Notes under the pieces: generated by a model | The model's input: the letters and a program-made list of their open reading frames with translations, nothing else | What the model was told of the DNA's origin: nothing | Database searches by the model: none | Assembly (NCBI GenBank): GCA_964501135.1 | Contig: CAZCRI010000001.1 | Coordinates: 128,393-192,392 of the forward strand | Length of the DNA stretch: 64,000 nucleotides | Direction of reading: 5' to 3' | DNA from: an uncultured Candidatus Saccharibacteria bacterium | GTDB lineage: Bacteria > Patescibacteriota > CPR2 > UBA1875 > CAIMLA01 | Made by a program: the position numbers and the translations under genes | Part shown: piece by piece, positions 1-64,000 of the stretch | Layout: each line of letters opens with the position of its first letter | Position numbering within the stretch: position 1 is the stretch's first letter

Positions 1-1
1 G

Positions 2-592
2 ATTGAGGTTAACCTGAGAGACAAGAGCGCGACGAAGGCGGATCTCGCAAAAGTTCTAGGCAGCAACCTCGAAGAGGTGGGGAAGATGCAAGACCTGGTA
101 TCGGGGCTACTTTCTTTGGCGCGTGACGACCGGAGTAAGCTCCCTATTGTTAATTTTCCTGCCTATGAAGTAATCGAAGATGTTTGTAGTAAATATCGCA
201 AGATTAAGGGTGCGAAGATTGATAACTCTGTTGATAAGAACCTGAGTCTTGCCGCCGATAAAACTTACTTTTTGGAATTGATTTCTATCCTGATCGATAA
301 CGCCGTGAAGTATAGTGACGGCAATGTACAAGTGGCGGTACGCTCGATACCTCATGCCAAGCAGGTAGAGATTCAGGTAACGGACACTGGTGTTGGTATT
401 GGCGCCGACGATTTACCTCATATTTTTGATCGATTTTACCGAGTCGAAAGCTCACGGACAAAGAATACAGTCGAGGGCTATGGCCTCGGTTTATCTCTGG
501 CGAAGAAAATTGTTGAACTCCACAAAGGTGAAATCACGGTGGTAAGTAAGCTCGGTGAAGGCTCTACCTTCACTATCAAATTACCGCAGTAA
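2..592 (+). CDS. sensor histidine kinase, C-terminal portion (HisKA/HATPase_c); 5' end outside window
   Basis: reading frame open to window edge; HATPase_c N/G boxes (DNAVKYS, DTGVGIGADD, GYGLGLSLAKKIVELHKGEI). Confidence 0.8.
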   Translation: MEVNLRDKSATKADLAKVLGSNLEEVGKMQDLVSGLLSLARDDRSKLPIVNFPAYEVIEDVCSKYRKIKGAKIDNSVDKNLSLAADKTYFLELISILIDNAVKYSDGNVQVAVRSIPHAKQVEIQVTDTGVGIGADDLPHIFDRFYRVESSRTKNTVEGYGLGLSLAKKIVELHKGEITVVSKLGEGSTFTIKLPQ

Positions 593-2533
593 TTCTTTGA
601 GATAGTCTTTGAATAAGTTACGTTTGATGAGTGTGCTCACTGCTTTGTCGATTACCGCTCGCTTGTTAAGCAGGGTGTTGCACTCGCTAATCTCGAGGTC
701 AGTTCGTTTTTTATCTGTGTATTTACTACAGGAAAGAAAGGTATTGTTGTTTAAGTAGCGGATGTTTCCTGAGTAAATTTGTTCGTAGTTGTTTTCAAAG
801 GTGTTGGTGTAAAAGAAAGTCGGTGCACTACCAAAGAGGTCACGTCCAAACATCGGTGAGGTAGCCTTGGCTCCGACTAGATTGAGGATTGTGGGCATGA
901 TATCGAGGTGAGAACTGGGCTTTTTGATGGTTTCGCCCTTTGTCTGCCCCGGAAGCTTGATTACTAGCGGGACGCGCTTGCCACCCAGTGATTCCGGATC
1001 AATCCTTGCTGTGTCGGTAGTGAAGGCATCGTAGTGTGCCGTGTGGTCGCCATAAAGTACGATCAACGAATCGTCGTAAAGGCCTTCGGCCTTAAGTTTA
1101 TCGAAGAAATTACCGAGGCTGGCATCGGTGTAGTGAATTGCCTGTAGGTAATCATAGGTAAGGTTGGTGTATCTATCGCGGTTTAGGGTGAGAGTTTGAT
1201 TCTCCTTAGTCATTTCGAATGAGAAGTGGCTAGAGAGGGTGATTAGGTAACTAAGTGATTTTTGGGGGCTAGCCTTGATATAACCTGCAGACTGGGAGAG
1301 AAAATCGTTGTCAGACAGCCCCATATTCACGGTTTTTCCTGGTTTAAAGTTATCAGAGGCGTAGAACCGGTCAAAACCGAGTGATTTGTACATTGTGTTG
1401 CGGTTCCAATAACCGCGACTATTGGCGTGGTAAGCATCGGTATTGTAGCCGACTTTCTTGAGTTCCTTCTCTAGGCTGGTGAAATTGTCCTTAGCGTATT
1501 TTACAAAAACCGAGGAATCGGCCAGCGGGTAGAGCGAAGTATTGGCCGAGAAGTCGGCGTCGGAGGTACCCCCTGCACCGAGGGTAAAGTAGTGGTCGGA
1601 GAAGTAATTTGATCCAGAGATTAGCTTGTTTATGTTGGGTGTAATTTCCTGGCCTTCTACCTTTTTGTTGATATTGAAGTCATTGAGCGACTCCACCTGA
1701 ATCATGATAATGCGTTTACCACTGGCGCTACCGGTAAGTTTATTTTCCTTTGGCTTTACTACATGTTCTTTGAGGGTAGTAATAGTTTCTTCTTTGTCTA
1801 GAGGACTCAAATTTGTAACAGCAACTGCGAAATTTCGGGAGAAATCAAGGAGGTGCGTGCTGATCACGCCAATATTTTTGGCTACCACTTTGTTTTCCGA
1901 GGTTTGGTTGTAGAGGAAGGGTAATTTGGTTGCGAGGTCACTGTAGAAAATTCCCAGAATCGTTACAAGAGGGAGCAGTGCTACGGCTAGTCGCGCTTTC
2001 TTGCTAAGGCGACTGGCGGGGATTACCGGAAAGTCAATTCGCTTGCGGCGTCGTCTATGAATCCAAATAAAGACGATGTCTAGCACTAGGATGATGTCTG
2101 AGTAGGAAATAAGCTTGCTAACCCACGACGGTAAGTCAGCGATCAGTTGGCCACCTGTACCGAGCATGCTCATTACCGGCAGAGTCCCGAAAAAACGGAT
2201 GTAATAGCTATCACCAAGGAGAATGAGAGTGAGAATTATGTCCATCACAAAGAGGTAGGTGGCACGACGCCCTTTGATAAAGAGCTCAGGAATAGCGATT
2301 ATCCAGGCGGTTATGAGTGTGTAAACCATAAACGGCACAAGATTTTCGGTGTTAGGCCAGAGGTCGTTAGTAGCGCTGAATATCACAAGTTTTACGAAAA
2401 AAATAAGGGCAAAAACTACTACGATTCTTTCACGGAGATAGCGAGACTCATCCACGGTCTCTATCTTGTGTGGCGACCAGAACTTGTGCAGTTCGCGCCC
2501 GATAGGTTTTAGGAGCTTTGGTGTTTTCATCAT
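581..2533 (-). CDS. LtaS-family lipoteichoic acid synthase / sulfatase-superfamily phosphoglycerol transferase (N-terminal multi-TM, C-terminal sulfatase domain)
   Basis: 650 aa; N-terminal hydrophobic segments; alkaline-phosphatase/sulfatase-like core (MIQVESLNDFNI, GGTSDADFSANTSLYP, YGDHTAHYD). Confidence 0.7.
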   Translation of the reverse strand: MMKTPKLLKPIGRELHKFWSPHKIETVDESRYLRERIVVVFALIFFVKLVIFSATNDLWPNTENLVPFMVYTLITAWIIAIPELFIKGRRATYLFVMDIILTLILLGDSYYIRFFGTLPVMSMLGTGGQLIADLPSWVSKLISYSDIILVLDIVFIWIHRRRRKRIDFPVIPASRLSKKARLAVALLPLVTILGIFYSDLATKLPFLYNQTSENKVVAKNIGVISTHLLDFSRNFAVAVTNLSPLDKEETITTLKEHVVKPKENKLTGSASGKRIIMIQVESLNDFNINKKVEGQEITPNINKLISGSNYFSDHYFTLGAGGTSDADFSANTSLYPLADSSVFVKYAKDNFTSLEKELKKVGYNTDAYHANSRGYWNRNTMYKSLGFDRFYASDNFKPGKTVNMGLSDNDFLSQSAGYIKASPQKSLSYLITLSSHFSFEMTKENQTLTLNRDRYTNLTYDYLQAIHYTDASLGNFFDKLKAEGLYDDSLIVLYGDHTAHYDAFTTDTARIDPESLGGKRVPLVIKLPGQTKGETIKKPSSHLDIMPTILNLVGAKATSPMFGRDLFGSAPTFFYTNTFENNYEQIYSGNIRYLNNNTFLSCSKYTDKKRTDLEISECNTLLNKRAVIDKAVSTLIKRNLFKDYLKELLR

Positions 2534-2607
2534 AACAATAGTAACAAAATTTGCTGATATTAGTTAGCCTACGAGGAACAGAGGGGATATTCTGTTATAA
2601 TCTTTCT

Positions 2608-3771
2608 ATGAAAAGATTCCGAGTAATAACTCCACTAGTTTTTTTACTAGCAGCGGCAGCAGGCTATTTTTTATTCTTAACTTTTAGTGGCCACATTACA
2701 CCAAATCCAGTTTCTGAGGCAGTAGTTGCTAGTGTACGACCGTATCCGGCGCTAGCAAGTCCAAAGACCGTAACGCTTAGCTGTGCCTATCATGGTGATA
2801 ATGTTTCGGTAGACGAAACCCTTTATGGTAGTTTGGCAGATTATTACCGCAACAACCCGGCTAAATATAGTGCTTTTTATCATAATCAGAATGAGAAATA
2901 TGTCTACAGTTATAAACAGGATAGAACTATCCCTGAGTTAACAGCAAAGATTAAGAAAATTGGTACCGAGAAGGGGCTAAGTGGGGATCAAACTCTAGAT
3001 CTTGCTACTTGTTTATTGCAAAGCATCCCATACGACAGCGAGAAAGCGGCTAGAATTCTGAGCCCCGATTACTACAAATTGGCTGCAGATCAGCTGGTGC
3101 CACGTTATCCTTATGAGACGCTATATGACGGCAAGGGGATTTGTACCGACAAGTCTTTTCTTGGAGCTGCAGTATTTCGTGAACTTGGTTATGGTACTTC
3201 ACTTTTAACCTTTGATAGTCAGCGCCACATGTCTATTGGAATCACAGTTCCTGATGGTATGGGGGACTTCGGAACCAAGTATGGCATCGTAGAACTCACA
3301 GGAAGTAATTTTCTGGTGGGAGACATCCCTGAAATTAGCGCGAACGCTGGCTTGGCTGTTGGCGGTGTCCAAACAATTCCAAACGTAACCACTGACAGCT
3401 CGGTTACTACAGAAAAGAAGACGGCACTCTCGGCACTTAGCGCCGCGATACCAATCTCAAGCGGAGCCACCTATAGCCGAATCAGCGAGAGAATGGCCCT
3501 CAAGAATGAGATTTCTTCGCTTCAGCCACAGTTGGAATCTGCGCGAAATAGTTATCTAAATCTAAAGGCCGCCTTGACGGCAGCCGAAGAGGTGCTGCAG
3601 CAAACAGAAGCCAGCTACAAACAGAATCCTACGAATGCCAGCTACTCCCGTTACTCAACCACTTATAATTCGTATCTCGCCGCCTATAACGCAGCGACGG
3701 CAGCAGTAGACGAGTATAATTCGCTTGTAAACAAATACAATGGGCTGGTAGCAAGGTACAAAGAGTTTTAG
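2608..3771 (+). CDS. hypothetical secreted/membrane-anchored protein with C-terminal coiled-coil-like tail
   Basis: ORF 2551-3771; internal ATG 2608 gives signal/TM-like N-terminus MKRFRVITPLVFLLAAAAGYFLF. Confidence 0.55.
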   Translation: MKRFRVITPLVFLLAAAAGYFLFLTFSGHITPNPVSEAVVASVRPYPALASPKTVTLSCAYHGDNVSVDETLYGSLADYYRNNPAKYSAFYHNQNEKYVYSYKQDRTIPELTAKIKKIGTEKGLSGDQTLDLATCLLQSIPYDSEKAARILSPDYYKLAADQLVPRYPYETLYDGKGICTDKSFLGAAVFRELGYGTSLLTFDSQRHMSIGITVPDGMGDFGTKYGIVELTGSNFLVGDIPEISANAGLAVGGVQTIPNVTTDSSVTTEKKTALSALSAAIPISSGATYSRISERMALKNEISSLQPQLESARNSYLNLKAALTAAEEVLQQTEASYKQNPTNASYSRYSTTYNSYLAAYNAATAAVDEYNSLVNKYNGLVARYKEF

Positions 3772-4071
3772 TTGAGGGTAGGTATAAAATGTGCTAAAAT
3801 TAGCACGCAAATTTGATGTTGCCGCACCTTGTTGTAGAGAGATTCTATTTAGCTTTCTTGGGACCCGATAAGACAATCTGGCCTCGCTAAAGCAAGGCGC
3901 CTATTTGGTACTTTTGTCTATCGTCACAAAAGTACCGCAAAAAGACTCTTTCTATGCGGCGGTCTGCGGACCTTCGCAACAGCCAGTTTGGTTTTGTCTA
4001 AAGAGAATGATAAATAGGCACTAGTGAATCGAATCTATAAGAGAGAATATTCTCTTTGTGGTGTTAATTGC

Positions 4072-4145
4072 GCGGGTATAGTTTACCGGTAGAACGTGAC
4101 CTTCCCAAGGTCGAGAAACGGGTTCGATTCCCGTTACCCGCTCCA
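4072..4145 (+). tRNA. tRNA-Gly (anticodon CCC), CCA encoded
   Basis: cloverleaf: acceptor GCGGGTA/TACCCGC, anticodon stem TGACC/GGTCG with loop TTCCCAA, T-loop TTCGATT. Confidence 0.85.
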
Positions 4146-4274
4146 CGTCGCAGTTCACTGTCAGGCTGCACGTCTGGTGGAACCAGACATTCCACCTTTT
4201 CGCGACTGCTCCTTTCCGAGAAAAACCTCCGGTTTTTCTCGTTTGGAGAACGACAAAGCGCTCGCTTCGCTCGC

Positions 4275-4349
4275 GCCGATGTAGCTCAGGGGTAGAGCAG
4301 CACTTTCGTAAAGTGTTGGTCGGTGGTTCGATTCCACTCATCGGCTCCA
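4275..4349 (+). tRNA. tRNA-Thr (anticodon CGT), discriminator U, CCA encoded
   Basis: acceptor GCCGATG/CATCGGC, anticodon loop TTCGTAA, T-loop TTCGATT. Confidence 0.85.
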
Positions 4350-4388
4350 GTAATATCATTTGAAGTAGTATTGGAATATAATACAGAT

Positions 4389-4784
4389 ATGTCAAAGCTT
4401 ATAAAGTTAATTGAAAAATATCGCCTCAAGGCTATAGAGGATTTTGGAACGTCTTTTTATCATGATCCAATTATGCTTGGTCTGGTATCCTTCTTTTCTA
4501 TTTTATTGGTCTCGCTACTTCTGCTCCTTATTTTCCGTGTACAGCCAGGAGCGGTCGTGCCTCTTACCTATAATGTTGTTTACGGCGTGACTTATTCGTC
4601 AACTTGGTTTGGGCCATATTACTATCTTCTGGCCCTAGTTGGTTTTGGGCTTATCAATTATCTTATTGCTTGGGCTTATTTTGACAAGGAACGGCTACTC
4701 TCGTATCTCATTTCTTGCGTCAATATCTTACTAGCGGCATTAGTAATCCTATATGTCTTTAATCTAACAGCGTTGGTTTCCTGA
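4389..4784 (+). CDS. small integral membrane protein, hypothetical
   Basis: ORF 4323-4784 overlaps tRNA-Thr at 5' end; ATG 4389 after tRNA; 3-4 hydrophobic helices. Confidence 0.5.
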   Translation: MSKLIKLIEKYRLKAIEDFGTSFYHDPIMLGLVSFFSILLVSLLLLLIFRVQPGAVVPLTYNVVYGVTYSSTWFGPYYYLLALVGFGLINYLIAWAYFDKERLLSYLISCVNILLAALVILYVFNLTALVS

Positions 4785-6412
4785 TGAAAAAAGACTTTGT
4801 AGATAGCCGGATTTTCAACAGGTTTCTGGAAATCATGCCTGGCTTCGTAGCGCTTTCTTACCTTATTTTGCCTTTTGTACTTGCGCCGACCTTTCCTGTA
4901 ATCGTCGCATACTTTATTTTGGCTTTTAATTTCTACTGGTTTATAAAGGCAATCAATATCATGAGACACATGATAAACGGATTTCAGCACATGTGGCACG
5001 ACATGAAGGTGGACTTTTTGGCACGTGCCAAGATGGCCACAACAGACCCTGCCAAGCTCGAAAAGGAACTTCGCGCTAGATACGAAAAAAGTAACAATCG
5101 GTTGGATTACCTGGATTGGTTGGAGTTTTCTCACCTTGAGGGTAGATACGATAACATCAAGAATTGGGAAGATATCTATCAGGTTGTTTTCGTTACCAAC
5201 TATCAGGAAGAGTACTACATCACCGAGTCTACCTTTGAAGCGCTCAGAGACTCGAATTTTCCAAATGACAAAATCATTGTAGTTTCTTGTGGAGAGAAGC
5301 GAGATGAAGAAAATTACCTCAAAGTTCAGGCCGAGATCGAGAAAAATTTCGGTGGAGTCTTCCGCGATATGTACTTTTTTATGCACGAAGTGATGCCAGA
5401 TGAAGTCATCGGCAAGGGTGGAAACTTATACTCGGCAATGTCCAAATTCTATGAGGTGTTTAAGGAAAAGTACCCAGATGTGCGCCCAGAGAGCGTAATT
5501 TGCACCACTTTAGATGGTGACCACATCCCTCACAAAGAGTATTTTGCCGAGATTACCTACAAGCACATTATCGACCCTGATCGTGACCGTAAAACTTATC
5601 AGCCAAATATCTTGATGTTCAACAATATTTGGGATGCACCTTCTCCAAGCCGCGTTCTTGCCGTAGCTTCCAGCTTTTGGCAGATGGTAGAGTCGATGCG
5701 TCCTTACCGATTACGTACCTTTGCTTCCCATTCACAGAGTTTATCTACCTTGCTCACAACTGACTTCGTCTCCAGGTATACTATCGTTGAGGATGGCCAC
5801 CAGTATTGGCGTACTTATTTTGCCTTCAACGGAAACCACGAGATGATGCCAATCTATGTGCCAATCTATCATGATACGGTTCTGGGTAATAATTTCTGGG
5901 AAACACTCAAAAACCAATACAAGCAACGTCGTCGTTGGGCTTGGGGAATCTCGGACTTTCCATTTATTATTAAAAACTATATGCGCCACCCAGAGATTCC
6001 TTTTTGGGAGAAGTTTATCCAGACATATCGCCACGTCGCAGGGCATATTTCCTGGTCAACCTCGTCTTTCCTCTTGGCTTTCGCCTGGATCCCGCTGCTC
6101 TTTAATAGCTCATTCCAAGATACCGTACTTGCGCACAATGTTTCTATCTACAGTTCGATGATGCTCAAGCTTGCCTGGATTGCAGTATTTGCGAATGCTT
6201 GGCTTTATTTCTTACTCTTACCTCCGTTGCCCAAGCGTTTCGAAAAGACCCGCGTTTTGCGTTATGCCGGGATGGTTTTCCAGTGGGCGATAGCCCCATT
6301 TGTGCCGATATTACTATCTTCCTTGCCGGCGCTAGAGTCACAAATACGTCTTATGTTTGGCCAGAGTCTAAACGTCTTCTGGACAACGCCAAAAGTTCGC
6401 GGAAGAGATTAA
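4784..6412 (+). CDS. family-2 processive beta-glycosyltransferase (cellulose/chitin-synthase-like; D,D,D,Q(Q/R)XRW signature) with N- and C-terminal TM segments
   Basis: 542 aa; TLDGDH motif and QYKQRRRWAWG (QxxRW) motif; flanking TM helices. Confidence 0.7.
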   Translation: MKKDFVDSRIFNRFLEIMPGFVALSYLILPFVLAPTFPVIVAYFILAFNFYWFIKAINIMRHMINGFQHMWHDMKVDFLARAKMATTDPAKLEKELRARYEKSNNRLDYLDWLEFSHLEGRYDNIKNWEDIYQVVFVTNYQEEYYITESTFEALRDSNFPNDKIIVVSCGEKRDEENYLKVQAEIEKNFGGVFRDMYFFMHEVMPDEVIGKGGNLYSAMSKFYEVFKEKYPDVRPESVICTTLDGDHIPHKEYFAEITYKHIIDPDRDRKTYQPNILMFNNIWDAPSPSRVLAVASSFWQMVESMRPYRLRTFASHSQSLSTLLTTDFVSRYTIVEDGHQYWRTYFAFNGNHEMMPIYVPIYHDTVLGNNFWETLKNQYKQRRRWAWGISDFPFIIKNYMRHPEIPFWEKFIQTYRHVAGHISWSTSSFLLAFAWIPLLFNSSFQDTVLAHNVSIYSSMMLKLAWIAVFANAWLYFLLLPPLPKRFEKTRVLRYAGMVFQWAIAPFVPILLSSLPALESQIRLMFGQSLNVFWTTPKVRGRD

Positions 6413-6445
6413 AAAAAGAGACCCCCACTGGGTCCCTTTTTGGTA

Positions 6446-6679
6446 TTAGGCTTCTATGTCGGGAGTCTTTGCTGCCGCTTCCTCTTCGGCAAGCTTGATT
6501 TCTGCATATGCTCCAGCTTCATCAAAAATGGACTGGGCCTTTACTAAATCATTCTGAGAGGCTTCTGCGTTTTCCGGGGAAAGGTTATCGTAGTACTCGG
6601 TTACTAATTCTTGCCTTCTAATTTCCCTAGGTGTTTGCTGCTCGCCCCCGCCTTCTCCACCGCCTTCAAAGTTTCCCAT
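6446..6679 (-). CDS. small acidic hypothetical protein (77 aa)
   Basis: own AAGGA RBS and TATAAT -10 upstream on minus strand; Gly/Glu-rich N-terminus. Confidence 0.5.
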   Translation of the reverse strand: MGNFEGGGEGGGEQQTPREIRRQELVTEYYDNLSPENAEASQNDLVKAQSIFDEAGAYAEIKLAEEEAAAKTPDIEA

Positions 6680-6779
6680 AGCTTTTCCTTTCGTTACTTA
6701 TATGATTATAGCTATCGTTTGTGGTCAAAATCAAGCTTCTCTATTTCTACTTTTATAAGTTACGCGGTATAATATACAC

Positions 6780-7115
6780 ATGGATGAGAGAAATTTTTCT
6801 AATATATTTCGCAAAGCCACGGGGCATTTCTTTTGCCCAGCTTGCGGTAGTAAATACACTGGGACCGAGATTGAGTCGATCGAAAGGCATGATGCCGGGT
6901 ACCTGGTCTCTGTTGCGTGCGCTAGCTGTAACTTGAAGCTTTCGATGCATGTGGTCACCAAGGGATTTTCGTCTAATCTTTCTGATAGTACGGGTTTTGA
7001 CGACGCCGATATCTCGGTTGACGAGATTATAGATTTTCATGAGAGGCTAAAAACTTTTGATGGCAATTTCCGACGAGTTTTTACCTCTAGGATTGACCAA
7101 AACCGCTTATTTTGA
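6780..7115 (+). CDS. zinc-ribbon protein (two CxxC pairs), hypothetical; probable leaderless mRNA
   Basis: CPACGS...CASC; TATAAT at 6768-6773 only 6 nt before ATG. Confidence 0.55.
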   Translation: MDERNFSNIFRKATGHFFCPACGSKYTGTEIESIERHDAGYLVSVACASCNLKLSMHVVTKGFSSNLSDSTGFDDADISVDEIIDFHERLKTFDGNFRRVFTSRIDQNRLF

Positions 7116-7252
7116 TAGAATGAGTCAGCTGAAGTGAATCTTCGGCATATTTCTTAGCTTAGAACTTTATAAACTTTACACTTTATAGCTGAAGTGACCG
7201 CCCCGACGTAATAGTCGGGATCCCGAAAGGAGCTTCGGGGGAAGGAACGATA

Positions 7253-7933
7253 ATGGGCGAAAAAGAGAAACTAGTAGCAAAAGAGCGAACCGTTAAGGGC
7301 AAGCAGGTACGAGCACTTCGTAGTGCTGGGCTTACACCGGTGGTAATTTATGGTAATGATCGAAAGCCAGTGGCTCTAGAGGTTAATTCTCATGATTTTG
7401 CCTTGCTTTACCGCAAAGCGGGTGGAAACACTATCGTAGCTATGGATATTGAAAAAGAGGATGGGACCAAAGAACGCAAGAACGTTCTGATTCATGAAGT
7501 TGCTGTTGATGGCGTCAAAGGACACATTCTCCACGCTGATCTTTTGCAGATTAATATGAAAGAGAAGCTTACTACTTCTATCCCATTGAAATTCGTTGGT
7601 GATTCGCTTGCAGTTATCGACCTTCAAGGTTCTTTGCTCGAGGCTTTAGATGAGATTGAAGTAGAGTGTCTACCTTCAGATCTACCTCATGAAATCGAAG
7701 TTGATCTTTCACCACTAGTTGATTTCGAAGCGGTAATTCACGTTTCAGATATCGTAGCACCAGAGGGAGTCACTATTCTCACCGATCCAGAGGCTACAGT
7801 AGCTCACGTAGAAGCTCCACGTAGCGACGAAGAACTAGAAGAGCTTGAGGAAACTCCTGAGACTCCAGAAGCCCCAGAGAGCGAACATGGCGAAGCCGAA
7901 GAAGCTACCGAAGGCGAAGAAAAAGCCGAATAA
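7253..7933 (+). CDS. rplY: 50S ribosomal protein L25 / general stress protein Ctc, with acidic C-terminal tail
   Basis: N-terminal L25 fold sequence (KERTVKGKQVRALRSAGLTPVVIYG...), beta-barrel C domain, E-rich tail. Confidence 0.85.
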   Translation: MGEKEKLVAKERTVKGKQVRALRSAGLTPVVIYGNDRKPVALEVNSHDFALLYRKAGGNTIVAMDIEKEDGTKERKNVLIHEVAVDGVKGHILHADLLQINMKEKLTTSIPLKFVGDSLAVIDLQGSLLEALDEIEVECLPSDLPHEIEVDLSPLVDFEAVIHVSDIVAPEGVTILTDPEATVAHVEAPRSDEELEELEETPETPEAPESEHGEAEEATEGEEKAE

Positions 7934-7995
7934 TAAATATTTTGCACAAAACCGCCCCTATACACTGGGGCGGTTTTTGATTATAATTATTCGTA

Positions 7996-9069
7996 ATGAA
8001 ACTACCAGAGATTAATCTTCGTAAGCTCAAGGGCTTTCTCTTTCAGCACCGAATTAGTGTGGCGATTGTTTTCGTCGCTATTGTCGCTGCTTGCGGAGCT
8101 ACCTGGTATGGCCTAAGCAGGAACATCTCGGTCGATTTGGGCCCGCTAAAACTAAAAGAGAAGGTGGAAACGCGAGTTCCGGCCCCTCTCACTGGTGAGC
8201 TCGTCGATTCTTCGGTTATCACAAAGCGGCCAATCGCTGTCGTGATTGAGAATCACCCTGATGCGAGGCCACAGAGTGGCTACAATGATGCAGATCTTGT
8301 ATATGAGACGCTTGCTGAAGGTGGAATCACTCGTACCTTGGCGATCTTCCAGTCCAAGAGCAGTAACGAAATTGGCCCAGTTCGTTCGGCACGCTCATAT
8401 TTTGTTGATTGGTTGACCGCCTACGGGGCACTTTTTGGTCATGTTGGGGGTAATGCCGATGCACTCGATCTGGTTTCACAGATTGGGGTTGCAGATTTGA
8501 ATCAGTTCTATAACGGTGGCAATTACTGGCGTTCAAGTGATCGCTACGCGCCACATAATGTTTACACTACCACAGACAAGCTCTATGCTGCGGCTAAGGC
8601 TAATAATCTCTCTACAACCGCAACGGTTGGTAGTCTAAAATTCAAGAAAGATCTAGTCGAAAAAGATCGACCCGCAACTCAAAACGTTAGTATTGAATTC
8701 TCATACGGAGACTTTACTGCTGGCTATACCTACGTACCAAAGACAAATACTTACTCGCGTTCAATTGCGGGGGAAGCAGCTAAAGATAAGAATACGGGAA
8801 TCCAAATTGCACCAAAGAACGTAATCGTGGAATTTACTCCGATTACACCTTATGTTAATTACGCCGGTGAGCAAGGAGTACGGATTACCGACATTGGTAG
8901 CGGCTCCGGATATCTATTTCAGGATGGTAAGTCCGTAAAGATTACTTGGTCAAAGAGTTCAAGGGAAGCAAGGACAAAGTATACTGACGAAAGCGGCAAG
9001 GAAATCGAGCTTAATCCTGGGCAGACCTGGATCGAAGTTGTTCCTACTGGAAATAGTGTGACTTTCTAA
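7996..9069 (+). CDS. DUF3048 (YerB-like) membrane-anchored extracytoplasmic protein
   Basis: N-terminal TM; conserved core PIAVVIENHPDARPQSGYNDADLVYETLAEGGITRTLAIF. Confidence 0.6.
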   Translation: MKLPEINLRKLKGFLFQHRISVAIVFVAIVAACGATWYGLSRNISVDLGPLKLKEKVETRVPAPLTGELVDSSVITKRPIAVVIENHPDARPQSGYNDADLVYETLAEGGITRTLAIFQSKSSNEIGPVRSARSYFVDWLTAYGALFGHVGGNADALDLVSQIGVADLNQFYNGGNYWRSSDRYAPHNVYTTTDKLYAAAKANNLSTTATVGSLKFKKDLVEKDRPATQNVSIEFSYGDFTAGYTYVPKTNTYSRSIAGEAAKDKNTGIQIAPKNVIVEFTPITPYVNYAGEQGVRITDIGSGSGYLFQDGKSVKITWSKSSREARTKYTDESGKEIELNPGQTWIEVVPTGNSVTF

Positions 9070-9070
9070 C

Positions 9071-10498
9071 ATGAATAAATATTCACTTAAGCAGATAGAG
9101 CGCAAGTTTAGCATCCCGGTGCGCAAACTGACCTATCTGATTCGTAAAGACCTTATTGAACCTATTGTAGATGAGGGTCATCTTCTCGTTTCAGAGGGGG
9201 AAATCAAGAGGTATCTTTCCCTTTCCAGTGAAGTAAAACGTAAACATCAAGATTCCTTTCTGAAGACTTTGGGGCCAGGAATTATCACCGGTGCTTCTGA
9301 TGACGATCCTTCAGGGATTGGCACTTATTCTCAGGTTGGCGCTCAGTATGGCCTTGGTCTTACTTGGCTTTCACTTTACCTTTTGCCGATGAATACTGCT
9401 GTTCAGGAAACGGTGGCTCGTATCGGCATTGTTACGGGCAAGGGTCTGGCGGGAGTGATAAGTAAACACTATGGTAAAAAGTTGCTTTACCTCTTGGTTT
9501 CTCTGCTTGTAATTGCCAATACTATCAACATCGGGGCTGACATTGGTGCTATGGTGGCGTCGTTTCAGCTATTGGTGCCGATTAATTTTTACCTGGGTGC
9601 CATCTTACTAACAATCGGTATGTTACTTCTGGAGGTACTTTTCCCTTACCATAAATACGCCAAAATACTAAAGTGGCTTACCATCTCACTTTTTGCCTAT
9701 ATTGCAACCGGAATCATTATTCATCCAGATTGGATAGCGGTGGGTCAGAGCATGATTATCCCAAAGGTGGTTCTAGATGCTTCTTTCTTTGCTGCGCTTG
9801 TCGCCGTGATGGGGACCACTATTTCACCATACCTGTTCTTCTGGCAAGCATCAGAGGAAGTCGAGGAGGAGAAAGATAAGGGGATACTGGCCGATCATCA
9901 TGCCCTTGCTTACCGTAAAGAGCTAAAAGCGATGCGCAAAGATACATTCACAGGGATGGCTTACGCGAATGTCGTTTTCTTATTCATCGTGGTTACTACT
10001 GCTTTCGTGCTTAACAAGCACGGCATTACTACCATAAATTCGGCTGCTGATGCTGCCCTAGCACTAAGACCGCTCGCCGGTGATCTCACCTACTTGCTGT
10101 TTACGGTTGGTATCTTTGGGGTTGGACTTCTGGCAGTCCCTGTGCTCGCTGGTTCCTCCGCTTATGCTGTTTCCGAGATTATGGGTTGGAAAGAGGGTCT
10201 GAACGAGAAGTTCAAAAAAGCCCGTGGTTTTTACGGGATTATAATCGCTTCAATGGTTGTCGGACTTGCGATGAACTTCTTTGGTATAAACCCGATCAAG
10301 GCCTTGTATTACGCTGCGATTGTCAACGGTACCGCCTCTCCAATTCTAATGTACTTTATCTTCAAGGTCGGAAACGATCAACGAGTCATGGGCCAGTTTA
10401 CCAGTCCTCGTTGGGTAAATTTCTGGGGCTACATCGCCACAATATTGATGGGAGTAGCGGCGATTACACTTTATGTATTCCTCGCAATAGGGAAGTAA
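9071..10498 (+). CDS. Nramp-family divalent metal cation transporter with an N-terminal MerR-like HTH extension
   Basis: GPGIITGASDDDPSGIGTYSQVGAQYGLGLTW and about 11 TM helices; first about 50 aa resemble MerR HTH (YSLKQIERKFSIPVRKLTYLIRKDLIEP). Confidence 0.65.
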   Translation: MNKYSLKQIERKFSIPVRKLTYLIRKDLIEPIVDEGHLLVSEGEIKRYLSLSSEVKRKHQDSFLKTLGPGIITGASDDDPSGIGTYSQVGAQYGLGLTWLSLYLLPMNTAVQETVARIGIVTGKGLAGVISKHYGKKLLYLLVSLLVIANTINIGADIGAMVASFQLLVPINFYLGAILLTIGMLLLEVLFPYHKYAKILKWLTISLFAYIATGIIIHPDWIAVGQSMIIPKVVLDASFFAALVAVMGTTISPYLFFWQASEEVEEEKDKGILADHHALAYRKELKAMRKDTFTGMAYANVVFLFIVVTTAFVLNKHGITTINSAADAALALRPLAGDLTYLLFTVGIFGVGLLAVPVLAGSSAYAVSEIMGWKEGLNEKFKKARGFYGIIIASMVVGLAMNFFGINPIKALYYAAIVNGTASPILMYFIFKVGNDQRVMGQFTSPRWVNFWGYIATILMGVAAITLYVFLAIGK

Positions 10499-10499
10499 C

Positions 10500-11237
10500 A
10501 TGATCGGGATTTTCGACTCCGGTGTAGGCGGATTATCAATCTATCTTGAACTAAAGAAAATTGCGCCACAGCTCTCGGTGGTTTATTTCGCTGACAGCGC
10601 AAATTTTCCTTATGGCGAGAAGAGTCAGGAGCAGTTACTGGCGCTTTCTGTGGCTGCCACCGAGCGGCTAATTGAATACGGCGCTACAACTATTGTGGTA
10701 GCTTGCAACAGTGCAACAGTTTCGACTATTACTGACCTTCGGGAAAGGTATCCCCAACTCAATTTTGTCGGTGTAGAGCCCGCCATCAAGGTGGCGACTG
10801 AGCAACTCCGTTCACGTCATATTGGTTTACTAGCAACGAAGAAGACCGTTGTCACTCACGATTCGGATTCTTTGGCCGATGGCGGTAAGGTATATAGGCA
10901 CTGGAATTCAGCTTTGATAGATATGATAGAGACTAGATATGTTCAAATTACTCACGAAGACTTGTCACGAGCGGTTGACCCCCTCGTTCAACAAGGAGTA
11001 GATACGATTGTGCTAGGTTGCACGCATTTTTATTTCGTGAAAGCACGTTTTGAAAGTGAGTTTCTAGGGCTCAAGTTTGTGGAAGCGGCACAAGCAGTGG
11101 CAGCAAGAACCCTAGAGATAGGGACAACGGATAGTGAAAACAAAGAAATATTTTTGGTTTCCGGTGATCTCACAAGATTTACGGATTTTATGGAAAATGT
11201 AGTAGGATATAAGCATGCAGATATCAGAAAAGTATAA
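10500..11237 (+). CDS. murI: glutamate racemase
   Basis: IGIFDSGVGGLS...YGEK...VVACNSATV...GCTHF motifs. Confidence 0.9.
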   Translation: MIGIFDSGVGGLSIYLELKKIAPQLSVVYFADSANFPYGEKSQEQLLALSVAATERLIEYGATTIVVACNSATVSTITDLRERYPQLNFVGVEPAIKVATEQLRSRHIGLLATKKTVVTHDSDSLADGGKVYRHWNSALIDMIETRYVQITHEDLSRAVDPLVQQGVDTIVLGCTHFYFVKARFESEFLGLKFVEAAQAVAARTLEIGTTDSENKEIFLVSGDLTRFTDFMENVVGYKHADIRKV

Positions 11238-12576
11238 AGACAAGAAGGTTAGTGTCCTCGGTTTTGGAGCGGAAGGCCAAGCTACCTTTGAGTATCTGAA
11301 AAAGCATGGGATTACGGCGGCAATCTGTGATCTGCTCAGTGACTCTGAATTTGCCGAGAAGCACCCAGAGTATCTAGATGCGCAACTTCATCTTGGGCAT
11401 GATTATATCGAGGCAGCAGCGCAATACGATGTCATCTTTAAGACTCCGGGGATTTCTCCTTTGGAACCAGGTCTTGTAGCCGCAGCAGCCAAGGGAGTTG
11501 TGGTAACAAGTCAGTTGCAGGAGTTCTTCGACCTGTGTCCTTGTCGAATCATCGGGGTTACCGGTACCAAAGGGAAGGGGACAACATCGACAATAATTCA
11601 CGATACGCTATTGGCGGCAGGGGCAGATGTTTATTTCGGCGGCAATATTGGGAATCCGGCAATCTCGTTCTTGGACGAACTCAATGCCAGCTCAACCGTA
11701 GTGCTAGAGCTCTCCTCTTTTCAGTTACAAGTTCTCCGTAAGAGCCCGCAAATCGCGGTGCTCCTCAATGTGACTAGTGAACACCTGGATTATCATATGG
11801 ATACAGCTGAATATCGTGAGGCAAAGGCAAATATTATAAGATTTCAGACTTCTAGCGATACTGCAACCATAAACGCCGACTACACTGTCCCTCAGGAAAT
11901 GGCTCTCGGCGGATCTGGTAAGAAGCTTTACTTCAGTAAAGAAAAGGCTGTGAATGGCTGTTATGTCGATAGTGATGACAACATTGTCCTTGATTACAAT
12001 GGAGTACATGCAGTCTTGGCGAAAGCCAGTGAAATGCAGCTGCGAGGAAGACATAACCTCGAGAATATTACAGCTGCTAGCCTCGCTGCTTCAGTAGCGG
12101 GGGTTCCCGCAGAGACAATTTCTAAGGTTATCAAGAACTTTGTTGGTCTCGAGCATCGTTTGGAACTGGTCCGTGAAGTTCAGGGAGTCCGTTATTATAA
12201 CGATTCTTTCTCCACCGTACCAGAGACCGCTATCGCTGCCCTAAATAGCTTCCCAGAACCGATTGTGCTAATTGCCGGTGGCAGCAGTAAGAACTCTGAT
12301 TACACCGAGCTTGGGAAGCAGATATCTGGCGCTAATATCCGCGCTCTTGTGCTGATCGGCGCCACTGCAAACGAGATTGAGAGCGCTCTGATTTCTGGCT
12401 ATACTTTCCCAGTCATCCGCGATCTAACCAAGATGGAAGACATTGTCGCCGCCGCACGTGATGCCGCGACCCCTGGAGATATCGTATTGCTTTCTCCGGC
12501 CTGCGCTTCCAAGGGATTATTCCAAAACTACAAGGACAGGGGTGATCAATTCAAGGCAGCGGTTCAAAAACTTTAA
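11215..12576 (+). CDS. murD: UDP-N-acetylmuramoyl-L-alanine--D-glutamate ligase
   Basis: Mur ligase P-loop GVTGTKGKGTTSTI, central and C-terminal Mur ligase domains; overlaps murI by 23 nt. Confidence 0.9.
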   Translation: MQISEKYKDKKVSVLGFGAEGQATFEYLKKHGITAAICDLLSDSEFAEKHPEYLDAQLHLGHDYIEAAAQYDVIFKTPGISPLEPGLVAAAAKGVVVTSQLQEFFDLCPCRIIGVTGTKGKGTTSTIIHDTLLAAGADVYFGGNIGNPAISFLDELNASSTVVLELSSFQLQVLRKSPQIAVLLNVTSEHLDYHMDTAEYREAKANIIRFQTSSDTATINADYTVPQEMALGGSGKKLYFSKEKAVNGCYVDSDDNIVLDYNGVHAVLAKASEMQLRGRHNLENITAASLAASVAGVPAETISKVIKNFVGLEHRLELVREVQGVRYYNDSFSTVPETAIAALNSFPEPIVLIAGGSSKNSDYTELGKQISGANIRALVLIGATANEIESALISGYTFPVIRDLTKMEDIVAAARDAATPGDIVLLSPACASKGLFQNYKDRGDQFKAAVQKL

Positions 12577-12687
12577 AGTTCAAATTATTTATACAATATA
12601 AGCACAAAGTACTAGACAAAACCGAACAATATTATTATAATGCGATTAATAATACGAGTATCCTTATGGGTACAAAGTGAGGTAAAG

Positions 12688-13269
12688 ATGTACGAAACAC
12701 TTTTCGGTTCGAAAACTCGAGTAAAATTACTCGCATTACTACTAACCAGCCCAGGCCGTTCCTTCTACGTTCGGGAGCTTACTCGTTCGATTGAGGAACA
12801 GATCAACTCAGTTCGTCGCGAACTCCTAAACCTCAAGTCCCTCGGCATTGTAAAGTCACATGAAAAACGGGGCAAAGTATACTACGAAGCCAATACCAAA
12901 TACTCTGCTTACCCAGAGCTTAGGAAGATGTTTGAGAAGGCCGAGAAGGGGCTGGGTGCAGACGACAAGCTCGCTAGTGCGTTACGTCGTGCCGGAGATG
13001 TCCAGTATGTTGCCCTCATGGGAGCCTTTGTCGGTGATAACAGCTCTCAGGTAGACATCTTTATCGTCGGTGAAATTGATAAGCGAAAGCTAAAGCCCGC
13101 ACTTACAGATCTAGAGAAGGAGATTGGACGCGAAGCGAATTACTGCATCATGGGCGAGGCTGAGTTTGAGGATCGTTCGATGCTCTTCGATCGTTTTATC
13201 ACCGAAACTATGGCAAAGCCGAAAAAAGTTATCATTGATTATCTAAAGACAGCAGAAGAGGGGGAGTAG
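12688..13269 (+). CDS. winged-helix transcriptional regulator-like protein with uncharacterised C-terminal domain
   Basis: ORF 12640-13269; ATG 12688 begins MYETLFGSKTRVKLLALLL...RELTRSIEEQINSVRRELLNLKSLGIV (HTH-like). Confidence 0.5.
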   Translation: MYETLFGSKTRVKLLALLLTSPGRSFYVRELTRSIEEQINSVRRELLNLKSLGIVKSHEKRGKVYYEANTKYSAYPELRKMFEKAEKGLGADDKLASALRRAGDVQYVALMGAFVGDNSSQVDIFIVGEIDKRKLKPALTDLEKEIGREANYCIMGEAEFEDRSMLFDRFITETMAKPKKVIIDYLKTAEEGE

Positions 13270-14312
13270 TGGAAGAAGAGAGGGATCACAAAGTAACGGT
13301 AGAGTTCTCCTTCGTTTCGATTTTTTGGGTTCTCGGGATTATTTTGAGCCTTTGGCTGTTCGTTAACTTGCAGGACATCTTGATGTCCCTAGTCTTGGCT
13401 TTTATCCTTGCTACCGCTATCGCACCAGTAATTGATTTGCTTCAGAAGAAGAAAGTACCGAGAGCACTCTCGATTACCGTAATCTATCTGCTAATTCTTG
13501 GCCTCATCGTTCTGGTTGCGCGACTTATCTTGCCACCACTTGCGCAGCAGATTACCGGGCTATTTCAGAATCGCATGAGTTATATCGACACTATCTCCGG
13601 ATATTTCGGAAGCTTTAGTGAACCGATTCGAATCAATATGACTAGTGCCGTGAATAAATTCTCCGGTTCATTTACAAGCCTTAATTATTCAGGGCTTGTA
13701 ACTGGTGCCAAAGATATCTTCTCTGGTCTGATCGATGTTATCTTGGTCTTTGTGCTTAGTTTCTACTTCTTGCTCTCCAAGAACGGGATTGAAAACACCA
13801 TCACCCAGTACGTGCCAAAGCAATTCCAAAAGAAGGTTACCTTCCTTTTTAGAAAGATTTCCAAGAAGATGAGCGCTTGGCTTCAGGGGCAGGTATTCCT
13901 TGGCCTTATCATCTTTGCGGTAAATTTTGTTGGGCTTAGTATCCTGAGAGTTGATTATGCTCTTACGCTAGCCATTATCTCAGGGCTTTTGGAAGTACTT
14001 CCAATTATCGGACCTTGGGTTTCTGGCGGCCTAGCGACAATTGTTGCTCTTACAATGTCTCCAATCCTCGGGCTTATTGTTGCCTCTTGGTATGTCCTGG
14101 TTCAGCAGCTAGAAAACCACATTATTGTTCCTATGGTGATGAAGAAATCTTTGGGGCTCAATCCAATCGCTGTGATTCTCGCCTTGCTTATCGGTGGTAA
14201 ACTACTCGGGATTCTTGGTATAATTATCTCTGTGCCAGTCGCTGCCGCTATCGGTGTATTGCTGGAAGAATTTGTGAAGATTAAGGAAACGGAGGCAATG
14301 GGTGGAAATTAG
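13269..14312 (+). CDS. AI-2E family transporter (PerM/UPF0118)
   Basis: 8 TM pattern; conserved EVLPIIGPW and GLNP segments. Confidence 0.75.
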   Translation: MEEERDHKVTVEFSFVSIFWVLGIILSLWLFVNLQDILMSLVLAFILATAIAPVIDLLQKKKVPRALSITVIYLLILGLIVLVARLILPPLAQQITGLFQNRMSYIDTISGYFGSFSEPIRINMTSAVNKFSGSFTSLNYSGLVTGAKDIFSGLIDVILVFVLSFYFLLSKNGIENTITQYVPKQFQKKVTFLFRKISKKMSAWLQGQVFLGLIIFAVNFVGLSILRVDYALTLAIISGLLEVLPIIGPWVSGGLATIVALTMSPILGLIVASWYVLVQQLENHIIVPMVMKKSLGLNPIAVILALLIGGKLLGILGIIISVPVAAAIGVLLEEFVKIKETEAMGGN

Positions 14313-14934
14313 TTATCTCGGACATTCGTGTTTTAAAGTTACAGGCAAGAAAATTTCGGTTCTCACTGACCCATTTGACCCTGCAGTTGTGGGCATCAAA
14401 CTTGGAAAGCAGGATGCTGATGTTGTTACTATCAGTCATAACCACAAGGACCATAACAATCTTTCGGTTGTAAAAAGCGAAGAGTATTTGGTTTTAGATT
14501 CACCGGGTGAGTATGAAGTAAAAGAATCAGAGTTTGTTGGGGTAGAGGCCTATCATGACGAGAATCAGGGCGCAGATCGTGGCAAGGTCACTATGTTTGC
14601 CTTTGAAGTAGACGGAATCAAGATTGCACATCTTGGTGATCTTGGTACTGAACTTACAAGCGCTCAGCTAGATTGCCTAGACGGTGTCGATATCCTAATG
14701 TTACCAGTTGGTGGGCATAAGCATATTGATGCGAAAACTGCAGTGAAGGTAGCCACTCAGATTGAGCCAAAGATTATCTTACCAATGCACTACAAGATGG
14801 TGGAAGGTTCAGAGTTTGATCCAGCAGATAACTTTTATCATGAGATGGCTGTAAAGCCTGAACTTCAGGATAAGCTAAAGATTCAAAAGAAGGATTTACC
14901 GCTAGAACTTACAGTGGTAGCACTAAAGTACTAA
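14302..14934 (+). CDS. metal-dependent hydrolase, MBL fold (UPF0173-like)
   Basis: MEISYLGHSCFKV...TISHNHKDH...HLGDLG...PVGGH. Confidence 0.75.
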   Translation: MEISYLGHSCFKVTGKKISVLTDPFDPAVVGIKLGKQDADVVTISHNHKDHNNLSVVKSEEYLVLDSPGEYEVKESEFVGVEAYHDENQGADRGKVTMFAFEVDGIKIAHLGDLGTELTSAQLDCLDGVDILMLPVGGHKHIDAKTAVKVATQIEPKIILPMHYKMVEGSEFDPADNFYHEMAVKPELQDKLKIQKKDLPLELTVVALKY

Positions 14935-15003
14935 TCCCAAACAAAATTAATTTTAGCTGTCATTCCCGCGAAAGCGGGAATCTTTTTCGTCTATCGTCGT
15001 TAC

Positions 15004-15182
15004 ATTTACCGCTTTTGGCAGCAAAAGCGGTGCAAAACTGCCGACTCCTTGCAAGATTGCCAGTGTCACTCCTCCTTCACTCTTTCTTAAAAGACAAAAC
15101 TCGTCCGCCTGTAGGCGGACTCAAACATTGCCATTTTAAGATAATCGCTTAGTTCGTCGTTCGCTGTATTTCGCAGGTCGCG
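15004..15182. repeat. copy A of an about 180-bp structured intergenic repeat (partner at 53016-53197)
   Basis: about 90% identity to copy B; hairpins CCGCTTTTG-GCAG-CAAAAGCGG and GTCCGCC-TGTA-GGCGGAC; compensatory substitutions in second hairpin. Confidence 0.7.
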
Positions 15183-15213
15183 GAGCGAGGGTATTATTCA
15201 CGGTTAACGGGAT

Positions 15214-16050
15214 TTATGCAAGAGAGACAATATTTACAAAGAGTAGTAGGAAGGCGAAACAGTTTATCAGGAGGGCCGAGCGGAACTCGAACATATGTTT
15301 TTTGCTGGTATGGAGTCCACAACGTCGAAGCTCAATGCCATCAAAGACGATTAGCATAAAGAGCATTCCCCAGAGGATGAAGTAGCCAAGTTTACTGTCG
15401 CTCACGGGGCTGAGGAGATTTAAGGCTGGCTCACTCTTGGCACCCATTACTAGGGTGGTAAAGTTGCTTGTTTGAGTAGGTGCCGTCTTTTGTCGGCCAA
15501 ACATTTGAACCATCACCGTGCTGTCCTTACCGTCGATGGTGGCAGTTCCCACAGCGACGCCAATTTCGGTAAAATTGCTGTTTAGGAGGTTCTCGCGGTG
15601 TTTGGGTGACTCGGTCCAGGCTTTTACTACCCCCTCGGCTGTACTGAAGCCCTTCCCAAGGTTTTCTCCGGCGTATGCGTAATTGTAGCCGACACTCTCG
15701 ATAAAGGCCCAGGGTTGGACTCCTGAGGGCGAAGTGTGGTCCCAATAGCTATTCTTTTGCATATCGGCGATTTTGTCATTGGCGGCTTTGTCCAGTAGGG
15801 GGCTCTCAGCAAGTACGCCGAGTGAGTTGCTGGCGCGGAAAGAATTCGTTCGTTCTATAATTTCCTTATTGTCGGGAATTTGTGCTGCCAGGCTATGCGA
15901 TGGATCAATGTAAAGCCCACCAGTAAACAGTTGAGCCGCTGCGAGGAGCGCCGATAGTAAAGCTGCCAACTTGTGATTGGTCTTTTTTATCCTTGCTTTA
16001 CAGCTTTTCTTGGTCTGCACAGCTCTAGTTGTAGTCTTTTTCCTTGCCAT
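15214..16050 (-). CDS. CAP/SCP/PR1-like (YkwD-family) extracellular protein with C-terminal TM anchor
   Basis: CAP motifs (YNYAYAGENLGKGFSTAEGVVKAWTESPKHRENLLNSNFTEIGVAV); hydrophobic C-terminus. Confidence 0.65.
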   Translation of the reverse strand: MARKKTTTRAVQTKKSCKARIKKTNHKLAALLSALLAAAQLFTGGLYIDPSHSLAAQIPDNKEIIERTNSFRASNSLGVLAESPLLDKAANDKIADMQKNSYWDHTSPSGVQPWAFIESVGYNYAYAGENLGKGFSTAEGVVKAWTESPKHRENLLNSNFTEIGVAVGTATIDGKDSTVMVQMFGRQKTAPTQTSNFTTLVMGAKSEPALNLLSPVSDSKLGYFILWGMLFMLIVFDGIELRRCGLHTSKKHMFEFRSALLINCFAFLLLFVNIVSLA

Positions 16051-16121
16051 CTTGAGTTTATTATAGCAAAGTACTATAAAAAAAGAGAGGCCCAGAAGGG
16101 TCTCTCAAAAGAGAAGGCAAT

Positions 16122-18797
16122 TTATTTCTTTTTCTTATCGTCTTTCTTCTTGCGTTTCTTCCCGAGGATTAACCACCAGTAAGCGAGAAGTACGATAGCG
16201 ATAAGAGTTAGTAGGCCCCATATCCATCTAGCAACTCCCATCACTGTAGTATTCCACCAGTTTGGCGTATCAGTGTCACCCTTAACCTCTTCGTTGTTAC
16301 CTGAGCCTGAAGTGGTGGCAGGGGTTGTACTTGGGTTTTTGGTAGTAACTCCCGCTACAGCTCCGGCGGCTCCTTCAGTTCCTGTGGTCGAAGCAACAGG
16401 TGCGGCAGTAATCGTGAAGTTTGCTGGAACGAAAGTAATTGCATAGTTGGTATTGGCTAAAGTACCTAAAGTGATTGCGTAAGTACCCACGCCTTCTCCC
16501 TCTACTCTACTTAGAGTTCCTGCCAAGACATCGCCATCTACTAGTGAACCTGTCGTGATAGCGTAGGTTAGTGTTGGGTCAGCAGCTCCGATAACTTTTG
16601 TTTTATCGGCGGCTGTAACCGTGATTGCCTTTGCGGTAATGACACCATCAGTGACGATGAAGTTTGTTGGGACAAGATAGTTGTTGATATCGATGCCATC
16701 CAGGGAGTAAACGACGGTAATGGTTTTTCCTGTTCCGACGTTCTTGGTGTCAAAGTCAGCATCTGCCGAAACAGTAACATCCTCGTCTCCAACAACACCC
16801 GAAACCTCACCTGGTATCACGGCTGTAGCTGTTGAGCCATCATAAACCTTGGTCTTTGTAATTTCTGGGTCAGTAATGGTGAGCTGTTTCTGGGTGATGA
16901 CACCTTGATCGGTTGTGAAGTCATCAAGTCCTGTGTAATTAGAACTATCGTCCCCGGTGACTAGGTAGACCACAGTGATAGTCTTTTCTGTTCCTGCGTC
17001 TTTGGTGTCGTAATTCGCTGTAGCGCTAACAGTAACGTCGTCACCTTCGACAACACCAGAAAGATCGCCCGTAGCTACTACTGCGTCAGTAGTGCCGTCG
17101 TAAATCTTTGTGAGCTGAATGTCAGGAGCGGAGATTGATAGAGTCTTTGGAGTAATCTCTCCAAATTCCGAAATGTCATTGCCTGGAGCAATGTAATTTC
17201 CTGCATCGGCACCTTCTAGGCCATAAGCCACGGTGATGGTTTTATCACTGCCCACATTCTTGGTGTCGTAATTAGCGGTAGCAGTTGGAGTAACATCGTC
17301 TCCTTCGATAATAGTGTGTAGGCTTCCTGGAACCACTACAGCGCTTGTGTTACCATCGTATACTTTGGTATCAGTGAGGTCTGGAAGGTTTATTTCCAGC
17401 TGAAGCTTATTGATAGTTCCATCGGTGATTGTGTAGTCGGCTGGGGCACGGTACTTATCGGCGTCTGGTCCGGTAAGGGTATAGCTGACGACAATTGTTT
17501 TGCCATTACCAGCGTCTTCACTATCGTAGTTTGCTGCGGCAGTAACGCCCACAGTTTCGCCGGCAATAACTCCACTGAGTGTTCCCGCACTAACTGCCGC
17601 TACGGCATTTCCGTCATAGATTTTAACTTTTGTGATCGAAGGGTCGGTGATGGTAAGCTGCTTCTTCTGAATCTCGCCAGTTCCAACAACGTAGTCCAGA
17701 GGTTTAGTGTAGTGACCAGAATCCCATCCGGAAAGTGAATAGACAACGGTGATGGTCTTATCTGTTCCTACGTTTTTGTTGTCATAACTAGCTACTGCAT
17801 GTGCGGTAACCCAGATATTTTCGCCAGGCACCACGCCAATGAGTGACCCTGGAGTTACAGACGCTGAAGTGTTGCCATCGTACTCTTTAACCAAGGTGAT
17901 AGTAGGGTCAGTAATCGAAAGTTGTTTCTTGGTAATTACACCAGTATGAACGTGGCTGCCAGCTGGTTCGTTGTAGTTGTCAGCGTCCGCTCCCGCTAGT
18001 ACGTAGGTGTAATATAGGGTTTTCCCAGTACCAACAAACCGGTCATCATAATGAGCATTGGCAGAAACCGTTACGGTATCGCCAGGCACCACACCGCTTA
18101 ATGTGCCTGCAGCAACAGTTGCACTGGTATTGCCGTCGTATGGTTTGCTCAGAGTGATTGTTGGGCTAGAAATTGTAAGATCTTTGGGCGTGATCACACC
18201 GTCGTGTACGTGAGAGTCCACGGGTTTGATGTATTTGTAAGCATCGCTGCCCGAGATAGAGTAGACAACCGTAATGGTTTTGCCACTTCCAACATTTTTG
18301 GTGTCGTAACTGGCGGTAGCTGTAACGGTTACGTGGTCACCGTGTAGATTTGTAGAAATACTGCCAGCCGTTACGTTTGCAAGTGTCGTGCCGTTATATA
18401 TCTTTGTCTTGGTAATAGTTGGAGCATTTACAGTGAGCTGGGTTTGGGTTGCAAAGTTGGCTCGGCAATTTACGTTAGAGTAGACATGCGCAATACCGTA
18501 GGGGTTAGCCGTTGAATTATCAGCCGGACAACTGTGCCAAGTTACATCAGACCATTCAGTGAAATAGTATCCAGTATTTGGAGTAGCAGTCATAGTAGAA
18601 CTACCGCCAAATGGAACGCTCGCAGGTAGCGCTACAGCTGTACCTCCAGCACCGCCGCTAGCATTTATGGAATACAGAGTCGCTGCCATCGTAGGCGAGC
18701 CCATCAGTAGCATCTGGAGAACTAGCGAGAATATCGCGAGTCCGGACACCGGTTTCTTTAGTCTTTCTAGAATCTTCATATAGATTCTCCTTTCCAC
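16122..18797 (-). CDS. large cell-surface repeat protein: signal peptide, about 8 tandem ~90-aa Ig-like repeats with (K/V)(I/V)YDG(N/T)T motif (YDG/MBG-type), T/G-rich linker, C-terminal TM anchor and poly-K tail
   Basis: 891 aa; repeated TITKTKIYNGTT... / TLVKEYDGNTSA... / YDTKNVGxGKTITVVYS modules; C-terminal LLTLIAIVLLAYWWLILGKKRKKKDDKKKK. Confidence 0.7.
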   Translation of the reverse strand: MERRIYMKILERLKKPVSGLAIFSLVLQMLLMGSPTMAATLYSINASGGAGGTAVALPASVPFGGSSTMTATPNTGYYFTEWSDVTWHSCPADNSTANPYGIAHVYSNVNCRANFATQTQLTVNAPTITKTKIYNGTTLANVTAGSISTNLHGDHVTVTATASYDTKNVGSGKTITVVYSISGSDAYKYIKPVDSHVHDGVITPKDLTISSPTITLSKPYDGNTSATVAAGTLSGVVPGDTVTVSANAHYDDRFVGTGKTLYYTYVLAGADADNYNEPAGSHVHTGVITKKQLSITDPTITLVKEYDGNTSASVTPGSLIGVVPGENIWVTAHAVASYDNKNVGTDKTITVVYSLSGWDSGHYTKPLDYVVGTGEIQKKQLTITDPSITKVKIYDGNAVAAVSAGTLSGVIAGETVGVTAAANYDSEDAGNGKTIVVSYTLTGPDADKYRAPADYTITDGTINKLQLEINLPDLTDTKVYDGNTSAVVVPGSLHTIIEGDDVTPTATANYDTKNVGSDKTITVAYGLEGADAGNYIAPGNDISEFGEITPKTLSISAPDIQLTKIYDGTTDAVVATGDLSGVVEGDDVTVSATANYDTKDAGTEKTITVVYLVTGDDSSNYTGLDDFTTDQGVITQKQLTITDPEITKTKVYDGSTATAVIPGEVSGVVGDEDVTVSADADFDTKNVGTGKTITVVYSLDGIDINNYLVPTNFIVTDGVITAKAITVTAADKTKVIGAADPTLTYAITTGSLVDGDVLAGTLSRVEGEGVGTYAITLGTLANTNYAITFVPANFTITAAPVASTTGTEGAAGAVAGVTTKNPSTTPATTSGSGNNEEVKGDTDTPNWWNTTVMGVARWIWGLLTLIAIVLLAYWWLILGKKRKKKDDKKKK

Positions 18798-19073
18798 CCC
18801 TCACAAGATTTTGTATTTTTTAATAAAATTAGGCACAAACCAATGAAAAGAAGTTGTTGGTTCCGTTTGGAACCTTGTGCTTCCTCCCATAAGCCTATGC
18901 CCATAGAAGTACCTAATTAATCTTATTTTTTGTTTTGGGGCGGTTTTGGCCCTAGACGATAAATGCCCTTAGTTATCACCAAAGACAACTATATTATACA
19001 CCCAGGGGTCAACGTTTCAAGGGTGGTTTATGCACATTCTAACATTCTATAGAACGTTAGAATGTTGTTTTGC

Positions 19074-19103
19074 GAGATAAAAAACCGGCCCTAGGGCCGG
19101 TGG
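19074..19103 (-). terminator. rho-independent terminator of rpmB
   Basis: minus strand CCGGCCC-TAG-GGCCGG followed by TTTTTT. Confidence 0.6.
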
Positions 19104-19114
19104 ATATGTCTATA

Positions 19115-19297
19115 TTATTTAGTGACTTTGCTTGCCGTCTTGATACATTTGGTGCAAGCCTTTACGCGTTTAGTTTCGCCTGCTGGAGTAAACCATTGCA
19201 AATTAGGTAGCCAGCGACGCTTAGTCTTGGCATGTGAGTGACTGACATTGTTACCAGCCATTGGTTTTTTTCCGCAAACTTTACATTCTACACTCAT
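19115..19297 (-). CDS. rpmB: 50S ribosomal protein L28
   Basis: [34 protein letters not shown] matches L28 consensus. Confidence 0.85.
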
Positions 19298-19373
19298 GTA
19301 GGACTCCTAGTCTTTCAATACAACGTGGTAAATGTTATCATAATCTCACTTTAAGGTCAAGGATAAATAGGCT

Positions 19374-20006
19374 ATGTTACTACTCAAATTCATTCAGTTT
19401 CCCGAGTTGATTCTCTATATTCCAGTGTCATTAATTATTGGCATTACAGTTCATGAATTTATGCACGCTTGGACTGCGAATTATCTGGGCGATCCAACTC
19501 CGAAGAAATTTGGTCGTCTTTCCTTGAATCCACTAGCTCACCTAGAGCCTATTGGTACTTTGGCTCTGCTTTTCCTTGGTTTCGGATGGGGTAAGCCGGT
19601 GCCGGTAAATCCAAATAACTTCAAGAATCCTCGTCTCGGTTCAGCCCTAACCTCGATAGCAGGTCCTCTGACCAATCTACTGGTTGCCGATGTACTGGCT
19701 ATCATTTATCGCTTTAGCGGGCTAACTACTGACACTCTGGGCGGTAGGGTAATTCTAGCAGTTATCTTTTATAACCTTCTACTAATGGTGTTCAACTTGA
19801 TTCCAATCCCGCCACTAGATGGCGCTGGATTCGTCGCTCTCTTCTTTCCGAGTTTCGACAGCGAGAAATTTCATCAAGTAGGGCCGATTATCCTAATAAT
19901 CATCCTCTTCTTCACCGGATTTACCTTTATCTTGCCGATACTTTTCTATATCCTCAAACTTATCGGTATAAACCCTACCAGCATCTATTTCCTATTTTCG
20001 GGATAA
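19374..20006 (+). CDS. site-2 protease family (peptidase M50) membrane metalloprotease
   Basis: HEFMHAW (HExxH) in TM helix, multi-TM, LIPIPPLDG motif. Confidence 0.75.
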   Translation: MLLLKFIQFPELILYIPVSLIIGITVHEFMHAWTANYLGDPTPKKFGRLSLNPLAHLEPIGTLALLFLGFGWGKPVPVNPNNFKNPRLGSALTSIAGPLTNLLVADVLAIIYRFSGLTTDTLGGRVILAVIFYNLLLMVFNLIPIPPLDGAGFVALFFPSFDSEKFHQVGPIILIIILFFTGFTFILPILFYILKLIGINPTSIYFLFSG

Positions 20007-20024
20007 ACCGTTTTGCTGCAGCGA

Positions 20025-20100
20025 CGGGGTGTAGCGCAGCTGGTAGCGCGTACGGCTGGGGGCCGTGAGGTCGCAGGTTCAAGTCCTGTCACCCCGACCA
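20025..20100 (+). tRNA. tRNA-Pro (anticodon GGG), CCA encoded
   Basis: acceptor CGGGGTG/CACCCCG, anticodon loop CTGGGGG, T-loop TTCAAGT. Confidence 0.85.
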
Positions 20101-20221
20101 CGTCATAATAATATTCCAATAATCGCAGGCCACCAAGGTGGCTGCTTTTATTTACATATTATTATTCCTTTCCGATCAAAACATAAGTTTCGATCGGGTA
20201 CCGAGGAGACGGTGCAGGTGA

Positions 20222-21136
20222 GTGAGTTTTTCTGCTATAATACCTACTATGCGATGCGACCAAGAAGTAATCAGAAGACTCCTTGCTAGGAAGAAGAGCC
20301 GCAAGGATGACTACAAAATAGGTCTAATAGTTCAAGGAGGAGGGATGCGAGGCGCCTTTTCTAGTGGCGCTATGATGGGTCTCGACGACTTGGGGCTTAC
20401 AAATGCCTTTGATTATGTCTATGGAGCTTCATCGGGTAGCTGCGCGGGGGCTTATCTCTTATCGGGTCAAATTCAAACCGCTGGCTCTATATACTGGGAT
20501 TACCTTTACGGTTTTCGTTTTATCAAGCCATGGCAATGGGGAAGAATCCTCGATCTTGACTACCTTTGTGACGATTTATTCCGAAATGAGCACAAGCTAG
20601 ACGTGAAGAAATTACGCAAGAACCCGGCAATACTCAAGGTGTACCTCACGGATAGTAGGACTGGACGTAGTGAATTTGTAACCAATCGTGACGATGATGA
20701 TATGGTCACGGCAATCAAGGCGTCCTGTTCTTTGCCTGCATACTACAAGGAACCGATAGAGCTTCGAGGAAGGGCATACTATGATGGTAACGTCGGAAAG
20801 GCACTTGCCTTCGAGGAGGCCCTTCGTGATGGATGTACTGATTTATTAGTGATTACTACGGTTGCGGAGAATGTCAAAGATTCGCCATTCCTCAGCCGCT
20901 TTCTGACTTTTGGATTTAGCAGTAAAGTAAGAGAGATGGTGAAGCCAAAGTTACTCTACTATCAAGAGAACCTGGCGATGGTTTTCGGACGCAAGAAATT
21001 CAAAGGGGTAAATATATATACCATTGCACCATCAACCACCTTATTTAGGGCAGAGATCCGCCAGAAAGTTTTGGCAAAGACCGGGAAGCAAGGACACGAC
21101 GCAGTAATTAAGGCATTCGAGAAAGGAAGTAAATGA
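20222..21136 (+). CDS. patatin-like phospholipase
   Basis: GGGMRGAFSSG oxyanion motif, GASSG serine motif, DGN near C-term; alternative leaderless ATG start at 20249 just after TATAAT 20236-20241. Confidence 0.75.
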   Translation: MSFSAIIPTMRCDQEVIRRLLARKKSRKDDYKIGLIVQGGGMRGAFSSGAMMGLDDLGLTNAFDYVYGASSGSCAGAYLLSGQIQTAGSIYWDYLYGFRFIKPWQWGRILDLDYLCDDLFRNEHKLDVKKLRKNPAILKVYLTDSRTGRSEFVTNRDDDDMVTAIKASCSLPAYYKEPIELRGRAYYDGNVGKALAFEEALRDGCTDLLVITTVAENVKDSPFLSRFLTFGFSSKVREMVKPKLLYYQENLAMVFGRKKFKGVNIYTIAPSTTLFRAEIRQKVLAKTGKQGHDAVIKAFEKGSK

Positions 21137-21537
21137 ACAAGATGATTATAAATACGGACGGTGGCTCTCGTGGTAACCCTGGACCAGCTGGCATCGGGGT
21201 GGTATTTAGCGATGAAAACGGAGATGTGGTTGCTTCTTTTAAGGAATGTATTGGCGAGGAAACCAATAACACCGCAGAGTACCGAGCGCTTATCCTTGCT
21301 CTCGAGAAGGCTAAAGATTTTGAATTCTCCGAGGCAGAGTGTCGCCTCGATAGTGAGCTCGTGGTCAAGCAACTGCTTGGCCAGTATAAAGTAAAGGATG
21401 CCAAGATGAAGTTGCTTTACGCTCAAGTACAAGAATTGATGTTCTTTCGACCTGTAAAATTTGTTCATGTCAGGCGTGAATTCAATAAACTTGCTGATGC
21501 TTTAGTAAATGAAGCACTAGACGAAGCCGGTTTTTAG
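21133..21537 (+). CDS. ribonuclease H type 1-like protein
   Basis: INTDGGSRGNPGPAGIGVV...NNTAEYRALILAL...D-E-D catalytic pattern; overlaps patatin gene stop (ATGA). Confidence 0.7.
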   Translation: MNKMIINTDGGSRGNPGPAGIGVVFSDENGDVVASFKECIGEETNNTAEYRALILALEKAKDFEFSEAECRLDSELVVKQLLGQYKVKDAKMKLLYAQVQELMFFRPVKFVHVRREFNKLADALVNEALDEAGF

Positions 21538-21574
21538 TCTTGTCATATATTGACAAGTGTGTTATAATATATAA

Positions 21575-21966
21575 GTTCAGCTAGCTAGACAATCGCCCCC
21601 TTGGGGGAGGAAAGTCCGGGCACTACATGATTGGAATAGTTGCTAACGGCAACCGGTCGTGAGGCTAGGGAAAGTGCCACAGAGACAATACTGCCGATGG
21701 CTCGAAAGAGTACAGGTGATGGTGAAAAGAGTGAGGTAAGAGCGCACAGTGGGTTGTGGTGACACAACTCAGAGGTAAACCCTATTTGGTGCAAGACAGG
21801 TGGGCTAGGGTAAGGTCGATATGATCGCTTGGGGTAAAATCCAAGTAGTCTCCAATTCGAAAAAGCTGTAATCAGAGCCCCTTACCTGCGGTCCTGTCGC
21901 GTAGATAGATGATTGTCAGATCCTAGCAATAGGACGAACAAAACCCGGCTTATCGGCTAACTGAAC
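21575..21966 (+). ncRNA. rnpB: RNase P RNA, bacterial type A
   Basis: P4 strands GGAAAGTCCGGGC and ACAAAACCCGGCTTATCGG; P1 pairing GTTCAGCTAGC/GCTAACTGAAC; extended -10 TGtTATAAT at 21560-21568; terminator follows. Confidence 0.85.
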
Positions 21967-21970
21967 ACTA

Positions 21971-22000
21971 AAAAACCCGACTAACCAGTCGGGTTTTTTA
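21971..22000 (+). terminator. rho-independent terminator after rnpB (bidirectional with convergent minus-strand gene)
   Basis: AAAAAACCCGACT-AACC-AGTCGGGTTTTTT. Confidence 0.75.
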
Positions 22001-22282
22001 GTACTTGATGTTCCAGTGGGAAAGAATGGGGGTAAAAAGGTTTGTTTTATAGATTACAACCCCTAGCAGGCAGACTATCAGTACAAAAACTCCAATAATC
22101 ACGAGAGTACTGCGAAGATCTTTGCCGATGAACTCATCCTGAGGGCTTAGTGAGCTTTTCTTGCTGTGACTTTCCGCAACCGTCTCTATGCTCTTTCGAA
22201 TGACAGGATTCTTGGTTAGGTGCTCCAGATGGTGCCTGGTAACCTCTTTTTCGATTCTAGTTTTGGTCTTTTTCTTGCTCAT
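21998..22282 (-). CDS. small basic membrane protein, hypothetical
   Basis: 94 aa, K-rich N-terminus, one TM helix. Confidence 0.45.
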   Translation of the reverse strand: MSKKKTKTRIEKEVTRHHLEHLTKNPVIRKSIETVAESHSKKSSLSPQDEFIGKDLRSTLVIIGVFVLIVCLLGVVIYKTNLFTPILSHWNIKY

Positions 22283-22370
22283 AATACTTTATGATTATAG
22301 TGCAGTTTGTACTCCTTGTCATCAAAAACTTGAAAATTCCCTCAGAATAGTCGATAATTGGGGCACGAAG

Positions 22371-22835
22371 ATGGTGGATATGACTACGATAGCTTTAATA
22401 CTCATCGCAGTTCTGCTTTTGTGGAACGGCATTTTGACGTATCTATACCTGCGCACCAGAAAACAAAATGCAGTTTTCTTTGATGACGGGAGCAAGAATC
22501 TACGAGATTTGGTTACTAGAGCGATAACCGAAAACAAGGCAATCCATCAGCGCGCTGCCAAGATCGAGGGTAGTATTGATCAGATATCTGCTATTATCAA
22601 GAATAGCTATCAGAAATTCGCGATGGTTAGGTATAATCCTTTTTCTGACACTGGTGGTGACCAGAGCTTTAGCTTGGCACTACTAGACTTGAACAATAAC
22701 GGATTTGTAATCACCAGTATTCATGGCCGCGAAGTAAATAGGATATATGCCAAACAGATTGTGGGTGGCAAATCGAGTCATAATTTAAGCGCCGAAGAGG
22801 AAGAGGCGATAAGGAGAGCCGTAAATGAAAAATAA
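22371..22835 (+). CDS. membrane-anchored protein of unknown function (possibly DUF4446-like), upstream of and overlapping bactofilin gene
   Basis: ORF 22188-22835 overlaps convergent gene; internal ATG 22371 gives N-terminal TM (MVDMTTIALILIAVLLLW); conserved GGDQSFSLALLDLNNNGFVITSIHGR. Confidence 0.5.
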   Translation: MVDMTTIALILIAVLLLWNGILTYLYLRTRKQNAVFFDDGSKNLRDLVTRAITENKAIHQRAAKIEGSIDQISAIIKNSYQKFAMVRYNPFSDTGGDQSFSLALLDLNNNGFVITSIHGREVNRIYAKQIVGGKSSHNLSAEEEEAIRRAVNEK

Positions 22836-23268
22836 AGGAGATGGTATGTTCGAGAAACGCGAAGAAACCCACGTAAGTGGCGCCGCTGAGACTGTAGTTG
22901 GGACATCGGTAAAACTAAAGGGTAACCTACGCAGCGAAGGCGACATTACTGTAGACGGTAGCGTCAATGGTGAGATTAAAACCAAGGGTACGGTAAACAT
23001 TGGGCCAAATGCCCACATTATTGCCAACGTTCAGGCAAAGAATGTCGTAATTGCCGGCACAGTTCAGGGGAATGTAGTTGCAAATGAGCGCCTAAATATT
23101 ACCGAATCAGGACGAGTTTACGGTGATATCTCGGCAAACATCCTAGCAATTTCCGCTGGGGCAATTTTTACTGGCAAATCTACCATGGCTGAGACCATTA
23201 TGCAGCCAGAGATTGAGCTGACCCTAGAAACCGAAGAAGTTCTCGTCGACGAAAAAGCTGCAAAATAG
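22825..23268 (+). CDS. bactofilin-family cytoskeletal protein
   Basis: beta-helical repeat pattern (GDITVDGSVNGEIKTKGTVNIGPNAHIIANVQAKNVVIAGTVQGNVVANERLNI...). Confidence 0.8.
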   Translation: MKNKGDGMFEKREETHVSGAAETVVGTSVKLKGNLRSEGDITVDGSVNGEIKTKGTVNIGPNAHIIANVQAKNVVIAGTVQGNVVANERLNITESGRVYGDISANILAISAGAIFTGKSTMAETIMQPEIELTLETEEVLVDEKAAK

Positions 23269-23343
23269 CAACCAGCGAATTTAGAGTAGTGGCTATTGCT
23301 GCTATTTTGAACTGAAAATAATCAAAGAATCGAAAATTATTTT

Positions 23344-24216
23344 ATGTACTATTACATCATCAACCCAGCTTCGGGCGGTGGAAAAATTAATAAGGTGCAA
23401 GATAAGCTGAAGGACCGGCTCAAAGAGCTCGGAATTGCCGGCGAATTTGTCAAAAGCACCGGTCCTGGGGACATTCCACGTCTGACTCGTATGGCGATAG
23501 AAAAAGGCTACAAAACGATCGTAGCTGTTGGTGGTGATGGGACGATAAACGAAATTATCAATTCCATCGGTACTTCGGGGGTTGCGTTGGGGATTATTCC
23601 ACTCGGAGCTACAAATGAGCTAGCCGGCATGCTAGGGATTCCTGATTGGCAGACAGCGTGCAATATTCTTGCTGCTCGCAAGATAGAAGAGGTGGATCTT
23701 GGAATTATAAACGATAATGTTTTTGTGACTTCGGCGGCGATCGGCTTTGACAATATCGTCTTTGACCTGAAGCGCAACATGGCATCTGGAGCGTTCGGCA
23801 AATTTGGTTATCTCACGAAGCTTTCGGCAGCAATTCGGGGTTTCAAGCCGGTTCGTTTGACCCTAGATTTTGATAAAAAATACACCGTCGATACTGATTG
23901 TTTTAATTTTTCCCTTTCCAACAGCGCTTTTTATCACTTTTTACCTCAAGTGGTACGCCCTCAAGATAATATGCTCGATGCGATTCTCGTCGGGCAACTT
24001 GGCTTTTCGGACGCGCTTAAATATGGTCAGGACAACCTGGATCTCTCTAAACGTCCGGGACAGGTATCAATATTCCATACCCGTAAGCTTACAATTACCT
24101 CTCCAAAACCAGTGCCGGTAAGCGCGGATGGTAAAATTGTTGCTCATACACCCGTAACAATTCGTGTCTCCGATAAAAAACTGAAGGTAATTGTCTCCAG
24201 GAAGCGCCAGTTCTAG
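23344..24216 (+). CDS. diacylglycerol kinase-family lipid kinase (YegS/DagK-like)
   Basis: DAGK catalytic motif VAVGGDGTINE; INPASGGG N-terminus. Confidence 0.8.
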   Translation: MYYYIINPASGGGKINKVQDKLKDRLKELGIAGEFVKSTGPGDIPRLTRMAIEKGYKTIVAVGGDGTINEIINSIGTSGVALGIIPLGATNELAGMLGIPDWQTACNILAARKIEEVDLGIINDNVFVTSAAIGFDNIVFDLKRNMASGAFGKFGYLTKLSAAIRGFKPVRLTLDFDKKYTVDTDCFNFSLSNSAFYHFLPQVVRPQDNMLDAILVGQLGFSDALKYGQDNLDLSKRPGQVSIFHTRKLTITSPKPVPVSADGKIVAHTPVTIRVSDKKLKVIVSRKRQF

Positions 24217-24223
24217 CTCACCG

Positions 24224-24252
24224 TTGACATTTGTACTTATTTTTGATAGAAT
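24224..24252 (+). promoter_or_regulatory. sigma70-like promoter of infC-rpmI-rplT operon
   Basis: TTGACA (24224-24229), 17-nt spacer, TAGAAT (24247-24252). Confidence 0.55.
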
Positions 24253-24278
24253 TAACCACAGTTTTTTGGGAGAAAAAG

Positions 24279-24806
24279 ATAGAAAAAAAGACCCGCATTA
24301 ACCAACAGATTCGCGTATCAGAAGTACGACTTATTTCTCATGATGGCGAGCAGGTTGGTGTTGTGCCTACCTCCACTGCACTAGCAATGGCAGAAGAGGT
24401 CGGTCTTGACCTTGTCGAAGTTTCGCCAAACGCGGCTCCACCGGTTGCCAAAATCTTAGATTGGGGCAAATACAAATACGAGCAGCAGAAACAACAGGCA
24501 AAGGCTAAGGCAAAGCAAAAAACTACAGAGCTCAAGGGAATTCGTCTCGGTGTAAAAATCGGTGCCCATGACCTTGATACCAAACTCAAAAATGCCGAGA
24601 AGTTTCTAGGCAAGGATGACAAGGTAAAGTTCGCCCTTCGTTTCCGTGGTCGAGAAATCGTTCACAAGGAGCTTGGGGAAAAGATTCTGCTGAATGTAGC
24701 GGAAAGACTCTCGGAAATCTCCGAGGTCGAGCAAAAACCTACCTTTGCTGGACGCGAAATGACACTCATTGTCGCGCCCAAGAAAACCAAGAGTTCAAAA
24801 GAGTAA
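24279..24806 (+). CDS. infC: translation initiation factor IF-3, probable non-AUG (ATA) start
   Basis: IRVSEVRLI...KIGAHDLDTKLKNAEKFL...VKFALRFRGRE; GGGAG RBS 6 nt upstream of in-frame ATA 24279; no in-frame ATG downstream of promoter. Confidence 0.8.
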   Translation: MEKKTRINQQIRVSEVRLISHDGEQVGVVPTSTALAMAEEVGLDLVEVSPNAAPPVAKILDWGKYKYEQQKQQAKAKAKQKTTELKGIRLGVKIGAHDLDTKLKNAEKFLGKDDKVKFALRFRGREIVHKELGEKILLNVAERLSEISEVEQKPTFAGREMTLIVAPKKTKSSKE

Positions 24807-24875
24807 TATATAAAGTTTGTAAGTCCGAAGTTCGCTCAGATTCTGAAGTCCCTAGGATAAATACAGGAGGCAGTT

Positions 24876-25073
24876 ATGCCAAAGATGAAAACACATAGTG
24901 GTGCTGCAAAGAGATTTACCATCACAAAGACCGGTAAGATGAAGCGTGAAAATGCTTTTGCTAACCATCTTTTGGAGCACAAAACTCAGGATCAGAAACG
25001 CGGATACCGTGGTACTTCAAATGTCTCTTCTGCTGATCGTAAAAATGTTAAGAAAATGTTGGGAGTCGGTTAA
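24876..25073 (+). CDS. rpmI: 50S ribosomal protein L35
   Basis: MPKMKTHSGAAKRF...; GGAGG RBS. Confidence 0.9.
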   Translation: MPKMKTHSGAAKRFTITKTGKMKRENAFANHLLEHKTQDQKRGYRGTSNVSSADRKNVKKMLGVG

Positions 25074-25414
25074 TGAGAGTTAAGAGAGGCGTTACAAGCC
25101 ACGCAAAACACAAGAAGGTAATGGCCCAGACAAAGGGCATGAGCAAGATTCGCCGAAGCAGTATCAAGAAGGCAAAAGAAGCTCTAATGAAGGCATGGGC
25201 CTATCAGTATCGAGATCGACGTAACATGAAGCGTGATTTTCGCGCACTTTGGATTACTCGCGTCGGAAATGCCGCTAAGGCTTCTGGAATGTCATATTCT
25301 CGCTTTATCGCTGCATTAAAGGCAAACAAAATTGACCTAGATCGCAAAGTTCTTGCTGAAGTTGCTGTGAATCATCCTACGGTTTTTGAAAAGATTGTAG
25401 AGAAGGTAAAATAG
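25073..25414 (+). CDS. rplT: 50S ribosomal protein L20
   Basis: MRVKRGVTSHAKHKKV...AWAYQYRDRR. Confidence 0.9.
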   Translation: MRVKRGVTSHAKHKKVMAQTKGMSKIRRSSIKKAKEALMKAWAYQYRDRRNMKRDFRALWITRVGNAAKASGMSYSRFIAALKANKIDLDRKVLAEVAVNHPTVFEKIVEKVK

Positions 25415-25599
25415 TGAAAATCTGGGATTGCAAATGCACAGAGTGCAAAGCAGAGTTCCAGGCTGTGCTTGAAGGCGAGGATGATGTCGTAGAGTGCCCT
25501 TCGTGCAACTCAAAGAAAGTTGACCTTACAGAGACAGAGATGGAATTTGGGTGCGGCGGCGGTTGTGGCAGCTGCGGTGGTGGTTGCTCGACAAAGTAG
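25414..25599 (+). CDS. FmdB-family zinc-ribbon protein with Gly/Cys-rich tail
   Basis: CKCTEC...CPSC pattern at N-terminus; C-terminal GCGGGCGSCGGGC. Confidence 0.65.
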   Translation: MKIWDCKCTECKAEFQAVLEGEDDVVECPSCNSKKVDLTETEMEFGCGGGCGSCGGGCSTK

Positions 25600-25674
25600 T
25601 CAACTAAACATAGTATATTTTAAAAGAGCGGTAACGCTCTTTTTTGTTTCTAAGTTTCTAAGATCAATTCTGGC

Positions 25675-26862
25675 TTATTCGTAACGCAGAGCTTCTAGTG
25701 GGTCTAGTTTTGCGGCACGTCTAGCAGGTAAGATGCCGGCAACAGTACTGATAAAGAAGGCAAAACCAACGACGAAACCAGCAAACCAGAGTGGGGTAGC
25801 AAAGAGTTTTACCGAAGGACCATCAAGACTTACAGCGACAAAGTTGATCATCAGGTTGATGCCTTTGCCTAGTAGCCAACCAGTGGAAACCCCGATAAGT
25901 CCGCCAAAGAGTCCGATCATTGAGGCTTCTGCGGTGAAGACAAGAGCCACGTCGCTATTTCTACCGCCAATCGCCTTCATGATACCAATCTCGTGAGTAC
26001 GCTCAAGGAGCGCGATAGTAAGCGTATTGAAGATACCGATAGCAGCAACCATCAGGGCGATAAATCCGAAACCACCAAGGACAAATTTTACGATAGTAAA
26101 GACCTGGTTGATCTGATCTACGGTGTCGGTGACGGAGTTTGTTGGATAGCCCATACTTTCGACTGCCTTGCGAATTTCCATCATCGACTCGCGCTTGGCG
26201 ATCTTGATCTTTACCTTACTGTAGGTGCTACCTTGGAATTTATCGAGGACTTTGATTGGGGTGTAGGCAAATTTAGTTGCATCGTCCTTGGAAATACCAA
26301 TAATTTTCAGTTTTAGCGTACTTTCTTCTTTTTTGTCATTAGAGATAATCTTTACAATTTTGACCCCAAGTTCTTGTCCAAGTGCTTTTGCCGGGTCGGT
26401 GAGCTTGAGGGCCTTAAGACTAGCAATAGAGATAATGGCTTCGTTAGCGTTCTCGTTCGAGAAGGTTTTACTACCGTAATCAACGGTAATGTCCTCGAGG
26501 CTCAGATACTTAGGATTGACGCCGTAGGCAATGGTATCACCGCTGTCCGTATCGGTGCTAATGCTTGCTGGGTAGCTCAGGATAGGGCTAATGTCGGTGA
26601 CTCCCTCTATGCCCTTGAATTTATTGACGGCTTCACTGTTTAGGAGAGTATTTTCCTTTTGACTGGTATTTACAGTAAGTAGGGTAAGAGCGTCAAGATT
26701 AGCAACCTTGCTCACAGCAAGTTCTTGCATCCCGAAACCCAGGGAAACCAAGAATACAATTGCGCCAATACCCACTACAACGCCAGAGATGGTAAGTACG
26801 GTACGGAGCATATTGCGTCGTAAGTTTCCGAAGGAAAGTCTGAGAATATCGATTATCTTCAC
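25675..26862 (-). CDS. ABC transporter permease, FtsX/MacB-like
   Basis: N-terminal TM, large periplasmic loop, C-terminal FtsX 3-TM module. Confidence 0.75.
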   Translation of the reverse strand: MKIIDILRLSFGNLRRNMLRTVLTISGVVVGIGAIVFLVSLGFGMQELAVSKVANLDALTLLTVNTSQKENTLLNSEAVNKFKGIEGVTDISPILSYPASISTDTDSGDTIAYGVNPKYLSLEDITVDYGSKTFSNENANEAIISIASLKALKLTDPAKALGQELGVKIVKIISNDKKEESTLKLKIIGISKDDATKFAYTPIKVLDKFQGSTYSKVKIKIAKRESMMEIRKAVESMGYPTNSVTDTVDQINQVFTIVKFVLGGFGFIALMVAAIGIFNTLTIALLERTHEIGIMKAIGGRNSDVALVFTAEASMIGLFGGLIGVSTGWLLGKGINLMINFVAVSLDGPSVKLFATPLWFAGFVVGFAFFISTVAGILPARRAAKLDPLEALRYE

Positions 26863-27869
26863 TCTTTAGTCTCCTCGGTATCAACAGGTGTTTCTTCTTG
26901 ATTTGTCTCAGCTGAATCTGCTGGCGTTTGTGTGGTATCTGTTTCTTCGGTTCCTGGTTCGATAGCGGCCGTAGTTTCCGTTTCTGGAGCGACTTCTTGT
27001 TCTACAGGTTCTTCAGTCTCAGCCTTCTTCTTGGACTTTTTGCTTGATTTTAGCTTCATACCATCATCGGCATTGCTGTTTCCGGCGGCTTTAACGGCAC
27101 CAATCTCTTTGGCGACATCCTTTAGGTCATCGCTGATGTGCTCTACGCTGTCTACATCGTCCTCGGTCTTCACCTTGCTGTTAACCTGAGTTTTTACCAC
27201 TTTTCCGTCCTGCATAAAGAAGATGCGGTCTGCATAGTCTAGGTATTCCGGGTTATGGGTAATAAGGATAACGGTACGTTTCGATTTGCGGTTTAGAGAG
27301 ATTAAGAGACGCATAACTTCGTTTGCGGATTTGGAGTCCAGATTACCAGTTGGCTCGTCGGCAAGCATAATCCAGGGAGCAGTAACTAAGCTTCGTGCAA
27401 TTGCAACGCGTTGCTGCTGTCCTCCAGAGAGCTGTGAGGAGGTGTGATCAGCGTATTTTGCAAGCCCCACCGTTTCTAGCAAGCTCTTTGCTCTGGCGAT
27501 GCGCTGCGACTTTGAGATTCGAGCAAATGTAAGGGGAAGGGCAATGTTCTCGATAATATTCATCGACGGAATCAGATTAAATGACTGAAATACAATTCCA
27601 ATCTTGGAGCGTCGATATTTGGCCAGACCTTCGTTGTCTAGGGTCGAGAGCTTATCGCCACGAACATAAACCTCACCGGTACTTGGCTTTTGGAGGCCAG
27701 CGATAATGGAAAGCAAGGTCGACTTACCACAACCAGACTGTCCGAAGATACAAATAAACTCTCCCGAATAAATCTCAAGATTTACTCCTTGTAGAGCTTT
27801 TACTTCGACATCGCCAAGTTGATATGTTTTTGAGACATTAACAGCCTTGAAGACTGGTACTTTTGCCAT
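26859..27869 (-). CDS. ABC transporter ATP-binding protein (MacB/LolD-like) with acidic T/E/P-rich C-terminal tail
   Basis: Walker [10 protein letters not shown], signature [13 protein letters not shown], Walker [12 protein letters not shown]. Confidence 0.85.
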
Positions 27870-27933
27870 AAACCCTCACTACTAAAACAAGTATAAATGA
27901 TTATGAGAAAAGTAAAAAGTATTTTTGCGTTTT

Positions 27934-29469
27934 CTACAGTGCAAATCTTTGCTTTGGTCGATATTGGAGTGCCTCGGCGATGTGAGCCGGTTGAATATCG
28001 GTACTTTCAGAGAGATCGGCTATCGTTCGGGCAAGCTTTAGGATTCGATGGTAGCCTCTTGCTGAAAGCCCAAGCTGTTTGCTAGCTGCTTGCAGTAGGT
28101 TGGTACTCTCAGTATCTAACGTACAATATTTCTTAATGTCAGTAAGTGACATCTCACTATTAGTGACCGCCTTGCTCTTTCTAAATCGTTCTTCTTGGAC
28201 CTTTCGCGCGGCCTTCACCCTTGTCAAAATCGCTTCAGATGGCTCACCGCTTTTGTTTTCGGAGAGTTTCTGGTAATCAACCCGGGGTACCTCTAGATGG
28301 ATGTCAATCCGGTCGAGTAATGGTCCAGAGACCTTCTTTTGGTATTTGACTATTTGTCCCAAGGTACAAGTGCACTGCCTTTCGGGGTCAGTGGAGTAGC
28401 CGCAAGGGCATGGATTTTGAGCAGCCACTAGGATAAATTTTGCCGGGAACTCTAGGCTGCCGTTAGCCCTGGAAATTGTAATAGTTCCTTCCTCGAGTGG
28501 TTGTCTCATAACTTCAAGTACGGCTCGCGGGAATTCAGGTAATTCATCAAGGAAGAGAACACCACGGTGCGAAAGACTGATTTCCCCAGGTTTTGGCCAA
28601 CTACCACCACCGATTAGGGCCACGCCACTGGTGGTATGGTGAGGGCTGCGGTAGGGGCGCGTTTGTATCAAAGAGCGTTGCTTGTTGAGGGCTCCTGCAA
28701 TAGAGTAAATTTTAGTAACTTCAAGAGCCTCTTCATAACTAAGTGGTGGCAGGATGGAGCAAAGCGCCTTTGCAAGTAGGGTCTTGCCGGATCCAGGAGG
28801 TCCGTCCATCAGTAAGTTGTGGCCACCGGCTGCTGCTATCTCTAGGGCTCTTTTGGCGTGTTCCTGACCGAGTACCTGGGCAAAATCTATCTCGTAACCT
28901 TTGCTGATTTCCTCCGCAAAGGGTGTAAATGGGGCACTTTCCAGGGGGACTTCTTTTCGGAAATGATTTATAAGATCAGTAAGCGAGCTAGCCCCAAAAA
29001 TTTCGATACCGTCGACAACTGTAGCCTCGGCTACATTAATCTTCGGTACCACAATCGCTTCGAAACCGAGGTCACGAGCTGCAATCACGGTCGTTAGAAT
29101 GCCATTGGTGTGTCTTAGCTTACCGTCGAGTGATAACTCACCAACAAAAATGAATTTTGTGGGATCAAAGTCTAGCTGTCCGCTTGCTAGTAGTATGCCA
29201 ATGGCGATAGGGAGGTCATAGGCTGGACCTTCTTTGCGAATGTCGGCTGGCGCCAGGTTTACTGTAATCCGCTTCTGCGGGAATGTCGTATCGCAGTTTT
29301 TTAGTGCACTGCGGACACGTTCTTTGGATTCTTCGACAGCCTTGTCGGGAAGCCCGACAATCATGAAGCCAGGTAATCCTCCAGAAAGATCGACTTCGAC
29401 CTCTACTTTTTCTGCTGCCAGGCCAATAACAGCCACGGAATTAATCTTTGCAAGCATATTTCCCTCCAA
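27934..29469 (-). CDS. YifB/ComM-family Mg-chelatase-like AAA+ ATPase
   Basis: N-terminal Lon-like domain, Walker [10 protein letters not shown]-terminal ChlI domain. Confidence 0.8.
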
Positions 29470-29526
29470 ATAATACTTATCTGAAAGGATAATAAATCTA
29501 AGTACTATACAATACTAGTATACAAA

Positions 29527-30096
29527 TTAATATTTTGAGTAATATTGCAGATTACGTAATAGCTCTTGTGTCGGTTTACGGTCAATTGACTTCAGGTATC
29601 CAATTGTATTCTGGTTGATTTGGTTTATACCACTGAGGAGATTTTTCCTGGTTAGCTCGTGTATTGGGCTTAATTCTTGATTGTTACCTGTGGACTCCAT
29701 GAAATCAGCAGCATAGATAATTGCTTGTAGCGTATCCATGGCTGCATCGCCCGAAGTGTGTGTTTCAATCGCCTTTAATACACTCTCGTCGTTGATGTCC
29801 AGTTCTTCGCGCGTGATATTGGCGGCAATCTTTCCATGAGTGATGTAAGGGATTTCTCGCTCTTCTTTTGTCAGTTTCAACTTGTGTTTACTGATATATT
29901 GAGAACTTTGCGTAATCTCCCATTCGCGTGTAAGGTCGTGTAGAGCACCGGCAAGCCAGGCTTTCCCCGTGTCAACCTTGTTGATAACAGCTAATTCGGC
30001 TGCAATCTTTGCGACGCCCAAAGAGTGGTGGCGCCTAGCCTCTGACATGCCATACTTGCTATAAATGTCATTTATATTATCGGTAGAGATTTCCAT
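29527..30096 (-). CDS. HD-domain hydrolase (YqeK-like)
   Basis: H..HSLGVA...ALHDL...H pattern of HD phosphohydrolases. Confidence 0.55.
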   Translation of the reverse strand: MEISTDNINDIYSKYGMSEARRHHSLGVAKIAAELAVINKVDTGKAWLAGALHDLTREWEITQSSQYISKHKLKLTKEEREIPYITHGKIAANITREELDINDESVLKAIETHTSGDAAMDTLQAIIYAADFMESTGNNQELSPIHELTRKNLLSGINQINQNTIGYLKSIDRKPTQELLRNLQYYSKY

Positions 30097-30097
30097 C

Positions 30098-30895
30098 TTA
30101 GATACTTACGGTTTTTGCCGTCTCGGCCCGTTTGATAGCAGCGTCATGAGCGGCGACTTCGATGGTGTCATCGAGAACCGTTAACGGTTCGACGTTGCCG
30201 TACCTTCTGTAGAGAGCACATTGAATCAAATGGTCTGTAAACCAAGGATTTTTTGGTAGTAGACTGCCATGAAGGTAAGTACCATATGCGTTTTTATAGA
30301 TTGCACCTTCGTAGCTACCGTCTCCTTTGTTGCCGAATCCACGAGTAACGTAGCCAAGCGGTTTGGTGTTACCAGAGAGTTGAGTTTTGCCACTGTGATT
30401 TTCGAAACCTACTAGGGTGTTGTGGCCACTAACACTTGGAGGTGTTCTAAACTGGTTTTCCCATTCGGTGAGTGTGTGAGAAATATCAATTACAACATTT
30501 CCGATCAGGCGTTTATTTCCCGCAATTGTCGTGGCGTCAAATACTCCGATACCTGGGATTTTGTCTCCGGTACTGGTTTGGAAGTAGTGACCAAAAAGCT
30601 GAAAACCACCACATATTAGTAGGGCCGCAGCACCTTCATCGATAGCGTCTTTGATAGCGGGTTCTTTGGCCACAAGGTCGCTGGTAACAATCTTCTGGCC
30701 GCTGTCTTGGCCGCCGCCCATGTATATAAGGTCTGCTTTCTGAAAGTCTACGTTGTCACCAACATGAACGTTTACGACCTCTGTTTCAATCTCACGCCAT
30801 TCACAACGTTTGGTAATGGCGATAATGTTACCCAGGTCTCCATAGAGATTCATGGCATCTGGGTATAGGTGAAAAATTGTAATTTTTTTGGCCAT
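30098..30895 (-). CDS. gatD: lipid II isoglutaminyl synthase, glutaminase subunit (GatD)
   Basis: GATase1-like with conserved ICGGFQLFG (Cys nucleophile) and YLHGSLLPKN; immediately downstream of murT. Confidence 0.8.
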   Translation of the reverse strand: MAKKITIFHLYPDAMNLYGDLGNIIAITKRCEWREIETEVVNVHVGDNVDFQKADLIYMGGGQDSGQKIVTSDLVAKEPAIKDAIDEGAAALLICGGFQLFGHYFQTSTGDKIPGIGVFDATTIAGNKRLIGNVVIDISHTLTEWENQFRTPPSVSGHNTLVGFENHSGKTQLSGNTKPLGYVTRGFGNKGDGSYEGAIYKNAYGTYLHGSLLPKNPWFTDHLIQCALYRRYGNVEPLTVLDDTIEVAAHDAAIKRAETAKTVSI

Positions 30896-32262
30896 TACTC
30901 TAGATATCCTTTCACTAGATGTCGATTAGCGAGAATTCGACGAATCTCGAGCATCGCTGTATATGTTGGCAGGATGTACAGGGTTTCGCCATCCTTTGTC
31001 ATTGAGAGAGCAGAATCAAGAGCCGCTGCGGTATTTTTCTCGAGAATAATACCTTTGGTGGTGAAGCCAGCATACTTAAAACGAAGTAGCATGTCTTCGG
31101 CGCGGACACCGGTAATAGTGACTGGTCCCAGGTGGTTCTTGAGGATTTCCATTTCGGAATCCCAAATCCAAGAAATATCGGTACCATCAGCAAAATTATC
31201 GTTTAGAGCGATAAGAAGGTTCTTTTTATTATCATCAAAAGTGAGAGTCTCAATGGTCTGAGTGAAGCCTGTAGGGTTTTTTACAAGCATTAGAAAGATA
31301 TTTTTGTTTCCAACGGCAATCTTTTCCATTCTCCCGAAGGCTGCCGAAACATTGGTAAGGGCATAGGCGATAGATTGTCCGGGAATACCGTAAAAGTCTG
31401 CCACGGCTGCCGCAGTAAGGGCGTTGTAAAGATTATAGAGCCCCGGGAGAGTCACTTGGATACGGGTCTTGTGGCGTGCCTCCGCAAAGGTCGCTCCAGA
31501 CATTTCGGTTTGTAGATTCAGTTCTGTAAGGGCGTAATTCAATTTTGGTCTGGCAAGGCCACAGTTCGGACATTTGTAGTTTCCAAGGTGACCAAAATAC
31601 CTTGGCGCAAAAGTAAGTTCATGGCCGCAGACTAGACAAGTACGGCTATCGATTGCACCGGTAGATTTGGTAGTGTATTTGTCGTTTATACCAAAGTATA
31701 GGGCTTTTGGATTATCGTTACCAAGGCTTGCAACGAGTGGGTCATCGGCATTGAGAAGTAGAGTAGCCTCGGGAGCCATTTTGATCGCTTTCTCAATAAT
31801 AGCTGCAGTCTTATCTACCTCGCCGTATCTATCTAGTTGGTCACGAAAGAGATTAGTAACCACAATGAGTTTTGGTTTCACTAGAGCCACAATCTCTGGC
31901 ATGGTAGCTTCGTCTACTTCAAAGAGGCCGACCTCGCCATCGATCTTTGTTCCCCAGAAGTTGGTTTTTTGAATGAGAAAAGAGGCAATACCGCGCGCTA
32001 GGTTGCTGCCACTAAAGTTATAGATTACTTTGTGCCCCGCCGCTTCGAGGATACCGGCAATCATTTTGCTACTGGTCGTTTTGCCGTTTGTACCGGTAAC
32101 TAAGATAATACCGCCAGGCAGCATGTCCGAGAGTTTGGTGATAATAGCAGGGTCTACCTTTTGGGCTACCAGGCCCGGTAGGGCGGAGCCGCTACCTTTT
32201 CCGGTACTTTGGCTAAGGGCTCGGGCAAACTCAGCTATTAAAATTGCAAAGAATTTACGCAT
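30895..32262 (-). CDS. murT: lipid II isoglutaminyl synthase, Mur-ligase-like subunit (MurT)
   Basis: Mur ligase P-loop GTNGKTTSSKM, Cys4 zinc ribbon CLVCGHEL...CPNCG, DUF1727-like C-terminus. Confidence 0.8.
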   Translation of the reverse strand: MRKFFAILIAEFARALSQSTGKGSGSALPGLVAQKVDPAIITKLSDMLPGGIILVTGTNGKTTSSKMIAGILEAAGHKVIYNFSGSNLARGIASFLIQKTNFWGTKIDGEVGLFEVDEATMPEIVALVKPKLIVVTNLFRDQLDRYGEVDKTAAIIEKAIKMAPEATLLLNADDPLVASLGNDNPKALYFGINDKYTTKSTGAIDSRTCLVCGHELTFAPRYFGHLGNYKCPNCGLARPKLNYALTELNLQTEMSGATFAEARHKTRIQVTLPGLYNLYNALTAAAVADFYGIPGQSIAYALTNVSAAFGRMEKIAVGNKNIFLMLVKNPTGFTQTIETLTFDDNKKNLLIALNDNFADGTDISWIWDSEMEILKNHLGPVTITGVRAEDMLLRFKYAGFTTKGIILEKNTAAALDSALSMTKDGETLYILPTYTAMLEIRRILANRHLVKGYLE

Positions 32263-32288
32263 GAGCTAATTATATATCAAAAAACGGA

Positions 32289-33191
32289 CTAGTGCGAAGC
32301 GAGGAAATTTACTACAGCAGATTCTGCTTCTTGCGCACTCTCAATCCAGGTGATATCTGGATTTTTGCGTAACCAGGTGAGCTGACGCTTGGCATAATTT
32401 CGGTGTGCTTGCTTGGTTTTATCTTTCGCTTCATCAAGTGTAATCTCGCCGTCGAGACACTGGATAACTTGCTTGTAGCCAGCTGAGTTGAGCGCTGTAG
32501 AGTGCTCGTAGATCCTGTGGAGTGACTTTACCTCTTCGACAAGTCCAGAGAGAAACATCGCATCGACGCGCTTATCGATTGAGTTATATAATTCTGTGCG
32601 ATCGCGGTTTACGGCGAGATAGAGTACGTTGCTTGGGAGTTCCTGACGATTTTTCTGTGCTGATAGTGGTTTTCCGGTGGCTTCAAAGACCTCTATTTCC
32701 CTAATGAGCCGTCGTTTGTTGTGTTTATCTACCGTCCATTCGCATTCTGTATCGTAATTACAAAGTTGTTTGTATAATTCTTCAGCACTTTTTGCCTCTA
32801 GTTTTTCGCGGAGTGAAGGATTCGGTTTGACTTCGGGAATCTCAAAGCCATAAACGAGAGCGTCAATGTAGAGTACGGCACCGCCAACTATAAACGGTAT
32901 ATTACCGCGGTCGTGAATCACTGCGATTAACTTATTGGCAAGTTCGCAGAAAATGGCAACATTAAATTCTTCATCTGGGTTTACAATATCCAAAAGATGA
33001 TGGGGGATACCCAGGATTTCGTTTGTTTTTGGTTTGTCAGTGCCAATATCCAAACCATGGTAAACAGTGGTGGAATCGGCACAAATTACCTCAACATTTC
33101 CTAGCTTCCGCGCAATTTCTAGGGATATGGCGGTCTTACCGCTGGCGGTAGGTCCCGTGATTACTATTACTGGTTTATTTTGGAAGCTCAT
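32289..33191 (-). CDS. miaA: tRNA dimethylallyltransferase
   Basis: P-loop GPTASGKT, ADSTTVYHGLDIGTDKP. Confidence 0.85.
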   Translation of the reverse strand: MSFQNKPVIVITGPTASGKTAISLEIARKLGNVEVICADSTTVYHGLDIGTDKPKTNEILGIPHHLLDIVNPDEEFNVAIFCELANKLIAVIHDRGNIPFIVGGAVLYIDALVYGFEIPEVKPNPSLREKLEAKSAEELYKQLCNYDTECEWTVDKHNKRRLIREIEVFEATGKPLSAQKNRQELPSNVLYLAVNRDRTELYNSIDKRVDAMFLSGLVEEVKSLHRIYEHSTALNSAGYKQVIQCLDGEITLDEAKDKTKQAHRNYAKRQLTWLRKNPDITWIESAQEAESAVVNFLASH

Positions 33192-34017
33192 TCTCTAGTT
33201 TCTCGATATGTCTTACGACAGCATCAATTGAAAAGTCGGGGGTCGAGGCACCAGCTGCGATTCCGACGGTGGAAACCCCGGTGAACCAATCCTTTTGAAT
33301 TTCTGATTCGTTTAGAATGTGATGTGTAGCAACATTCTTCTCCGCCACTTCACGTAATCTGGTAGTATTTGACGATTCCTTGCCACCAACAATAATCATT
33401 AGATCAACTTCTTTAGACAAATTCTGAACTTCGTTTTGATTATTTTCGGTAGCGCCGCAGATTGTGTTTACGGTCTCTACATTCGGATATTTATTGCAAA
33501 GAAAAACAGAGATTTCGTGGAATTTCGAGGTGCTTTGGGTGGTTTGCGAGATAAAGAGGATGTTTTTGTCTTTATCGATCTCTGGGATATCTTTAATGTC
33601 GCCAACTACATGAGCTGTAGGGGCATAACTTACGACACTGACAATTTCTGGGTGATTAGTCTCGCCTAAAATTAGTACCTCATAGCCTCGTTTCGCATGA
33701 TCAGCGGCTAGCTTCTGAACCTTTTTTACAAACGGGCAAGTAGCATCGACGACTTCTAGGTTCTTGGCGGAGAGCTTGCTCTCGAGCTCCTTGGTAATGC
33801 CATGGGTGCGAGTAATGATTTTGTTGGTTACAATTTCTTCCGGGGTATTGGCTACCGTAATTCCAGAGTCCTGCAAAGTACGGATGTATTCTGGATTATG
33901 GATTAGCGGTCCGAAAGTCTGAATATTGTCACCCGATTTTGCTTCGGTCATAGTCATCTCGGCAGCACGGCGAACGCCAAAACAAAAACCAGCTCCCTTG
34001 GCAACGATTATATTCAT
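33175..34017 (-). CDS. ispH: 4-hydroxy-3-methylbut-2-enyl diphosphate reductase
   Basis: [18 protein letters not shown]...LIHNPE...SSNT motifs. Confidence 0.85.
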
Positions 34018-35060
34018 AGTTTTGCAATCTCTTCGAGAAGAGCAGGTAACAGCTCGTTTTCTGGTAGGGTTCTAAGGACGATACCTTTTTTGAAGATAAC
34101 TCCGGCTCCCTTGCCTCCCGCAACACCAATATCGGCTTCTTTGGCCTCACCAGGACCGTTTACCACACATCCCATGACCGCTACAGTGACAGGTTTATCA
34201 ATCTTTTCTAGCTCTTTCTCAACGGCATTTGCAAGAGCAATCAGATCTATTTCGGTACGACCGCAGGTAGGACAAGAGACGAGGTTGGCACCTTTTTCAC
34301 GCAGCCCCAAAGCCTTTAGTATTTCCCAGGCAACACGGACTTCTTCTACCGGATTTGCAGTGAGTGAAACGCGTAAGGTATCTCCGATGCCGTCAGCAAG
34401 AATGATTCCAAGCCCGACAGAGCTTTTAATAATTCCTACTTTTGGAGTCCCAGCTTCGGTAATCCCGAGATGCAGTGGATAATCAACTTCTTTGGAAAGT
34501 AGGCGATAGGCTTCTACAGTACGAGTAACGTCAGAAGCTTTGAGGGAAATTACAATGTCGTGAAAGTCATGCTTTTCGAGGATACGGATATGATGTAGGG
34601 CGCTCTCCGCCATGGCTTTTGCCGTTCGACCATATTTTTCCTCGAGGTGACGTTCGAGTGATCCTATATTGACGCCGATACGGATTGGAACCTTATGTTT
34701 TTTACAGGCATCGACAACGGCTTTTACTTTATCTTCCGAGCCGATATTTCCGGGATTAATGCGGATTTTATCCACACCCTGAGCGATACACTCAAGCGCT
34801 AGTTTGTAATCAAAGTGAATATCGGCGACGAGCGGAATATCGATCCCGGCCTTGATATCGCCAATCTTTTTTGCGGCTGCCATGTCTGGGACTGCAACGC
34901 GAACAATCTCACAGCCTGCCATGGTGAGTTCTTTGATTTGTTTTATGGTTGCGAAGGCATCACGAGTGTCCGTATTTGTCATCGATTGGACAGCTACGGG
35001 GTGTTTACCTCCGATAGTTACGTTTCCGATACGTACTTTTCTAGTTGTTTTTCGTTTCAT
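34014..35060 (-). CDS. ispG: 4-hydroxy-3-methylbut-2-en-1-yl diphosphate synthase
   Basis: [22 protein letters not shown]; C-terminal Cys cluster CPTCGR. Confidence 0.85.
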
Positions 35061-35129
35061 ATATAAGAGTCAGCTTGTTAATTTGACTTTCGTATTATAC
35101 ACTAAAATCAAGTAAATTAGGAGAGAAAG

Positions 35130-35450
35130 ATGGCAGAAGCAGTAAGACCAGAAGACTTCGACGAACCTGAGTTGACTTGGGGAAATGACGAATTAGGGGT
35201 TGAGGCAACGGGACAAAATGACCCGGCTGTGGCAGAACTGAAAGAGCAGAGAAGACTGGCAAGGGATAGAAAGTTTTTGGTAGATAAAGAAGTAGGCCTA
35301 ATTGTTGAGAGCACAAAAGCTGATATCAAACCACCGAAGCATCTTGATGATCCAATCCATGCTCGGGAACTACCGCTACCTGACCCTAGAAATAATAGAT
35401 CTGATAAGGATCATCCGTGGTATGAAGGGACTTCAGAACTTCCCAATTAA
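35130..35450 (+). CDS. acidic hypothetical protein (106 aa)
   Basis: GGAGAGAAAG RBS before ATG; no recognisable domain. Confidence 0.45.
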   Translation: MAEAVRPEDFDEPELTWGNDELGVEATGQNDPAVAELKEQRRLARDRKFLVDKEVGLIVESTKADIKPPKHLDDPIHARELPLPDPRNNRSDKDHPWYEGTSELPN

Positions 35451-36731
35451 TTTCCAGCTACTTGCAGATTCTATTTTTACATCAATAAACTGGCCAATCT
35501 TTAGGGGTTGGTCAGTTTTAATCTCTACCACTTTGTATCCCTCGGTGCGTCCAAAATATTTGTTTCCCTTTTGTTCATCGATGAGGATTTTTTGAATAGT
35601 GCCTACGAATTTCTGATTATGTTTAAGTACACTGGTTTTTACGATTTCTTGCAGAATACCTTCGCGCCGTTTCTTCTCTTCTTTCATGACATTATCTGGC
35701 AGTTTGGCACTGACGGTACCGGAGCGGGGAGAGTACTGAGCAATGAAGGCCATGTCATAATCGGCTTTACGCATAGTATTGGCAGTATCTTGGAACTGAT
35801 CATCGGTTTCTCCGGGATAGCCGACGATAACATCAGTAGTTAGGGTAACGTCTGGCAGCGCGTGACGTATCTTCGCTACTAATGCTAGGTAGTCCTTCTG
35901 TGTGTTGTGGCGATTCATCTTCTGCAAAATTTCATCATTTCCAGATTGGAGTGGCAGGTGGATATAGTGTGGAAAGTGCTTTAATTTTACTAGCGTATCG
36001 ATCAGCTCCTCGGTCATATCCTTTGGGTGGTTGGAATAGAAATAGATTCGGTGATCACCAAGGATAGAGTCGAGCTTGCAGATAAGCTCAATAAACGGTG
36101 AATTATCTGCCTTGTCACCAGTGAGGTCGTGACCATACGAATTCACGTTTTGGCCAACTAGGGTGATTTCTTTATAGCCACTAGTAACTAAAGTTATTAC
36201 TTCATCGTAGATATCCGTAACAGGCCTCGATGTCTCCCTGCCTTTAGTGTAAGGGACAGCACAATAACTGCAGAAGTTGTCACACCCCACGCTGATTGGA
36301 ACGTAGGCACGGAATGATGATTCGTAATGTGGTGCAACCTTAAAGTATTCGACCGAATCTTTCTCTGAATTGCTGTCTTCAGTAGTAAAAGTAGCGGCAG
36401 CGGTTATTTTTGCGGGTAAACTTTCAATTTGTTTTGTTTGAAGCATGACGTCAAAGACTTTGCCAAGCTTTTTAGCATCTTTATCGAGGACGCAGCCAGT
36501 AAGTACAGTGATTAGTTTTTCTCCCGTGTCTTTTCGGTTTTTGAGATCTTTTACCTTGCCATAGATGCGGAGAATTGCCGACTCTCGGACGGAACAAGAG
36601 ATAACGATAAAGATGTCGGCCTCGGATTCGTCGTATGTTCTAGTATGACCGGCAGCATCAAGAACAGCGGCAATCCTTTCGGAGTCCGAGTAGTTCATTG
36701 CGCAGCCGAGAATCCAAAAATAATATTTCAT
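35433..36731 (-). CDS. miaB: MiaB-family radical SAM methylthiotransferase (tRNA i6A37 methylthiolation), with TRAM domain
   Basis: MTTase N-domain (ILGCAMN), radical SAM CDNFCSYC, C-terminal TRAM; ORF extends to 36749 but MKYYF start preferred. Confidence 0.75.
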   Translation of the reverse strand: MKYYFWILGCAMNYSDSERIAAVLDAAGHTRTYDESEADIFIVISCSVRESAILRIYGKVKDLKNRKDTGEKLITVLTGCVLDKDAKKLGKVFDVMLQTKQIESLPAKITAAATFTTEDSNSEKDSVEYFKVAPHYESSFRAYVPISVGCDNFCSYCAVPYTKGRETSRPVTDIYDEVITLVTSGYKEITLVGQNVNSYGHDLTGDKADNSPFIELICKLDSILGDHRIYFYSNHPKDMTEELIDTLVKLKHFPHYIHLPLQSGNDEILQKMNRHNTQKDYLALVAKIRHALPDVTLTTDVIVGYPGETDDQFQDTANTMRKADYDMAFIAQYSPRSGTVSAKLPDNVMKEEKKRREGILQEIVKTSVLKHNQKFVGTIQKILIDEQKGNKYFGRTEGYKVVEIKTDQPLKIGQFIDVKIESASSWKLIGKF

Positions 36732-36908
36732 AGAGCGTAATTCTAGCACAAAAGGCGCCTTTACTCTAGCTTATCTGCTGATCATCTTATATCTGGTATC
36801 AGGTCAAAGATAGGAGTTTCTAACTTAATTAAAGTCTATATAATTCAGCTCATAGTCGACTATTGCCATCCTAGTGTTTGTAGCACCAATAACAGGCGTC
36901 AGGATTTG

Positions 36909-38042
36909 CTATTTAAACTTTTTGAGCTCATTAGAGATAGTCTCCACAACCCTACGGTCGAAAATAGAGGGGATTATGTTATTTTCGGTTGGGTCTGCAA
37001 CCAGTGAAGCGATTGCCTCCGCCACAGTAACCTTGATGTCGTTAGTGACGTGTTTGATATTGTTGTCTAAAAGTCCACGAAAGAGGCCAGGAAAAACCAA
37101 AGCATTGTTTAGCTGATTCGGAAAATCAGACCTTCCGGTTGCTATGACTTTTGCCCCGCCCTTTGCAGCCTCTTCTGGCAGAATCTCTGGAATCGGATTT
37201 GCAAGGGCGAAAACGATGGCATTATCGTTCATGGTTTCTATGTCTTTTGAATCAAATTGGTTTGGCTGAGAAACACCAATTAATACATCTGCGCCAGCAA
37301 GGGAAAGTGCACAGGCTCCTGATTGGCAGCTATGATTACTGCGTGCCAAAGCCTCCTTTTTGTAGCCGTTGAGGTCGGTTCTATCTGCAGAAATTGTACC
37401 TCGTGAGTCGCACATACAATAATTCGTAAATCCGTAGCTAGCGAGTAGTTCTGCTATGGCGATTCCTGCCGCACCGGCTCCAGAGATTACGATTTTTACA
37501 CTCTTGTCTTTGCCTACTACCTTGATTGCATTAATGAGTCCGGCCAGAACGACAATAGCTGTTCCGTGTTGATCATCGTGGAAAACTGGAATATTAAGTT
37601 CATTTTCTAGGCGTCTCTCAATCTCAAAACAACGTGGAGCAGAGATATCTTCGAGGTTGATGCCGCCAAAAGACGGTTCTAGGTATTTGATAGTTTTAAT
37701 GATTTCTTCTGTATCTTGGGTATTGAGGCAGATTGACGAGGCATCAATTTTTGCAAACTGGGAGAAAATAGCCGCCTTACCTTCCATCACTGGCATCGCC
37801 GCTTCTGGGCCGATGTTACCAAGACCTAGAACTGCGGAGCCGTCGGTAACTATAGCTACTCTGTTTCTGCGACCTGTAAGTTCCCAACTCAGCGAGTTGT
37901 CTTTGGCAATCGCTGCTGAAACCGCCCCAACCCCGGGAGTATAAGCTATAGGTAGTGTGGTTTCGTCAAGTTTTACTTTTGAGGAAACGTGGGTTTTTCC
38001 CACCAGGTTTTTATGGAACTGTATTGGATCAAGGTTTTTCAT
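36909..38042 (-). CDS. NAD(P)-dependent malic enzyme (short bacterial form)
   Basis: LAYTPGVG...[17 protein letters not shown]...[10 protein letters not shown] Rossmann. Confidence 0.8.
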
Positions 38043-38106
38043 TCGTGTATTTTACCACTCTTCCACCCTCTGGTACAATTGGTTGGTAATAGAAGGAGCC
38101 AGACAA

Positions 38107-39350
38107 TGTCCGAAACGAACCCTTATGATCAGGCGCTAGGTCAATTGGCAGCAGCTGCCAAGATTATGCCCATCGAAGAAGATGTGCTAAGTGTTTTACG
38201 AAGTCCAAAGAAGATAATGCTAGCTTCGATTCCAGTGAAGATGGATGACGGCTCGGTCCAGGTATTCGAGGGCTATCGGGTCCAACATAACGACGCTAGG
38301 GGCCCACACAAGGGCGGAATTCGTTTTCATCCTCACGTGGATCTGTCTGAGGTAAAGGCACTGGCCTTTTGGATGAGCATCAAGACAGCAGTACTCGATG
38401 TGCCTTTTGGGGGCGCCAAGGGCGGTGTGACGGTAGATCCAAAAAGATTGTCGAAGGGCGAGCTCGAAAGACTTTCACGCGGCTATGTGAGAGCATTCTA
38501 TCCAATCATTGGCCCTAGGCAAGACATTCCGGCACCCGACGTATACACAAATCCACAAATCATGGCCTGGATGATGGATGAGTACTCGACGATTTCCGGC
38601 TCACACGAACCGGGTTCCTTTACTGGTAAACCTCTTGAGGTTGGTGGTTCGATAGATCGCGATACCGCCACAGCGCAGGGGGGTGTTTATGTCCTTGAGG
38701 AGGCAATTAAACACTATTTGCCAAAGAAAAAGCAATATACGGTAGCAATCCAGGGTTTTGGAAATGCCGGTGCAGTTGCTGCTGAGATACTTTATTATCT
38801 CGATGACAAGTACAAGATAGTGGCGGTTTCTGACTCCAAAGGTGGGGTTTATGACGAGAAGGGCCTCGATATTCCTTTTGCAATTGGCTACAAGAAAGAA
38901 AATGGCAATCTTACTGATTATGATAACGCCAAGACAATCTCAAATGATGATCTGCTAGCCCTAGATGTCGACATTTTGATTCCAGCCGCTTTTGAGGATA
39001 CTATTACCTCTAAAAATGCCGGGAGTGTAAGGGCAAAGGTAATTTTGGAGCTTGCCAATGGGCCTGTTACGGCTGCTGCAGAGAAGATAATATTGGCAAA
39101 AGGAAGTACTATTCTCCCAGATATCTTGGCGAATGCCGGAGGTGTCACAGTCAGTTATTTTGAGTGGGTTCAGAACAATAGTGGTTTATACTGGGATTCG
39201 GAAGAAGTCCAGAGTAGACTTTCGGCAAAAATGGCAGCCTCACTGAGCGCTGTAATGGATTTGGCGAAAGAGTATCACACAGATCTACGAACCGCGGCAT
39301 ACCTACTTGCAGTCTCGAGGATTGCAAGAGCACAGGACCTTCGTGGTTAA
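38107..39350 (+). CDS. glutamate dehydrogenase (Glu/Leu/Phe/Val DH family)
   Basis: KGGIRFHP...GGAKGG catalytic motif, GFGNAGA Rossmann; GGAG RBS before ATG 38107 (ORF extends upstream to 37989 overlapping convergent gene). Confidence 0.85.
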
Positions 39351-39382
39351 AGTTTCATCGTAATTGACATCAAAAAAGCTGA

Positions 39383-39748
39383 CTAGATTTCGTCAGCCTT
39401 TTTGATGTCTGTAACAAACAGGGCAAGTGATGGCTCGTTGTAGTACGATTCCAGGCAGAAGATCGGCTTTTTTAGCGCTGTAGCATAACCAATTTCCTGC
39501 ATCATTGATTTACCGAGCTCGCCCTCATAGTTCAAAACATAAAGCGCGTCAGCCGCTTGGAGTTCACGATAGTATTCACGCACTGCTTCTAGGTACTGGG
39601 TTTCGTTTATTTCCAGTCCGCTCTTGCCAAACAAGCGAAGGTCGATGTCCAGTGGCGTAATGCACTTGTGGCCATTCTTTTCTAGAGTACTTTTAATCTC
39701 CGCCCACTGATCCCAGTATTTATACTTTGAGCAAAGGAGAAACTTCAT
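39383..39748 (-). CDS. hypothetical protein, possibly nucleoside 2-deoxyribosyltransferase-like Rossmann fold
   Basis: 121 aa; ADALYVLN...GKSMMQEIGYATALKKPIF resembles NDT-superfamily C-terminal motif. Confidence 0.4.
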   Translation of the reverse strand: MKFLLCSKYKYWDQWAEIKSTLEKNGHKCITPLDIDLRLFGKSGLEINETQYLEAVREYYRELQAADALYVLNYEGELGKSMMQEIGYATALKKPIFCLESYYNEPSLALFVTDIKKADEI

Positions 39749-41457
39749 TAGACTAGTTTTTTGACCTTATCGATTGTCATAAGTCCCAGGTCGCCATCGG
39801 CATAGGAGCGCACAGAAAATTTGCCAGATTCGAGCTCTTTGTCTCCAACTACTAGCATGAATGGGTGTTTCTGCATCTCAGCGTTACGGATTTTTTTGCC
39901 TACGGACTCTTTGCTCTCATCTATGGTTACTCGGATTCCAGCTTCTTTGAGCTCCTTGGCTACCTTAGCGCAGTATTCGACATGGCGGTCAGCAACTGGT
40001 AGTAAGGCCACTTGGAAGGGTGAAAGCCAGACAGGTAATGCGCCGGCATAGTTCTCGAGCAGAATTCCCATAAATCTCTCCATCGAGCCAAATACTGTAC
40101 GGTGAATCATTACTGGTCGTTTGCGATCTCCATTTTCGTCTACGTATTCTAGGTCAAAGCGTTCTGGCATCGAAAAATCGAGCTGAATTGTGGCGCATTG
40201 CCAAGTGCGACCGATGGCGTCAGTGATGTGAAAGTCGAACTTAGGACCGTAGAAGGCGCCATCCCCTGGATTGATTACGAAGTCTAGTTTTAGATCTTTG
40301 GCGACCTCTTCCATCACAGATTCGGCATGCTCCCAGATTTCGTCAGAGCCTATGGATTTCTCGGGGCGAGTGGAGAGCTCCACGTGATACTTTTCGAAGC
40401 CAAGCTCCTTGTACATCTTTTCGATAAGTCGGATGACGTCCTCGAGCTCATCTTTGGCTTGGGCCTCGGTACAGTAAATATGAGCATCATCCTGGGTAAA
40501 GGAACGGACGCGGAAAAGACCGTGCAGGGCGCCTGATAGTTCGTGTCTATGAACTAGGCCTAGCTCGGCATAACGAAGAGGTAGTTCACGGTAAGAGTGG
40601 AGACCAGATTTGTAAATTTGGATTCCTCCAGGGCAGTTCATTGGCTTTATGGCATAACCTTGCTCGTCAATGGTAGTGAAATACATATTGTTTTTATAGT
40701 TATCCCAGTGACCAGATTGATGCCATAGTTCTTCGCGAAGAATGATTGGAGTATTGATCTCCTCATAGCCAGCATTTTTGTGTTCATTTTTCCAATATTC
40801 TGTAAGAAGGTTACGTACAACCATTCCTTTTGGATGCCAAAAGGGGAAACCTGGCCCTTCCTCGTGGAAAGAGAAGAGGTTTAGCTCAGTGCCAAGGCGG
40901 CGATGATCACGTTTTTTGGCTTCCTCCTGAAGCTTTTCGTATTCTCCAAGCTCCTCCGCAGTATCAAAGGCAAGACCATAAATTCGCTGGAGCATCTTGT
41001 TCTTCTCGCTACCTTTCCAGTAGGCACCGGCAATAGAGACGAGTTTAAAGGCTTTAGTATCTAGCTCTTTGGTATTCTCGACGTGGGGACCAGCACAAAG
41101 GTCGACAAAACCGTCTACTCGGTAAAAAGAGACTGTTTTCTCACCTTTTGCAGTCAGGTCTTCTATAAGCTCAGCTTTATAGGTTTGTTTTTTCTTTCTG
41201 GCTTCTGCTAGGGCATCGGCAACCGGTACTTCTGAGCGCTCGAAGCTACCTCCAGATTTAATAAGCTGCTTCATCGCCTTTTGTAGTAGTGGCAAGTCCT
41301 CTGGGATTAGAGTCCTGGGTAGCTCAAAATCGTAATAAAATCCATTATCAATCGCAGGTCCAATAGCGAGCTTGGCCTCTGGGAACATTTCCAGTACCGC
41401 CGCTGCTAGGATGTGGCTATAGCTATGTCTTTTGGTTTCAATGCTTGGTTTATTCAT
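39748..41457 (-). CDS. thrS: threonine--tRNA ligase
   Basis: class II aaRS motifs (HRxxxGxxxRF... FRxE, GSMERFMGILLE), C-terminal anticodon-binding domain; AAGGAG RBS before ATG 41457. Confidence 0.9.
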   Translation of the reverse strand: MNKPSIETKRHSYSHILAAAVLEMFPEAKLAIGPAIDNGFYYDFELPRTLIPEDLPLLQKAMKQLIKSGGSFERSEVPVADALAEARKKKQTYKAELIEDLTAKGEKTVSFYRVDGFVDLCAGPHVENTKELDTKAFKLVSIAGAYWKGSEKNKMLQRIYGLAFDTAEELGEYEKLQEEAKKRDHRRLGTELNLFSFHEEGPGFPFWHPKGMVVRNLLTEYWKNEHKNAGYEEINTPIILREELWHQSGHWDNYKNNMYFTTIDEQGYAIKPMNCPGGIQIYKSGLHSYRELPLRYAELGLVHRHELSGALHGLFRVRSFTQDDAHIYCTEAQAKDELEDVIRLIEKMYKELGFEKYHVELSTRPEKSIGSDEIWEHAESVMEEVAKDLKLDFVINPGDGAFYGPKFDFHITDAIGRTWQCATIQLDFSMPERFDLEYVDENGDRKRPVMIHRTVFGSMERFMGILLENYAGALPVWLSPFQVALLPVADRHVEYCAKVAKELKEAGIRVTIDESKESVGKKIRNAEMQKHPFMLVVGDKELESGKFSVRSYADGDLGLMTIDKVKKLV

Positions 41458-41650
41458 GGTTTTCTCCTTTTTAACAAAAATACGGCCCAATAAGGCCGTC
41501 AAGTCCCGTAATCCAACGGGAGGTTCCACTCGACTTTCCCCGACGCTTCGGTCGGGAACTCTCTTTGGCCCATATCCACCTGGGCTCCTGGGTGAGACTC
41601 GGAGGTTGGTGAGGCCTCGTCGTGGTCTAAATCTATGAATTGAGTATACT
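41458..41650 (-). promoter_or_regulatory. T-box riboswitch-like leader of thrS with intrinsic attenuator terminator
   Basis: minus strand: terminator ACGGCC-TTATTG-GGCCGT + ATTTTTGTT directly upstream of RBS; upstream AGUGGAACC with UGGA bulge complementary to 3' ACCU of the tRNA-Thr above (discriminator U); ACC codon in upstream loop region. Confidence 0.6.
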
Positions 41651-41672
41651 ACTCAATGTTGTGGTTTACAAA

Positions 41673-41749
41673 TGGTGGGTGATACAGGGCTCGAACCTGT
41701 GACCTCTGCAATGTCAATGCAACGCTCTAGCCAGCTGAGCTAATCACCC
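41673..41749 (-). tRNA. tRNA-Val (anticodon GAC), CCA encoded
   Basis: minus strand GGGTGAT...anticodon loop TTGACAT...T-loop TTCGAGC...ATCACCCACCA. Confidence 0.8.
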
Positions 41750-41811
41750 GCAACTCGAGTATTCTAGCATTATTCAGGCGTAATTTCAATGGAGTATGGT
41801 ATAATTCCCTC

Positions 41812-42312
41812 ATGAAAAAGCTTCAAGATCGTTGGTACCACGACGGTGGGATCAACTATACTTTTACCTGGCTTGGAAGGATAGAGATTGATTCTGTTGC
41901 GCCCGTAACTCAAGCTTATGGTTTCTGTTATAGTTCTGAAGGAAGGTTGCTTGTGGTCGATAGCCTGATTGACGGCCGTTTTCAGGTACCGGGCGGTACT
42001 GTTGAAACCGGTGAGACAACAAGAGAAGCGTTAGTGCGTGAAATCATCGAAGAGGCCAATACCACTATTTATGATATCCAGTACCTTGGGATGCAAAAGG
42101 TAGAAAATGATACAAACGACGAAGTGGTTTACCAAGCTCGATACTTCGCGAGAATTAAAGAGGTAGGAGAACTACTACCAGATCCTGACAAAGGCTACGT
42201 TCTACCTCGTAAGCTCATCGACCCTAGAGACTACACCAAGGTCTCTCAGTGGGGCCCGATTGGCGAAGAGCTTATCCGTTTGTCTATGGAAAAATTGAGG
42301 ATTTTAAAGTAA
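41812..42312 (+). CDS. NUDIX hydrolase
   Basis: Nudix box GGTVETGETTREALVREIIEEAN. Confidence 0.75.
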   Translation: MKKLQDRWYHDGGINYTFTWLGRIEIDSVAPVTQAYGFCYSSEGRLLVVDSLIDGRFQVPGGTVETGETTREALVREIIEEANTTIYDIQYLGMQKVENDTNDEVVYQARYFARIKEVGELLPDPDKGYVLPRKLIDPRDYTKVSQWGPIGEELIRLSMEKLRILK

Positions 42313-42329
42313 GATATCGTAGTTATTTC

Positions 42330-42416
42330 GGGGATGTGGTGAAATTGGTATACACGCTACGTTCAGGTCGTAGTGGGGTCAAACCCGTGGGAGTTCGAGT
42401 CTCCCCATCCCCACCA
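42330..42416 (+). tRNA. tRNA-Leu (anticodon CAG), class II long variable arm, CCA encoded
   Basis: acceptor GGGGATG/CATCCCC, anticodon loop TTCAGGT, variable arm TGGGGTCAAACCCGT. Confidence 0.85.
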
Positions 42417-42419
42417 TAA

Positions 42420-42450
42420 TGAAAACCCAACACTTGTTGGGTTTTCATTA
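42420..42450 (+). terminator. rho-independent terminator after tRNA-Leu
   Basis: AAAACCCAAC-ACTT-GTTGGGTTTT. Confidence 0.7.
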
Positions 42451-42553
42451 TGTATTAAATACCGTTGACAAAATCTTTCCACTTTCTCTTTAATTGCTTT
42501 ATACTACGGATATAGGGTGTTTAGGGAATCCCAAAAGGAAGGAGGTGAAAAAA

Positions 42554-43228
42554 ATGCAAGATATCGCACAAGTTACTTCGACTGCTGTCGTTGACTCACT
42601 ATCCAAGATCGTTAGCTATCTTCCAAACGTTCTAGGCGCTTTGGTAATTCTACTTATTGGCATAGTTGTCGGCTGGGCAGTCAAGTTCGTTATTGTAAAG
42701 GGTCTTGGGTTCATTAAACTCAAGAAATATACCGACGCAGTTGGTCTTGGCAACATCTTCACGGAGAAGGTAGAATTCGTTTCTCTTCTCGGAGATCTCG
42801 CTAAATGGACGATTGTTATCGCTTTCCTTCTGCCAGCTTTCCAGGTTCTAAATCTAGAAGCTGCAAATGAAATCGTACTTGGTATCCTGTCTTATATCCC
42901 CGATGTTATCAAAGCCGTTGTTGCAATCGTAGTTGGTGCTGTAGTTGCTGATCTCGCTTCGCGCGTGATTCGTGCTACTGCTGCTACTATCGGTACACAT
43001 ACAGCTGACATCGCTGCCGATGTTGCTCGCTGGGCTATCATGGCCTTCGTGCTTCTTGGCGCACTACAACAGCTCAATATCTTACCAGAGCTCGTTAGCA
43101 CACTTACTATCGGTGTCGTTGCTTTCTTCGTCATCGCAGGTGGTCTCGCTTTCGGTCTAGGTTCCAAGGATGCTGCTGCTGACGTAGTTGCAAATTTCCG
43201 CAAGCGTCTACCAAAACAGAAAAAATAG
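42554..43228 (+). CDS. membrane protein with two conserved-TM-helix repeats (MscS-N-terminal-like TM_helix motif)
   Basis: GGAGG RBS 8 nt before ATG 42554; repeats ...SYLPNVLGALVILLIGIVVGW... and ...SYIPDVIKAVVAIVVGAVVA... Confidence 0.55.
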   Translation: MQDIAQVTSTAVVDSLSKIVSYLPNVLGALVILLIGIVVGWAVKFVIVKGLGFIKLKKYTDAVGLGNIFTEKVEFVSLLGDLAKWTIVIAFLLPAFQVLNLEAANEIVLGILSYIPDVIKAVVAIVVGAVVADLASRVIRATAATIGTHTADIAADVARWAIMAFVLLGALQQLNILPELVSTLTIGVVAFFVIAGGLAFGLGSKDAAADVVANFRKRLPKQKK

Positions 43229-43283
43229 GGGACAATTGCCCAAAAATATGAGAGGTTTTGCCACATTAGTGGGGAAGCCTCTT

Positions 43284-44216
43284 TTATTTTGTTTTATTTT
43301 CTTTGTATACTGAGGCAGCTAACTCAGGTGGAATGGAATTAATAATGATACCAGTCCCCAACTCTAGGCCGGCCCAGATATTTGGCCGTGGGGAGAGTTT
43401 TAGATGAGTATGGTAGTCTTCATGGTTGACGGCATTTTCAAAGAAGTAGTTGTAGGCAATGCCGAGCTCATCTAGCTTCGCAAGTACAATCTTCAGGACT
43501 GTTGCCAGTGATTCCTTCTCGCCCTTTGTAAGTTCAGAGAAGGTTGCCACATGCCGCTTCGGTATAAACCAGGCACCGTATGGTGAGTCGCTAGCATAAG
43601 GAGCCAGGACGAAAAAGTTTTCATCCTCCCATATCACTCGACTGCTGCCCTTCTCCTTTTCGATTATGTCGCAGTAGGGGCAATTTACGTGTTCTAGTCG
43701 GTATTCATTGTAGGCCTTGGCTTCCTCTTCTACTTTTGGAGGAACTATTGGTAACGCGATAATTTGGGTGTGGGAGTGGGAAACCGAAGCCCCTGCTTTG
43801 CCGCCTTCGTTTTTAAAAACGATTACATGTTTGACTTTAGGCATTGCGCGCAAGGTGTCGAATCTGTCGATACAGGCATCAATTATATTTACTATATGGC
43901 TTACGGCAAGTTCGTGGAGTTCCTTGCAGTGATTGCGCGTTTCAATAAGGACTTCTTGCTGTCCAAAAGCACGAGTATTCTCCGTGCTAAGGGCACTGAA
44001 CTTATTGATAACCGAAATCACGTCCCATTTGCCGTCGCTATTTTTATGTTGATAGGTTACTATCTCGTCTGAAGAGAGATTCTGAGGACAGAAAAAGCAT
44101 TCCTTACTGCAATTATCAGCTGGCTGAGTAATCTTCTGCGGTCGCTTGGCACGCTTAGGGGCGATAATGACGTATTTATCTAAAAAGTAATCCTTGCGAA
44201 TTTCTGATTTTTCCAT
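43284..44216 (-). CDS. galT: galactose-1-phosphate uridylyltransferase-family (HIT-like) protein
   Basis: DKYVIIAPKRAKRP, Zn site CFFCP, HSHTQI (HxHxQ) motif; ORF extends to 44312 but would overlap divergent gene, MEKSEI start preferred. Confidence 0.65.
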   Translation of the reverse strand: MEKSEIRKDYFLDKYVIIAPKRAKRPQKITQPADNCSKECFFCPQNLSSDEIVTYQHKNSDGKWDVISVINKFSALSTENTRAFGQQEVLIETRNHCKELHELAVSHIVNIIDACIDRFDTLRAMPKVKHVIVFKNEGGKAGASVSHSHTQIIALPIVPPKVEEEAKAYNEYRLEHVNCPYCDIIEKEKGSSRVIWEDENFFVLAPYASDSPYGAWFIPKRHVATFSELTKGEKESLATVLKIVLAKLDELGIAYNYFFENAVNHEDYHTHLKLSPRPNIWAGLELGTGIIINSIPPELAASVYKENKTK

Positions 44217-44310
44217 GAACCCTCCGATAAAAGTATAGAGTAGCTGGTTGCTAGTAGCAAGTATTTCAGGTTTAGACATAGGTGTATAATTTTGATGAAA
44301 AGGAGTTGCC

Positions 44311-44574
44311 ATGAAGAAAAATAAATTTTGCCAAAGCTGTGGCTATCCTATGTCAAAAGACAAGAATGGCGGCGGCACTGAAGCGGATGGTACCAAGAGC
44401 GCGAAATACTGCTCGATGTGCTATATGGGCGGAGAGTTTTTAAGCCCGCCAGAGGTGGACACGGCCGAGAAGTTCCAGGTGTATTGTATTCAGGAAATGA
44501 AGAAAGACGGTATGAATGGTTTTGTGGCTTGGTTTCTGACCAGGGGGATACCAAAATTAGAAAGATGGCAGTAG
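44311..44574 (+). CDS. zinc-ribbon domain protein (87 aa)
   Basis: AAAGGAG RBS; CQSCGYPM...YCSMCY Cys4 pattern. Confidence 0.6.
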   Translation: MKKNKFCQSCGYPMSKDKNGGGTEADGTKSAKYCSMCYMGGEFLSPPEVDTAEKFQVYCIQEMKKDGMNGFVAWFLTRGIPKLERWQ

Positions 44575-44595
44575 ACAACTTTTCGCCGGAGATTT

Positions 44596-44937
44596 CTACG
44601 ACCTAAGTATAAATAGTATTAGGAATCCAAATAGGGTATAAAATCCGAGCCATAAAATACTGTATATCACAGCTCTTGTACCATCATCCTTTTTGCCGTC
44701 AAGAAACAGTAACAGAGGTTTCCCAAAAGTTAGCCCGCCAACGATAGCTGCTGACAGACAAAAGAGCAGTAGTAATACGAAGGGCGTAAGCATGTTATCT
44801 GTCTCACCAAAAATTTTTGAACCATTTTGCATTAGTTGCGATACGCCGAAAATATAGAGCGAGGCGACTGATAGGTTTCGGAATGTTATTAACAATAGTT
44901 TGTCTTTCATATATACATGATAACAAAAATATTCCAC
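44596..44937 (-). CDS. small integral membrane protein, hypothetical
   Basis: 113 aa, three hydrophobic helices. Confidence 0.45.
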   Translation of the reverse strand: MEYFCYHVYMKDKLLLITFRNLSVASLYIFGVSQLMQNGSKIFGETDNMLTPFVLLLLFCLSAAIVGGLTFGKPLLLFLDGKKDDGTRAVIYSILWLGFYTLFGFLILFILRS

Positions 44938-44953
44938 ATTTGTGGAATATTTT

Positions 44954-44998
44954 TGGTGGAGCGTAGTAGATGAAGCTTGGAACTACTACACTCCACCA
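44954..44998. repeat. palindromic repeat copy 1 (TGGTGGAGCGTAGTAG-ATGAAGCTTGGAA-CTACTACACTCCACCA), preceded by terminator-like hairpin
   Basis: near-perfect 16-bp inverted arms; shares 36-bp core with copies at 47144 and 47858. Confidence 0.8.
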
Positions 44999-45014
44999 TT
45001 GACGTGTATTTAGT

Positions 45015-45701
45015 TTATCTTGCTACTAGAGTCTTAAGTTTCTTTGGGAGAAAGTAATTTAGATGCCAAAGGATATGTAGAATAGATATTTCTGCCATCA
45101 TAGTACCACCAATTACATGCCAGTAAATTGTTGAGAACGGGAAATTCAAGACTAGACCGTAGGTAACCTTGAGCACTAGGAGGGTTCCGAATATGCCTGC
45201 TGGCACAAAGCTAAATAGAAGTATGTAGTTCCAAATTTTTCTATGTGTAATTGTCTTAATTTTCTTAAACTTTGAAAGTAACCAAGTTACCAGATATAGT
45301 ATAAGCGTCACTATAGTAACTTCTAGGAAATAATAATTTTTTGTTGGATTCTTAATTTCTTCAGCCTTTTCTTGCTTCTTAGTAGTGATAACCTGTTCTG
45401 TAGAGGTTCCGCTGTTTGTTATCAACGATTTCGCAATATCATTAGCAGAACTAGGTTCGAGGCCAGCATTATCATGTAATTTCTGAATTTCATCAGAAGA
45501 GCTAACGTTTATATTTAGGAGCTTACCTAAATTATTTGCATATTCGGTTGCGGAAATCTTATAAAAATCCGCGACTTCTTGTATGCTCATGGTTTTGATT
45601 TCACCACCGCTGAGAGTTGATTCATCGGCTTCAGCAAAAACAGCTGTTAGGGGAGCGAGAATTAGAATTATTCCCAGAGTGATTAGTAGTTTCTTAAGCA
45701 T
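45015..45701 (-). CDS. hypothetical protein with signal peptide and C-terminal multi-TM domain
   Basis: 228 aa; MLKKLLITLGIILILAPLTAVFA signal; C-terminal hydrophobic helices. Confidence 0.5.
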   Translation of the reverse strand: MLKKLLITLGIILILAPLTAVFAEADESTLSGGEIKTMSIQEVADFYKISATEYANNLGKLLNINVSSSDEIQKLHDNAGLEPSSANDIAKSLITNSGTSTEQVITTKKQEKAEEIKNPTKNYYFLEVTIVTLILYLVTWLLSKFKKIKTITHRKIWNYILLFSFVPAGIFGTLLVLKVTYGLVLNFPFSTIYWHVIGGTMMAEISILHILWHLNYFLPKKLKTLVAR

Positions 45702-45912
45702 TTCTATAGGCCTCCTTTATTTACTTAAGATAATATGAATATAAACTGAGAAAAACCTGAGAACGGTAAACATCAGACCTTGAAAACGCCATGGTAAAAC
45801 TTTGCCTGCCCGACCCCGGAGTGATTTTAGTGTGTTTGAATGCTAGGGATACTCCTGATTGAGCGCTTTAAGGTTGTAGGGTACAATTATTAGATTAATT
45901 TAGGAGAAATAA

Positions 45913-46101
45913 ATGCCGATCTATGTTTATAAAGCGAAATGCCCGCAAGACCATGTTTGTCCTGCCATGAGAGTTTGCCCAGTGTCTGCACTTTCTCAAG
46001 AGGGATTCGACGCTCCAGTAGTAGATAAAGATAAGTGTATAGAATGTGGGGCTTGTTCAAGGTTGTGTCCTATGGGCGCTTTGCAGTTTATGAAGGAGTA
46101 G
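45913..46101 (+). CDS. small 4Fe-4S ferredoxin-like protein
   Basis: CIECGACSRLCP cluster motif plus second Cys group; GGAG RBS. Confidence 0.6.
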   Translation: MPIYVYKAKCPQDHVCPAMRVCPVSALSQEGFDAPVVDKDKCIECGACSRLCPMGALQFMKE

Positions 46102-46141
46102 TGGTTTGACTCGACGGGTTCGAGTCTATAATATGTAGTAG

Positions 46142-47107
46142 ATGGATGTGTTTATACCTATTCAAATATTTGCTGATATGTTGGTTTACAATGTATTTCA
46201 CGTAGCCAAGGGGAGTGCTCTTGGTAACACTCTGAACTTTTTTGTATATGATACGATAAAAATTCTTATTTTATTAACTGTTATTATCTTCATAGTTTCC
46301 CTGATAAGGTCATATTTTCCTCCCGAGAAAACAAAGAGGCTGCTCGGCAAACACGATAAAACACTTTTGGGTAATTTCCTTGCCGCTTTACTTGGTATCG
46401 TTACTCCCTTTTGCTCGTGTTCTGCGGTTCCGTTATTTATGGGATTCGTTCAAGCCGGGATACCATTAGGGACAACATTTTCTTTTCTTATCTCATCACC
46501 GATGGTAAATGAAGTAGCCCTAGTGCTTCTTTGGGGCCTGTTCGGCTGGAAGATTGCTGTTATCTATATAGTTTCAGGAGTAGTCATCGCTACTGTGGGT
46601 GGTTGGGTTATGGGTAAGCTAAAGCTCGAAAGGTGGGTCGAAGAGTTTGTTTATAAAATGGTAGTTGGCAGTAAATCCGAAAAGGAACTATCTGTAAACG
46701 ACCGACTGGTATACGCAAAAAAATATGTGATAGAGATTGTTAGTAGTGTATGGATATACATTGTTATTGGCGTAGGTCTAGGCGCCCTGATGCATGGTTA
46801 TGCGCCAAGTGACTTTCTAGCGAGATTCGCAGGTCCAGATAATCCATTCGCAGTTCCTATGGCTGTGCTCGTAGGTATCCCTTTGTACTCAAATGCTGCA
46901 GGAACAGTACCAATCGTCTCTGTTTTGGTAGATAGGGGAATGGCGATGGGAACAGCCCTTGCTTTTATGATGTCAGTTACAGCCTTATCATTACCAGAAT
47001 TTATTATTTTGAAGAAAATACTTAAACCCAAGTTGATAGCTACTTATGCTGCTATTGTGGGACTAGGAATCATCTTCATAGGCTATCTTTTTAATATAAT
47101 ACTATAA
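46142..47107 (+). CDS. DUF318/ArsP-family permease (putative organoarsenical efflux permease)
   Basis: multi-TM; conserved TPFCSCS motif (GIVTPFCSCSAVPL). Confidence 0.6.
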   Translation: MDVFIPIQIFADMLVYNVFHVAKGSALGNTLNFFVYDTIKILILLTVIIFIVSLIRSYFPPEKTKRLLGKHDKTLLGNFLAALLGIVTPFCSCSAVPLFMGFVQAGIPLGTTFSFLISSPMVNEVALVLLWGLFGWKIAVIYIVSGVVIATVGGWVMGKLKLERWVEEFVYKMVVGSKSEKELSVNDRLVYAKKYVIEIVSSVWIYIVIGVGLGALMHGYAPSDFLARFAGPDNPFAVPMAVLVGIPLYSNAAGTVPIVSVLVDRGMAMGTALAFMMSVTALSLPEFIILKKILKPKLIATYAAIVGLGIIFIGYLFNIIL

Positions 47108-47143
47108 AACAAAAAAGGCTTTATCAAGCCTTAATAATTGTCA

Positions 47144-47177
47144 TGGTGGAGCGTAGTAGATGAAGTTTGGAACTACT
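47144..47177. repeat. palindromic repeat copy 2 (core TGGTGGAGCGTAGTAGATGAAGTTTGGAACTACT), preceded by terminator hairpin 47115-47132
   Basis: 34/36 identical to copy 1 core. Confidence 0.8.
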
Positions 47178-47183
47178 TTGAAG

Positions 47184-47783
47184 CTAAAGACCTTTTATCG
47201 TTTCAACAAGCTCGGGGAAATGTTCTAGTTTAAAATGACCCTTGTCGTCAAATAATATAACCTCAGATTTCGGTGATTCTTCGTTATATTTATAGACATG
47301 GTCTAAAGGAACCACTATATCATCTTTGCTTTGAATTAGAATTATCTTATTAGTTTGATCATTTAAACCAATAAGTGATTTTGTTAAAGTAAATGACCCT
47401 AATTCTTCATCTTCAAGCTCTTCATAAGGAGCTGAGACTAATATTACGGCCTTTATGGTTTTGGGGAATTTGTTTTCAGATAAATACTTCGCAAGAAATA
47501 TTCCACCAAGCGAATGGCCGATAAGAATTACATTATTATTGAGGAGGGGAATTATTTTCTCAAACCAAATTGACCACTCTGTGTATTGAGCATTGGTTCC
47601 GTTTGGCATTCTAGGGCTTAAAACTTCATAGTCATCACCAAGATCTGCCGCTAAAGAATCTTTCCATGCCAGTGTATATTTTAACTTTTCTGGTTTGAGA
47701 ACGTATGCTTTCAGATATTCAAGATAATTCCCATAGCTTGAGAAGGTTGTCCCACCGTGAATTATTAAAACTTGTTGTTTCAT
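47184..47783 (-). CDS. alpha/beta-hydrolase-fold serine esterase (RBBP9/YdeN-like)
   Basis: GHSLGG nucleophile elbow, Asp and His downstream. Confidence 0.65.
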   Translation of the reverse strand: MKQQVLIIHGGTTFSSYGNYLEYLKAYVLKPEKLKYTLAWKDSLAADLGDDYEVLSPRMPNGTNAQYTEWSIWFEKIIPLLNNNVILIGHSLGGIFLAKYLSENKFPKTIKAVILVSAPYEELEDEELGSFTLTKSLIGLNDQTNKIILIQSKDDIVVPLDHVYKYNEESPKSEVILFDDKGHFKLEHFPELVETIKGL

Positions 47784-47857
47784 AGATACATTTTAACACA
47801 AAACTAGTTCAAACATTTACCTAAAACCATGATAATGCCTTTTATAAGGCATTATCA

Positions 47858-47893
47858 TGGTGGAGCGTAGTAGAAGAAGTTTGGAACTACTAC
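47858..47893. repeat. palindromic repeat copy 3 (core TGGTGGAGCGTAGTAGAAGAAGTTTGGAACTACTAC), preceded by 10-bp-stem hairpin 47831-47856
   Basis: same orientation as copies 1 and 2. Confidence 0.8.
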
Positions 47894-47959
47894 TCGCTAG
47901 CTTGCCGGTAATGGAAATCAGTACTTACTACAGTGTCTGTTTCGTAATATAATTTAACT

Positions 47960-48934
47960 ATGATAGGTATCGTCACTTTAATCGTTGTTGGCTTCTGCCT
48001 CCTAGTGCTTGGAGGGAATTTTGTGGTCAAGGGGGCAACATCTTTCGCTAAGAAACTGGGTATACCGACACTGATCGTTGGGCTCACCGTGGTTGCTTTT
48101 GGTACTAGTGTCCCAGAACTTTTTGTAACTACCGCTTCGACACTAAAGGGTGTCAGTGAATTTGCCCTATCAGATATTATAGGTAGTAATATAGTTAACT
48201 CACTAATGATATTGGGCGTAGCTATAGCCATAAGGCCCATAAAGACAAGCTCAAAGGCTATCCATAGGCTTCTTTATTCACTAACTATTTTTTCTTTACT
48301 CTTTTGGATTGTTTCCGACAGGATATTTATATTAAAGCCGAATGTTATAGATATTGGCTTTTTGGAAGGACTCATTTTACTAGGTGCCTTTTCATACTTC
48401 ATATTCACTCATATTCGTAAGGTTTACCTAGATAACAATGAAAAACAACTGACAGAAGAGTATGAAAGAGCGGAGCCAGGTATTTTATCAACTGCTCAAT
48501 CTATATTAGAAATTAGTATTGGCGTCGTAGCACTAACGTTTGGTGCAAAGTTTGTGGTAGACAATGCCGTGCAAATATGTGAAATGTTTAATATTAGTAA
48601 AACGTATATAGGCCTAACCGTTCTTACTCTCGGTACATCACTACCAGAGCTGGCGACAGTAATCGTTGCTTCGTTAAAAGATGAGGGAGAGATAGTGCTA
48701 GGTAATATCATTGGCAGTAATATATTTAATATCGCGTTTATCCTCGGCATCTCTGGCCTAGTGGGTGGTATTTCGGCTAACGGAATGATGAGAGTAGACA
48801 TTATATTTATGATACTTGTGGGTATCCTTCTTCACTATATCGCAGATAAAAAGAAGATATACTCTAAGGTATTTGGATACCAGCTCATCGCACTTTATCT
48901 GACCTACTTTATATTAATTTCTTTTAGAGGCTGA
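47960..48934 (+). CDS. CaCA-family sodium/calcium exchanger membrane protein (YrbG-like)
   Basis: two alpha-repeat motifs GTSVPELFVT and GTSLPELATV. Confidence 0.8.
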   Translation: MIGIVTLIVVGFCLLVLGGNFVVKGATSFAKKLGIPTLIVGLTVVAFGTSVPELFVTTASTLKGVSEFALSDIIGSNIVNSLMILGVAIAIRPIKTSSKAIHRLLYSLTIFSLLFWIVSDRIFILKPNVIDIGFLEGLILLGAFSYFIFTHIRKVYLDNNEKQLTEEYERAEPGILSTAQSILEISIGVVALTFGAKFVVDNAVQICEMFNISKTYIGLTVLTLGTSLPELATVIVASLKDEGEIVLGNIIGSNIFNIAFILGISGLVGGISANGMMRVDIIFMILVGILLHYIADKKKIYSKVFGYQLIALYLTYFILISFRG

Positions 48935-48975
48935 TACTGGTGTATAGTAGGAAGAGATTAAGTTAAGGGAGAAAC

Positions 48976-49167
48976 ATGAAACTATTTCACGATTATACAT
49001 TCAATTGGTGGCAGTTGGGGATATTCAAGCTTTCACTACTATCTATCGGCGTTATTCTCGGTGCTTATTGGAGCGATCTTTTCCTTAGTAACCTCATCTA
49101 TGTTTCGGTCGTTGTGATTATCTCAACTTTGTATGTTTTAATTATCGCCCTAAAGCAAACTAAATAA
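48976..49167 (+). CDS. small membrane protein (63 aa), hypothetical
   Basis: two hydrophobic helices; GGGAG RBS. Confidence 0.4.
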   Translation: MKLFHDYTFNWWQLGIFKLSLLSIGVILGAYWSDLFLSNLIYVSVVVIISTLYVLIIALKQTK

Positions 49168-49225
49168 TAAAAAAAGCCTCATGCGAGGTATTTTTATTGG
49201 CTTATTAGAGCCATAATACAGGCAT

Positions 49226-49621
49226 TGGTGGAGCTGGTGGGTACTGCCCCCACGTCCGAAAGCGAAGCCGAAATAATTTGTAACAATCATACTCGGGACT
49301 GGTAGTTTTGGTGCTGATGGTCAAGTCTCGAGAAAATCCATCGGCCTTATCCTCTAGAGTTTCAGGTTAGCTTAGAGAAGTCACTAGCCCTACCCCTGAC
49401 ATATATGGCACTCAGTAGCGAACGATTCAGGTCTCACTCACAAGAGCGGTTACTGCGTATTAGGCAGCAACTGGCGCAAAGCTGTTTACGCTGAAAGCGC
49501 TAGCAACCTTACTAACAAAGTTTTTTGCAACTATGTCTGATCTGCTGAATAACGCGGACAGACCACCGCGGATTGTATCATTTCGATTTCAAGATACCTT
49601 CGTCGAAGCTAATTCAGCCCC
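49226..49621 (-). ncRNA. ssrA: tmRNA (SsrA), standard one-piece
   Basis: minus strand 5' GGGGCUGAAUUAGCUUCGACGAAGG..., 3' ...GUGGGGGCAGUACCCACCAGCUCCACCA; acceptor pairing with G3-U70; resume GCA after AUAGUU; predicted tag (A)KNFVSKVASAFSVNSFAPVAA ending UAA; smpB 3.6 kb away. Confidence 0.8.
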
Positions 49622-49794
49622 CCCGTCGTCGAAATCTGCTGTCAGATTACAACAAATTGTTATCACAATTGTCTTCATCTTATTGCAGTTTCTCCTCTCC
49701 CCTTAAATCCTTCGGATTTCGGGGACCCCATTCCGGGGCTCGGCATATTGTAACATGCCTTATAAATATAACACAATAGTGCGTAAAAGTCAAG

Positions 49795-50817
49795 TTATTT
49801 GCCGGAGTTGAAGGACTTCAGTCTTTGTAAGTAAAAGAAGCCCAGCCCGAGCGGAGCCCAGAAGTTTAGCCCGCGAAAGACTATAGCAATCGCAGTTGCA
49901 GATATGAGCGGGACGCCAAAAGAGGTGAAGATAAGCACTATCACGGCCTCGACCGCGCCGACACCTTCAGGCTGGGGTGAAATAACCCTGACTACTTCTG
50001 CGAAAACATAACCAGCAATTAGGGCACCATAATGTATGCGAATGTCAAAAGCAAAGAATATAACGTATAAAGATAAGGCATTAATTACATGTGCCAAGAG
50101 TGCTAAACATAGCGTTTCGGCAAGTCTACGTTTGTGTACGCTGATTATTTTCGCAGCAGTACTAAGTTCGTCCGAGATAGCCAGTGGCCAGGTAGCGGCT
50201 AGACGTTTCTTGAATCGAAATATTTTGGACACCCTGTTGAAAAGTGACCTTATCCAAATCAAAAAACAGACTACGGCCTTCGGTCTTTTATTTGCGTAAA
50301 AAAGTAACAGAGGTGGGATGATTGTCGGTAATGTAAAGATTAGAGCTCCGGTGATTTCGAAGTCGTTTAAGAGGTGATTTCTTTGAAGGAAGATAACCGC
50401 GAATATTAACAGTAGAAAGAAAGAGGCATAGCTGGAGACAATGCTGATTAGGTAGCCCACCACGGCTTTTGTAGAAGATTCCTTTCTTTTTGCGGCATCG
50501 TCAGCAAAGAGTATGGTACCAGAGTTGCCGGCTGTCGGGGCCAACACATTGACAAATAGAGCACCAAGAACGAGAGGGTACAAGTCTTTTACGTTGCGTT
50601 TGATGTCGACCACCAAGAAAGAATGGCGAGTCATGATTGTATAGATATAAAAGTACAATAACTGCGTTGTTAGAGCCACAAGTAGCCATCGCCAGCTGCC
50701 TTGTGATAGGGCATCTACGATAGCGTATAGCTCTTTTGAATGTGTAAAAATGTAGAAACCAAAAATTACACAAAGCAGGACGAAAACGGTTCTTCTGTTA
50801 AATAGTAGTTTCTTCAT
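49795..50817 (-). CDS. flippase-like/lysylphosphatidylglycerol-synthase-TM-family integral membrane protein
   Basis: 8 TM helices, typical partner of GT2 gene immediately downstream. Confidence 0.55.
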   Translation of the reverse strand: MKKLLFNRRTVFVLLCVIFGFYIFTHSKELYAIVDALSQGSWRWLLVALTTQLLYFYIYTIMTRHSFLVVDIKRNVKDLYPLVLGALFVNVLAPTAGNSGTILFADDAAKRKESSTKAVVGYLISIVSSYASFFLLLIFAVIFLQRNHLLNDFEITGALIFTLPTIIPPLLLFYANKRPKAVVCFLIWIRSLFNRVSKIFRFKKRLAATWPLAISDELSTAAKIISVHKRRLAETLCLALLAHVINALSLYVIFFAFDIRIHYGALIAGYVFAEVVRVISPQPEGVGAVEAVIVLIFTSFGVPLISATAIAIVFRGLNFWAPLGLGFFYLQRLKSFNSGK

Positions 50818-51526
50818 AGCTGAACCTACTGAGATGACGACGGTATCGAGAGTTAAGAATAACCATATTCACAAATTGTAGGCCAGTGAGGTAGAAGGGA
50901 AATGCACGAAAAATGTTGTAAACCATCTTGTAGTCCGCCACCACTCCCTGCCAGTAGGACATTTTTTCACTCTTTGGGGTAGCGTAGAGATTTGGCAGCT
51001 CTACACTGACAAAGGTTTTACCCCGCTTTAGGAGTGAGTCGTTCATAAGAACTTCTAGACCATAGCCTATTTTGGGTTTGCACCAGATTTCTCGGTCGCG
51101 TAGCAGTTCTTTGCGGATAGCACGCTCTCCACTTACAAAGTCCATTTGAAAAATCTTATAAATTAGCGAGGAGTTTCCTCTGATACTAAGAGTCCAGTCT
51201 ACCTTATTGGTAAGTACTGGGGTCACTAGGTCAGTAATATTCTGTTCGGAAAGTCCCTTCAGGTCTGCATCTAGCAGTAATACTGTATCGTATTTTGCGA
51301 ACCCGATACCGCTTCGAATCGCCAGGGTCTTTCCTTGAGAATCTGCTTTCGTATGTACCTTCGCATGAAAAGATTCTGCTATTTGGGCGGTGTTGTCGGT
51401 GCACCCATCTGCAATAACAATAATCTCACCCACGAGTGGGTGGGTGCTTACTATCTTTAGAACCCTCGCAATACGAGGGGCTTCATCGCGAGCGGCAATA
51501 ATTACACTGACTTTATTGTGATGCAT
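50798..51526 (-). CDS. glycosyltransferase family 2 (dolichyl-phosphate-sugar-transferase-like)
   Basis: VSVIIAARDEAPRI...DADL DxD motif. Confidence 0.8.
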   Translation of the reverse strand: MHHNKVSVIIAARDEAPRIARVLKIVSTHPLVGEIIVIADGCTDNTAQIAESFHAKVHTKADSQGKTLAIRSGIGFAKYDTVLLLDADLKGLSEQNITDLVTPVLTNKVDWTLSIRGNSSLIYKIFQMDFVSGERAIRKELLRDREIWCKPKIGYGLEVLMNDSLLKRGKTFVSVELPNLYATPKSEKMSYWQGVVADYKMVYNIFRAFPFYLTGLQFVNMVILNSRYRRHLSRFSYEETTI

Positions 51527-51620
51527 TATAAATAGTATTATAGCGGAAAATGATAGAGATTGTTACTATTTTGCCAATACACTCAGTTAATTTTCAGAAT
51601 TACTGTATAATGATTACAAG

Positions 51621-52922
51621 ATGAAAATAGCATACCTGACCGACACATATCAGCCAGAGATAAATGGGATTGTAACTAGCATTACAAATTTCACCACTAA
51701 CCTCGCCGAAGCGGGGCACGAGATCCTGATTATCGCTCCAAAGTATAATCGTAAAAAAGATAAGCCTATCCCAAACATTACTATCAAGCGCTATCCCTCT
51801 TTTTCGTTTGCAACCAATAAGGACACCCATATTGCATATCCAGCACTGCTTGGGATTATTCGCGATCTTCGGGAGTTCAAGGCGGACATTGTTCACGTAC
51901 AAACCCCGATGAGTATTGGTGTTTCGGGGGTGATAGCAGCAAAAATTCTAGGAATCAGGTTGGTTCAGACCTATCACACCTATCTACCCGATTTTATGGT
52001 CTATGTAAGTCCTTATAATTTGCTTGGCGTAGGTAAAGCGTCCGAGAGAATCACTAGTTCTAGGGTTTGGAAAAAAATTATTGAATCTAACCTGGTTGAC
52101 AGATTCTCCGCCTTTGGTGGCAGTACGTTGAAGCGATCAGAGGTGGTACGGGCAATCAACAAACAGCTGCGTAGAACCCAGCGCTATACTGGCAGTAAGG
52201 CTATCTCAGATCGATTTGCTTGGGACTTTACTCGTATTTTGTATGGAAGGTCGGACATTGTTTTTTCACCGTCAGTGGCTCTAGCGAAACTTCTTACGCG
52301 GCACAAAGTAGGTGTCCCAAGCATCGATATGAGTAACGGGATAGAGTTTCATCACTTTTCAAAGAAAAAAGATTATCGTATTCGCAATAAGATGATTTAT
52401 GTAGGGCGTCTAGGATTAGAAAAAGGGGTTGATGTTGTCGTGAAGGCTTTTGCAATCGCCAGAGAGCAGAATCCGGCACTTCGGCTCGATATATTTGGAG
52501 AGGGTCCAGCCAAAAAGGAGCTGGAGACCCTTATTGCAAAGCTGGGACTTGGCGAAAGTGTTGGATTTGTTGGATTCGTAACTAGGGCTACTATCAAGCG
52601 TGCACTCAAACAACACGACTTTTTTGTTACCGCGAGCCCAATGGAAACCCAAGGCTTGGTGATATTAGAGGCGATGGCAGCGGGGCTGCCGGTAATAGGG
52701 GTAGATGCACTTGCTGTCCCGGAGCTTGTTCATAATGAAAAGAATGGCTATCTGGTAAAGTCCGGGAATCCAAAGGAAATGGCGGAGGCAATGTTGAAGC
52801 TTTCCGAAAGTGCAGCGAGAAATAAAAAATTCGGACAAAAGTCTCTAGAATATGCCGAAGTTCATAATATTCCGAATTGTGTTGCAAAGCTCGAAGCAGC
52901 TTACAAAGATTTGCTCTCTTAG
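51621..52922 (+). CDS. glycosyltransferase family 4 (GT-B, group 1)
   Basis: N-terminal GT4 domain KIAYLTDTYQPEINGI; C-terminal E..E motif ETQGLVILEAMAAGLPVI. Confidence 0.8.
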   Translation: MKIAYLTDTYQPEINGIVTSITNFTTNLAEAGHEILIIAPKYNRKKDKPIPNITIKRYPSFSFATNKDTHIAYPALLGIIRDLREFKADIVHVQTPMSIGVSGVIAAKILGIRLVQTYHTYLPDFMVYVSPYNLLGVGKASERITSSRVWKKIIESNLVDRFSAFGGSTLKRSEVVRAINKQLRRTQRYTGSKAISDRFAWDFTRILYGRSDIVFSPSVALAKLLTRHKVGVPSIDMSNGIEFHHFSKKKDYRIRNKMIYVGRLGLEKGVDVVVKAFAIAREQNPALRLDIFGEGPAKKELETLIAKLGLGESVGFVGFVTRATIKRALKQHDFFVTASPMETQGLVILEAMAAGLPVIGVDALAVPELVHNEKNGYLVKSGNPKEMAEAMLKLSESAARNKKFGQKSLEYAEVHNIPNCVAKLEAAYKDLLS

Positions 52923-53015
52923 CTCCACTGTCATCCCTGGTCGCAAGCCAGGGACCCAGGTCTAATTCTCTTGTCATTCCGACCGCAGCGGAGGAATCTC
53001 TTCGCACCTCCATAT

Positions 53016-53197
53016 ATTTACCGCTTTTGGCAGCAAAAGCGGTGCAAAACTGCCGACTCCTTGCAAAATCGCTAGTGTCACTCCTCCCTCACTCTTTCTT
53101 AAAAGACAAAACTCTCCCGACGGTAGCGTCGGACTCAAACATTGCCATTTTAAGATAATCGCTTAGTCCGTCGTTCGCTGTATTTTGCAGGTCGCGG
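53016..53197. repeat. copy B of about 180-bp structured intergenic repeat (partner at 15004-15182)
   Basis: see copy A; second hairpin here CCGACG-GTAG-CGTCGG. Confidence 0.7.
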
Positions 53198-53212
53198 TAG
53201 GGGAAATACCGA

Positions 53213-53671
53213 TTAGTGAACACTATCTTTCAGCTCTCGTCTGGTTTCGATATCTAGTTCTCTGTTCTTAATAACATTACGCTTATCATGCTGCTTTTTG
53301 CCACGCGCAAGAGCAATCTCGACCTTGATAAGACCATGTGAGAAATATATTTTCACTGGAACTATGGTGTAGCCTGCGGTTTGTACTTTACCGATGAGCT
53401 CAGAAATTTCTGATTTTTTTAGTAGTAATCGACGTGCTCTGGTGGGTTCCGCATTATTACCTGCCGCTGGCTTGTAAGGTGAAACGTGAGCGTTATTGAG
53501 CCAGATTTGGCTATCTTTGACACTGGCAAATGATTCTTTGAGCGAAATGTGGCCATCACGAATACTCTTCACCTCGGGGCCGATGAGTTCGATGCCGGCC
53601 TCAAAAACTTCCAAAATTTCGTAGTCGAAGTGGGCTTTTTTATTCGTAGCAATGACTTTTATGTTTTGCAT
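53213..53671 (-). CDS. smpB: SsrA-binding protein
   Basis: FDYEILEVFEAGIELIGPEVKSIR...LLLKK... Confidence 0.9.
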   Translation of the reverse strand: MQNIKVIATNKKAHFDYEILEVFEAGIELIGPEVKSIRDGHISLKESFASVKDSQIWLNNAHVSPYKPAAGNNAEPTRARRLLLKKSEISELIGKVQTAGYTIVPVKIYFSHGLIKVEIALARGKKQHDKRNVIKNRELDIETRRELKDSVH

Positions 53672-53722
53672 GGTACGGCCATTATACTATGATTGACGCT
53701 TAATTTCGAGTATAATGGCCGT

Positions 53723-55357
53723 ATGATAACCGATAAAATTACTGAAGCAATATTGTATTCACTACAGCAAGTCTTCCAGCTCCACCTTAAGAGTAGCGAT
53801 ATCGAAGTGGCTCAGGCTTCAAGTAGGGAACACGGAGACTATGCCACCAATGTCGCATTTCGCTTGGCGAAAGAGCTTCACAAGAGTCCGAAGGAAATTG
53901 CAGAGCAGCTGGCGGAGTCACTTGCTAAAAGTGGTGGCTTTAAGGATGTGGTCGCGGTAAACGGCTTCGTTAATTTTTATCTTGATCATGAGTACTTTCA
54001 GGGAGTAGTGTCTCAGATTATAAAGGAAGGTAGCCATTTTGGAGATTTAGACCTACTTAAGGGAAATAAGATTCAGGTTGAGTTTATCTCGGCAAATCCT
54101 ACGGGGCCCTTAACTCTTGCTAACGGCCGAGGCGGCTTTGGTGGCGATGTACTGGCAAATGTTTTTTCAAAGGTGGGAGCCACGGTTGAACGTGAATATT
54201 ATGTCAATGATGGTGGTAATCAAGTAAAACTACTGGGTGACTCTATTCGAGCAGCAGCTGGGTTAGCTGAAGTTTCTGATGATTTATATAAGGGCCCCTA
54301 TATCGAAGAGTGGGCAAAGGCAAATCCAGAACAGATTGCAAAAACAACGGATAGCTTTGAGCTTGGCTCGATTGCTGCAGGTGAACTCTTGGAGCAAAAG
54401 ATTAAACCTTCGGTTTCTAGGATGGGCATCAATTTTGATCAGTGGTTTTCAGAGCGGGAAATGATTGAACGTGGTGAGGTTGAAGAAGGAATTGAAAACC
54501 TTAAGAAGTACGATCATACCTATGAGAAAGACGGGGCTTTGTGGCTCAAGACTAGTGAAAAAAGTGATGACAAGGACCGCGTGCTGGTAAAAGCCGACGG
54601 CGAGAAAACCTATTTTGCCAATGATATAGCCTATCATTTTGACAAGTTTTATAAGCGCAAGTTTGACTTGGTAGTTAATTTTTGGGGCGCTGATCATCAC
54701 GGTTATGTTGGGCGGATGATGGCCGCCGTAGCGCTGACAGTTGGTTCGGTTGGGACCCTCAAGATTGCAATTATGCAAATGGTTCGTCTTATTAAGGATG
54801 GACAAGAATACAAGATGTCGAAGCGTAAGGGAACCTATGTGACAATGGACAACCTGCTAGAACTCATTGGTGGTTCCGAAAAGGAAGCAGCTGACGTTGC
54901 TCGTTTCTTCTTTTTGATGCGCTCATTCAATACCCACATGGACTTCGACCTTGATCTTGCCAAGGAGCGTTCCGATAAAAACCCGGTTTTCTACGTAAAA
55001 TATGCTTACGCTAGACTCTCTGGTATCTTGCGTAATGCCGAAGTTATAAAGTTGCCGAAGCCAGACCTATCGTTGCTTACAGAGCCCCAGGAGACAGAAC
55101 TCATCGAACAGATGGCACAGTTACCTCAGGTAATCGCTAGCATTGTTACATTCGACGAGTATCCTGTTCATTTCCTGACATTTTATGCGATTGACCTTGC
55201 CAAGAAGTTCCACGTTTTTTACGATAAATGTAGAGTTATAGACGAAGATAATTTACCGCAAACAGCGGCTCGAATCGAGCTAGTAAGAGCTACACAGATT
55301 GTCCTTGGTATCGTGATGAGGGACCTTATCGGCATCGATGCTCCAGAAAAGATGTAG
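53723..55357 (+). CDS. argS: arginine--tRNA ligase
   Basis: class I motifs (SANPTGPLTLAN, MSKRKG), C-terminal DALR anticodon-binding domain; start either leaderless ATG 53723 (TATAAT 53712-53717) or TTG 53693. Confidence 0.85.
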   Translation: MITDKITEAILYSLQQVFQLHLKSSDIEVAQASSREHGDYATNVAFRLAKELHKSPKEIAEQLAESLAKSGGFKDVVAVNGFVNFYLDHEYFQGVVSQIIKEGSHFGDLDLLKGNKIQVEFISANPTGPLTLANGRGGFGGDVLANVFSKVGATVEREYYVNDGGNQVKLLGDSIRAAAGLAEVSDDLYKGPYIEEWAKANPEQIAKTTDSFELGSIAAGELLEQKIKPSVSRMGINFDQWFSEREMIERGEVEEGIENLKKYDHTYEKDGALWLKTSEKSDDKDRVLVKADGEKTYFANDIAYHFDKFYKRKFDLVVNFWGADHHGYVGRMMAAVALTVGSVGTLKIAIMQMVRLIKDGQEYKMSKRKGTYVTMDNLLELIGGSEKEAADVARFFFLMRSFNTHMDFDLDLAKERSDKNPVFYVKYAYARLSGILRNAEVIKLPKPDLSLLTEPQETELIEQMAQLPQVIASIVTFDEYPVHFLTFYAIDLAKKFHVFYDKCRVIDEDNLPQTAARIELVRATQIVLGIVMRDLIGIDAPEKM

Positions 55358-55472
55358 CAACAGAAAAATGGCTTCTCTAGAACTCAAAAAACATATTAAA
55401 AAACAGTGGCTATACTTTCTGCCACTGTTTATCTTTGTTTTGCTATCTTTAGTACTAGCTCTAGCGAGCTTG

Positions 55473-57746
55473 CTACTTACTAAACTTATATAGCGCGCCG
55501 TCGGCACAGACGTAAACTGTTTTTGCAGTGTCGTCGACTGAAACGCCGGTAATATTCTTCAAGTTCGAGCTTGTAAATTGGCCTAAATATTTTCCGTTTG
55601 AGTCAGCTTGAACAATTGCGCCGCCGTTTGTTAGATAAATACCAGTCGTATTTTCGTCTGCAAAATTATTATTAATGCCGCTGAGACTCAGTGGAAGATC
55701 ATTAATGCTGTAGCTTTGTTTTTTCCCACCCAGGTACTTTGTAGTTTCACCATTTGTTTTGGTGGCATAGACACTACTATCAATGGCAAGTGCGACTGTA
55801 TCTTTTACATTGCTACCATCTGTGATGTAGGCCACTCGTGCTGAGTAGCCGGTAGTGGTTTTGGTTCGTTTGTAAATCATGCCAGCAGCATCAACGGTGT
55901 AGATATTTGTCGAGAAAGAGGCCATGGCGGTAGGGACTTCCATGTCCCCAGCAATTGCTTGCTTGGTTAGGGTAACGTCTTTGACGTCGAATTCATAAAC
56001 TACACCTTTGTCGGTGTAGAGAACGACAGTGCTTCTGACGGTTACCGCGGTAGCAGCAACGATTTTGCCGTCAAGTTTTGGTTTATCAAGAACATTTGAG
56101 GCCTCGCCACCAAGATTTACTGCGGCGATACTGCCATTGTCTTTACTCACAACATAGGCATTTTTGCCAATTACAAACGGACCAAAGGTATTTTTGCCGG
56201 TAATGTTTGCGGTATCGGCCATCTTGGTTGCGGTTACTCTGGTGATAGCGAGAACTCCATCGAGGGCACTATTAATCTCTTTCTCCAGGGCAGTCACTTT
56301 ATCTTTCAGGGTGTTGTTTGATTCAAGTCCTTTGGTAATGCTGAGGGCACTGTTCAGGGTACTTGCCGATTGGCTGCGATTGCCACTGGCTGCCTCGTTT
56401 TTACCAATTGTTAGCTTGCTTTGGGCTTCAGTATAGCTTGCTTCGGCGAGTTTTTGATGTTCAGCATTTTCTCGTATCCTCCAGATAGCAAAAACGCTAA
56501 TCATGAGAACGAGTGCAAGTGCCGAAGCGGCGATTAGTAAGTTTCGTTTATTTCCTTTGTTCTTCTTCAGGTTATCGCTCAGCCTATCTTTTAGTTTTCC
56601 TGCATAACTGAAATCAATTTTCTCTAACTTTAACCATTTTGGTTTGTTGTGAGACTCTTTGATATGAATCACGTTTCCACTTGCCTTGGTGGTCTCCAGA
56701 AAACTATTGGCGTGTTCGTTGACAGTGATGTCGGAAAGATCGGTAGGTGCTTCACTAACCTCGATTACCTCTTTTGGTTTCTCGAGAACGGCTGGTTTTT
56801 CCCTTTTGGTTTTATTATTTTGTCCACCCTTGGTAATTAAGCCCGAGAGAGCGTCATAAGCGTCCAGAGTAGTATCGTGAATCCAGGGCCATGCACTAGC
56901 AATGATAAATCCGGTCAATGCCTTCCAGCCGCGTCTAGTGTAGTAGATGGCTTTCTGTGCAAAAGGAGCCGAGCGCTCAATCACGGTTTCCATTGGTTTG
57001 TTGGGCTCGGTAAGCCAGACTTCGTCATTAATTTCGGTAACAGTCTCTTCACTAGCGGCCTCGGGGGTAATGGCTTCGATAATCAGGATCGAGTTTGGCT
57101 GCATCTCGGTATTGTTTCCCTCGAGCAGGTCAGCCAGGTGACTAATGGCGATTTTTGGCTGGAATTCTTCGACATATTTTTGGAGCTCGTCCTTGGATAT
57201 ATGGAAGAAGACTCCTGGGGTTACAGCAACAATTTTGTCTCCCTCGAGTAGGTCACCAGAGGCAATATTGGTAAAAGTTCGGAGTGGATTAATGTTGTCA
57301 CCCGCTAGGTCGCGAGTAATGTGGCTAGATTTACCACCGCGGTAGAGGTAAGCCTCGGCCTTGCCTGTCTGAGTAATATGAATAGTCTCGCCAGTATGTA
57401 CGGCAAGAATTGCATTTAGGTTGTTTAGCCAGTGAATATTGCCGTTATGGGTAACATCGGCAAGTTCTTCGTTTACCCTGGCAAGGGCGGCTTCGAAGCT
57501 AGTGAGGGGATCCTTTTCGAGGTCTTGGTAATATTCACCAAAAAAAGCGTCAACAATGAGCTCAGCGACTTCTTCGGCACTAGCCGCGGGCGCATTTACA
57601 TTTACTAACGCATATATAGAACCATGATTACGTTCGTCGACATCGTTTGGATTGTGCTCATAGGCAATAGCTATGCCTTGATGCCGTCGGCTCCTCTTGG
57701 ATTCACTCAAAAGTTTCGCTGTGCGCGCAATTAATTTTTTATGCAT
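55473..57746 (-). CDS. large membrane protein: N-terminal cytoplasmic PP2C/SpoIIE-like (possibly degenerate) domain, one TM helix, C-terminal extracytoplasmic beta-rich domain
   Basis: LAVHTGETIHITQTGKAEAYLYRGGKSSHITRD resembles PP2C GDSRAY..R.G....T.DH motif; TM LLIAASALALVLMISVFAIW; ORF extends to 57815. Confidence 0.5.
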   Translation of the reverse strand: MHKKLIARTAKLLSESKRSRRHQGIAIAYEHNPNDVDERNHGSIYALVNVNAPAASAEEVAELIVDAFFGEYYQDLEKDPLTSFEAALARVNEELADVTHNGNIHWLNNLNAILAVHTGETIHITQTGKAEAYLYRGGKSSHITRDLAGDNINPLRTFTNIASGDLLEGDKIVAVTPGVFFHISKDELQKYVEEFQPKIAISHLADLLEGNNTEMQPNSILIIEAITPEAASEETVTEINDEVWLTEPNKPMETVIERSAPFAQKAIYYTRRGWKALTGFIIASAWPWIHDTTLDAYDALSGLITKGGQNNKTKREKPAVLEKPKEVIEVSEAPTDLSDITVNEHANSFLETTKASGNVIHIKESHNKPKWLKLEKIDFSYAGKLKDRLSDNLKKNKGNKRNLLIAASALALVLMISVFAIWRIRENAEHQKLAEASYTEAQSKLTIGKNEAASGNRSQSASTLNSALSITKGLESNNTLKDKVTALEKEINSALDGVLAITRVTATKMADTANITGKNTFGPFVIGKNAYVVSKDNGSIAAVNLGGEASNVLDKPKLDGKIVAATAVTVRSTVVLYTDKGVVYEFDVKDVTLTKQAIAGDMEVPTAMASFSTNIYTVDAAGMIYKRTKTTTGYSARVAYITDGSNVKDTVALAIDSSVYATKTNGETTKYLGGKKQSYSINDLPLSLSGINNNFADENTTGIYLTNGGAIVQADSNGKYLGQFTSSNLKNITGVSVDDTAKTVYVCADGALYKFSK

Positions 57747-57896
57747 TCCTAAGGCCTTAATACGTAAGAAACTATAACACTTTTGTGGGGTTATGACAAA
57801 TATTTGCGCCAGCAATTTATACTTGATAAAAACAACTTTCAGCGTATGATATTCTCAATGGTCCATTTGAATGCATTGCCCTAGAGAGGGGGAGTC

Positions 57897-58025
57897 ATGT
57901 TCGGGAACCAGTTTGACATCGCTGGTGTTCTCATTCTTGGGGCGCTGTTCCTTGGAGGCGTTGTTGTGGTCATGTCCATAGTCGGTGCTGCTGCTGCCAA
58001 AGGGCAGCGCAACATCCAGGAGTAG
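57897..58025 (+). CDS. small membrane protein (42 aa) in GC-rich insert
   Basis: GAGGGGGAG RBS; single TM helix; GC-rich codons. Confidence 0.45.
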   Translation: MFGNQFDIAGVLILGALFLGGVVVVMSIVGAAAAKGQRNIQE

Positions 58026-58028
58026 GGG

Positions 58029-58355
58029 GTGCGTGAGATGTTCATGACCGAACCCGCGGTACAGGTCGTCGCTGCGATCATGGTGGCAGGTGTTGCAGTG
58101 CTTTCTGCGGCGCTGGTTCTCGGCCAGGTGGAGGAAGGAATCGAACAGGCCGAGGCGTTCGATTTTCCGGAGGAGAATGGTTCTGTTGTCAGACAGGTGA
58201 ACTCCGCGCCGAACTCAGACGGCGAGATCACCGACCCTGCCGAATGGGAGCAGCTCCGGCGTACGGCCGCCATCAACGAGGCAATGGCCTCTGATGCGAT
58301 GGCAGCCGCCTTTGAGGGGGATATGCCTGGCATGCCGCCGGTTTCGCTCCACTAG
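58029..58355 (+). CDS. hypothetical protein with N-terminal TM helix in GC-rich insert (start GTG 58029 or ATG 58038)
   Basis: GGAG..GGGGG RBS; high GC3; followed by terminator. Confidence 0.5.
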   Translation: MREMFMTEPAVQVVAAIMVAGVAVLSAALVLGQVEEGIEQAEAFDFPEENGSVVRQVNSAPNSDGEITDPAEWEQLRRTAAINEAMASDAMAAAFEGDMPGMPPVSLH

Positions 58356-58384
58356 GAGTAGTCTACCTCAGGACGGGAGGTGCA

Positions 58385-58424
58385 GTCCGGGTTGTTGCTT
58401 TTTGCGGCACCCGGACTTTTGATT
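58385..58424 (+). terminator. rho-independent terminator ending the GC-rich two-gene insert
   Basis: GTCCGGG...CCCGGAC stem followed by TTTTGATTTG. Confidence 0.65.
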
Positions 58425-58467
58425 TGTCTACTGGAATCATTATTTTAGATAAAGTAGTATACAGAAG

Positions 58468-58716
58468 ATGTATACAAAAATAGAAAAAAAGATAAAAACC
58501 ATAGCTCTTTTCGAAAACGGTAAGATAATACCGAAGATTTTTCGCTATGGAAATCGTGACTATAAGGTGAGGGAGATTAGCCTCGCCTATCAGGAGCGTG
58601 AGGGACGTTCGGTAAATTACTATTTTGGCATCGAGACAGATGAGGGCGGTGTATATAAACTTCACTACAACGATGAGAAACTTACTTGGTGGTTGGATGA
58701 AATATGGACTGAATAA
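58468..58716 (+). CDS. hypothetical charged protein (82 aa)
   Basis: K/E-rich ORF; the overlapping 122-aa minus-strand ORF is hydrophobic low-complexity and judged antisense artefact. Confidence 0.4.
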   Translation: MYTKIEKKIKTIALFENGKIIPKIFRYGNRDYKVREISLAYQEREGRSVNYYFGIETDEGGVYKLHYNDEKLTWWLDEIWTE

Positions 58717-58803
58717 CGGTAAGTTATTCATTAAGTATCAAATCACACATTCCAAATATCAAATAAATACTAAATAACAAAAAAAACAAAGGAGGGGAGA
58801 GAC

Positions 58804-59139
58804 ATGGCCTACGATTTAGAACAAAAGGCCTTAATGTTTAGTAAAAATGTATTCATATTTTGCAAAGCATTGCCCCAGGATGCTGTGACTAGACCCATAA
58901 TAAGTCAGGTAGTCCGCTCTTCTGCCTCCATCGGGGCAAATTACATAGAAGCAAACGAGTCTTTGGGCAAGAAGGATCTCGTCTATAAACTAAAAATTTC
59001 TCGCAAAGAAGCAAAAGAAACTATTTATTGGCTAGAAATAATGTCTACGGTAGTTTCTTCAGAGGAGATTAAGAAATTATCCGAGGAGGCCCTACAGCTC
59101 AAAAAGATTCTGTCCTCGATAATCATTAAGTCATCTTAG
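58804..59139 (+). CDS. four-helix-bundle protein (23S rRNA intervening-sequence protein family)
   Basis: AAAGGAGGGGAG RBS; family pattern SSASIGANYIEANESLGKKDLVYKLKISRKEAKETIYWLEI. Confidence 0.65.
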   Translation: MAYDLEQKALMFSKNVFIFCKALPQDAVTRPIISQVVRSSASIGANYIEANESLGKKDLVYKLKISRKEAKETIYWLEIMSTVVSSEEIKKLSEEALQLKKILSSIIIKSS

Positions 59140-59172
59140 GCCTGCGTTCTGAACTACTTGGAATTTTAAATT

Positions 59173-60384
59173 ATGAGAATAATTTTACATATCGACATGA
59201 ATTCATATTTTGCGACTGTGGAGCAGCAGGCCAATCCGAAACTTCGTGGCAAGCCAATCGCGGTGATGGGTAGTACGGCGAAGCGAAGCATTATTGTGGC
59301 AGCAAGTATCGAAGCGAAACGCTACGGGGTAAAGACGGCGACAAGAATTGATGAGGCGTTGCGGCTTTGTCCGGAGTTAATTCTTGTAAATGGCGAGCCA
59401 CGGAAGTATAGCTGGGTGACGAAGAAGTTCATTGATATATTCGAGGATTATACCGATAAGGTGGAGATATTCTCTATCGACGAAGCCTTCTTGGATGTAA
59501 CCAAGACGGCAAATATTTATGGCGGAGCGGAGCAAATCGCTCTCTCCATCAAACAGCGAATCCGCAATGAGATCGGCAGCTATATTTCTTGCTCAGTTGG
59601 GATTGCAAAGAATAAGTTTTTGGCAAAGACTGGTAGCGACCTTGTAAAGCCAGATGGACTCACTATTATTACGGACGAGAATGTTGACGACATTCTGTTG
59701 CCGCTGCCTCTCTCGGAATTTTGTGGTATTGGTAGAAGAATATTGGCGCGTCTGGGCGCACTGGGAATCGAAACTACCCAGCAACTCCGTGATTATCCAA
59801 ACGTGCTACTAAATCGAGAGTTTGGAATTGCCAGCGGAGAAAAGTTAAAACGAATGGCTTATGGCTTGGATAATTCACCAGTAATCAGCCGACATGATAG
59901 AGCCGATGCCAAGTCTTATGGACATTCTAGGACGTTGAATAAGAATGTCACTGACAGAAATGAGATACGGAAACACATGCTATTACTCTCGGAAAAAGTG
60001 GCTACCAGAATGCGCAAGGATGGCTGCATGGCCAAAGAGGTGGGTCTCTGGATTCGTTTTGGAGACTTTACCGGAGTGGGGCAACGCCATCGTGTTGGTA
60101 AGTGGACTCATGATGGGGTAGAAATCTACGATGCGGCGGTAAAAATATTGGGGACGCTAGATCTGCGGGCGCCGGTACGGGCTATCGGGATTTATGCGGC
60201 TCAGATTCAGAGAGATTCCTGCACTACGGTGAGCCTACTCCCCGAAGACACAATCAACGACAAGATCCTGGCGGCTATGGATGCGGTGAATAATCGTTTC
60301 GGCGAGACGGTAGTAACTCGTGCCAGGCTAGCTGGGGTCAAAATCAAGGAGGTGGTTTCCGGTATGGGGAGGGATAAGTTCTAG
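59173..60384 (+). CDS. dinB: DNA polymerase IV (Y-family translesion polymerase)
   Basis: ILHIDMNSYFATVE, SIDEAFLDVT catalytic motifs. Confidence 0.85.
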   Translation: MRIILHIDMNSYFATVEQQANPKLRGKPIAVMGSTAKRSIIVAASIEAKRYGVKTATRIDEALRLCPELILVNGEPRKYSWVTKKFIDIFEDYTDKVEIFSIDEAFLDVTKTANIYGGAEQIALSIKQRIRNEIGSYISCSVGIAKNKFLAKTGSDLVKPDGLTIITDENVDDILLPLPLSEFCGIGRRILARLGALGIETTQQLRDYPNVLLNREFGIASGEKLKRMAYGLDNSPVISRHDRADAKSYGHSRTLNKNVTDRNEIRKHMLLLSEKVATRMRKDGCMAKEVGLWIRFGDFTGVGQRHRVGKWTHDGVEIYDAAVKILGTLDLRAPVRAIGIYAAQIQRDSCTTVSLLPEDTINDKILAAMDAVNNRFGETVVTRARLAGVKIKEVVSGMGRDKF

Positions 60385-60396
60385 AAATGTGTTGAC

Positions 60397-60425
60397 GTCT
60401 ATTTTTCCTCGGTATATATTAGCGA
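60397..60425 (+). promoter_or_regulatory. strong sigma70-like promoter reading into ORF-free region
   Basis: TTGACG - 17 nt - TATATT. Confidence 0.5.
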
Positions 60426-61092
60426 TACGCTGAAAAACCTGAATACTCGGAATTAAGGTTACTTAAGCGTGTTCCTCTACCCCTGCAACCGAATTGCCTT
60501 GTGTGCATATACTGTCGCCGGGAGATAGTGAATATAACCGATGCAAGATGCGGGATCAACACCTTTCCGAGTAGGTGGGTCTCTCGCAAACTGGGACTGG
60601 CGGAAAAGTAGGCCGCGATAACAACAGAGGGTTTGCCTCAGTGGTCCACGCCGAAAGAGGTAGGCATAGAATTAGCCGACGCAACCTCCGCCGTTTCAAA
60701 GTCCAAGTCTACTACGTACCAGCTTCGTTTCAGGTACCTCTTGTAGGCGCAAGCCCTAGTCGAAACGCTGCGTTTGCTGCTGCCCTCGGGGCGGTAGGGA
60801 TGTAAGCTCACTGGCTGGGCAAAGTTCGGTGCCAGTAAGGCCCGCATGTAGAGTTGCGTAATGTCGCCACGGAGCAGAGAGCTCACGGCGCAGAGACTCC
60901 TACACGGGAACCGATTGGTACAAATCTAGGCCGGCATGGTGACCGTTACTGTGGTCACTTTGCCCTCGTTCGCGGATTTCGAACCGCGATTACGGGGGCC
61001 ATGCCAGCCCCTTCCATAGCTACAAACGCCTTGACAGAGGCATATATATAGGTTATACTCTTTTCTTGGTGCACTTCGGTGCCCATTTTCAT

Positions 61093-61201
61093 GGGGGGTA
61101 GCTCAGTGGATAGAGCGCCGTTTGTCAGATGGTCCGATCAACGGGTCATATCATCTGACGCTCGACGGAGGTCACAGGTTCGAGCCCTGTCCCCCCCACC
61201 A
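61093..61201 (+). tRNA. tRNA-like gene with canonical acceptor, D and T arms but a 34-nt insertion in the anticodon arm; identity undetermined
   Basis: GGGGGG.TAGCTCAGTGGATAGAGC..CCGTT[41 nt]GACGG-AGGTC-ACAGGTTCGAGCCCTGT-CCCCCCC-A-CCA; insertion forms 8-bp stem GTCAGATG/CATCTGAC. Confidence 0.55.
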
Positions 61202-61524
61202 AAAACTCTACGTCTACATGGCGTATGCACCATATATCGCAAGTGCGATTGCCCGTCCTTGAGGAGGATCCGCGGAGGGAGCTCCAAGGAGCTGTGGTTC
61301 GAAACCGCAACGGGCACCAGAACCTCCTCGAGTGTTACAAGGCAGCTTACGCTGCAACGTTTCGCTCGTAATAGGCCAGCTGAATAAGGCCAAGGGTCAC
61401 AAAGGATTCTCACAATCGAGACCTAGTCCCACTGTTCAGCGCCCATCAGACCCCCGACTGATGGTTCGGGAGTAATCCCAAAGCACGGCTCGGAGTCCTT
61501 CGACGGTACTTGTACCACAACGAA

Positions 61525-61548
61525 GGCCTTCGGGCCTTTTCAATTCAG
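61525..61548 (+). terminator. terminator-like hairpin ending the ORF-free region
   Basis: GGCCTTCGGGCC followed by TTTTCAATT. Confidence 0.5.
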
Positions 61549-61560
61549 TCGTAAGAAGCG

Positions 61561-62265
61561 TTATTTTTGGCAGATGATATTGAGATTACGAGTTTTCCGG
61601 TGGAAGTCGTAAGTTTGGATGTTCTTGAATTTTGCGGCTCGTAGATACTGCTTCAGTTCCCTTACCGTCCAGGCATGAAGATATCTCTCGGTAATCAGTT
61701 CTGATTTTGAATTTTTCCAAGGACGAAAGAAGTCGCCAAAGGGTAAACCATTGTGAGAAAATAGCGATTTTAGGATTCTCTTTAGATACTCTGGCTTGTT
61801 CCAGAAGTACCAGGTCTCGGTAAAAGCCCATCCTCCAGGTTTGCAAACTCGATACATTTCAGCCAAGAATTGATGTCTGGTTTCGGGTGATGGTAGATGG
61901 TGAATGGTGGCAATAGTCAGAACGATATCAAAATAATCGTCCTTGTAGGGCAGGTCGGTACCGCTCCCTACTGTGTAGTGAGCCTGCGGGTATTTCTCTT
62001 TAGCAATCGCGATGAGCTCCTTGCTGAGGTCGATGCCATAGTAGTCAACATCGTAACCGGGAAACATTTCCGAAACTCTTCCGGCGCCACAACCAATATC
62101 GAGAACCTTAAGTTTTGAACCCTTCTCAAAATGGGAGAGAATGTCGTTTATCGTCGCGCCAACTTCGGGCCAGTTGTATTTACGAGTGCTCGCAAACTGG
62201 ACCGCAATCAGGTTATAATCATCACGGGTTTTGTCTATTAACTTTTGAGCAGTTTGTTTATTCAT
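61561..62265 (-). CDS. class I SAM-dependent methyltransferase
   Basis: motif I VLDIGCGAGR, motif post-I/II present. Confidence 0.75.
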   Translation of the reverse strand: MNKQTAQKLIDKTRDDYNLIAVQFASTRKYNWPEVGATINDILSHFEKGSKLKVLDIGCGAGRVSEMFPGYDVDYYGIDLSKELIAIAKEKYPQAHYTVGSGTDLPYKDDYFDIVLTIATIHHLPSPETRHQFLAEMYRVCKPGGWAFTETWYFWNKPEYLKRILKSLFSHNGLPFGDFFRPWKNSKSELITERYLHAWTVRELKQYLRAAKFKNIQTYDFHRKTRNLNIICQK

Positions 62266-63835
62266 GAATGTAAAAAAAGAAATTATTTATAATCTAATCG
62301 GTGAGAAGGCGCGAACACGGGCTGATTTTCGTCGTGTCGTCGCCTCGGTGTATAGAGATGATAACACGAGCGGGTATCACTCGAACATTGATTTACGCGA
62401 AACCTATGAGGAAATGGTGGCGAATGACGAGATTGACGTTGACGAAAATATTGAAAAACTGCTAATGACCAAGAAAATGCGTTCACTTTCGGGAGTTTCT
62501 GTTATCACGGTCCTTACGAAGCCTTATCCATGCCCTGGAAAGTGTATTTATTGTCCCAGTATTGTCGATGTGCCAAAGAGTTACCTGCCCGATGAGCCGG
62601 CTGTGATGCGAGCGATTCTTGCAGGATATGACGCCAAGAAACAGGTAGAAACGAGATTGAAGTCTCTAGTTCGTCAGGGTCATCCAGTAGATAAAGTAGA
62701 GCTGATTGTGATTGGTGGTACTTACAGTCATTTACCTCGTGAATATCAAGAAAACTTTATTAAAGATTGTTTTGATGCTCTGAATGGGACACTATCGGAG
62801 AGTTTGGCGGATGCCAAAACCCGAAATGAATCAGCGGATTCTCGCTGTGTTGGTCTAACGCTAGAGACCAGACCCGACCACATCACGCCGGACGAAGTGG
62901 CCTGGTTCCGGTATTTGGGAGCGACCAGGGTGGAGCTTGGGGTACAAAGTGTTTATGACGATGTTTTGAAGTTGAATGGTAGGGGCGAAAAAGTAGCAGC
63001 GACAGTTGCGGCTACGCGACTACTCAAGGATGCAGGATTCAAGATTTGCTATCATCTAATGCCAAATCTTTACGGCTCCGACCTGGTTCGTGACAAAGAA
63101 ATGTTTCATATTGTTTTTACTGACCCTCGTTTTTGCCCGGATTACATCAAAATATATCCTTGTATGGTGATGGAAAACACGCCGCTTTATAAACTCTGGA
63201 GAGAGGGTAGATACGTCAGCTATACCGATGATGAGCTTATAGATTTAATCTGCGAGGTAAAGCAAAATGTGCCGTACTGGATACGAATTATGCGCACTAT
63301 TCGTGATATTCCGGCGCCAAACATTGAATCTGGATCCAAAATGTCCAATATGCGCCAGATTATTTTGCAAAAAGCAGAGCAAGAGGGGTGGTCGTGTAAT
63401 TGTATTCGATGTCGCGAGATAGGGGCGAAAGCCCAGGCCGAAGTCGACGAAATCATTCAATTTACGGAGAAATACGAAGCTAGTAAGGGCCAGGAATATT
63501 TTCTTAGCTATGAAGATAAGGCAAGAAGAAATCTCTATTCATTGCTAAGATTGCGCTTTCCCGGAGAAAACGAAATAGCAGAAGTGCTGCCAGAAATAGC
63601 CGAGTGTGCTCTAATCCGAGAGGTACATACCTATGGCCAACAGATTGAGATTGGCGAGCAGGGTGAGACGCAGCACCGCGGTTACGGCAAAAAGTTGATA
63701 GCCGAAGCCGAGAAACAAGCCCGTGAAAAAGGTTATAAAAAGATTGCAGTGATCTCGGGTGTGGGTGTGCGTGGTTACTATCAGAAATTTGGTTATGAAC
63801 TTCACGGCGAGTATATGGTAAAAACACTCGACTAA
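62264..63835 (+). CDS. Elp3-family radical-SAM/GNAT protein (tRNA U34 carboxymethyluridine synthase homolog)
   Basis: radical SAM cluster motif CPGKCIYCPS, central rSAM core, C-terminal GNAT (RGYGKKLIAEAEKQAREKGYKKIAVISGVGVRGYYQKFGY). Confidence 0.75.
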   Translation: MNVKKEIIYNLIGEKARTRADFRRVVASVYRDDNTSGYHSNIDLRETYEEMVANDEIDVDENIEKLLMTKKMRSLSGVSVITVLTKPYPCPGKCIYCPSIVDVPKSYLPDEPAVMRAILAGYDAKKQVETRLKSLVRQGHPVDKVELIVIGGTYSHLPREYQENFIKDCFDALNGTLSESLADAKTRNESADSRCVGLTLETRPDHITPDEVAWFRYLGATRVELGVQSVYDDVLKLNGRGEKVAATVAATRLLKDAGFKICYHLMPNLYGSDLVRDKEMFHIVFTDPRFCPDYIKIYPCMVMENTPLYKLWREGRYVSYTDDELIDLICEVKQNVPYWIRIMRTIRDIPAPNIESGSKMSNMRQIILQKAEQEGWSCNCIRCREIGAKAQAEVDEIIQFTEKYEASKGQEYFLSYEDKARRNLYSLLRLRFPGENEIAEVLPEIAECALIREVHTYGQQIEIGEQGETQHRGYGKKLIAEAEKQAREKGYKKIAVISGVGVRGYYQKFGYELHGEYMVKTLD

Positions 63836-63977
63836 ATAGACTTTTTCTGGTATAATTTACCAGTTACATTAACTGTTCTAATCCTCCTCTGTCATCCTGA
63901 GGAGCGAAATGGAATTTTCGCGACGTAAGGATCTAGATTCTTCGACAGCGCTCAGAATGACAAAAGGGAGAAAATCT

Positions 63978-64000
63978 ATGAACATTAGGAATATCGCAAT
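63978..64000 (+). CDS. start of an unidentified gene running off the window
   Basis: AAGGGAG RBS 8 nt before ATG 63978. Confidence 0.3.

Follow-up and report, generated by a model that had tools for sequence, protein, structure and literature searches.

Two convergent gene junctions of the stretch of DNA analysed here (the window, 64,000 nt in its full length) carry nearly the same intergenic sequence of about 180 nt, which raises the question of what kind of element this is: an inserted repeat, a duplicated small RNA gene, a block carried along by recombination or a small protein gene. An earlier note, made from the letters alone, had argued for selection on structure and had left the choice between a small RNA read on the minus strand and a MITE-like terminator module.

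Two copies of an intergenic repeat in the window

Copy A (15004-15183) and copy B (53016-53197) are direct copies within the window. A repeat search matched 15001-15114 with 53013-53126 at 92% identity and 15116-15183 with 53130-53197 at 97%, a 2-nt indel alone separating the two blocks. Over the 180 aligned core columns, which include this indel, the copies agree at 167 of 178 positions (93.8%), and outside the apex hairpin listed below at 152 of 158 (96.2%); the figure of about 90% over about 180 bp given earlier had the duplication right and the identity somewhat low. Matches to a 29-nt degenerate pattern of the element were confined within the window to copies A and B, the number expected from shuffled sequence being 0.00.

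Both loci are convergent intergenic gaps, as the earlier note had them. Copy A lies between a gene for an MBL-fold protein (14302-14934, plus strand) and a CAP gene (15214-16050, minus strand), and copy B between a GT4 gene (51621-52922, plus strand) and smpB (53213-53671, minus strand), the gaps measuring 287 and 279 nt at the MBL/CAP and GT4/smpB sites. Copy A starts 30 nt past the CAP stop codon and copy B 15 nt past that of smpB, each on the same strand as that gene, and no terminator was found in the window between the minus-strand stop codon and either copy. The two copies are made up as follows.

15004-15183, minus strand: copy A, repeat core (covariance-model match 14990-15193, minus strand, 206.5 bits); on the minus strand its 5' end is CCGCGACC at 15183 and its 3' end GCGGUAAAU at 15004
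15041-15183, minus strand: copy A, long imperfect rod, 5' arm CCGCGACCUGCGAAAUACAGCG... paired with ...CUUGCAAGGAGUCGG (RNAalifold consensus, pair counts)
15103-15120, minus strand: copy A, apex hairpin GUCCGCC-UACA-GGCGGAC at the rod tip (terminator scan; -13.8 kcal/mol)
15089-15102, minus strand: copy A, U-rich tract GAGUUUUGUCUUUU, doubling as 3' arm of the upper rod
15032-15040, minus strand: copy A, linker CAGUUUUGC between rod and 3' hairpin, predicted unpaired and invariant in 5/5 copies
15008-15031, minus strand: copy A, 3' hairpin of 10 bp, ACCGCUUUUG-CUGC-CAAAAGCGGU (-13.6 kcal/mol)
53016-53197, minus strand: copy B, repeat core (covariance-model match 53002-53207, minus strand, 213 bits)
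53053-53197, minus strand: copy B, long imperfect rod (consensus fold, pair counts)
53116-53133, minus strand: copy B, apex hairpin UCCGACG-CUAC-CGUCGGG (terminator scan; -11 kcal/mol)
53101-53115, minus strand: copy B, U-rich tract AGAGUUUUGUCUUUU
53020-53043, minus strand: copy B, 3' hairpin of 10 bp (consensus fold, pair counts)

Read on the minus strand, the element runs from CCGCGACC... at its 5' terminus to ...GCGGTAAAT at its 3' terminus. A Logan contig with an identical smpB (ERR3839025_1335460, 1465-1534; L019) ends inside copy B at the point where A and B diverge, which is the signature expected of a genuine repeat in the sample. As practical warnings, the repeat breaks short-read assemblies, as it did this contig, and gene callers put spurious open reading frames over it. 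A reading of the two copies as attL and attR of a 38-kb island was rejected, the interval containing RNase P RNA, tmRNA and tRNAs and the relatives showing independent insertions.

The window also holds a three-copy repeat (44911-44989, 47101-47179 and 47815-47893), whose copies each follow closely on the 3' end of a minus-strand gene. Read on that strand, a minihelix of 16 bp (UGGUGGAG.GUAGUAG-loop-CUACUAC.CUCCACCA) precedes a terminator hairpin, and the end of the repeat resembles the 3' end of the nearby tmRNA (GCUCCACCA; 49226-49621). The copies may represent a tRNA-like 3' module or remnants of attachment-site repeats. Rfam reported a tRNA of 107 nt at 61092-61198 (plus strand, 43.6 bits) that ARAGORN did not report. 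Its 3' portion shows 91% complementarity to the tRNA-Val gene at 41673-41706, and an insertion or intron within a tRNA is one possible explanation. Inside the minus-strand gene at 16122-18797, which encodes a surface-protein-like product of 891 aa, five 84-nt units at 16712-18349, spaced by 258 or ~516 nt, indicate repeated domains of ~86 aa.

Further copies in related genomes

Three more copies were found. Two of them, recovered by a degenerate pattern search, are in JBGSPL010000001.1 of the Patescibacteria MAG JTS-AC303 (L001 and L002), and one is in the JGI metagenome contig Ga0209748_1000593 (L003), where a second pattern was used whose three other matches were due to chance. These copies are 80-92% identical to those of the window. 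Gene context differs at all five copies, which occupy unrelated, non-syntenic loci; the flanking genes at the three further ones are FtsQ-like and 1191-aa ATPase-like genes, a 187-aa gene and a U32 peptidase gene, and an RNase J gene. The L002 copy is in a divergent intergenic region, and those of L001 and L003 lie behind the terminator of the upstream gene.

A covariance model (R1) was built from the five copies and run over the window with filters off, giving no diverged copies besides A and B; in 20 further loci of relatives it found none except the cut-off fragment of copy B at the end of L019. Likewise, a 20-mer from the core had no match in a first metagenome scan, three scans of viral collections gave no true match, and BLAST searches of phage and plasmid collections returned none. 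No Rfam family matched the whole window at the gathering threshold or the three copies searched at E ≤ 10, where noise alone appeared, and our literature search found no description of structured intergenic repeats, MITEs or structured non-coding RNAs in Patescibacteria. In these searches the family was confined to a few related Patescibacteria.

A conserved and covarying fold on the minus strand

In the RNAalifold consensus a single minus-strand fold is common to the five copies, an imperfect rod of ~140 nt followed by the linker and the 10-bp hairpin. It comprises 49 pairs, 39 of them in the rod, whose paired arms are CCGCGACCUGCAAAAUACAGCG... (5') and ...CGAUUUUGCAAGGAGUCGG (3') and whose centre is weakly paired with a purine-rich 3' side. 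Neither an outer helix nor homology extending past the core was found around the copies. The perfect hairpin CCGCTTTTG-GCAG-CAAAAGCGG of the earlier note was found at 15009-15030 and 53021-53042, and its second hairpin does keep its pairing through a change of sequence, being GTCCGCC-TGTA-GGCGGAC at 15103-15120 in copy A and CCGACG-GTAG-CGTCGG at 53117-53132 in copy B on the plus strand, with a U-G closing pair possible in copy B on the minus strand only. What that description missed is that the whole element is a single long rod and that the variable hairpin is its tip. The GC-rich apex hairpin and the U-tract behind it belong to the window copies only; a short loop takes their place in L001-L003.

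Pairing is kept at 97.6% of the cells of the minus-strand consensus across the five copies. Nine pairs are altered on both sides. In the upper rod, for example, UA becomes AU or CG, and the 3' hairpin, in which compensatory changes affect 2 of the 10 pairs in other copies, shows GC turned into AU and AU into GC. Shuffled alignments gave a mean of 5.0 such pairs and reached nine in 0 of 500 cases, and the count fell to 0-2 when the partners were slid by 1-3 columns. With no more than five copies, drawn from three genomes, these covariation statistics reflect few independent events.

The same alignment distinguishes the two strands. Read on the minus strand it contains 17 G-U cells and 2 A-C cells (10 sites against 2), and 97.6% of cells pair, compared with 91.4% in the mirror structure of the opposite strand. 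Predicted folding energies come to -55 and -56.3 kcal/mol for the minus strand and to -51.7 and -51.0 kcal/mol for the opposite one. Because of this G-U excess, higher pairing and lower folding energy, the minus strand is the structured strand under the consensus model, a comparison of five sequences in which the structure itself was predicted on that strand.

Coding potential

Six-frame translations revealed no reading frame intact in all five copies, and when concatenated into one query they matched none of 5.8 billion proteins. Together with the nine compensated pairs, which no shuffle equalled, the lack of a conserved frame upholds the earlier argument for selection on structure and not on protein. 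The plus-strand frame 52877-53158 predicted over copy B had been described as not conserved in copy A; it is in fact shared up to the apex indel and shifted only after it, and 4/4 nucleotide differences between the copies in the shared part are non-synonymous.

The remaining candidate is a small minus-strand protein, for example a hydrophobic type I toxin, starting at a GTG (15069 to 14953; MTLAILQGVGSFAPLLLPKAVN...) with GGAGG close upstream, whose frame is open in four copies and has 3/3 of its A/B differences at third codon positions, all synonymous. We rejected it as very improbable, in that a 1-nt deletion shifts the frame in L003, GCG replaces the GTG start in L002, the GGAGG, badly spaced at a distance of 1 nt from the GTG, is conserved in neither L001 nor L003, the peptide tail differs wholly past the repeat border, no variation occurs at eight wobble positions of the invariant core, a sign of constraint at the nucleotide level, and the frame had no match in the protein search above.

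Empty sites in relatives

The gene junctions that hold the two window copies were compared with those of relatives. In JTS-AC303, whose SmpB is 96% identical to that of the window genome as protein and 81% as DNA, the stop codons of smpB and GT4 overlap (L007, 10456-10459), leaving zero intergenic DNA, and the two copies of that genome sit elsewhere. The smpB/GT4 gap is 4 nt in L008 and L009, and in L010 and L011 it is 220 nt made up of three REP-type hairpins, in all four cases without the element. At the MBL/CAP junction of L012 (777-817), where the MBL protein is 90% identical, the two genes are 41 nt apart and a bidirectional terminator, AAAAAACCCGACGAGAGTCGGGTTTTTT, takes up the gap; in L013 and L014 the gap measures 92 nt and the element is missing. 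The loci L020-L023 are also without a copy, L023 (10637-10673) having a terminator hairpin right after the MBL stop codon. Gene ends in the relatives are in general very compact, with classic bidirectional terminators in gaps of 40-90 nt at MBL/CAP and also after RNase J (L003, 1752-1777).

Given these empty junctions in close relatives, sequence comparison identifies the element as an insertion at both window sites, and the MITE-like reading of the earlier note thereby gains direct support. The whole intergenic region of the window has been replaced relative to the relatives, with no clean interruption; as their intergenic DNA does not align with that of the window, exact borders and a target-site duplication are unreadable. 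TA borders both ends of 2/5 copies (copy B and L001) and is not found in that position in the other three. No clear terminal inverted repeats were found, the ends sharing CCGC...GCGG only; the long inverted repeat, that is the rod, is internal, with ~40 nt of linker and hairpin beyond it. Neither a transposase nor an autonomous partner was seen in the open reading frame map of the window or in the relatives' loci examined. The possibility that the apex hairpin is a relic of an ancestral bidirectional terminator of the L012 type was also considered and set aside; the similarity is loose and L012 represents the site of the other copy.

REP-type hairpins beside the copies

Small hairpins of another kind lie next to the copies.

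14958-14984, plus strand: REP hairpin of CGTC/dRS3 type, TGTC-ATTCCCGC-GAAA-GCGGGAAT-CTT, beside copy A
52972-52999, plus strand: REP hairpin TTGTC-ATTCC...GGAAT-CT, beside copy B
52929-52955, plus strand: second REP hairpin beside copy B, TGTCA-TCCCTGG-TCGCAAG-CCAGGGA

All three GTCATYCC motifs of the 64-kb window fall within ~80 nt of the two copies. The dRS3 consensus of Neisseria consists of 20-bp hairpins ATTCCC-N8-GGGAAT (PMC1797815), which 14962-14981 (ATTCCCGCGAAAGCGGGAAT) fits exactly and of which 52976-52997 and 52934-52954 are variants. CGTC-tagged REPs have an unpaired CGTC-like head, a stem of 8-9 bp starting from AT, a loop of 4-5 nt and a short tail (PMC3733652); the TGTCAT hairpins of the window have this architecture, their head being TGTC and not CGTC. 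REP-type hairpins adjoin the copies of L001 (~765-800), L002 and L003 (1478-1498) too, and occur without the element in L010 (4792-5010 and ~4260), as in CCGTCATTCCCGCGTAGGCGGGAATCCAG and CCGTC-ATTCCCGC-GTAG-GCGGGAAT-CCAG. By sequence and architecture, the TGTCAT hairpins are a separate, known class of repeats sharing intergenic "landing zones" with the element, which suggests that the REP/dRS3 class extends into Patescibacteria. The hairpin beside copy A, together with its T-run, was scored by the terminator scan as terminator-like for the plus-strand MBL gene.

Nature and role of the element

On this evidence we favour, as the probable explanation, a non-coding structured repeat of ~180 nt that is lineage-restricted and mobile or mobilised, either MITE/ERIC-like or comparable to the RS units of a Neisseria-type mosaic. 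The element would have entered two convergent junctions of the window genome together with small REP hairpins of CGTC/dRS3 type, and its fold would be maintained by selection on a single-stranded, minus-strand form, most likely RNA. At the rod tip, the window copies have acquired a GC-rich hairpin with a U-tract behind it. Locally, the element most likely forms the 3' end of the smpB and CAP mRNAs and terminates or stabilises them, the adjacent REP hairpin at copy A possibly doing the same for the plus-strand gene. At the two junctions, where relatives have nothing or a bidirectional terminator, a composite would, judging from the context, provide two unidirectional terminators instead: a REP hairpin for one strand and, for the other, the rod with its terminator-like tip.

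The apex hairpin and its U-tract conform to the pattern of an intrinsic terminator on the minus strand, the U-run beginning 3-4 nt past the apex stem, and the scan flagged 15120-15103 and 53133-53116 as putative terminators. The earlier description of a terminator-like hairpin with a U-rich tract thus holds for both window copies and not for the family, L001-L003 lacking the feature. In the window genome the element probably acts as a minus-strand terminator module, and were the apex terminator efficient, the 3' half of the rod would go untranscribed there. Transcription, termination and any mechanism of movement are what we infer from these patterns. Since the tip is absent in three copies, two of which (L001 and L003) lie behind terminators and one of which (L002) is in a divergent region, a role as terminator or 3' untranslated region is not family-wide. 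The fold constraint and strand bias that the whole family shows more likely reflect propagation of the element or a generic RNA-level property of the rod. Conservation between genomes above the level of coding DNA could point instead to an RNA useful to the host.

The strongest competitor, which we regard as possible and clearly less probable, takes the copies for free-standing, duplicated genes of a trans-acting small RNA of ~180 nt on the minus strand, with a regulatory or protein-binding function and in one version a 6S-like rod. It accounts for the conserved fold, the covariation and the strand bias, for predicted unpaired stretches such as CAGUUUUGC that are invariant in 5/5 copies, and for a rod shape and length that recall 6S RNA; moreover, the copies of the window genome and JTS-AC303 are 84-92% identical to each other and smpB DNA only 81%, and expression behind the terminators of L001 and L003 and in the divergent region of L002 would need a promoter of the element's own. 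Against this stand the abrupt start of homology at CCGCGACC, with no conserved upstream promoter seen in the five copies, a TAAAAT inside the window copies that is not conserved elsewhere, and the minus strand's want of a terminator after the 3' hairpin. There was no Rfam match to 6S or other RNAs even at E ≤ 10, and non-syntenic positions with close relatives devoid of the element at both sites would be unusual for a housekeeping RNA.

Somewhat less probable again is a mosaic built by recombination, in the manner of NIMEs, with the element as an RS-type spacer of ~180 nt between dRS3/CGTC hairpins moved by REP-directed or homologous recombination. The clustering of all three GTCATYCC motifs of the window within ~80 nt of the copies is as it would predict, as are the exact ATTCCC-N8-GGGAAT hairpin at copy A (PMC1797815), the REP-type hairpins beside the copies in L001, L002 and L003, the L010 junction of smpB and GT4 with REP units alone, and the replacement, without clean interruption, of the whole intergenic region in the window. 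It is weakened by the REPs lying on one side only of each copy, by spacers between REP and element that are not conserved, by the lack of arrays, and by the covariation and strand bias of the block itself. We know of no need for a fold in the RS units of NIMEs.

We consider it doubtful that the element is a functional mobile structured RNA in its own right, either a non-autonomous RNA-guided or recombinase-associated module resembling the bridge RNAs of IS110 or a new rod RNA of Patescibacteria that sequesters a protein. IS110 bridge RNAs target REP-type sequences. Such a function would explain the invariant unpaired linker, a degree of conservation higher than in coding DNA, and the presence of dRS3-type REPs close to each copy.

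Comparison with known systems

Set beside MITEs, which are small (<~600 bp) and non-coding, the element has a non-coding core of ~180 nt, and its copies are dispersed (two in the window, two in JTS-AC303 and one in the JGI contig) and polymorphic in their insertion; terminal inverted repeats are not among its features. MITE-like repeats such as ERIC/IRU, Correia, RUP and RU-1/2/3 have been described in general terms (PMC3184786, PMC2759123, PMC3116915), and the element resembles them as an intergenic, non-coding imperfect palindrome of 100-200 nt, present or absent at orthologous sites of related genomes as in the ERIC/Correia type. It is also likened to that type in forming a long RNA stem if transcribed, which can affect termination or mRNA stability. 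It differs in showing no sequence relationship to these repeats, in lacking clear terminal inverted repeats or a clear TA duplication, in its extra 3' hairpin outside the rod, in its very low copy number, so far two per 64 kb, and in its host, a reduced Patescibacteria genome.

With the NIMEs of Neisseria (dRS3-RS-dRS3) the element shares a block of the 50-150-nt class beside 20-bp ATTCCC-N8-GGGAAT hairpins and a mosaic makeup that varies among relatives. In contrast to them, the flanking hairpins are on one side only and form no arrays, the block itself is a conserved, covarying fold, and the phylum is unrelated. Compensatory changes in stems are a hallmark of REPINs (PMC3116915), and, like these and the palindromes of IS200/IS605, the element is a small non-autonomous repeat with a strand-specific hairpin structure; unlike REPINs it has no inverted REP doublet and no GTAG head, and its rod is far longer and less regular. 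Neither RAYT nor TnpA genes were seen in the window or in the relatives' loci examined. The likeness to 6S RNA lies in the length of ~180 nt, the rod shape and the weakly paired centre, and is offset by the lack of an Rfam 6S match at the gathering threshold or at E ≤ 10, the extra 3' hairpin, the non-syntenic positions and the absence from the relatives' sites.

The genomes of Patescibacteria (CPR) are very small and contain little intergenic DNA. The present case shows that even such tiny genomes acquire small structured insertions at gene ends and tolerate or use them. Should the rod prove to be a functional RNA, it would constitute a new RNA family specific to CPR; on present evidence, the element is a new family of a known kind, an ordinary type of element in an unusual host.

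Follow-up and report, generated by a model that had tools for sequence, protein, structure and literature searches.

Background

Saccharibacteria are episymbionts with reduced genomes, and to our knowledge little is known about how accessory genes are gained and exchanged in Patescibacteria (CPR bacteria, genomes of ~1 Mb). Integrons, which comprise attI, attC and IntI, have a single fixed insertion point at which cassettes of ~0.5-1 kb, mostly with one ORF each, are lined up. In CIMEs, att-flanked cargo that carries no recombination genes lies in tandem and is presumably moved in trans by the integrase of a related element. The CIME concept is one of accretion at the att sites of ICEs and IMEs (as cited in PMC3146451).

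Tandem islands at ssrA were described in Dehalococcoides in 2011; about half have no integration module and were read as cis-mobilisable (PMC3146451). The repeat in these islands reproduces the ssrA end over a full 20 bp, and of the 31 phage-sized units, 16 encode the serine recombinase DsiB (PMC3146451). Elements that target tRNA and tmRNA genes, including tycheposons, are defined by their integrases (tyrosine recombinases and others) and are built of multi-gene modules (Williams 2002, as cited in 10.1101/2020.12.28.424599). Their att repeats copy the target gene, typically over ~40 nt, and partial-tRNA scars are present in additive islands and tycheposons (10.1101/2020.12.28.424599). We describe here an array of small gene units beside ssrA in a window of 64,000 nucleotides, the whole stretch of Saccharibacteria DNA analysed, and compare it with other loci (L numbers).

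Results

The ssrA gene and the array downstream of it

The features of the array are as follows, beginning at ssrA and moving distally.

49226-49621, minus strand: ssrA (tmRNA gene), full-length match to Rfam RF00023, 84 bits
49176-49212, strand not given: two hairpins just past the ssrA CCA, GGCTTATTAGAGCC at 49199-49212 and GCCTCATGCGAGGT with a T run at 49176-49189
47960-49167, plus strand: cassette A, a CaCA (Na_Ca_ex) antiporter (47960-48934) and a 63-aa membrane ORF (48976-49167), by Pfam
47858-47893, minus strand: block copy 3, reading GTAGTAGTTCCAAACTTCTTCTACTAC-GCTCCACCA on the ssrA strand; nhmmer E = 2e-13
47807-47857, minus strand: module after copy 3, with a hairpin (47830-47857) and then promoter-like TTGAAC...TGTTAAAAT shortly before the start of the esterase gene
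47184-47783, minus strand: cassette B, a single alpha/beta-hydrolase (Ser_hydrolase) gene, by Pfam
47144-47179, minus strand: block copy 2, by profile and mismatch search
47106-47143, minus strand: module after copy 2, with spacer TGACAATTATTA, terminator AAGGCTT-GATA-AAGCCTT and T run, by terminator scan
45765-47105, plus strand: ferredoxin (45913-46101) and ArsP_1 permease (46142-47107) genes with their upstream region, by Pfam and comparison with L012
45015-45764, minus strand: cassette C, a 228-aa protein of no assigned function and its promoter region, by comparison with L012
44954-44998, minus strand: block copy 1 and an inverted core copy (44990-44998) forming a 16-bp hairpin; the most distal copy, abutting the conserved flank
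44926-44953, minus strand: hairpin and T run after copy 1 (-14.0 kcal/mol, z = -5.0); then the conserved 113-aa gene begins
44596-44937, strand not given: conserved 113-aa gene, 68% identical to the gene adjoining GalT in L014

The ssrA gene named in an earlier, sequence-only reading of this DNA is real, although ARAGORN, unlike Rfam, gave no call for it. Its 3' end reads ...CCCACCAGCTCCACCA, and its nine terminal nucleotides, GCTCCACCA (49226-49234), are proposed as the insertion point or core. The acceptor stem pairs 5' GGGGCTG with 3' CAGCTCC, and the T loop, GGCAGTA, is non-canonical. The target gene is intact, with full-length tmRNA matches and a paired acceptor stem, in the window, L008, L009, L010, L012, L014 and L017. 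The two hairpins just past the window CCA could be terminators of ssrA and of the convergent small-ORF gene.

Pfam bore out the gene calls of that reading (ferredoxin, ArsP_1, alpha/beta hydrolase, Na_Ca_ex, small membrane ORF, 228-aa protein), the 228-aa protein itself having no Pfam match. Both genes of cassette A run opposite to ssrA, so that no gene there is co-oriented with the block. The hydrolase of cassette B, whose block begins 4 nt past the stop codon, has homologues of 71-73% identity in L020 and L021, where they are not part of an array. Cassette C shares 82% amino-acid and 73% nucleotide identity with L012 20150-20970, where it is likewise block-flanked; the two loci thus have this cassette in common with both of its sites, and the neighbours beyond the CCA differ. 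Relative to L012, ferredoxin and ArsP_1 are an insertion inside cassette C that has no block at its edges. The repeats claimed to delimit the cassettes do not stand at every boundary. GC content is 35-40% in the array versus 42-48% in the flanks.

Anatomy of the repeat

Three same-orientation copies had been reported at 44954, 47144 and 47858, and all three were recovered, at 44954-44989 (0 mismatches), 47144-47179 (2) and 47858-47893 (1), where none was expected by chance and 100 shuffles yielded no match. Each lies downstream of ssrA on the ssrA strand, and there is no further copy anywhere else in the 64-kb window. The conserved unit is a linear block of ~30 nt on that strand, GTTCCAAACTTCWTCTACTAC followed by GCTCCACCA. 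The first part, an arm of ~21 nt on the cassette side, is unrelated to ssrA; the second, a core of 9 nt that ends every window copy, is the same as the last nine bases of ssrA. Support is lacking for the repeat as a copy of the resident ssrA end, identity being limited to those 9 nt, and the ATGCC that copy 3 was said to share beyond them is out of register (CCACCA-ATGCC in ssrA, CCACCA-TGATAATGCC in copy 3). The block shows no obvious inverted-repeat core of the kind usual in tyrosine recombinase sites.

The repeat had also been described as a 36-bp palindromic element, in which a conserved hairpin formed a T arm and acceptor minihelix. Copy 1 is the sole strong folder of the three window copies (-27.2 kcal/mol, z = -8.1), with a stem that reaches TGGTGGAGT...GCTCCACCA and so pairs the CCA; its orthologue in L012 keeps the palindrome with a different sequence. 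Copy 3 folds weakly (-10.2 kcal/mol, z = -2.1) and copy 2 has no fold (-3.4 kcal/mol, z = -0.5). In 19 copies, drawn from 11 loci, the arm facing the block shows no conservation, and both the GTAGTAG/CTACTAC stem and the T-arm-like 5-bp stem pair in ~70% of cases, no better than shuffled controls, with no covariation above controls for either proposed hairpin. Neither part of that description was upheld.

Within the block, TTCCAAA resembles a T loop. The distance from stem to ACCA is 13 nt, compared with 7 in the canonical arrangement, and Rfam and ARAGORN call no tRNA-like element at the blocks. A canonical minihelix of T arm, acceptor and CCA was rejected as a model on these grounds (6 extra nt, variable 5' stem, no covariation, no Rfam or ARAGORN match).

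Modules after the CCA

A terminator-like hairpin beside each copy was likewise confirmed: each window copy, read on the ssrA strand, has one after it, complete with T run, at 44926-44953, 47115-47132 and 47830-47857. Directly past the CCA, the module opens with an AT-rich spacer, and a terminator hairpin and its T run come next; many cassettes then show a -10 box (TGnTATAAT), after which the cargo gene starts. Hairpins of varied sequence, most with a T run, stand after most CCA ends. In L010, L012 and L014, the sequence that follows the ssrA CCA is homologous to the sequences that follow block CCAs, promoter included. The module after copy 3 (-15.7 kcal/mol, z = -4.2) is 90% identical over 82 nt to L010 12902-12983 and 78% identical to the post-ssrA sequence of L014, and L012 20081-20154 matches copy 2 with its module at 90.5% identity over 74 nt.

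Distribution and turnover

In all, 25 block copies, of which 19 are intact and 6 degenerate, came from 12 loci, most of them metagenome contigs of Saccharibacteria. In the seven loci with a visible ssrA (the window, L008, L009, L010, L012/L001, L014 and L017), each of the 18 copies is on the ssrA strand, 0.4-10 kb downstream of the gene, and the 10 kb upstream contain none. Degenerate or partial copies are mostly distal to intact ones. The phage records, plasmid records and viral contigs searched contained no copy of the site, either free or borne by an element. The blocks of L002, where no ssrA is in view, adjoin a tRNA-Leu gene and a tRNA-like fragment, and the block of L007 is inverted and beside GT2. 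A tandem ACTCCACCA-AGCTCCGCCA was seen in L008 and could be a scar. The site motif also explains assembly breaks at these positions.

Comparison of orthologous ssrA loci revealed common flanks with differing cargo between them. The conserved order is ArgRS-SmpB-GT4-GT2-LPG synthase-ssrA-(variable region)-GalT-MscS-ThrRS, and this synteny is interrupted by cargo that is unrelated among the window, L010, L012, L014, L016 and L017. Among 20 non-redundant cassettes from eight loci, 14 are single-ORF, and the median length is ~0.8 kb; one exception is a nine-gene unit of 8.7 kb in L012. Relative to the block, about a third of cargo genes run antisense; relative to ssrA, cargo is antisense in 4 of the 14 single-ORF cassettes, more if multi-ORF cassettes are counted. 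Where genes are co-oriented, the block lies 4-35 nt past the stop codon, just before the terminator.

Search for a recombinase

The array had been described as now being without an integrase, and this held throughout. Recombinase Pfam families were absent from the 62 ORFs of the window, as were recombinases from the Pfam-scanned ORFs of L001 and L007 and from the gene tables of L010, L012, L014, L016 and L017. No integrase fragment was found in the 20 units across eight loci, including the nine-gene unit. No intI stands beside the insertion site; the neighbours of ssrA are LPG_synthase_TM, GT2, GT4 and SmpB.

Discussion

The explanation that we favour, by a judgment somewhat better than even, is serial site-specific insertion of small integrase-less cassettes at the ssrA 3' end, with the repeats as sites at the recombination junctions. 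A circular cassette carrying arm, core and module would recombine with the core at the ssrA end. The ssrA gene would be regenerated intact, the incoming cassette would supply its new terminator, and each insertion would push the earlier junction distally. The outcome would be the order ssrA-core / cargo / arm-core / cargo / arm-core ... conserved flank. We infer that the intermediates are circular, that crossover falls inside GCTCCACCA and that the recombinase works in trans, its gene lying at another place in the genome or on a helper element. Several observations count against this explanation: no recombinase turned up in the ORFs and gene tables searched, nor any free, phage-borne or plasmid-borne site; the block shares only 9 nt with the resident ssrA; ferredoxin and ArsP came in with no block; and the blocks of L002 and L007 depart from the usual arrangement.

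The sequence-only reading had proposed serial integration at the tmRNA 3' end, and the footprint of such a process stands: confinement to the downstream side and the strand of ssrA in seven loci, cargo turnover between shared flanks, homologous sequence after the CCA, and the recurrence of one cassette with its sites in a second genome. Its further view of the repeats as scars of tandem islands is doubtful. Taken literally, it would make the array the remains of conventional islands or prophages that once had their own integrase, integrated at ssrA and were cut down to one or a few genes. Polarity and ssrA linkage would be the same as under cassette insertion, degenerate blocks show that decay happens, L012 does contain one unit of 8.7 kb, and fragmented integrases and scars are known from other tRNA/tmRNA islands (10.1101/2020.12.28.424599). 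We nevertheless consider this origin unlikely. Repeated decay to exactly one intact gene is unparsimonious, and neither the 20 units nor the large one among them retain a piece of integrase. Trans-mobilised cassettes fit better than decayed large islands because the units are mostly compact and single-gene, many with their own terminator and promoter.

A different partner for recombination is a less probable alternative still. The block rather than ssrA might recombine, with its crossover at TTCCAAA, the T-loop-like stretch towards the variable side, or RecA might reshuffle units of ~100 bp (block plus terminator) after DNA uptake; the proximity of ssrA would then be historical, a pseudo-ssrA-end having served as landing pad. 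Conservation does stop sharply 5' of TTCCAAA and is only family-level 3' of the CCA, block and module keep ~90% identity over 74-82 nt across different cargo contexts, and ferredoxin and ArsP arrived without a block. Variants are also shared by the blocks of one genome (CTAT in L012, CTAC in the window), which suggests conversion; given this sharing, gene conversion may have acted, or the crossover may lie further 5'. However, the true ssrA CCA bounds the first cassette of every array, with a module homologous to those after blocks, and homologous recombination alone would be unable to make a block at each new cargo end.

It is more improbable again that the block acts in RNA, as a tRNA- or tmRNA-like 3' end on cassette transcripts that gives a processing, stabilising or CCA-related signal and is not a DNA recombination site. 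Its ACCA is that of the tmRNA 3' end, its place between co-oriented stop codons and terminators would suit such a role, and the T-arm-like stem shows two isolated compensatory changes (L006_352 and L001_1558). Against this, block orientation tracks ssrA and not the cargo, a third of which is antisense, and cassette A offers no co-oriented gene at all. Neither stem covaries above controls, and the geometry, with its 6 extra nt, is non-canonical and drew no Rfam or ARAGORN call. As read from the sequence, the palindromic copies pair U70 with A and pair the CCA, and so would have no alanyl-tRNA synthetase identity.

A generic REP-, MITE- or terminator-like repeat resembling the ssrA end by chance, raised earlier as the REP-like alternative, would also be short, partly palindromic, intergenic and terminator-adjacent, but it is largely refuted by the want of dispersed copies in the window, the rarity of exact matches (one in an 848-kb contig; two GTDB species genomes only), the 18 of 18 co-oriented copies downstream of a visible ssrA and a palindrome that is not conserved.

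The locus is a recurrent and precisely bounded hot spot beside ssrA for one-gene swaps of transporters, hydrolases, nucleotide-metabolism genes and defence-like genes. The block motif is a simple key with which metagenomes can be searched for such arrays and for their putative recombinase. Should that recombinase act in trans, the array would amount to a compact cassette system built on a minimal linear site, and it might be of use as a tool.

Comparison with known systems

Like CIMEs, the array has att-flanked cargo in tandem that carries no recombination or transfer genes. No cognate integrase-bearing element with the site was found among the viral contigs, phages and plasmids searched, and the cassettes are much smaller than CIMEs. 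It shares with islands that target tRNA and tmRNA genes a proposed insertion into the 3' portion of a tRNA-type gene, which is kept intact, and with additive islands the proposed pushing of older units distally by newcomers and the scattering of partial tRNA-like scars and degenerate remnants in a streamlined genome. In contrast to those islands, there are no integrase-defined multi-gene units, and only 9 nt of the repeat match the target gene.

The resemblance to integrons lies in mostly single-ORF cassettes, one insertion point, a family-related closing site and very high cargo turnover. No intI adjoins the insertion point here, however; the site is linear, ~30 nt long, with no conserved fold and none of the R''/R' boxes of attC; and many cassettes have their own promoter and terminator, with cargo in both orientations. 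We put forward only tentatively, as a possibility on the doubtful side, that Saccharibacteria have a gene-capture platform on the tmRNA gene, in which a putative trans-acting recombinase, an attI-like entry at the ssrA end and a ~30-nt pseudo-tRNA cassette site would insert and shuffle single-gene cassettes, many with their own terminator and promoter. An integron-like function would then have had an independent origin, and its sites would be linear where those of integrons are folded.

The tandem ssrA islands of Dehalococcoides share three traits with this array: units directly downstream of a single-copy ssrA, with ssrA itself or a direct repeat of its 3' end (here of 9 nt) as their boundaries, in a strain-variable region within syntenic flanks (PMC3146451). 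They differ in that only 9 nt of the repeat here match ssrA and 21 nt are conserved and ssrA-unrelated, that the units have a median of ~0.8 kb, mostly of one gene, with none of 20 carrying a recombinase, and that the phylum is Patescibacteria. The ssrA array is best read as a variant of these known islands, and one that is itself new.

Repeat blocks downstream of ssrA

The sequence-only reading had described three direct repeats dividing a run of accessory genes just beyond the ssrA 3' end. Both the copies, which matched TGGTGGAGCGTAGTAGATGAAGYTTGGAACTACTAC in the same orientation, and the gene content were found as described:

44954, plus strand, repeat copy 1 (0 mismatches)
45765-47105, ferredoxin and ArsP_1 permease genes
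47144, plus strand, repeat copy 2 (2 mismatches)
47858, plus strand, repeat copy 3 (1 mismatch)
49226-49621, minus strand, ssrA, a full-length Rfam tmRNA (84 bits) with the terminus ...CCCACCAGCTCCACCA

No match to TGGTGGAGCGTAGTAGATGAAGYTTGGAACTACTAC arose in 100 dinucleotide-preserving shuffles. On the strand of ssrA, the copies all have GCTCCACCA as their 3' terminus, with a hairpin and T run coming next. Past the last copy lie genes for a 113-aa protein and a GalT-like protein. We refer to the ~30-nt repeat site as a block, comprising an arm of ~21 nt and a 9-nt core equal to the last nine nucleotides of ssrA. A cassette is the unit between the ssrA end or a block and the next block.

ARAGORN did not call the window ssrA, probably owing to the unusual T loop of this gene, GGCAGTA. 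Non-canonical T loops (GGCAGTA or GGCGGTA versus TTCRAnT) were present in tmRNAs of the block-bearing clade, namely the window (49226-49260) and the fetched loci L009, L010, L012 and L014; canonical T loops are retained in L008, L016 and L017.

The block is a linear motif

Scans of public collections, together with fuzzy and profile searches of the fetched loci, yielded 19 intact and 6 degenerate block copies at 12 loci. Aligned on the ssrA strand, these share the sequence (ARNAG)TTCCAAACTTCWTCTACTACGCTCCACCA, with a sharp 3' edge at CCA and a fading 5' edge. The palindrome noted earlier did not hold as a conserved feature, as strong folding was confined to copy 1 (-27.2 kcal/mol, z = -8.1); copy 3 folds weakly and copy 2 not at all. 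Because the stem of copy 1 takes in the core repeated in inverted form, CCA is paired there. In a covariation test, the 7-bp hairpin of the sequence-only reading was paired in 68% of cells and a T-arm-like 5-bp stem in 70%, in each case the same as the shuffled control, and two compensatory changes (in copies L006_352 and L001_1558) were not significant. The block is also 6 nt longer than a T arm plus acceptor end. Therefore, the block is a linear motif and not a conserved minihelix. By inspection, no symmetry or motifs matching dif-like, IS200/IS605-like or attC-like architectures were seen. One copy, at L014 14882-14953, is interrupted between TCTAC and CTATGCTCCACCA by an insertion of ~35 nt that contains a palindrome (...ATGAACACGTTCAT...).

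Junctions of ssrA and of blocks

Directly 3' of each CCA lies an AT-rich spacer and then, at most of the ends, a hairpin, usually with a T run. The hairpin stem varies (examples are GGCTT/AAGCC, GCCTT/AAGGC, TACCTCAC/GTGAGGTA and ATTCCAC/GTGGAAT), and a TGnTATAAT box and the start codon of the cargo gene come after the hairpin in many cassettes. A generic scan for promoters and terminators across the region gave no overall excess above shuffles; the terminators are predicted from per-site folds.

The sequence after ssrA in L010 is homologous to that after the blocks of L010_12073 and L005, and the sequence after ssrA in L012 to that after window copy 2 and L012_20116. In L014 its match is the sequence after window copy 3, with 78% identity across 89 nt that extend to the esterase start. 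Because what follows the CCA of ssrA is homologous to what follows the CCA of blocks, the two kinds of end are, as judged by sequence, equivalent junctions. At L008 813-832, the ssrA end ACTCCACCA is directly followed by a degenerate second end, AGCTCCGCCA, ahead of the cassette promoter; this double end may be a scar left by excision or by an empty cassette.

Linkage to ssrA and distribution

The window comes from a Saccharibacteria-like genome, whose closest named relative is an uncultured Candidatus Saccharibacteria MAG. tmRNA genes were found in L008, L009, L010, L012, L014 and L017, making seven loci with the window. All 18 block copies at these loci lie downstream of ssrA, at 0.4-10 kb and on the same strand; no block was seen upstream of ssrA at the seven loci or elsewhere in the 64-kb window. 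Exact block matches were scarce, with two GTDB species genomes and one match in an 848-kb metagenome contig. Exact-pattern scans of IMG/VR viral contigs with two patterns gave 0 matches, BLAST of a block plus terminator query against phage and plasmid records gave none, and no donor element was found by these searches.

Two loci were exceptions. In L002, blocks lie downstream of tRNA-Leu(taa) and a tRNA/tmRNA-like 3' fragment, and the end of the locus is reached there. The fragment, GGTTCAATTCCCGTTCGCTCCACCA plus a terminator (L002 5110-5160), is of canonical length and stands 50 nt past the tRNA at the head of the block array; this hints that the block family derives from a tRNA-Ala or tmRNA 3' end. 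In L007 (96-720), an inverted block directly adjoins a GT2 gene at its 3' end. This gene is homologous to the GT2 gene normally found upstream of ssrA, and the arrangement suggests that an inversion took place, one of its breakpoints falling at the array end. Also encoded beside this block are a KAP/AAA NTPase and a 453-aa protein of unknown function.

The short-read contigs L003 (1331 nt) and L008 (1288 nt) terminate within or exactly at a block. As the repeat breaks assemblies, MAGs probably under-represent such arrays.

Cassettes and cargo at orthologous loci

Orthologous loci, including L012 (GCA_964511435.1) and L014 (GCA_041738615.1), were reached via homologues of the LPG-synthase-like gene adjoining ssrA; a look-up of the window's own copy of this gene returned no record. 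The conserved order was ArgRS-SmpB-GT4-GT2-LPG synthase-ssrA-[variable]-(113 aa / Zn ribbon)-GalT-MscS-ThrRS, and genes between ssrA and the GalT flank were unrelated from genome to genome. GC content in the window is 35-40% across this interval and 42-48% in the flanks. L015 (an unrelated, actinobacterial-type context), L018 (which stops short of ssrA) and L019 (where a remote homologue of the window's 228-aa protein has an unrelated context) were set aside.

With ssrA ends and blocks as boundaries, we counted 20 non-redundant cassettes of 0.37-8.7 kb (median ~0.8 kb), 14 of them holding a single ORF. Cargo is oriented in both directions, and degenerate block copies are mostly at distal positions. 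One window cassette, which carries a 228-aa gene and was compared over the stretch running from the gene's promoter region through copy 1, has a counterpart at L012 20150-20970 (73% nucleotide and 82% amino acid identity). The block that follows in L012 shares the AATGGTGG extension. Upstream of the counterpart, a block together with its module shows 90.5% identity to copy 2 and its module in the window. Past the distal CCA, the window continues into the conserved flank whereas L012 continues into another cassette.

Relative to L012, the ferredoxin and ArsP_1 genes are an insertion inside the window's 228-aa cassette, between its terminator and promoter, with no block at either edge; thus not all variation here is block-bounded. 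Esterase homologues in L020 and L021 (71-73% identity) lie outside arrays with no blocks nearby, so the esterase is not always cassette-borne.

How the arrays may have formed

The best-supported explanation is serial site-specific insertion, at the ssrA 3' end, of cassettes made of arm, core and module. Each insertion would regenerate ssrA and supply a new terminator, and older junctions would be pushed distally; we infer both the crossover point and the enzyme. A Pfam scan of the 62 non-overlapping window ORFs of at least 90 aa detected no integrase, transposase or serine recombinase, and recombinases were likewise absent from L001 and L007 and from the gene tables for the loci of five relatives. 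Given compact single-gene units with no integrase remnant, we lean towards cassettes mobilised in trans. For the same reason, decay of larger self-sufficient islands seems unlikely. Crossover within the block, or homologous recombination between the ~100-bp units, is rather less probable still. A mimic of the tmRNA end acting at the RNA level is doubtful indeed, since block polarity tracks ssrA rather than cargo. The generic REP-like repeat raised in the sequence-only reading can be given very little credence, as the window holds no other copy and exact matches are rare, unlike the dozens of dispersed copies that this reading had named as the mark of such repeats.

Other features of the window

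14960-15185, ~225-nt intergenic element
21133-21537, RNase H / RVT_3-like gene, directly upstream of RNase P RNA (21577-21968)
52975-53200, second copy of the ~225-nt element, between GT4 and SmpB
58804-59139, gene of the 23S rRNA intervening-sequence protein family
61092-61198, tRNA gene (Rfam, 43.6 bits)

The two ~225-nt copies contain no ORF and share a 185-nt core that is 92-97% identical. Compensatory differences between the copies in two internal hairpins raise the possibility that the element may be a structured non-coding RNA; it matched no Rfam family (best E = 0.095). The tRNA gene exceeds standard length by ~35 nt, with the extra bases within the stretch from the anticodon arm to the variable region, and was not called by ARAGORN.

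Comparison with known systems

With no intI and no folded attC the array is not an integron, and with no integrase it is not a self-encoded integrative island. In the literature searched, ssrA arrays of Saccharibacteria were nowhere described. The nearest described system is that of Dehalococcoides, where tandem ssrA-specific islands have 20-bp repeats of the ssrA end as their boundaries and about half of the islands have no integration module (PMC3146451). The additive tRNA/tmRNA islands of Prochlorococcus, with their partial-tRNA scars (10.1101/2020.12.28.424599), are also similar. Unlike either, the cassettes described here are integron-sized, no unit examined carries a recombinase, the largest conserved part of the repeat is not copied from the resident ssrA, and many cassettes bring a terminator-promoter module of their own.

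Follow-up and report, generated by a model that had tools for sequence, protein, structure and literature searches.

The minus strand of the window (the whole stretch of 64,000 nucleotides analysed here) carries an RNA gene with the layout of a one-piece tmRNA and a T-loop that departs from the canonical one. The locus raises the question of whether it is an ordinary ribosome-rescue gene (ssrA), a decaying copy of such a gene, or a tmRNA of a different architecture. The initial annotation, made from the letters of the sequence, had read positions 49226-49621 as a tmRNA. A covariance search bears this out, since the Rfam model RF00023 matches exactly this span over its full length (84.0 bits, E 4e-31, model positions 1-374 of 374), a score far above chance and well over the gathering score of 47 bits. 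Every sequence feature on which the call had been based was found where it had been placed, including both ends of the gene: the minus strand opens at 49621 with 5′ GGGGCUGAAUUAGCUUCGACGAAGG and closes at 49226 with GUGGG-GGCAGUA-CCCAC-CAGCUCC-A-CCA, in which a T-arm-like segment is followed by the 3′ acceptor strand, the discriminator and CCA. We conclude that the gene is almost certainly the single-copy, one-piece tmRNA of a Patescibacteria/CPR bacterium, working by standard trans-translation. The conservation of its fold, promoter and tag frame, together with an intact smpB and an RNase P RNA gene in the window, argues for an ordinary ribosome-rescue tmRNA gene. The features of the locus are collected in Table 1.

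Table 1. Coordinates of the tmRNA gene, its parts and its neighbours, in positions of the window.
Feature	Position	Strand	Evidence
Mature one-piece tmRNA (ssrA), 396 nt, encoded CCA end	49226-49621	-	RF00023, 84 bits, E 4e-31
Promoter: -35 TTGACT 49793-49788, 17-nt spacer ending TG, -10 TATATT 49770-49765	49765-49793	-	Consensus scan
Structured pre-tmRNA 5′ leader, about 137 nt transcribed	49622-49764	-	MFE -49.8 kcal/mol, z -6.4
Acceptor stem, 5′ strand GGGGCUG, G3 at 49619	49615-49621	-	Pairs with 49230-49236
D-loop analogue AAUUAGCUUCGA, A12-G13 at 49610-49609	49603-49614	-	Alignments, loop tables, Rfam consensus
Helix 2 (2a, 2b, 2c), 5′ strands	49571-49602	-	Pairs with 49257-49288
PK1, CGCGG/CCGCG and GGUCUG/CAGAUC	49539-49570	-	Covariation in both stems
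Tag frame: resume GCA 49528-49526, 22 codons (AKNFVSKVASAFSVNSFAPVAA), stop UAA 49462-49460	49460-49528	-	ARAGORN, homologs, substitution pattern
Helix 5, hairpin presenting the stop codon	49449-49471	-	7 pairs, 5 with compensatory change
PK2, three stems	49395-49448	-	9 pairs changed on both sides
PK3, GGCUA/UAACC and UUCUCU/AGAGGA	49350-49389	-	8 pairs changed on both sides
PK4, GAUGG/CCAUC and CUCGAGACU/AGUCCCGAG	49292-49342	-	10 pairs changed on both sides
Helix 2, 3′ strands	49257-49288	-	Covariation count
T-arm: stem GUGGG/CCCAC, 7-nt loop GGCAGUA 49242-49248	49237-49253	-	Sequence, loop tables
Acceptor 3′ strand CAGCUCC 49230-49236, discriminator A 49229, CCA 49226-49228	49226-49236	-	Sequence and alignment
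Terminator-like hairpin CCUC-GCAU-GAGG then U7, about 40 nt past CCA	49169-49189	-	Read from sequence
smpB, protein partner of tmRNA	53213-53671	-	PF01668, 191 bits, 1-142 of 143
ORF, very likely spurious, 68 aa, TTG start, antisense to tmRNA 5′ end, leader and -10 box	49573-49779	+	No conservation
RNase P RNA, class A	21577-21968	+	186.9 bits
tRNA-like gene, 107 nt	61092-61198	+	Rfam tRNA 43.6 bits; no ARAGORN call

SmpB homologs place the window in the Patescibacteria/CPR, with named matches to 'Patescibacteria group bacterium' and 'candidate division WS5'. Relatives with 65-96% SmpB identity retain ArgRS, SmpB, GT4, GT2 and LPG-synthase-TM in this order, and the gap after LPG-synthase-TM, where the tmRNA completes this conserved order, holds an RF00023 match of 85-141 bits in nine distinct syntenic loci; the window gene has the lowest score in its clade. 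The window and these nine loci (L001, L002, L006, L208, L209, L210, L211, L212 and L213) made up the comparison set, and their ten tmRNAs align with a mean column identity of 79%. The assignment of smpB at 53213-53671 was likewise upheld by its Pfam match, and the intact gene lies 3.6 kb from the tmRNA gene, giving the organism a complete tmRNA-SmpB ribosome-rescue system.

To evaluate the fold, we drew 15 helices and 94 pairs by hand on the window sequence, projected them onto the ten-sequence alignment and counted the pairs. Standard pairs filled 96.1% of the cells, compared with 35-44% when the 3′ partner was slid by one to three columns. Drawing the fold from the window sequence favours it in this percentage, whereas it is the other nine sequences that supply the compensatory changes. 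Such two-sided changes with pairing kept were found in 43 of the 94 pairs, and none of 500 shuffles matched the real alignment on any of five measures. The T-stem and all seven pairs of the acceptor stem are invariant in the ten sequences; the pairing of 5′ GGGGCUG with 3′ CAGCUCC and the G3-U70 alanine identity element, both noted at the outset, are therefore found throughout the set, with A73 as the discriminator. Helix 2 (22 pairs) is 98-99% paired and has six pairs with changes on both sides. Pairing in the nine pseudoknot stems (two each in PK1, PK3 and PK4, three in PK2) ranges from 84 to 100%, and each stem has one or more pairs changed on both sides; the first stem of PK3 has one C-A mismatch in the window. 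All four pseudoknots that the call presupposed thus fold, and they covary across the ten sequences.

The gene shares this architecture with one-piece bacterial tmRNAs (RF00023) such as E. coli SsrA, including G3-U70 and A73, the encoded CCA, the SmpB partner, a stemless D-loop analogue ending in UUCGAC, helix 2, PK1 before the resume codon, the stop codon in helix 5, PK2-PK4 and a 5-bp T-stem with a 7-nt loop. Its resume context, AUAGUU-GCA, also resembles the AUAGUC-GCA of the E. coli tmRNA.

The resume GCA at 49528 directly follows AUAGUU, ARAGORN recognises the resume consensus here, and the UAA stop, preceded by GCC as the last codon, lies within helix 5. The frame of about 22 residues that had been proposed between them proved to be exactly 22 codons long, encoding AKNFVSKVASAFSVNSFAPVAA, and the comparison with relatives showed its length, frame and UAA kept in all ten sequences. 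Variable columns in the tag number 10, 9 and 17 at the first, second and third codon positions, and the pairwise codon differences among the ten sequences include 191 synonymous ones, a pattern that points to coding-type variation biased to the third position. Residues A1, S6, A9, A11, F12, F17, A18 and A22 are invariant, and homologous 22-aa tags were called independently by ARAGORN in L006/L007, L208, L210, L212 and L213.

The tag had also been described as unusually long. Its length stands, and the Rfam alignment shows 33 nt (11 codons) inserted at the tag position with respect to the consensus, but "unusual" is an overstatement. Tags of 8-35 aa have been published (PMC8012679), 10 aa being the commonest length (PMC11915505), which sets the window tag apart from those of E. 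coli SsrA-type tmRNAs. A Magasanikiibacteriota relative has a 25-aa tag, and other one-piece metagenome tmRNAs (CPR-like) have tags of 23-29 aa. The window tag is thus long yet within the known range, and normal for its lineage. With other long-tag tmRNAs it shares an initial Ala and an ending in a hydrophobic residue then Ala (PMC8012679), whereas the family AK[NT][FL]xS[KR][VI]AxAF[SR][VI]NxFAPxxA is specific to the lineage of the window. The penultimate residue can be A, T, V or I within the clade, so the tag does not end in a strict ClpX motif of the LAA type.

Only the T-loop sequence of the gene is really non-canonical, and on this the initial annotation was silent. The loop reads GGCAGUA instead of UUCRANU (UUCGAAU in E. 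coli SsrA), with G54, G55 and G58 in place of the canonical U54, U55 and A58, and keeps C56 and R57 alone. The D-loop has A12-G13 where canonical tmRNAs, E. coli SsrA included, have GG (Rfam consensus cuGGaUUCGAC). The U54-U55-C56-R57-A58 sequence is near-universal in tmRNA but not defining. Accepted tmRNAs with GG or UG are on record, and such variants are common among RF01849 matches. For example, GG takes the place of U341 and U342 in the Reclinomonas mitochondrial tmRNA, and G that of U342 in the Caulobacter tmRNA (Burks et al. 2005, PMC1168896). The GG-for-UU variant is therefore already on record in alphaproteobacterial and mitochondrial tmRNAs, and the window case is an extension of it rather than a discovery. 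A full-text literature search for GGCAGUA returned unrelated microRNA papers alone.

A scan of metagenomes for T-arms with GGCNGUA yielded at least 120 contigs; among the matches listed, nearly all are tmRNA 3′ ends, and their D-loops read GAAYUAGNNUCGAC. Fourteen of 19 representatives of these listed contigs are alphaproteobacterial or other permuted genes (RF01849 up to 230 bits, or RF04321), and the remaining five are one-piece RF00023 genes. Because GGCAGUA is combined with a UAG D-loop in many alphaproteobacterial permuted tmRNAs, which score up to 230 bits, this combination is compatible with a conserved and presumably working tmRNA. The window gene resembles the two-piece tmRNAs of Alphaproteobacteria and mitochondria (RF01849/RF04321) in this combination, a T-loop of GGCAGUA or GGCGGUA with a D-loop of GAAYUAGNNUCGAC. 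In contrast to them, it is one-piece and not circularly permuted (RF04321 23 bits only), keeps four pseudoknots, belongs to a Patescibacteria host, and shows sequence similarity to them in the tRNA-like domain alone.

Within the comparison set, three combinations of the two loops were found: UUCRANU with GG in L006, L212 and L213; UGCGAUA with AG in L208 and L210, a T-loop state that resembles the Caulobacter tmRNA with its G for U342; and GGCRGUA with AG in the window, L001, L002, L209 and L211. We built a neighbour-joining tree of the clade tmRNAs with the loop columns masked and 300 bootstraps. In every bootstrap the UUC/GG lineages came apart from the others, and in 277 of the 300 UGC/AG was sister to the GGC/AG clade. 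The distribution fits a two-step path, in which the D-loop G would have changed to A with U55 to G first, and U54 to G with A58 to G afterwards. As an unselected control, tmRNAs beside smpB were collected by an SmpB-based contig scan, the matches listed being mostly from distant phyla with two close relatives among them, and in these other phyla each UUC-type T-loop with a readable D-loop has GG.

The tmRNA T-loop normally bears m5U and pseudouridine, and SmpB binding requires interactions between the D-loop and the T-loop (PMC3968760). As GGCAGUA lacks U54 and U55, the window RNA cannot carry m5U54 or pseudouridine 55. We infer that AG and GGC form a co-adapted alternative elbow that does without both modifications. 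By analogy with the D-loop/T-loop contacts of tRNA, it may be speculated that A18 contacts G55 and that G54 contacts G58. The clade series UUC/GG, UGC/AG and GGC/AG offers a natural test of how far the loss of the conserved T-loop uridines is tolerated, and bears on both the D-loop/T-loop contact and SmpB binding.

The same substitutions could be taken for inactivating mutations, GG for UU in the T-loop and AG for GG in the D-loop, marking a decaying tmRNA pseudogene in a reduced genome. The loss of U54, U55 and A58, the lowest Rfam score in the clade and rejection by ARAGORN would speak for such decay, which we nevertheless consider very improbable. The pair of AG and GGCRGUA is fixed in five divergent clade members (SmpB identity 72-96%), and these still covary in every helix and keep the tag frame and the promoter. 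Moreover, smpB is intact, the variant is the norm in alphaproteobacterial tmRNAs and recorded for Caulobacter and Reclinomonas (PMC1168896), and an Rfam scan found no second tmRNA in the 64-kb window.

The promoter of this functional-looking tmRNA gene matches the consensus at 10 of 12 positions plus the TG, is the only promoter-like site that the consensus scan found in the region, and has its TTGA and TGyTATAnT elements conserved in all ten sequences. It does not adjoin the mature 5′ end, from which it is some 140 nt away on the upstream side; measured from the -10 box, the gap amounts to 143 nt in the window and varies between 23 and 152 nt across the clade. The structured leader of about 137 nt sets the gene apart from E. 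coli SsrA, as the 5′ leader of the E. coli tmRNA is very short. The leaders of the window, L208, L210 and L213 have a hairpin and a long irregular stem in common; double changes preserve 19 of the 30 consensus pairs, which, coming from four sequences, is suggestive of a conserved structure. No Rfam family matched the leader, and it is absent or replaced in L001, L002, L006, L209 and L211. It may serve as a processing signal, a regulator or a separate sRNA. Two other candidates in this region were rejected: a short frame of 29 codons in the leader, which opens with AUG at 49676 and extends into the tmRNA, meets a stop after five codons in L208 and has no AUG in L213, and a pairing of leader with trailer in the window (AGGCAU/AUGCCU) is not conserved in L001 or L002. 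The hairpin beyond CCA, with a weak stem of 4 bp only, was also reported on the plus strand by the scan, and would presumably act as a terminator.

The ORF on the opposite strand had been dismissed as spurious, and as overlapping the 5′ end of the tmRNA and its promoter; it does span the leader and the 5′ end, and of the promoter it covers the -10 box alone, leaving the -35 box free. Were it a real small protein gene overlapping the tmRNA region, this would account for its open frame of 68 codons and for its partial tblastn matches in relatives. These matches, however, are confined to segments antisense to conserved RNA, with residues 1-18 mirroring the tmRNA 5′ end and residues 33-61 the leader in L208, and the match in L209 holds in-frame stops. 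The ORF also starts with TTG and matches no Pfam family, its frame is not conserved in relatives (the longest stop-free antisense stretch in L002, L209, L211 and L212 is 30-45 aa), and the leader that it spans is the very segment missing or replaced in five of the nine loci. A real gene here thus has hardly any chance, and the ORF is very likely spurious; the call over the 5′ end of the tmRNA gene should be dropped.

ARAGORN, which had been proposed as a second check on the tmRNA call, did not bear it out: no tmRNA was called in the window at default settings or at a 90% threshold. At 80% (-ps80) it reported a 'permuted' gene at 49369-49932, whose resume site and tag (AKNFVSKVASAFSVNSFAPVAA) agree with those given above. 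A change of G54 to U alone, made in silico, was enough to give a standard tmRNA call that keeps the 396-nt boundaries and the tag, and G55, G58 or the D-loop changed singly did not restore the call. ARAGORN therefore misses the gene because of G54 in the T-loop. The permuted, two-piece gene suggested by the 80% call and by a weak match to the Rfam tmRNA_permuted model (RF04321; 49460-49900, 23.4 bits, E 0.013) is effectively refuted, with next to no probability left to it, since this match is far under the threshold of 47 and truncated at its 5′ end, the '3′ tRNA domain' of the call falls inside the upstream LPG-synthase ORF, which marks the call as an artefact, the one-piece model is contiguous over 1-374 with a paired acceptor stem and with the T-arm and CCA at the 3′ end of the gene, and the single G54 change yields a standard one-piece gene.

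This blind spot extends beyond the window. ARAGORN missed all of ten distinct one-piece tmRNAs with G54, five from the clade and five from other metagenome contigs (L103, L137, L167, L187 and L199), but found three of five permuted genes that share the loop. Pipelines that annotate tmRNA by means of ARAGORN thus under-report ssrA in such CPR lineages, a problem that covariance models do not share. In the 2025 tmRNA database, ARAGORN and BLASTN supplied the candidates for the main pipeline, and a later Rfam-based pass was made for under-detected taxa (PMC11915505).

Taken together, the one-piece tmRNA may be read in a wider sense, which we put forward tentatively and rate somewhat short of an even chance. 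The D-loop AG and T-loop GGCRGUA would form a distinct elbow, without m5U54, pseudouridine 55 or the U54-A58 reverse-Hoogsteen pair, and the one-piece tmRNAs of Patescibacteria would have acquired it separately from the two-piece alphaproteobacterial lineage, by way of an extant Caulobacter-like UGCGAUA/AG intermediate. The genes concerned would be systematically missing from ARAGORN-based annotations, and the structured leader of 110-150 nt in part of the clade could be an undescribed processing or regulatory element.

From tmRNA biology and the features in Table 1, the following course of events can be proposed for the one-piece tmRNA. Transcription would start about 7 nt past the -10 box, near 49758, RNase P would cut at G1 (49621) to release the structured leader of about 137 nt, and trimming of the trailer would bring the 3′ end back to the encoded CCA. 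AlaRS would charge the RNA by way of G3-U70 and A73, and SmpB would bind the elbow in which the D-loop analogue meets the T-arm, and for which the tRNA-like domain would use its variant, AG for GG and GGCAGUA for UUCRANU. The tmRNA-SmpB complex would then enter the empty A site of a stalled ribosome, and translation would resume at GCA (49528), adding Ala and AKNFVSKVASAFSVNSFAPVAA, so that the tagged product is predicted to end in ...AAKNFVSKVASAFSVNSFAPVAA. Translation would end at the UAA, which helix 5 presents, and the product would probably be targeted to proteases by its hydrophobic C-terminus, ...FAPVAA.

Several further observations were made in the window and its relatives. GC content is 38-42% at 44000-50000, downstream of the tmRNA 3′ end, versus about 45% elsewhere, and the gene content on this side of the tmRNA differs among relatives; a genomic island at the tmRNA 3′ end, covering the low-GC segment at 44-50 kb, was considered but is not supported, as the window holds no duplicate or att-like repeat of the tmRNA 3′ end. 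L001, which is the closest relative and whose SmpB is 96% identical, has a shortened tmRNA leader of 55 nt, and between its LPG-synthase gene and the tmRNA lies a gene (13600-15381) whose 593-aa product has no Pfam match; the window has an ORF whose product is also 593 aa long, at 39748-41529 on the minus strand. The RNase P RNA gene has a large insertion in one helix (48 nt versus 15) and a deleted region (0 versus 24 in the model).

Among the listed matches to the GGCAGUA T-arm, the commonest are AT-rich permuted alphaproteobacterial tmRNAs, namely, L102 and about 65 similar marine contigs (L088-L207), which apparently come from an abundant marine lineage; L102 scores 230 bits with RF01849 and carries the ARAGORN tag ANESYALAA. 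The one-piece tmRNAs on L103, L137, L167, L187 and L199 have the T-loop GGCRGUA, as in the window, and four of them have candidate tags 23-29 aa long with the ending FAPVAA, FAPIAA or YAYAA. A LOOT RNA (RF03000, 78.7 bits) lies at 5126-5250 on the plus strand of L187, about 2 kb from the variant one-piece tmRNA.

Finally, the tRNA-like gene at the far end of the window (Table 1) has 43 nt in place of nine central anticodon-arm positions, which form a long additional hairpin, GUCAGAUG...CAUCUGAC, and its acceptor stem, otherwise made of G and C only, has a U1-C72 mismatch. Long tRNA matches (90-106 nt) are also present in L208, L210 and L212, and align poorly with this gene, which could hold an intron-like insertion or encode a non-standard tRNA.

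Follow-up and report, generated by a model that had tools for sequence, protein, structure and literature searches.

The genomes of Patescibacteria are among the smallest and most tightly packed of bacteria. In the stretch of one such chromosome (Patescibacteria, or CPR) analyzed here, 64,000 nucleotides in all and referred to as the window, the longest gap without an ORF lies at 60385-61560. The next two in length are occupied by the tmRNA gene and the RNase P RNA gene. The gap is flanked by dinB, whose stop codon is at 60384, on one side and by a methyltransferase/Elp3 pair on the other, and argS is also among its neighbors. What, then, is kept in this gap? A sequence-only reading had proposed a single promoter-to-terminator unit, either a large structured non-coding RNA or a decayed tRNA array, and had suggested, among other checks, an Rfam scan and a comparison with related genomes. 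These two were carried out.

Coding status of the gap

The claim that 60385-61560 has no credible ORF was borne out. No ORF exceeds 102 aa, and Pfam showed no match for ten frame translations of the locus or for the 102-aa ORF. The closest relative is the locus L001, in which the DinB protein is 96% identical. No stop-free frame is common to L001 and the window locus, and the mismatches between the two lack a 3-nt periodicity (50/33/48 and 28/23/23). The elevated internal GC noted earlier was also found, 0.53-0.58 within the locus vs 0.41-0.48 in the flanks.

Two units on the + strand

The promoter that had been proposed to open the locus, TTGACG-17-TATATT, is present, although its true position is 60392-60420, 5 nt to the left of the one given. 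The idea of a single promoter-to-terminator unit did not hold. Because there is a second and better promoter-like site at 61031-61059, the locus is two + strand units, RNA-1 and RNA-2. The first unit and the second promoter have the following features.

60392-60420, + strand: P1, TTGACG-17-TATATT; 10/12 consensus matches, the second-best sigma-70-like site in 59000-63000
60427-61020, + strand: RNA-1, multi-helix, ~600 nt; extent estimated from the promoter and the terminal structure
60425-60472, + strand: RNA-1 5' hairpin domain; loop L1 bears ACUCGGAA at 60445-60452; 88% identity to L001
60549-60588, + strand: RNA-1 hairpin A, UGCGGGA-UCAA-CACCU-UUCCGAGU-AGGUG-GGUC-UCUCGCA; both stems 100% paired, with compensatory changes
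60929-61009, + strand: Y-shaped three-way junction; outer stem Pa, hairpins Pb and Pc, then a C/U-rich tail
61031-61059, + strand: P2, TTGACA-17-TATACT; 11/12 consensus matches, the best sigma-70-like site in 59000-63000

The two best sigma-70-like sites are thus both on the + strand, and they are kept across five related loci. L001, L003 and L084 each have a site equivalent to P1 in the corresponding position, and L081 has a weaker one, TTGCAA-16-TAGAAT. P2 is at the same position in L001, L003, L081 and L084, and P2-like sites are found upstream of tRNAs in L085 and L088. We infer that transcription starts from P1 and P2 and that the products are processed and functional. The folding energy of the + strand is below that of shuffled sequences, with z = -2.5 for RNA-1 and -4.6 for RNA-2, and by our count ~55 G-U cells in the RNA-1 model would turn into A-C mismatches on the opposite strand. 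Together these data show a non-coding, conserved and structured locus on the + strand.

RNA-1

The RCUCGG motif of RNA-1 sits in an apical hairpin in 5/5 of the loci that carry this RNA. Loop LA of hairpin A (60565-60572) is complementary to loop L1, and the L1:LA pairing, ACUCGG with CCGAGU, amounts to 7-8 bp in 5/5 loci, positions 1 and 7 showing compensatory changes. The stem of hairpin A, too, is maintained by compensatory changes across the five loci.

The segment at 60925-61010 had been taken for a tRNA-like element on the minus strand. It is really the + strand Y-shaped three-way junction, and the TTCGAAAT motif of the earlier interpretation is lost even in L001. The junction has 98% identity to L001, and the same three-way junction folds in five loci. 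Standard pairs occupy 104/105 aligned stem positions and both sides change at 12/23 pair positions. The junction is probably the 3' end of RNA-1 or its terminator.

The complete RNA-1 model consists of 143 pairs, with 89.5% of cells paired. Both-sided changes occur in 36 pairs, vs 14.5 +/- 3 in shuffles (0/500 reach 36) and 3-9 with slid partners, the tested structure having come from that same alignment. RNA-1 is carried by five loci and the trailer of RNA-2 by about eight distinct loci, and most structure statistics refer to 3-5 sequences. RNA-1 of L081 and L084 is recognizable solely by its ends and motifs.

RNA-2 and its tRNA-like modules

RNA-2 is made up of a tRNA-Val-derived tRNA-like element (module 1), a second acceptor/T-arm minihelix ending in CCA (module 2), a structured trailer and a long-stem terminator.

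61068-61083, + strand: leader hairpin GGUGCAC-UUCG-GUGCC, then CAUUUUCA; weakly terminator-like, not conserved in L001
61092-61201, + strand: module 1, tRNA-like by Rfam tRNA match and fold
61209-61232, + strand: start of the trailer, hairpin H1 (ACGUC..GGCGU) plus UGCACC(A); H1 plus a UGYAC(C) signature in eight loci
61250-61319, + strand: module 2, minihelix; 7-bp acceptor stem UGCCCGU/ACGGGCA, one internal hairpin, T-arm UGUGG-UUCGAAA-CCGCA, CCA
61320-61486, + strand: structured 3' trailer; long-range helix GCUGAAUA/UGUUCAGC and hairpin CCAUCAG..CUGAUGG
61487-61541, + strand: predicted long-stem intrinsic terminator, GGCUCGGAG..CUUCGGGCC then UUUUC

A near-complete tRNA had been recognized at 61093-61201, and the Rfam tRNA model indeed matches 61092-61198 with 43.6 bits vs a gathering score of 29. 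The acceptor stem of module 1 comprises 6 G/C pairs and a U1xC72 mismatch. The module also has a D-arm, a variable loop (AGGUC) and a T-arm, all three of which match the tRNA-Val(GAC) that the window encodes at 41673-41749, and it carries ACCA. There is no standard anticodon loop; 43 nt stand where the tRNA model has 9 positions, and in the predicted fold the anticodon arm is a rod of ~20 bp with a tip of 4-5 nt, without the 7-nt loop. ARAGORN in its default mode called no tRNA in the locus.

The 3' tRNA fragment of the sequence-only reading, a T-arm, acceptor strand and CCA at 61293-61319, has a complementary 5' acceptor strand at 61250-61256, and together they form module 2. Two of the three tRNA-like segments that had been counted therefore stand; the third, at 60925-61010, does not. 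Module 2 is flanked by a GCACCA direct repeat and gives no score with the Rfam tRNA model. L001 retains it, the acceptor stem and T-stem having undergone compensatory changes, and L081 lacks it.

Downstream of module 1, H1 shows both-sided changes in 2/5 pairs. The consensus fold of the trailer and terminator (61317-61552; window, L001 and L081) has 62 pairs, 11 of them with both-sided changes. When all eight trailers are aligned by MAFFT/RNAalifold just H1 and the terminator align, the middle being clade-specific. The closing hairpin described earlier, GGCC-TTCG-GGCC with a T-run, is present at 61525-61540, where it forms the apex of a longer stem (61487-61536). Eight loci have an equivalent long hairpin with (C)UUUCGC or UUUUC after it.

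The weak terminator-like hairpin at 61068-61083 lies directly downstream of P2 and counts against the model favored below. A leader-trailer pairing across module 1, UGGUGCA/UGCACCA, was considered and rejected; it can form in the window, L001, L003 and L081, whereas L084, L085 and L088 lack it.

Comparison with relatives

The distribution of the locus is known through dinB synteny. The order dinB, a gap of 0.5-1.9 kb, methyltransferase and Elp3 recurs in many relatives. Between the window and L001, identity is 77% for RNA-1 (661 nt compared) and 79% for the trailer (346 nt compared), with 50-nt windows peaking at 98% and 96%, respectively, and it is 92-96% over 61436-61548. Third codon positions, on the other hand, show 52% identity in dinB and 49% in Elp3. 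By this sequence comparison both RNA-1 and the trailer are under purifying selection, their conservation far exceeding that of synonymous sites.

The tRNA-like part behaves differently. Module 1 is replaced in L001 by an unrelated non-tRNA sequence of ~240 nt, with no tRNA called within 21 kb, and conservation is higher in the flanking RNA than in the tRNA-like parts. What occupies the gap differs among relatives: Val-like tRNAs whose anticodon loops are 6 nt long, Ser-like tRNAs that combine assorted anticodons with variable arms of ~30 nt or more, canonical tRNAs, or an insert that is not a tRNA. The locus thus appears to consist of two non-coding RNAs, both conserved and highly folded, that surround a rapidly changing cassette of non-decoding tRNA look-alikes.

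The comparison favors one of the two options offered at the outset. The large structured non-coding RNA is supported by synteny, above-synonymous conservation, compensatory changes, the lack of a common ORF and an Rfam result limited to tRNA. The decayed tRNA array conflicts with the better conservation of the flanking RNA and with the perfect acceptor, D and T helices of the modules.

With nhmmer, RNA-1 and trailer profiles found in 170 fetched loci only the training loci or their copies and one weak match to the terminal hairpin in L101. An exact-pattern scan with the best-conserved RNA-1 block had zero matches in viral contigs and JGI metagenome contigs. In an exact-protein look-up neither the DinB nor the methyltransferase of the window was on record.

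Relation to known RNAs

At E<=10 no Rfam family besides tRNA was credible in the window locus, and this includes GOLLD, ROOL, T-box and group I intron. Weak matches to snoRNAs, nse_sRNA, Streptomyces-metK and RybB differ between homologous loci and were set aside as noise. There is no tmRNA in the locus by ARAGORN or Rfam; the window has a standard one at 49226-49621.

tRNAs inside rRNA or phage T4 tRNA operons act as processing handles, and in the phage T4 tRNA operon stable RNAs are co-transcribed with tRNAs. MALAT1, with its mascRNA, has a tRNA-like processing module in a longer non-coding transcript (PMC8457004). As in the MALAT1 and T4 systems, a non-decoding tRNA-like fold lies within a longer non-coding transcript. 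The parts that the locus and MALAT1 have kept are the acceptor stem, the T-arm/elbow and CCA, as read by RNase P and 3'-end enzymes (PMC8457004). Unlike MALAT1, the locus is bacterial, it has two modules in tandem, and cleavage is only predicted.

The irregular and allo-tRNA-like polycistrons that Mukai et al. described in soil metatranscriptomes (review, PMC7609411) are also clusters of tRNA-shaped genes with abnormal arms and anticodons that are unlikely to serve in normal translation. Their acceptor/T-stems are 8/4 or 9/3, whereas the elements of the locus are 7/5 or 6+1/5 and are framed by long RNAs that are conserved and structured; module 1 has a 6-bp acceptor plus mismatch and a 5-bp T-stem, and the Ser-like relatives are 7/5.

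A model for the locus

The interpretation favored here, to which we assign a probability of about 0.45, is a clade-restricted Patescibacteria non-coding RNA locus of two + strand units in which the tRNA-like modules are handles for RNase P and 3'-end processing. P1 would drive RNA-1, ~600 nt long, with a multi-domain fold held together by the ACUCGG/CCGAGU loop-loop pairing. The Y-shaped three-way junction would cap this RNA and also end transcription. P2 would drive RNA-2, that is the tRNA-like element, then the acceptor/T-arm minihelix, then the conserved structured trailer. P2 is only ~25 nt upstream of module 1, and RNase P would therefore trim just a short leader there.

Module 1 would retain just what RNase P, 3'-end trimming and CCA-recognizing enzymes need, namely the acceptor stem, elbow and CCA, having lost a usable anticodon loop. 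The tRNA-like modules may thus be built-in handles for processing and end protection, by which the precursor is divided into stable structured RNAs. If the modules serve in this way, the anticodon side is free to vary or to be swapped. In its organization the locus is reminiscent of GOLLD, where a linker with a tRNA separates the 5' and 3' domains.

That a packed genome retains 1.1 kb of non-coding DNA under purifying selection, and with it two near-consensus promoters, implies an important function carried out by RNA. As a cellular case outside phages, the locus would join the few known giant tRNA-associated bacterial RNAs. It also provides a natural series of tRNA mimics that reveals which tRNA features are selected when decoding is not. 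The series includes anticodon loops of 6 nt, anticodon arms in the form of rods, variable arms of ~30 nt or more and a minihelix on its own. The RNAs of the locus are short enough for in vitro transcription.

Alternative explanations

A broader interpretation, possible but tentative, is that of a new CPR/Patescibacteria class of large structured RNA, chromosomal and vertically inherited, that frames non-decoding tRNA mimics and presents them. Its complementary loops may drive a GOLLD/ROOL-like assembly or bind a tRNA-binding factor, and it would be a cellular counterpart of the phage ornate RNAs.

The layout of the locus appears most similar to the giant tRNA-associated RNAs GOLLD and ROOL. 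GOLLD joins a more variable 5' domain to a 3' domain through a junction that contains a tRNA (PMC12286853, PMC12990946), and ROOL is a large, highly expressed ornate RNA near tRNA islands (PMC12286853). Like GOLLD, the locus is large and multi-helix, has a 5' domain, a tRNA-holding junction and a 3' domain, and is associated with tRNA genes (PMC12286853, PMC12990946). With ROOL it shares the form of a large ornate RNA near tRNAs. The total size of ~1.1 kb would also fit a very divergent member of these cage-forming ornate RNAs of tRNA islands, and the conserved complementary loops could mediate intermolecular kissing. Such membership is nevertheless unlikely. The GOLLD and ROOL models have no match at E<=10 in the window locus, L003 and L081, and none at gathering score in 21 related loci. 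The locus is on the chromosome of a reduced CPR genome, in taxa other than those of ROOL and outside the phage or prophage context of GOLLD, and blastn against 50,697 phage records found no match to it. It has a conserved internal promoter, its embedded tRNA mimics are non-decoding where GOLLD has normal tRNAs, and conservation is best at the ends of each unit, not in one 3' core. The likeness to GOLLD, which forms a homo-oligomeric nanocage, is drawn from sequence and predicted folds.

An ordinary tRNA operon is quite unlikely. Here module 1 would decode, for example as tRNA-Asp(GUC) minus a short insert, with RNA-1 and the trailer as leader, spacer and terminator. Canonical tRNAs do fill the same gap in L005 (Asn) and L101 (Gly and Glu), and when ARAGORN is run in intron mode, module 1 is read as having a GUC anticodon and an insert of 36 nt. 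In Patescibacteria the tRNA-Asp and tRNA-Asn genes are often hidden behind introns, and the inserts in the group I intron-containing tRNA genes of this phylum are self-splicing introns at position 35/36 (PMC13011429). Those genes come from the same phylum and are likewise missed by default tRNA finders, but the insert of module 1 is a helical extension of 34-36 nt, a length far below that of any group I intron (a core of >200 nt in the anticodon loop), and there is no group I match at E<=10. An archaeal bulge-helix-bulge intron was rejected as well, that geometry being absent on reading the module 1 fold. Module 1 scores with the tRNA model, but it lacks a 7-nt anticodon loop with U33 and is not conserved as an essential gene: L001, so close in DinB, has other sequence in its place, and the flanks are much better conserved. 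Moreover, 600 nt of covarying structure with its own promoter is not a spacer.

Very unlikely is a largely non-functional locus made of a decaying tRNA array or of scars left where mobile elements integrated at the 3' ends of tRNAs. The 3' halves of tRNAs are classic integration sites, the cassette is swapped among close relatives, and the minihelix that is missing in L081 lies between direct repeats. But the locus contains no integrase or other ORF, identity is 77-98% where neutral sites are at ~50%, helices are kept by compensatory changes, and promoters are conserved in five loci. The flawless acceptor, D and T helices of the modules argue against random decay.

Least expected among the RNA-based alternatives is cis-regulation, either as a long structured 3' UTR of dinB or as a leader that senses tRNA in the manner of a T-box and governs read-through into the tRNA unit. 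No terminator was found between the dinB stop and RNA-1, the terminator-like end of RNA-1 is directly upstream of a tRNA-like gene, and UGGU at 60919-60922, in GAUUGGUAC, could pair with ACCA. However, RNA-1 has its own conserved near-consensus promoter, and in L002, where another gene parts dinB from the locus, the 3' domain still adjoins the methyltransferase. The T-box model has no match, and UGGU:ACCA sensing was rejected since the UGGU segment is lost in L081, L084 and L003. With P2 as the promoter of the downstream unit, read-through control would be needless.

Hidden small protein genes are hardly credible: several ORFs of 30-102 aa can be read on the two strands, but none is kept in L001, there is neither codon periodicity nor a Pfam match, and substitutions preserve base pairs instead.

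The window's RNase P RNA and tmRNA have chance-level short matches only to the locus, one of them a 10-nt complement of the RNA-1 5' end in the tmRNA (E = 0.66).

Locus, neighbours and distribution

The longest ORF-free gap of the window (60385-61560; 1,176 nt, no ORF above 102 aa) appears from sequence comparison to be a real, conserved and structured ncRNA locus outside Rfam, consisting of two units around a hypervariable, non-decoding tRNA-mimic cassette. The probability that it is a functional ncRNA locus is high, about 0.9. The window belongs to a Patescibacteria (CPR) chromosome. Its next two longest gaps hold the genes for tmRNA and RNase P RNA, and it also encodes five ordinary tRNAs, all with an encoded CCA. 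The absence of a credible ORF and the elevated internal GC noted in a sequence-only reading are confirmed, GC being 0.53-0.58 within the locus vs 0.41-0.48 in the flanks. The neighbouring genes are:

59173-60384, plus strand: dinB, left neighbour
61561-62265, minus strand: SAM-methyltransferase gene, right neighbour, convergent
62264-63835, plus strand: Elp3-like radical-SAM/GNAT gene, next after the methyltransferase

The order dinB, ORF-free gap (0.5-1.9 kb), methyltransferase (minus), Elp3 (plus) is repeated in NCBI, ENA and JGI assemblies of relatives whose DinB identity is about 60-96%. The DinB 96% identical to that of the window is encoded on a MAG contig labelled "Patescibacteria group bacterium" (locus L001); the relatives ranking after it carry the label Candidatus Saccharibacteria or Patescibacteria. 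The methyltransferase and bacterial Elp3-like genes (61561-63835), likely tRNA-modification genes, adjoin the gap across the clade. The window and L001 methyltransferase proteins are only about half identical by eye, vs 96% for DinB. The gene directly upstream of dinB (58804-59139), syntenic in several relatives, encodes a 23S rRNA intervening-sequence protein, a four-helix bundle.

Homology to the RNAs is recognisable in a subset of the syntenic relatives, and their sequences diverge fast. The upstream RNA, RNA-1, is present in the window, L001, L003, L081-83 and L084 (five sequences), and the 3' structured part of the downstream RNA, the trailer, in all of these plus L002, L085 and L088 (eight sequences). 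Profile HMMs run against 170 fetched loci gave no additional members, and scans for exact patterns had no match in viral or metagenome contigs. In some relatives the start of the gap is occupied by other elements instead of RNA-1:

L085 4189-4300, L088 4213-4300, L002 13700-13730: REP-like palindromic elements (GTCATTGCGAGGAACGAAGCAATC and variants)

Coding potential and selection

The locus does not encode protein. Eleven frame translations contained no Pfam domain, with only two matches far below the cut-off (E > 0.04); no stop-free frame of at least 50 codons is common to the window and L001; and mismatches to L001 lack three-base periodicity (50/33/48 in RNA-1, 28/23/23 in the trailer).

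Purifying selection is indicated by the conservation in relatives that the sequence-only reading had proposed to look for. The 5' 650 nt and the 3' 345 nt are 77% and 79% identical to L001, vs about 50% at third codon positions (dinB 52%, Elp3 49%), which are close to saturation. Identity in 50-nt windows peaks at 98% (60926-60975) and 92-96% (61436-61548). The middle, about 61025-61236 (P2 spacer, leader and the Rfam "tRNA"), is at 12-58% simply different sequence in L001.

Predicted promoters and transcription units

The same reading had taken the locus as a single promoter-to-terminator unit, overlooking a second, better promoter-like site. With both promoters, two transcription units are predicted:

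60392-60420, plus strand: P1, promoter-like site
about 60427-61020, plus strand: RNA-1, consensus fold of window, L001 and L003
60929-61009, plus strand: Y-shaped three-way junction, folds in five loci
61031-61059, plus strand: P2, promoter-like site, TTGACA-17-TATACT, better match than P1
about 61066-61540, plus strand: RNA-2, with modules 1 and 2 and the trailer
61092-61201, plus strand: module 1, Rfam tRNA match at 61092-61198 (43.6 bits)
61250-61319, plus strand: module 2, 7-bp acceptor stem, one hairpin, T-arm (UUCGAAA loop), CCA

P1 is the site first proposed, with its coordinates corrected. The proposed terminator hairpin is also real, but is the tip of a longer stem (61487-61536) followed by UUUU. 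P1 and P2 are the top two matches in a 4-kb promoter scan that returned 12 sites vs 4.3 in shuffles. Directly past the end of dinB, the window, L001, L003 and L084 have a near-consensus P1, and L081 has a weaker TTGCAA-16-TAGAAT. A near-consensus P2 (TTGACA-17-TATAAT-like) occupies the same internal position in 5/5 loci (these four and L081). In L085 and L088, both without RNA-1, a P2-similar promoter lies immediately before tRNA genes.

Structure of RNA-1

The RNA-1 consensus fold has 143 pairs, with standard pairs at 89.5% of aligned pair positions. Both sides have changed in 36 pairs, vs 14.5 ± 3.0 in column shuffles (0/500 reach 36) and 3-9 in a slid control with partners moved by 1-3 columns; these statistics are supportive, not conclusive, because the fold was derived from the same three sequences. 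The structure is assigned to the plus strand despite the lower minus-strand MFE z-score, because about 55 aligned pair positions (our count) are G-U and would be A-C mismatches on the opposite strand.

Three features of RNA-1 reach the much more divergent L081 and L084. A 5' hairpin displays RCUCGG (60445-60452) and a later hairpin displays its exact complement, CCGAGY (60565-60572). In hand-made structural alignments the loops pair over 7-8 bp in every one of the five loci, with compensatory A-U to G-C changes at position 1 (L084) and position 7 (L003, L081, L084), and the stem beneath the second loop covaries at 5/5 pairs. This pattern points to a long-range contact of kissing-loop or pseudoknot type, which may be intramolecular or intermolecular.

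In five-locus alignments, likewise made by hand, the Y junction has standard pairs at 104/105 aligned stem positions and compensatory changes at 12/23 pair positions. The element had been read as a permuted minus-strand tRNA, a reading that fails; even L001 has TACAAAAT in place of its TTCGAAAT. The RNA-1 3' end is most likely formed by the junction, since a C/U-rich tail follows it and P2 lies 10-20 nt further on.

The RNA-1 5' end (UACGCUGAAA, 60426-60435) is invariant in the window, L001 and L003 and is an exact complement of 10 nt in the window's tmRNA (49487-49496). With E = 0.66 in a tiny search, this match is no better than chance, and it is lacking in RNA-1 of L081 and L084.

RNA-2 and the variable cassette

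At the gathering threshold, the Rfam scan suggested earlier returned only the tRNA match in module 1. The near-complete tRNA claimed at this place stands as a match, but a rod replaces the anticodon stem-loop. The acceptor stem consists of six G-C pairs topped by a U1xC72 mismatch, and the 3' end is ACCA. The normal D-arm, the AGGUC variable loop and the T-arm are almost base for base those of the window's genuine tRNA-Val(GAC); no other significant similarity links the locus to the rest of the window. On the anticodon side, about 20 bp form one continuous rod that has a 3-nt bulge and a tip of 4-5 nt. ARAGORN detects module 1 in intron mode only, as "Asp GUC plus 36-nt intron"; a group I intron would need a longer insert, and bulge-helix-bulge geometry is absent.

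The cassette differs among relatives. At the module 1 position L081 has a tRNA shape whose acceptor stem is the same (UGGGGG.../...CCCCCC-N-CCA) but whose arms differ and whose insert is larger. In some loci this position holds canonical tRNAs (Asn, Gly, Glu), and in L001 it has no tRNA shape at all. Other occupants are:

L085 4506-4577, L100 1900-1967, L101 2761-2835, at the module 1 position: Val-like tRNAs with 6-nt anticodon loops (UUACAA, UUACCA, CUUCCA)
L004 9868-9972, L098 5539-5639, L088 4570-4675, L100 1973-2071: tRNA-Ser-like genes of 99-106 nt, very long variable arms (at least about 30 nt), anticodon loops that read GGC, AAA, GAC or GGU

Because seryl-tRNA synthetase disregards the anticodon, the Ser-like tRNAs would be either non-decoding or potential mistranslators.

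The 3' tRNA fragment noticed downstream proved to be the T-arm, 3' acceptor strand and CCA of module 2. L001 retains this minihelix, its acceptor stem and T-stem both showing compensatory changes. Its absence in L081 and the GCACCA direct repeat on either side suggest that it was inserted in the window/L001 lineage. The first elements of the trailer are hairpin H1 and UGYACC (together 61209-61232 in the window), and it ends with a long GC-rich hairpin and U-rich sequence, in all eight loci. Its consensus (window, L001, L081) has 62 pairs, 11 of them compensatory, and includes a long-range helix that changes from GCUGAA/UUCAGC to GUCGAA/UUCGAC.

Proposed mechanism and comparison with known RNAs

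The tRNA-shaped modules conserve the acceptor stem, the CCA and the elbow (D- and T-arms; in the minihelix, only the T-arm), and their anticodon side varies freely. The former are determinants for RNase P, 3'-end trimming and CCA-adding enzymes; the latter matters only to decoding and anticodon-reading synthetases. On this ground the modules could be processing and end-protection handles within a non-coding precursor that would release RNA-1 and the trailer as its conserved products. The model is tentative, its chance being put slightly under even. tRNAs in rRNA operons or phage T4 tRNA operons are parallels for embedded processing handles. Another is mascRNA in MALAT1 (PMC8457004), likewise a tRNA-shaped handle inside a non-coding precursor.

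A cellular analogue of the ornate tRNA-associated RNAs is a possible reading, though less likely than not. In GOLLD the 5' domain is variable and the 3' domain conserved, and the linker sometimes contains tRNAs (PMC12286853, PMC12990946); the window locus resembles it in its large 5' RNA, tRNA-like junction, 3' structured domain and tRNA island. It differs in having an internal promoter and no phage context, and with no model match in three homologous loci it is not assigned to GOLLD. With permissive Rfam filters (E<=10) nothing credible beyond tRNA was found in the locus, and there was no match to GOLLD, ROOL, OLE, T-box, group I/II introns or tmRNA. The literature search found no paper describing such RNAs in Patescibacteria.

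Other gaps and a GC-rich island

Four further gaps of 367-576 nt (18798-19373, 45702-46141, 6413-6779, 35061-35432) contain no ORF of at least 110 aa and no Rfam match at gathering score. A GC-rich island at 57900-58400 (0.58-0.64 vs about 45% GC for the genome) overlaps two mutually antisense ORFs, 57881-58333 (minus strand, 150 aa, no Pfam match) and 58029-58355 (plus strand, 108 aa). The island may be a recent insertion, since conservation in L001 and L081 is limited to the flank beyond about 58360.
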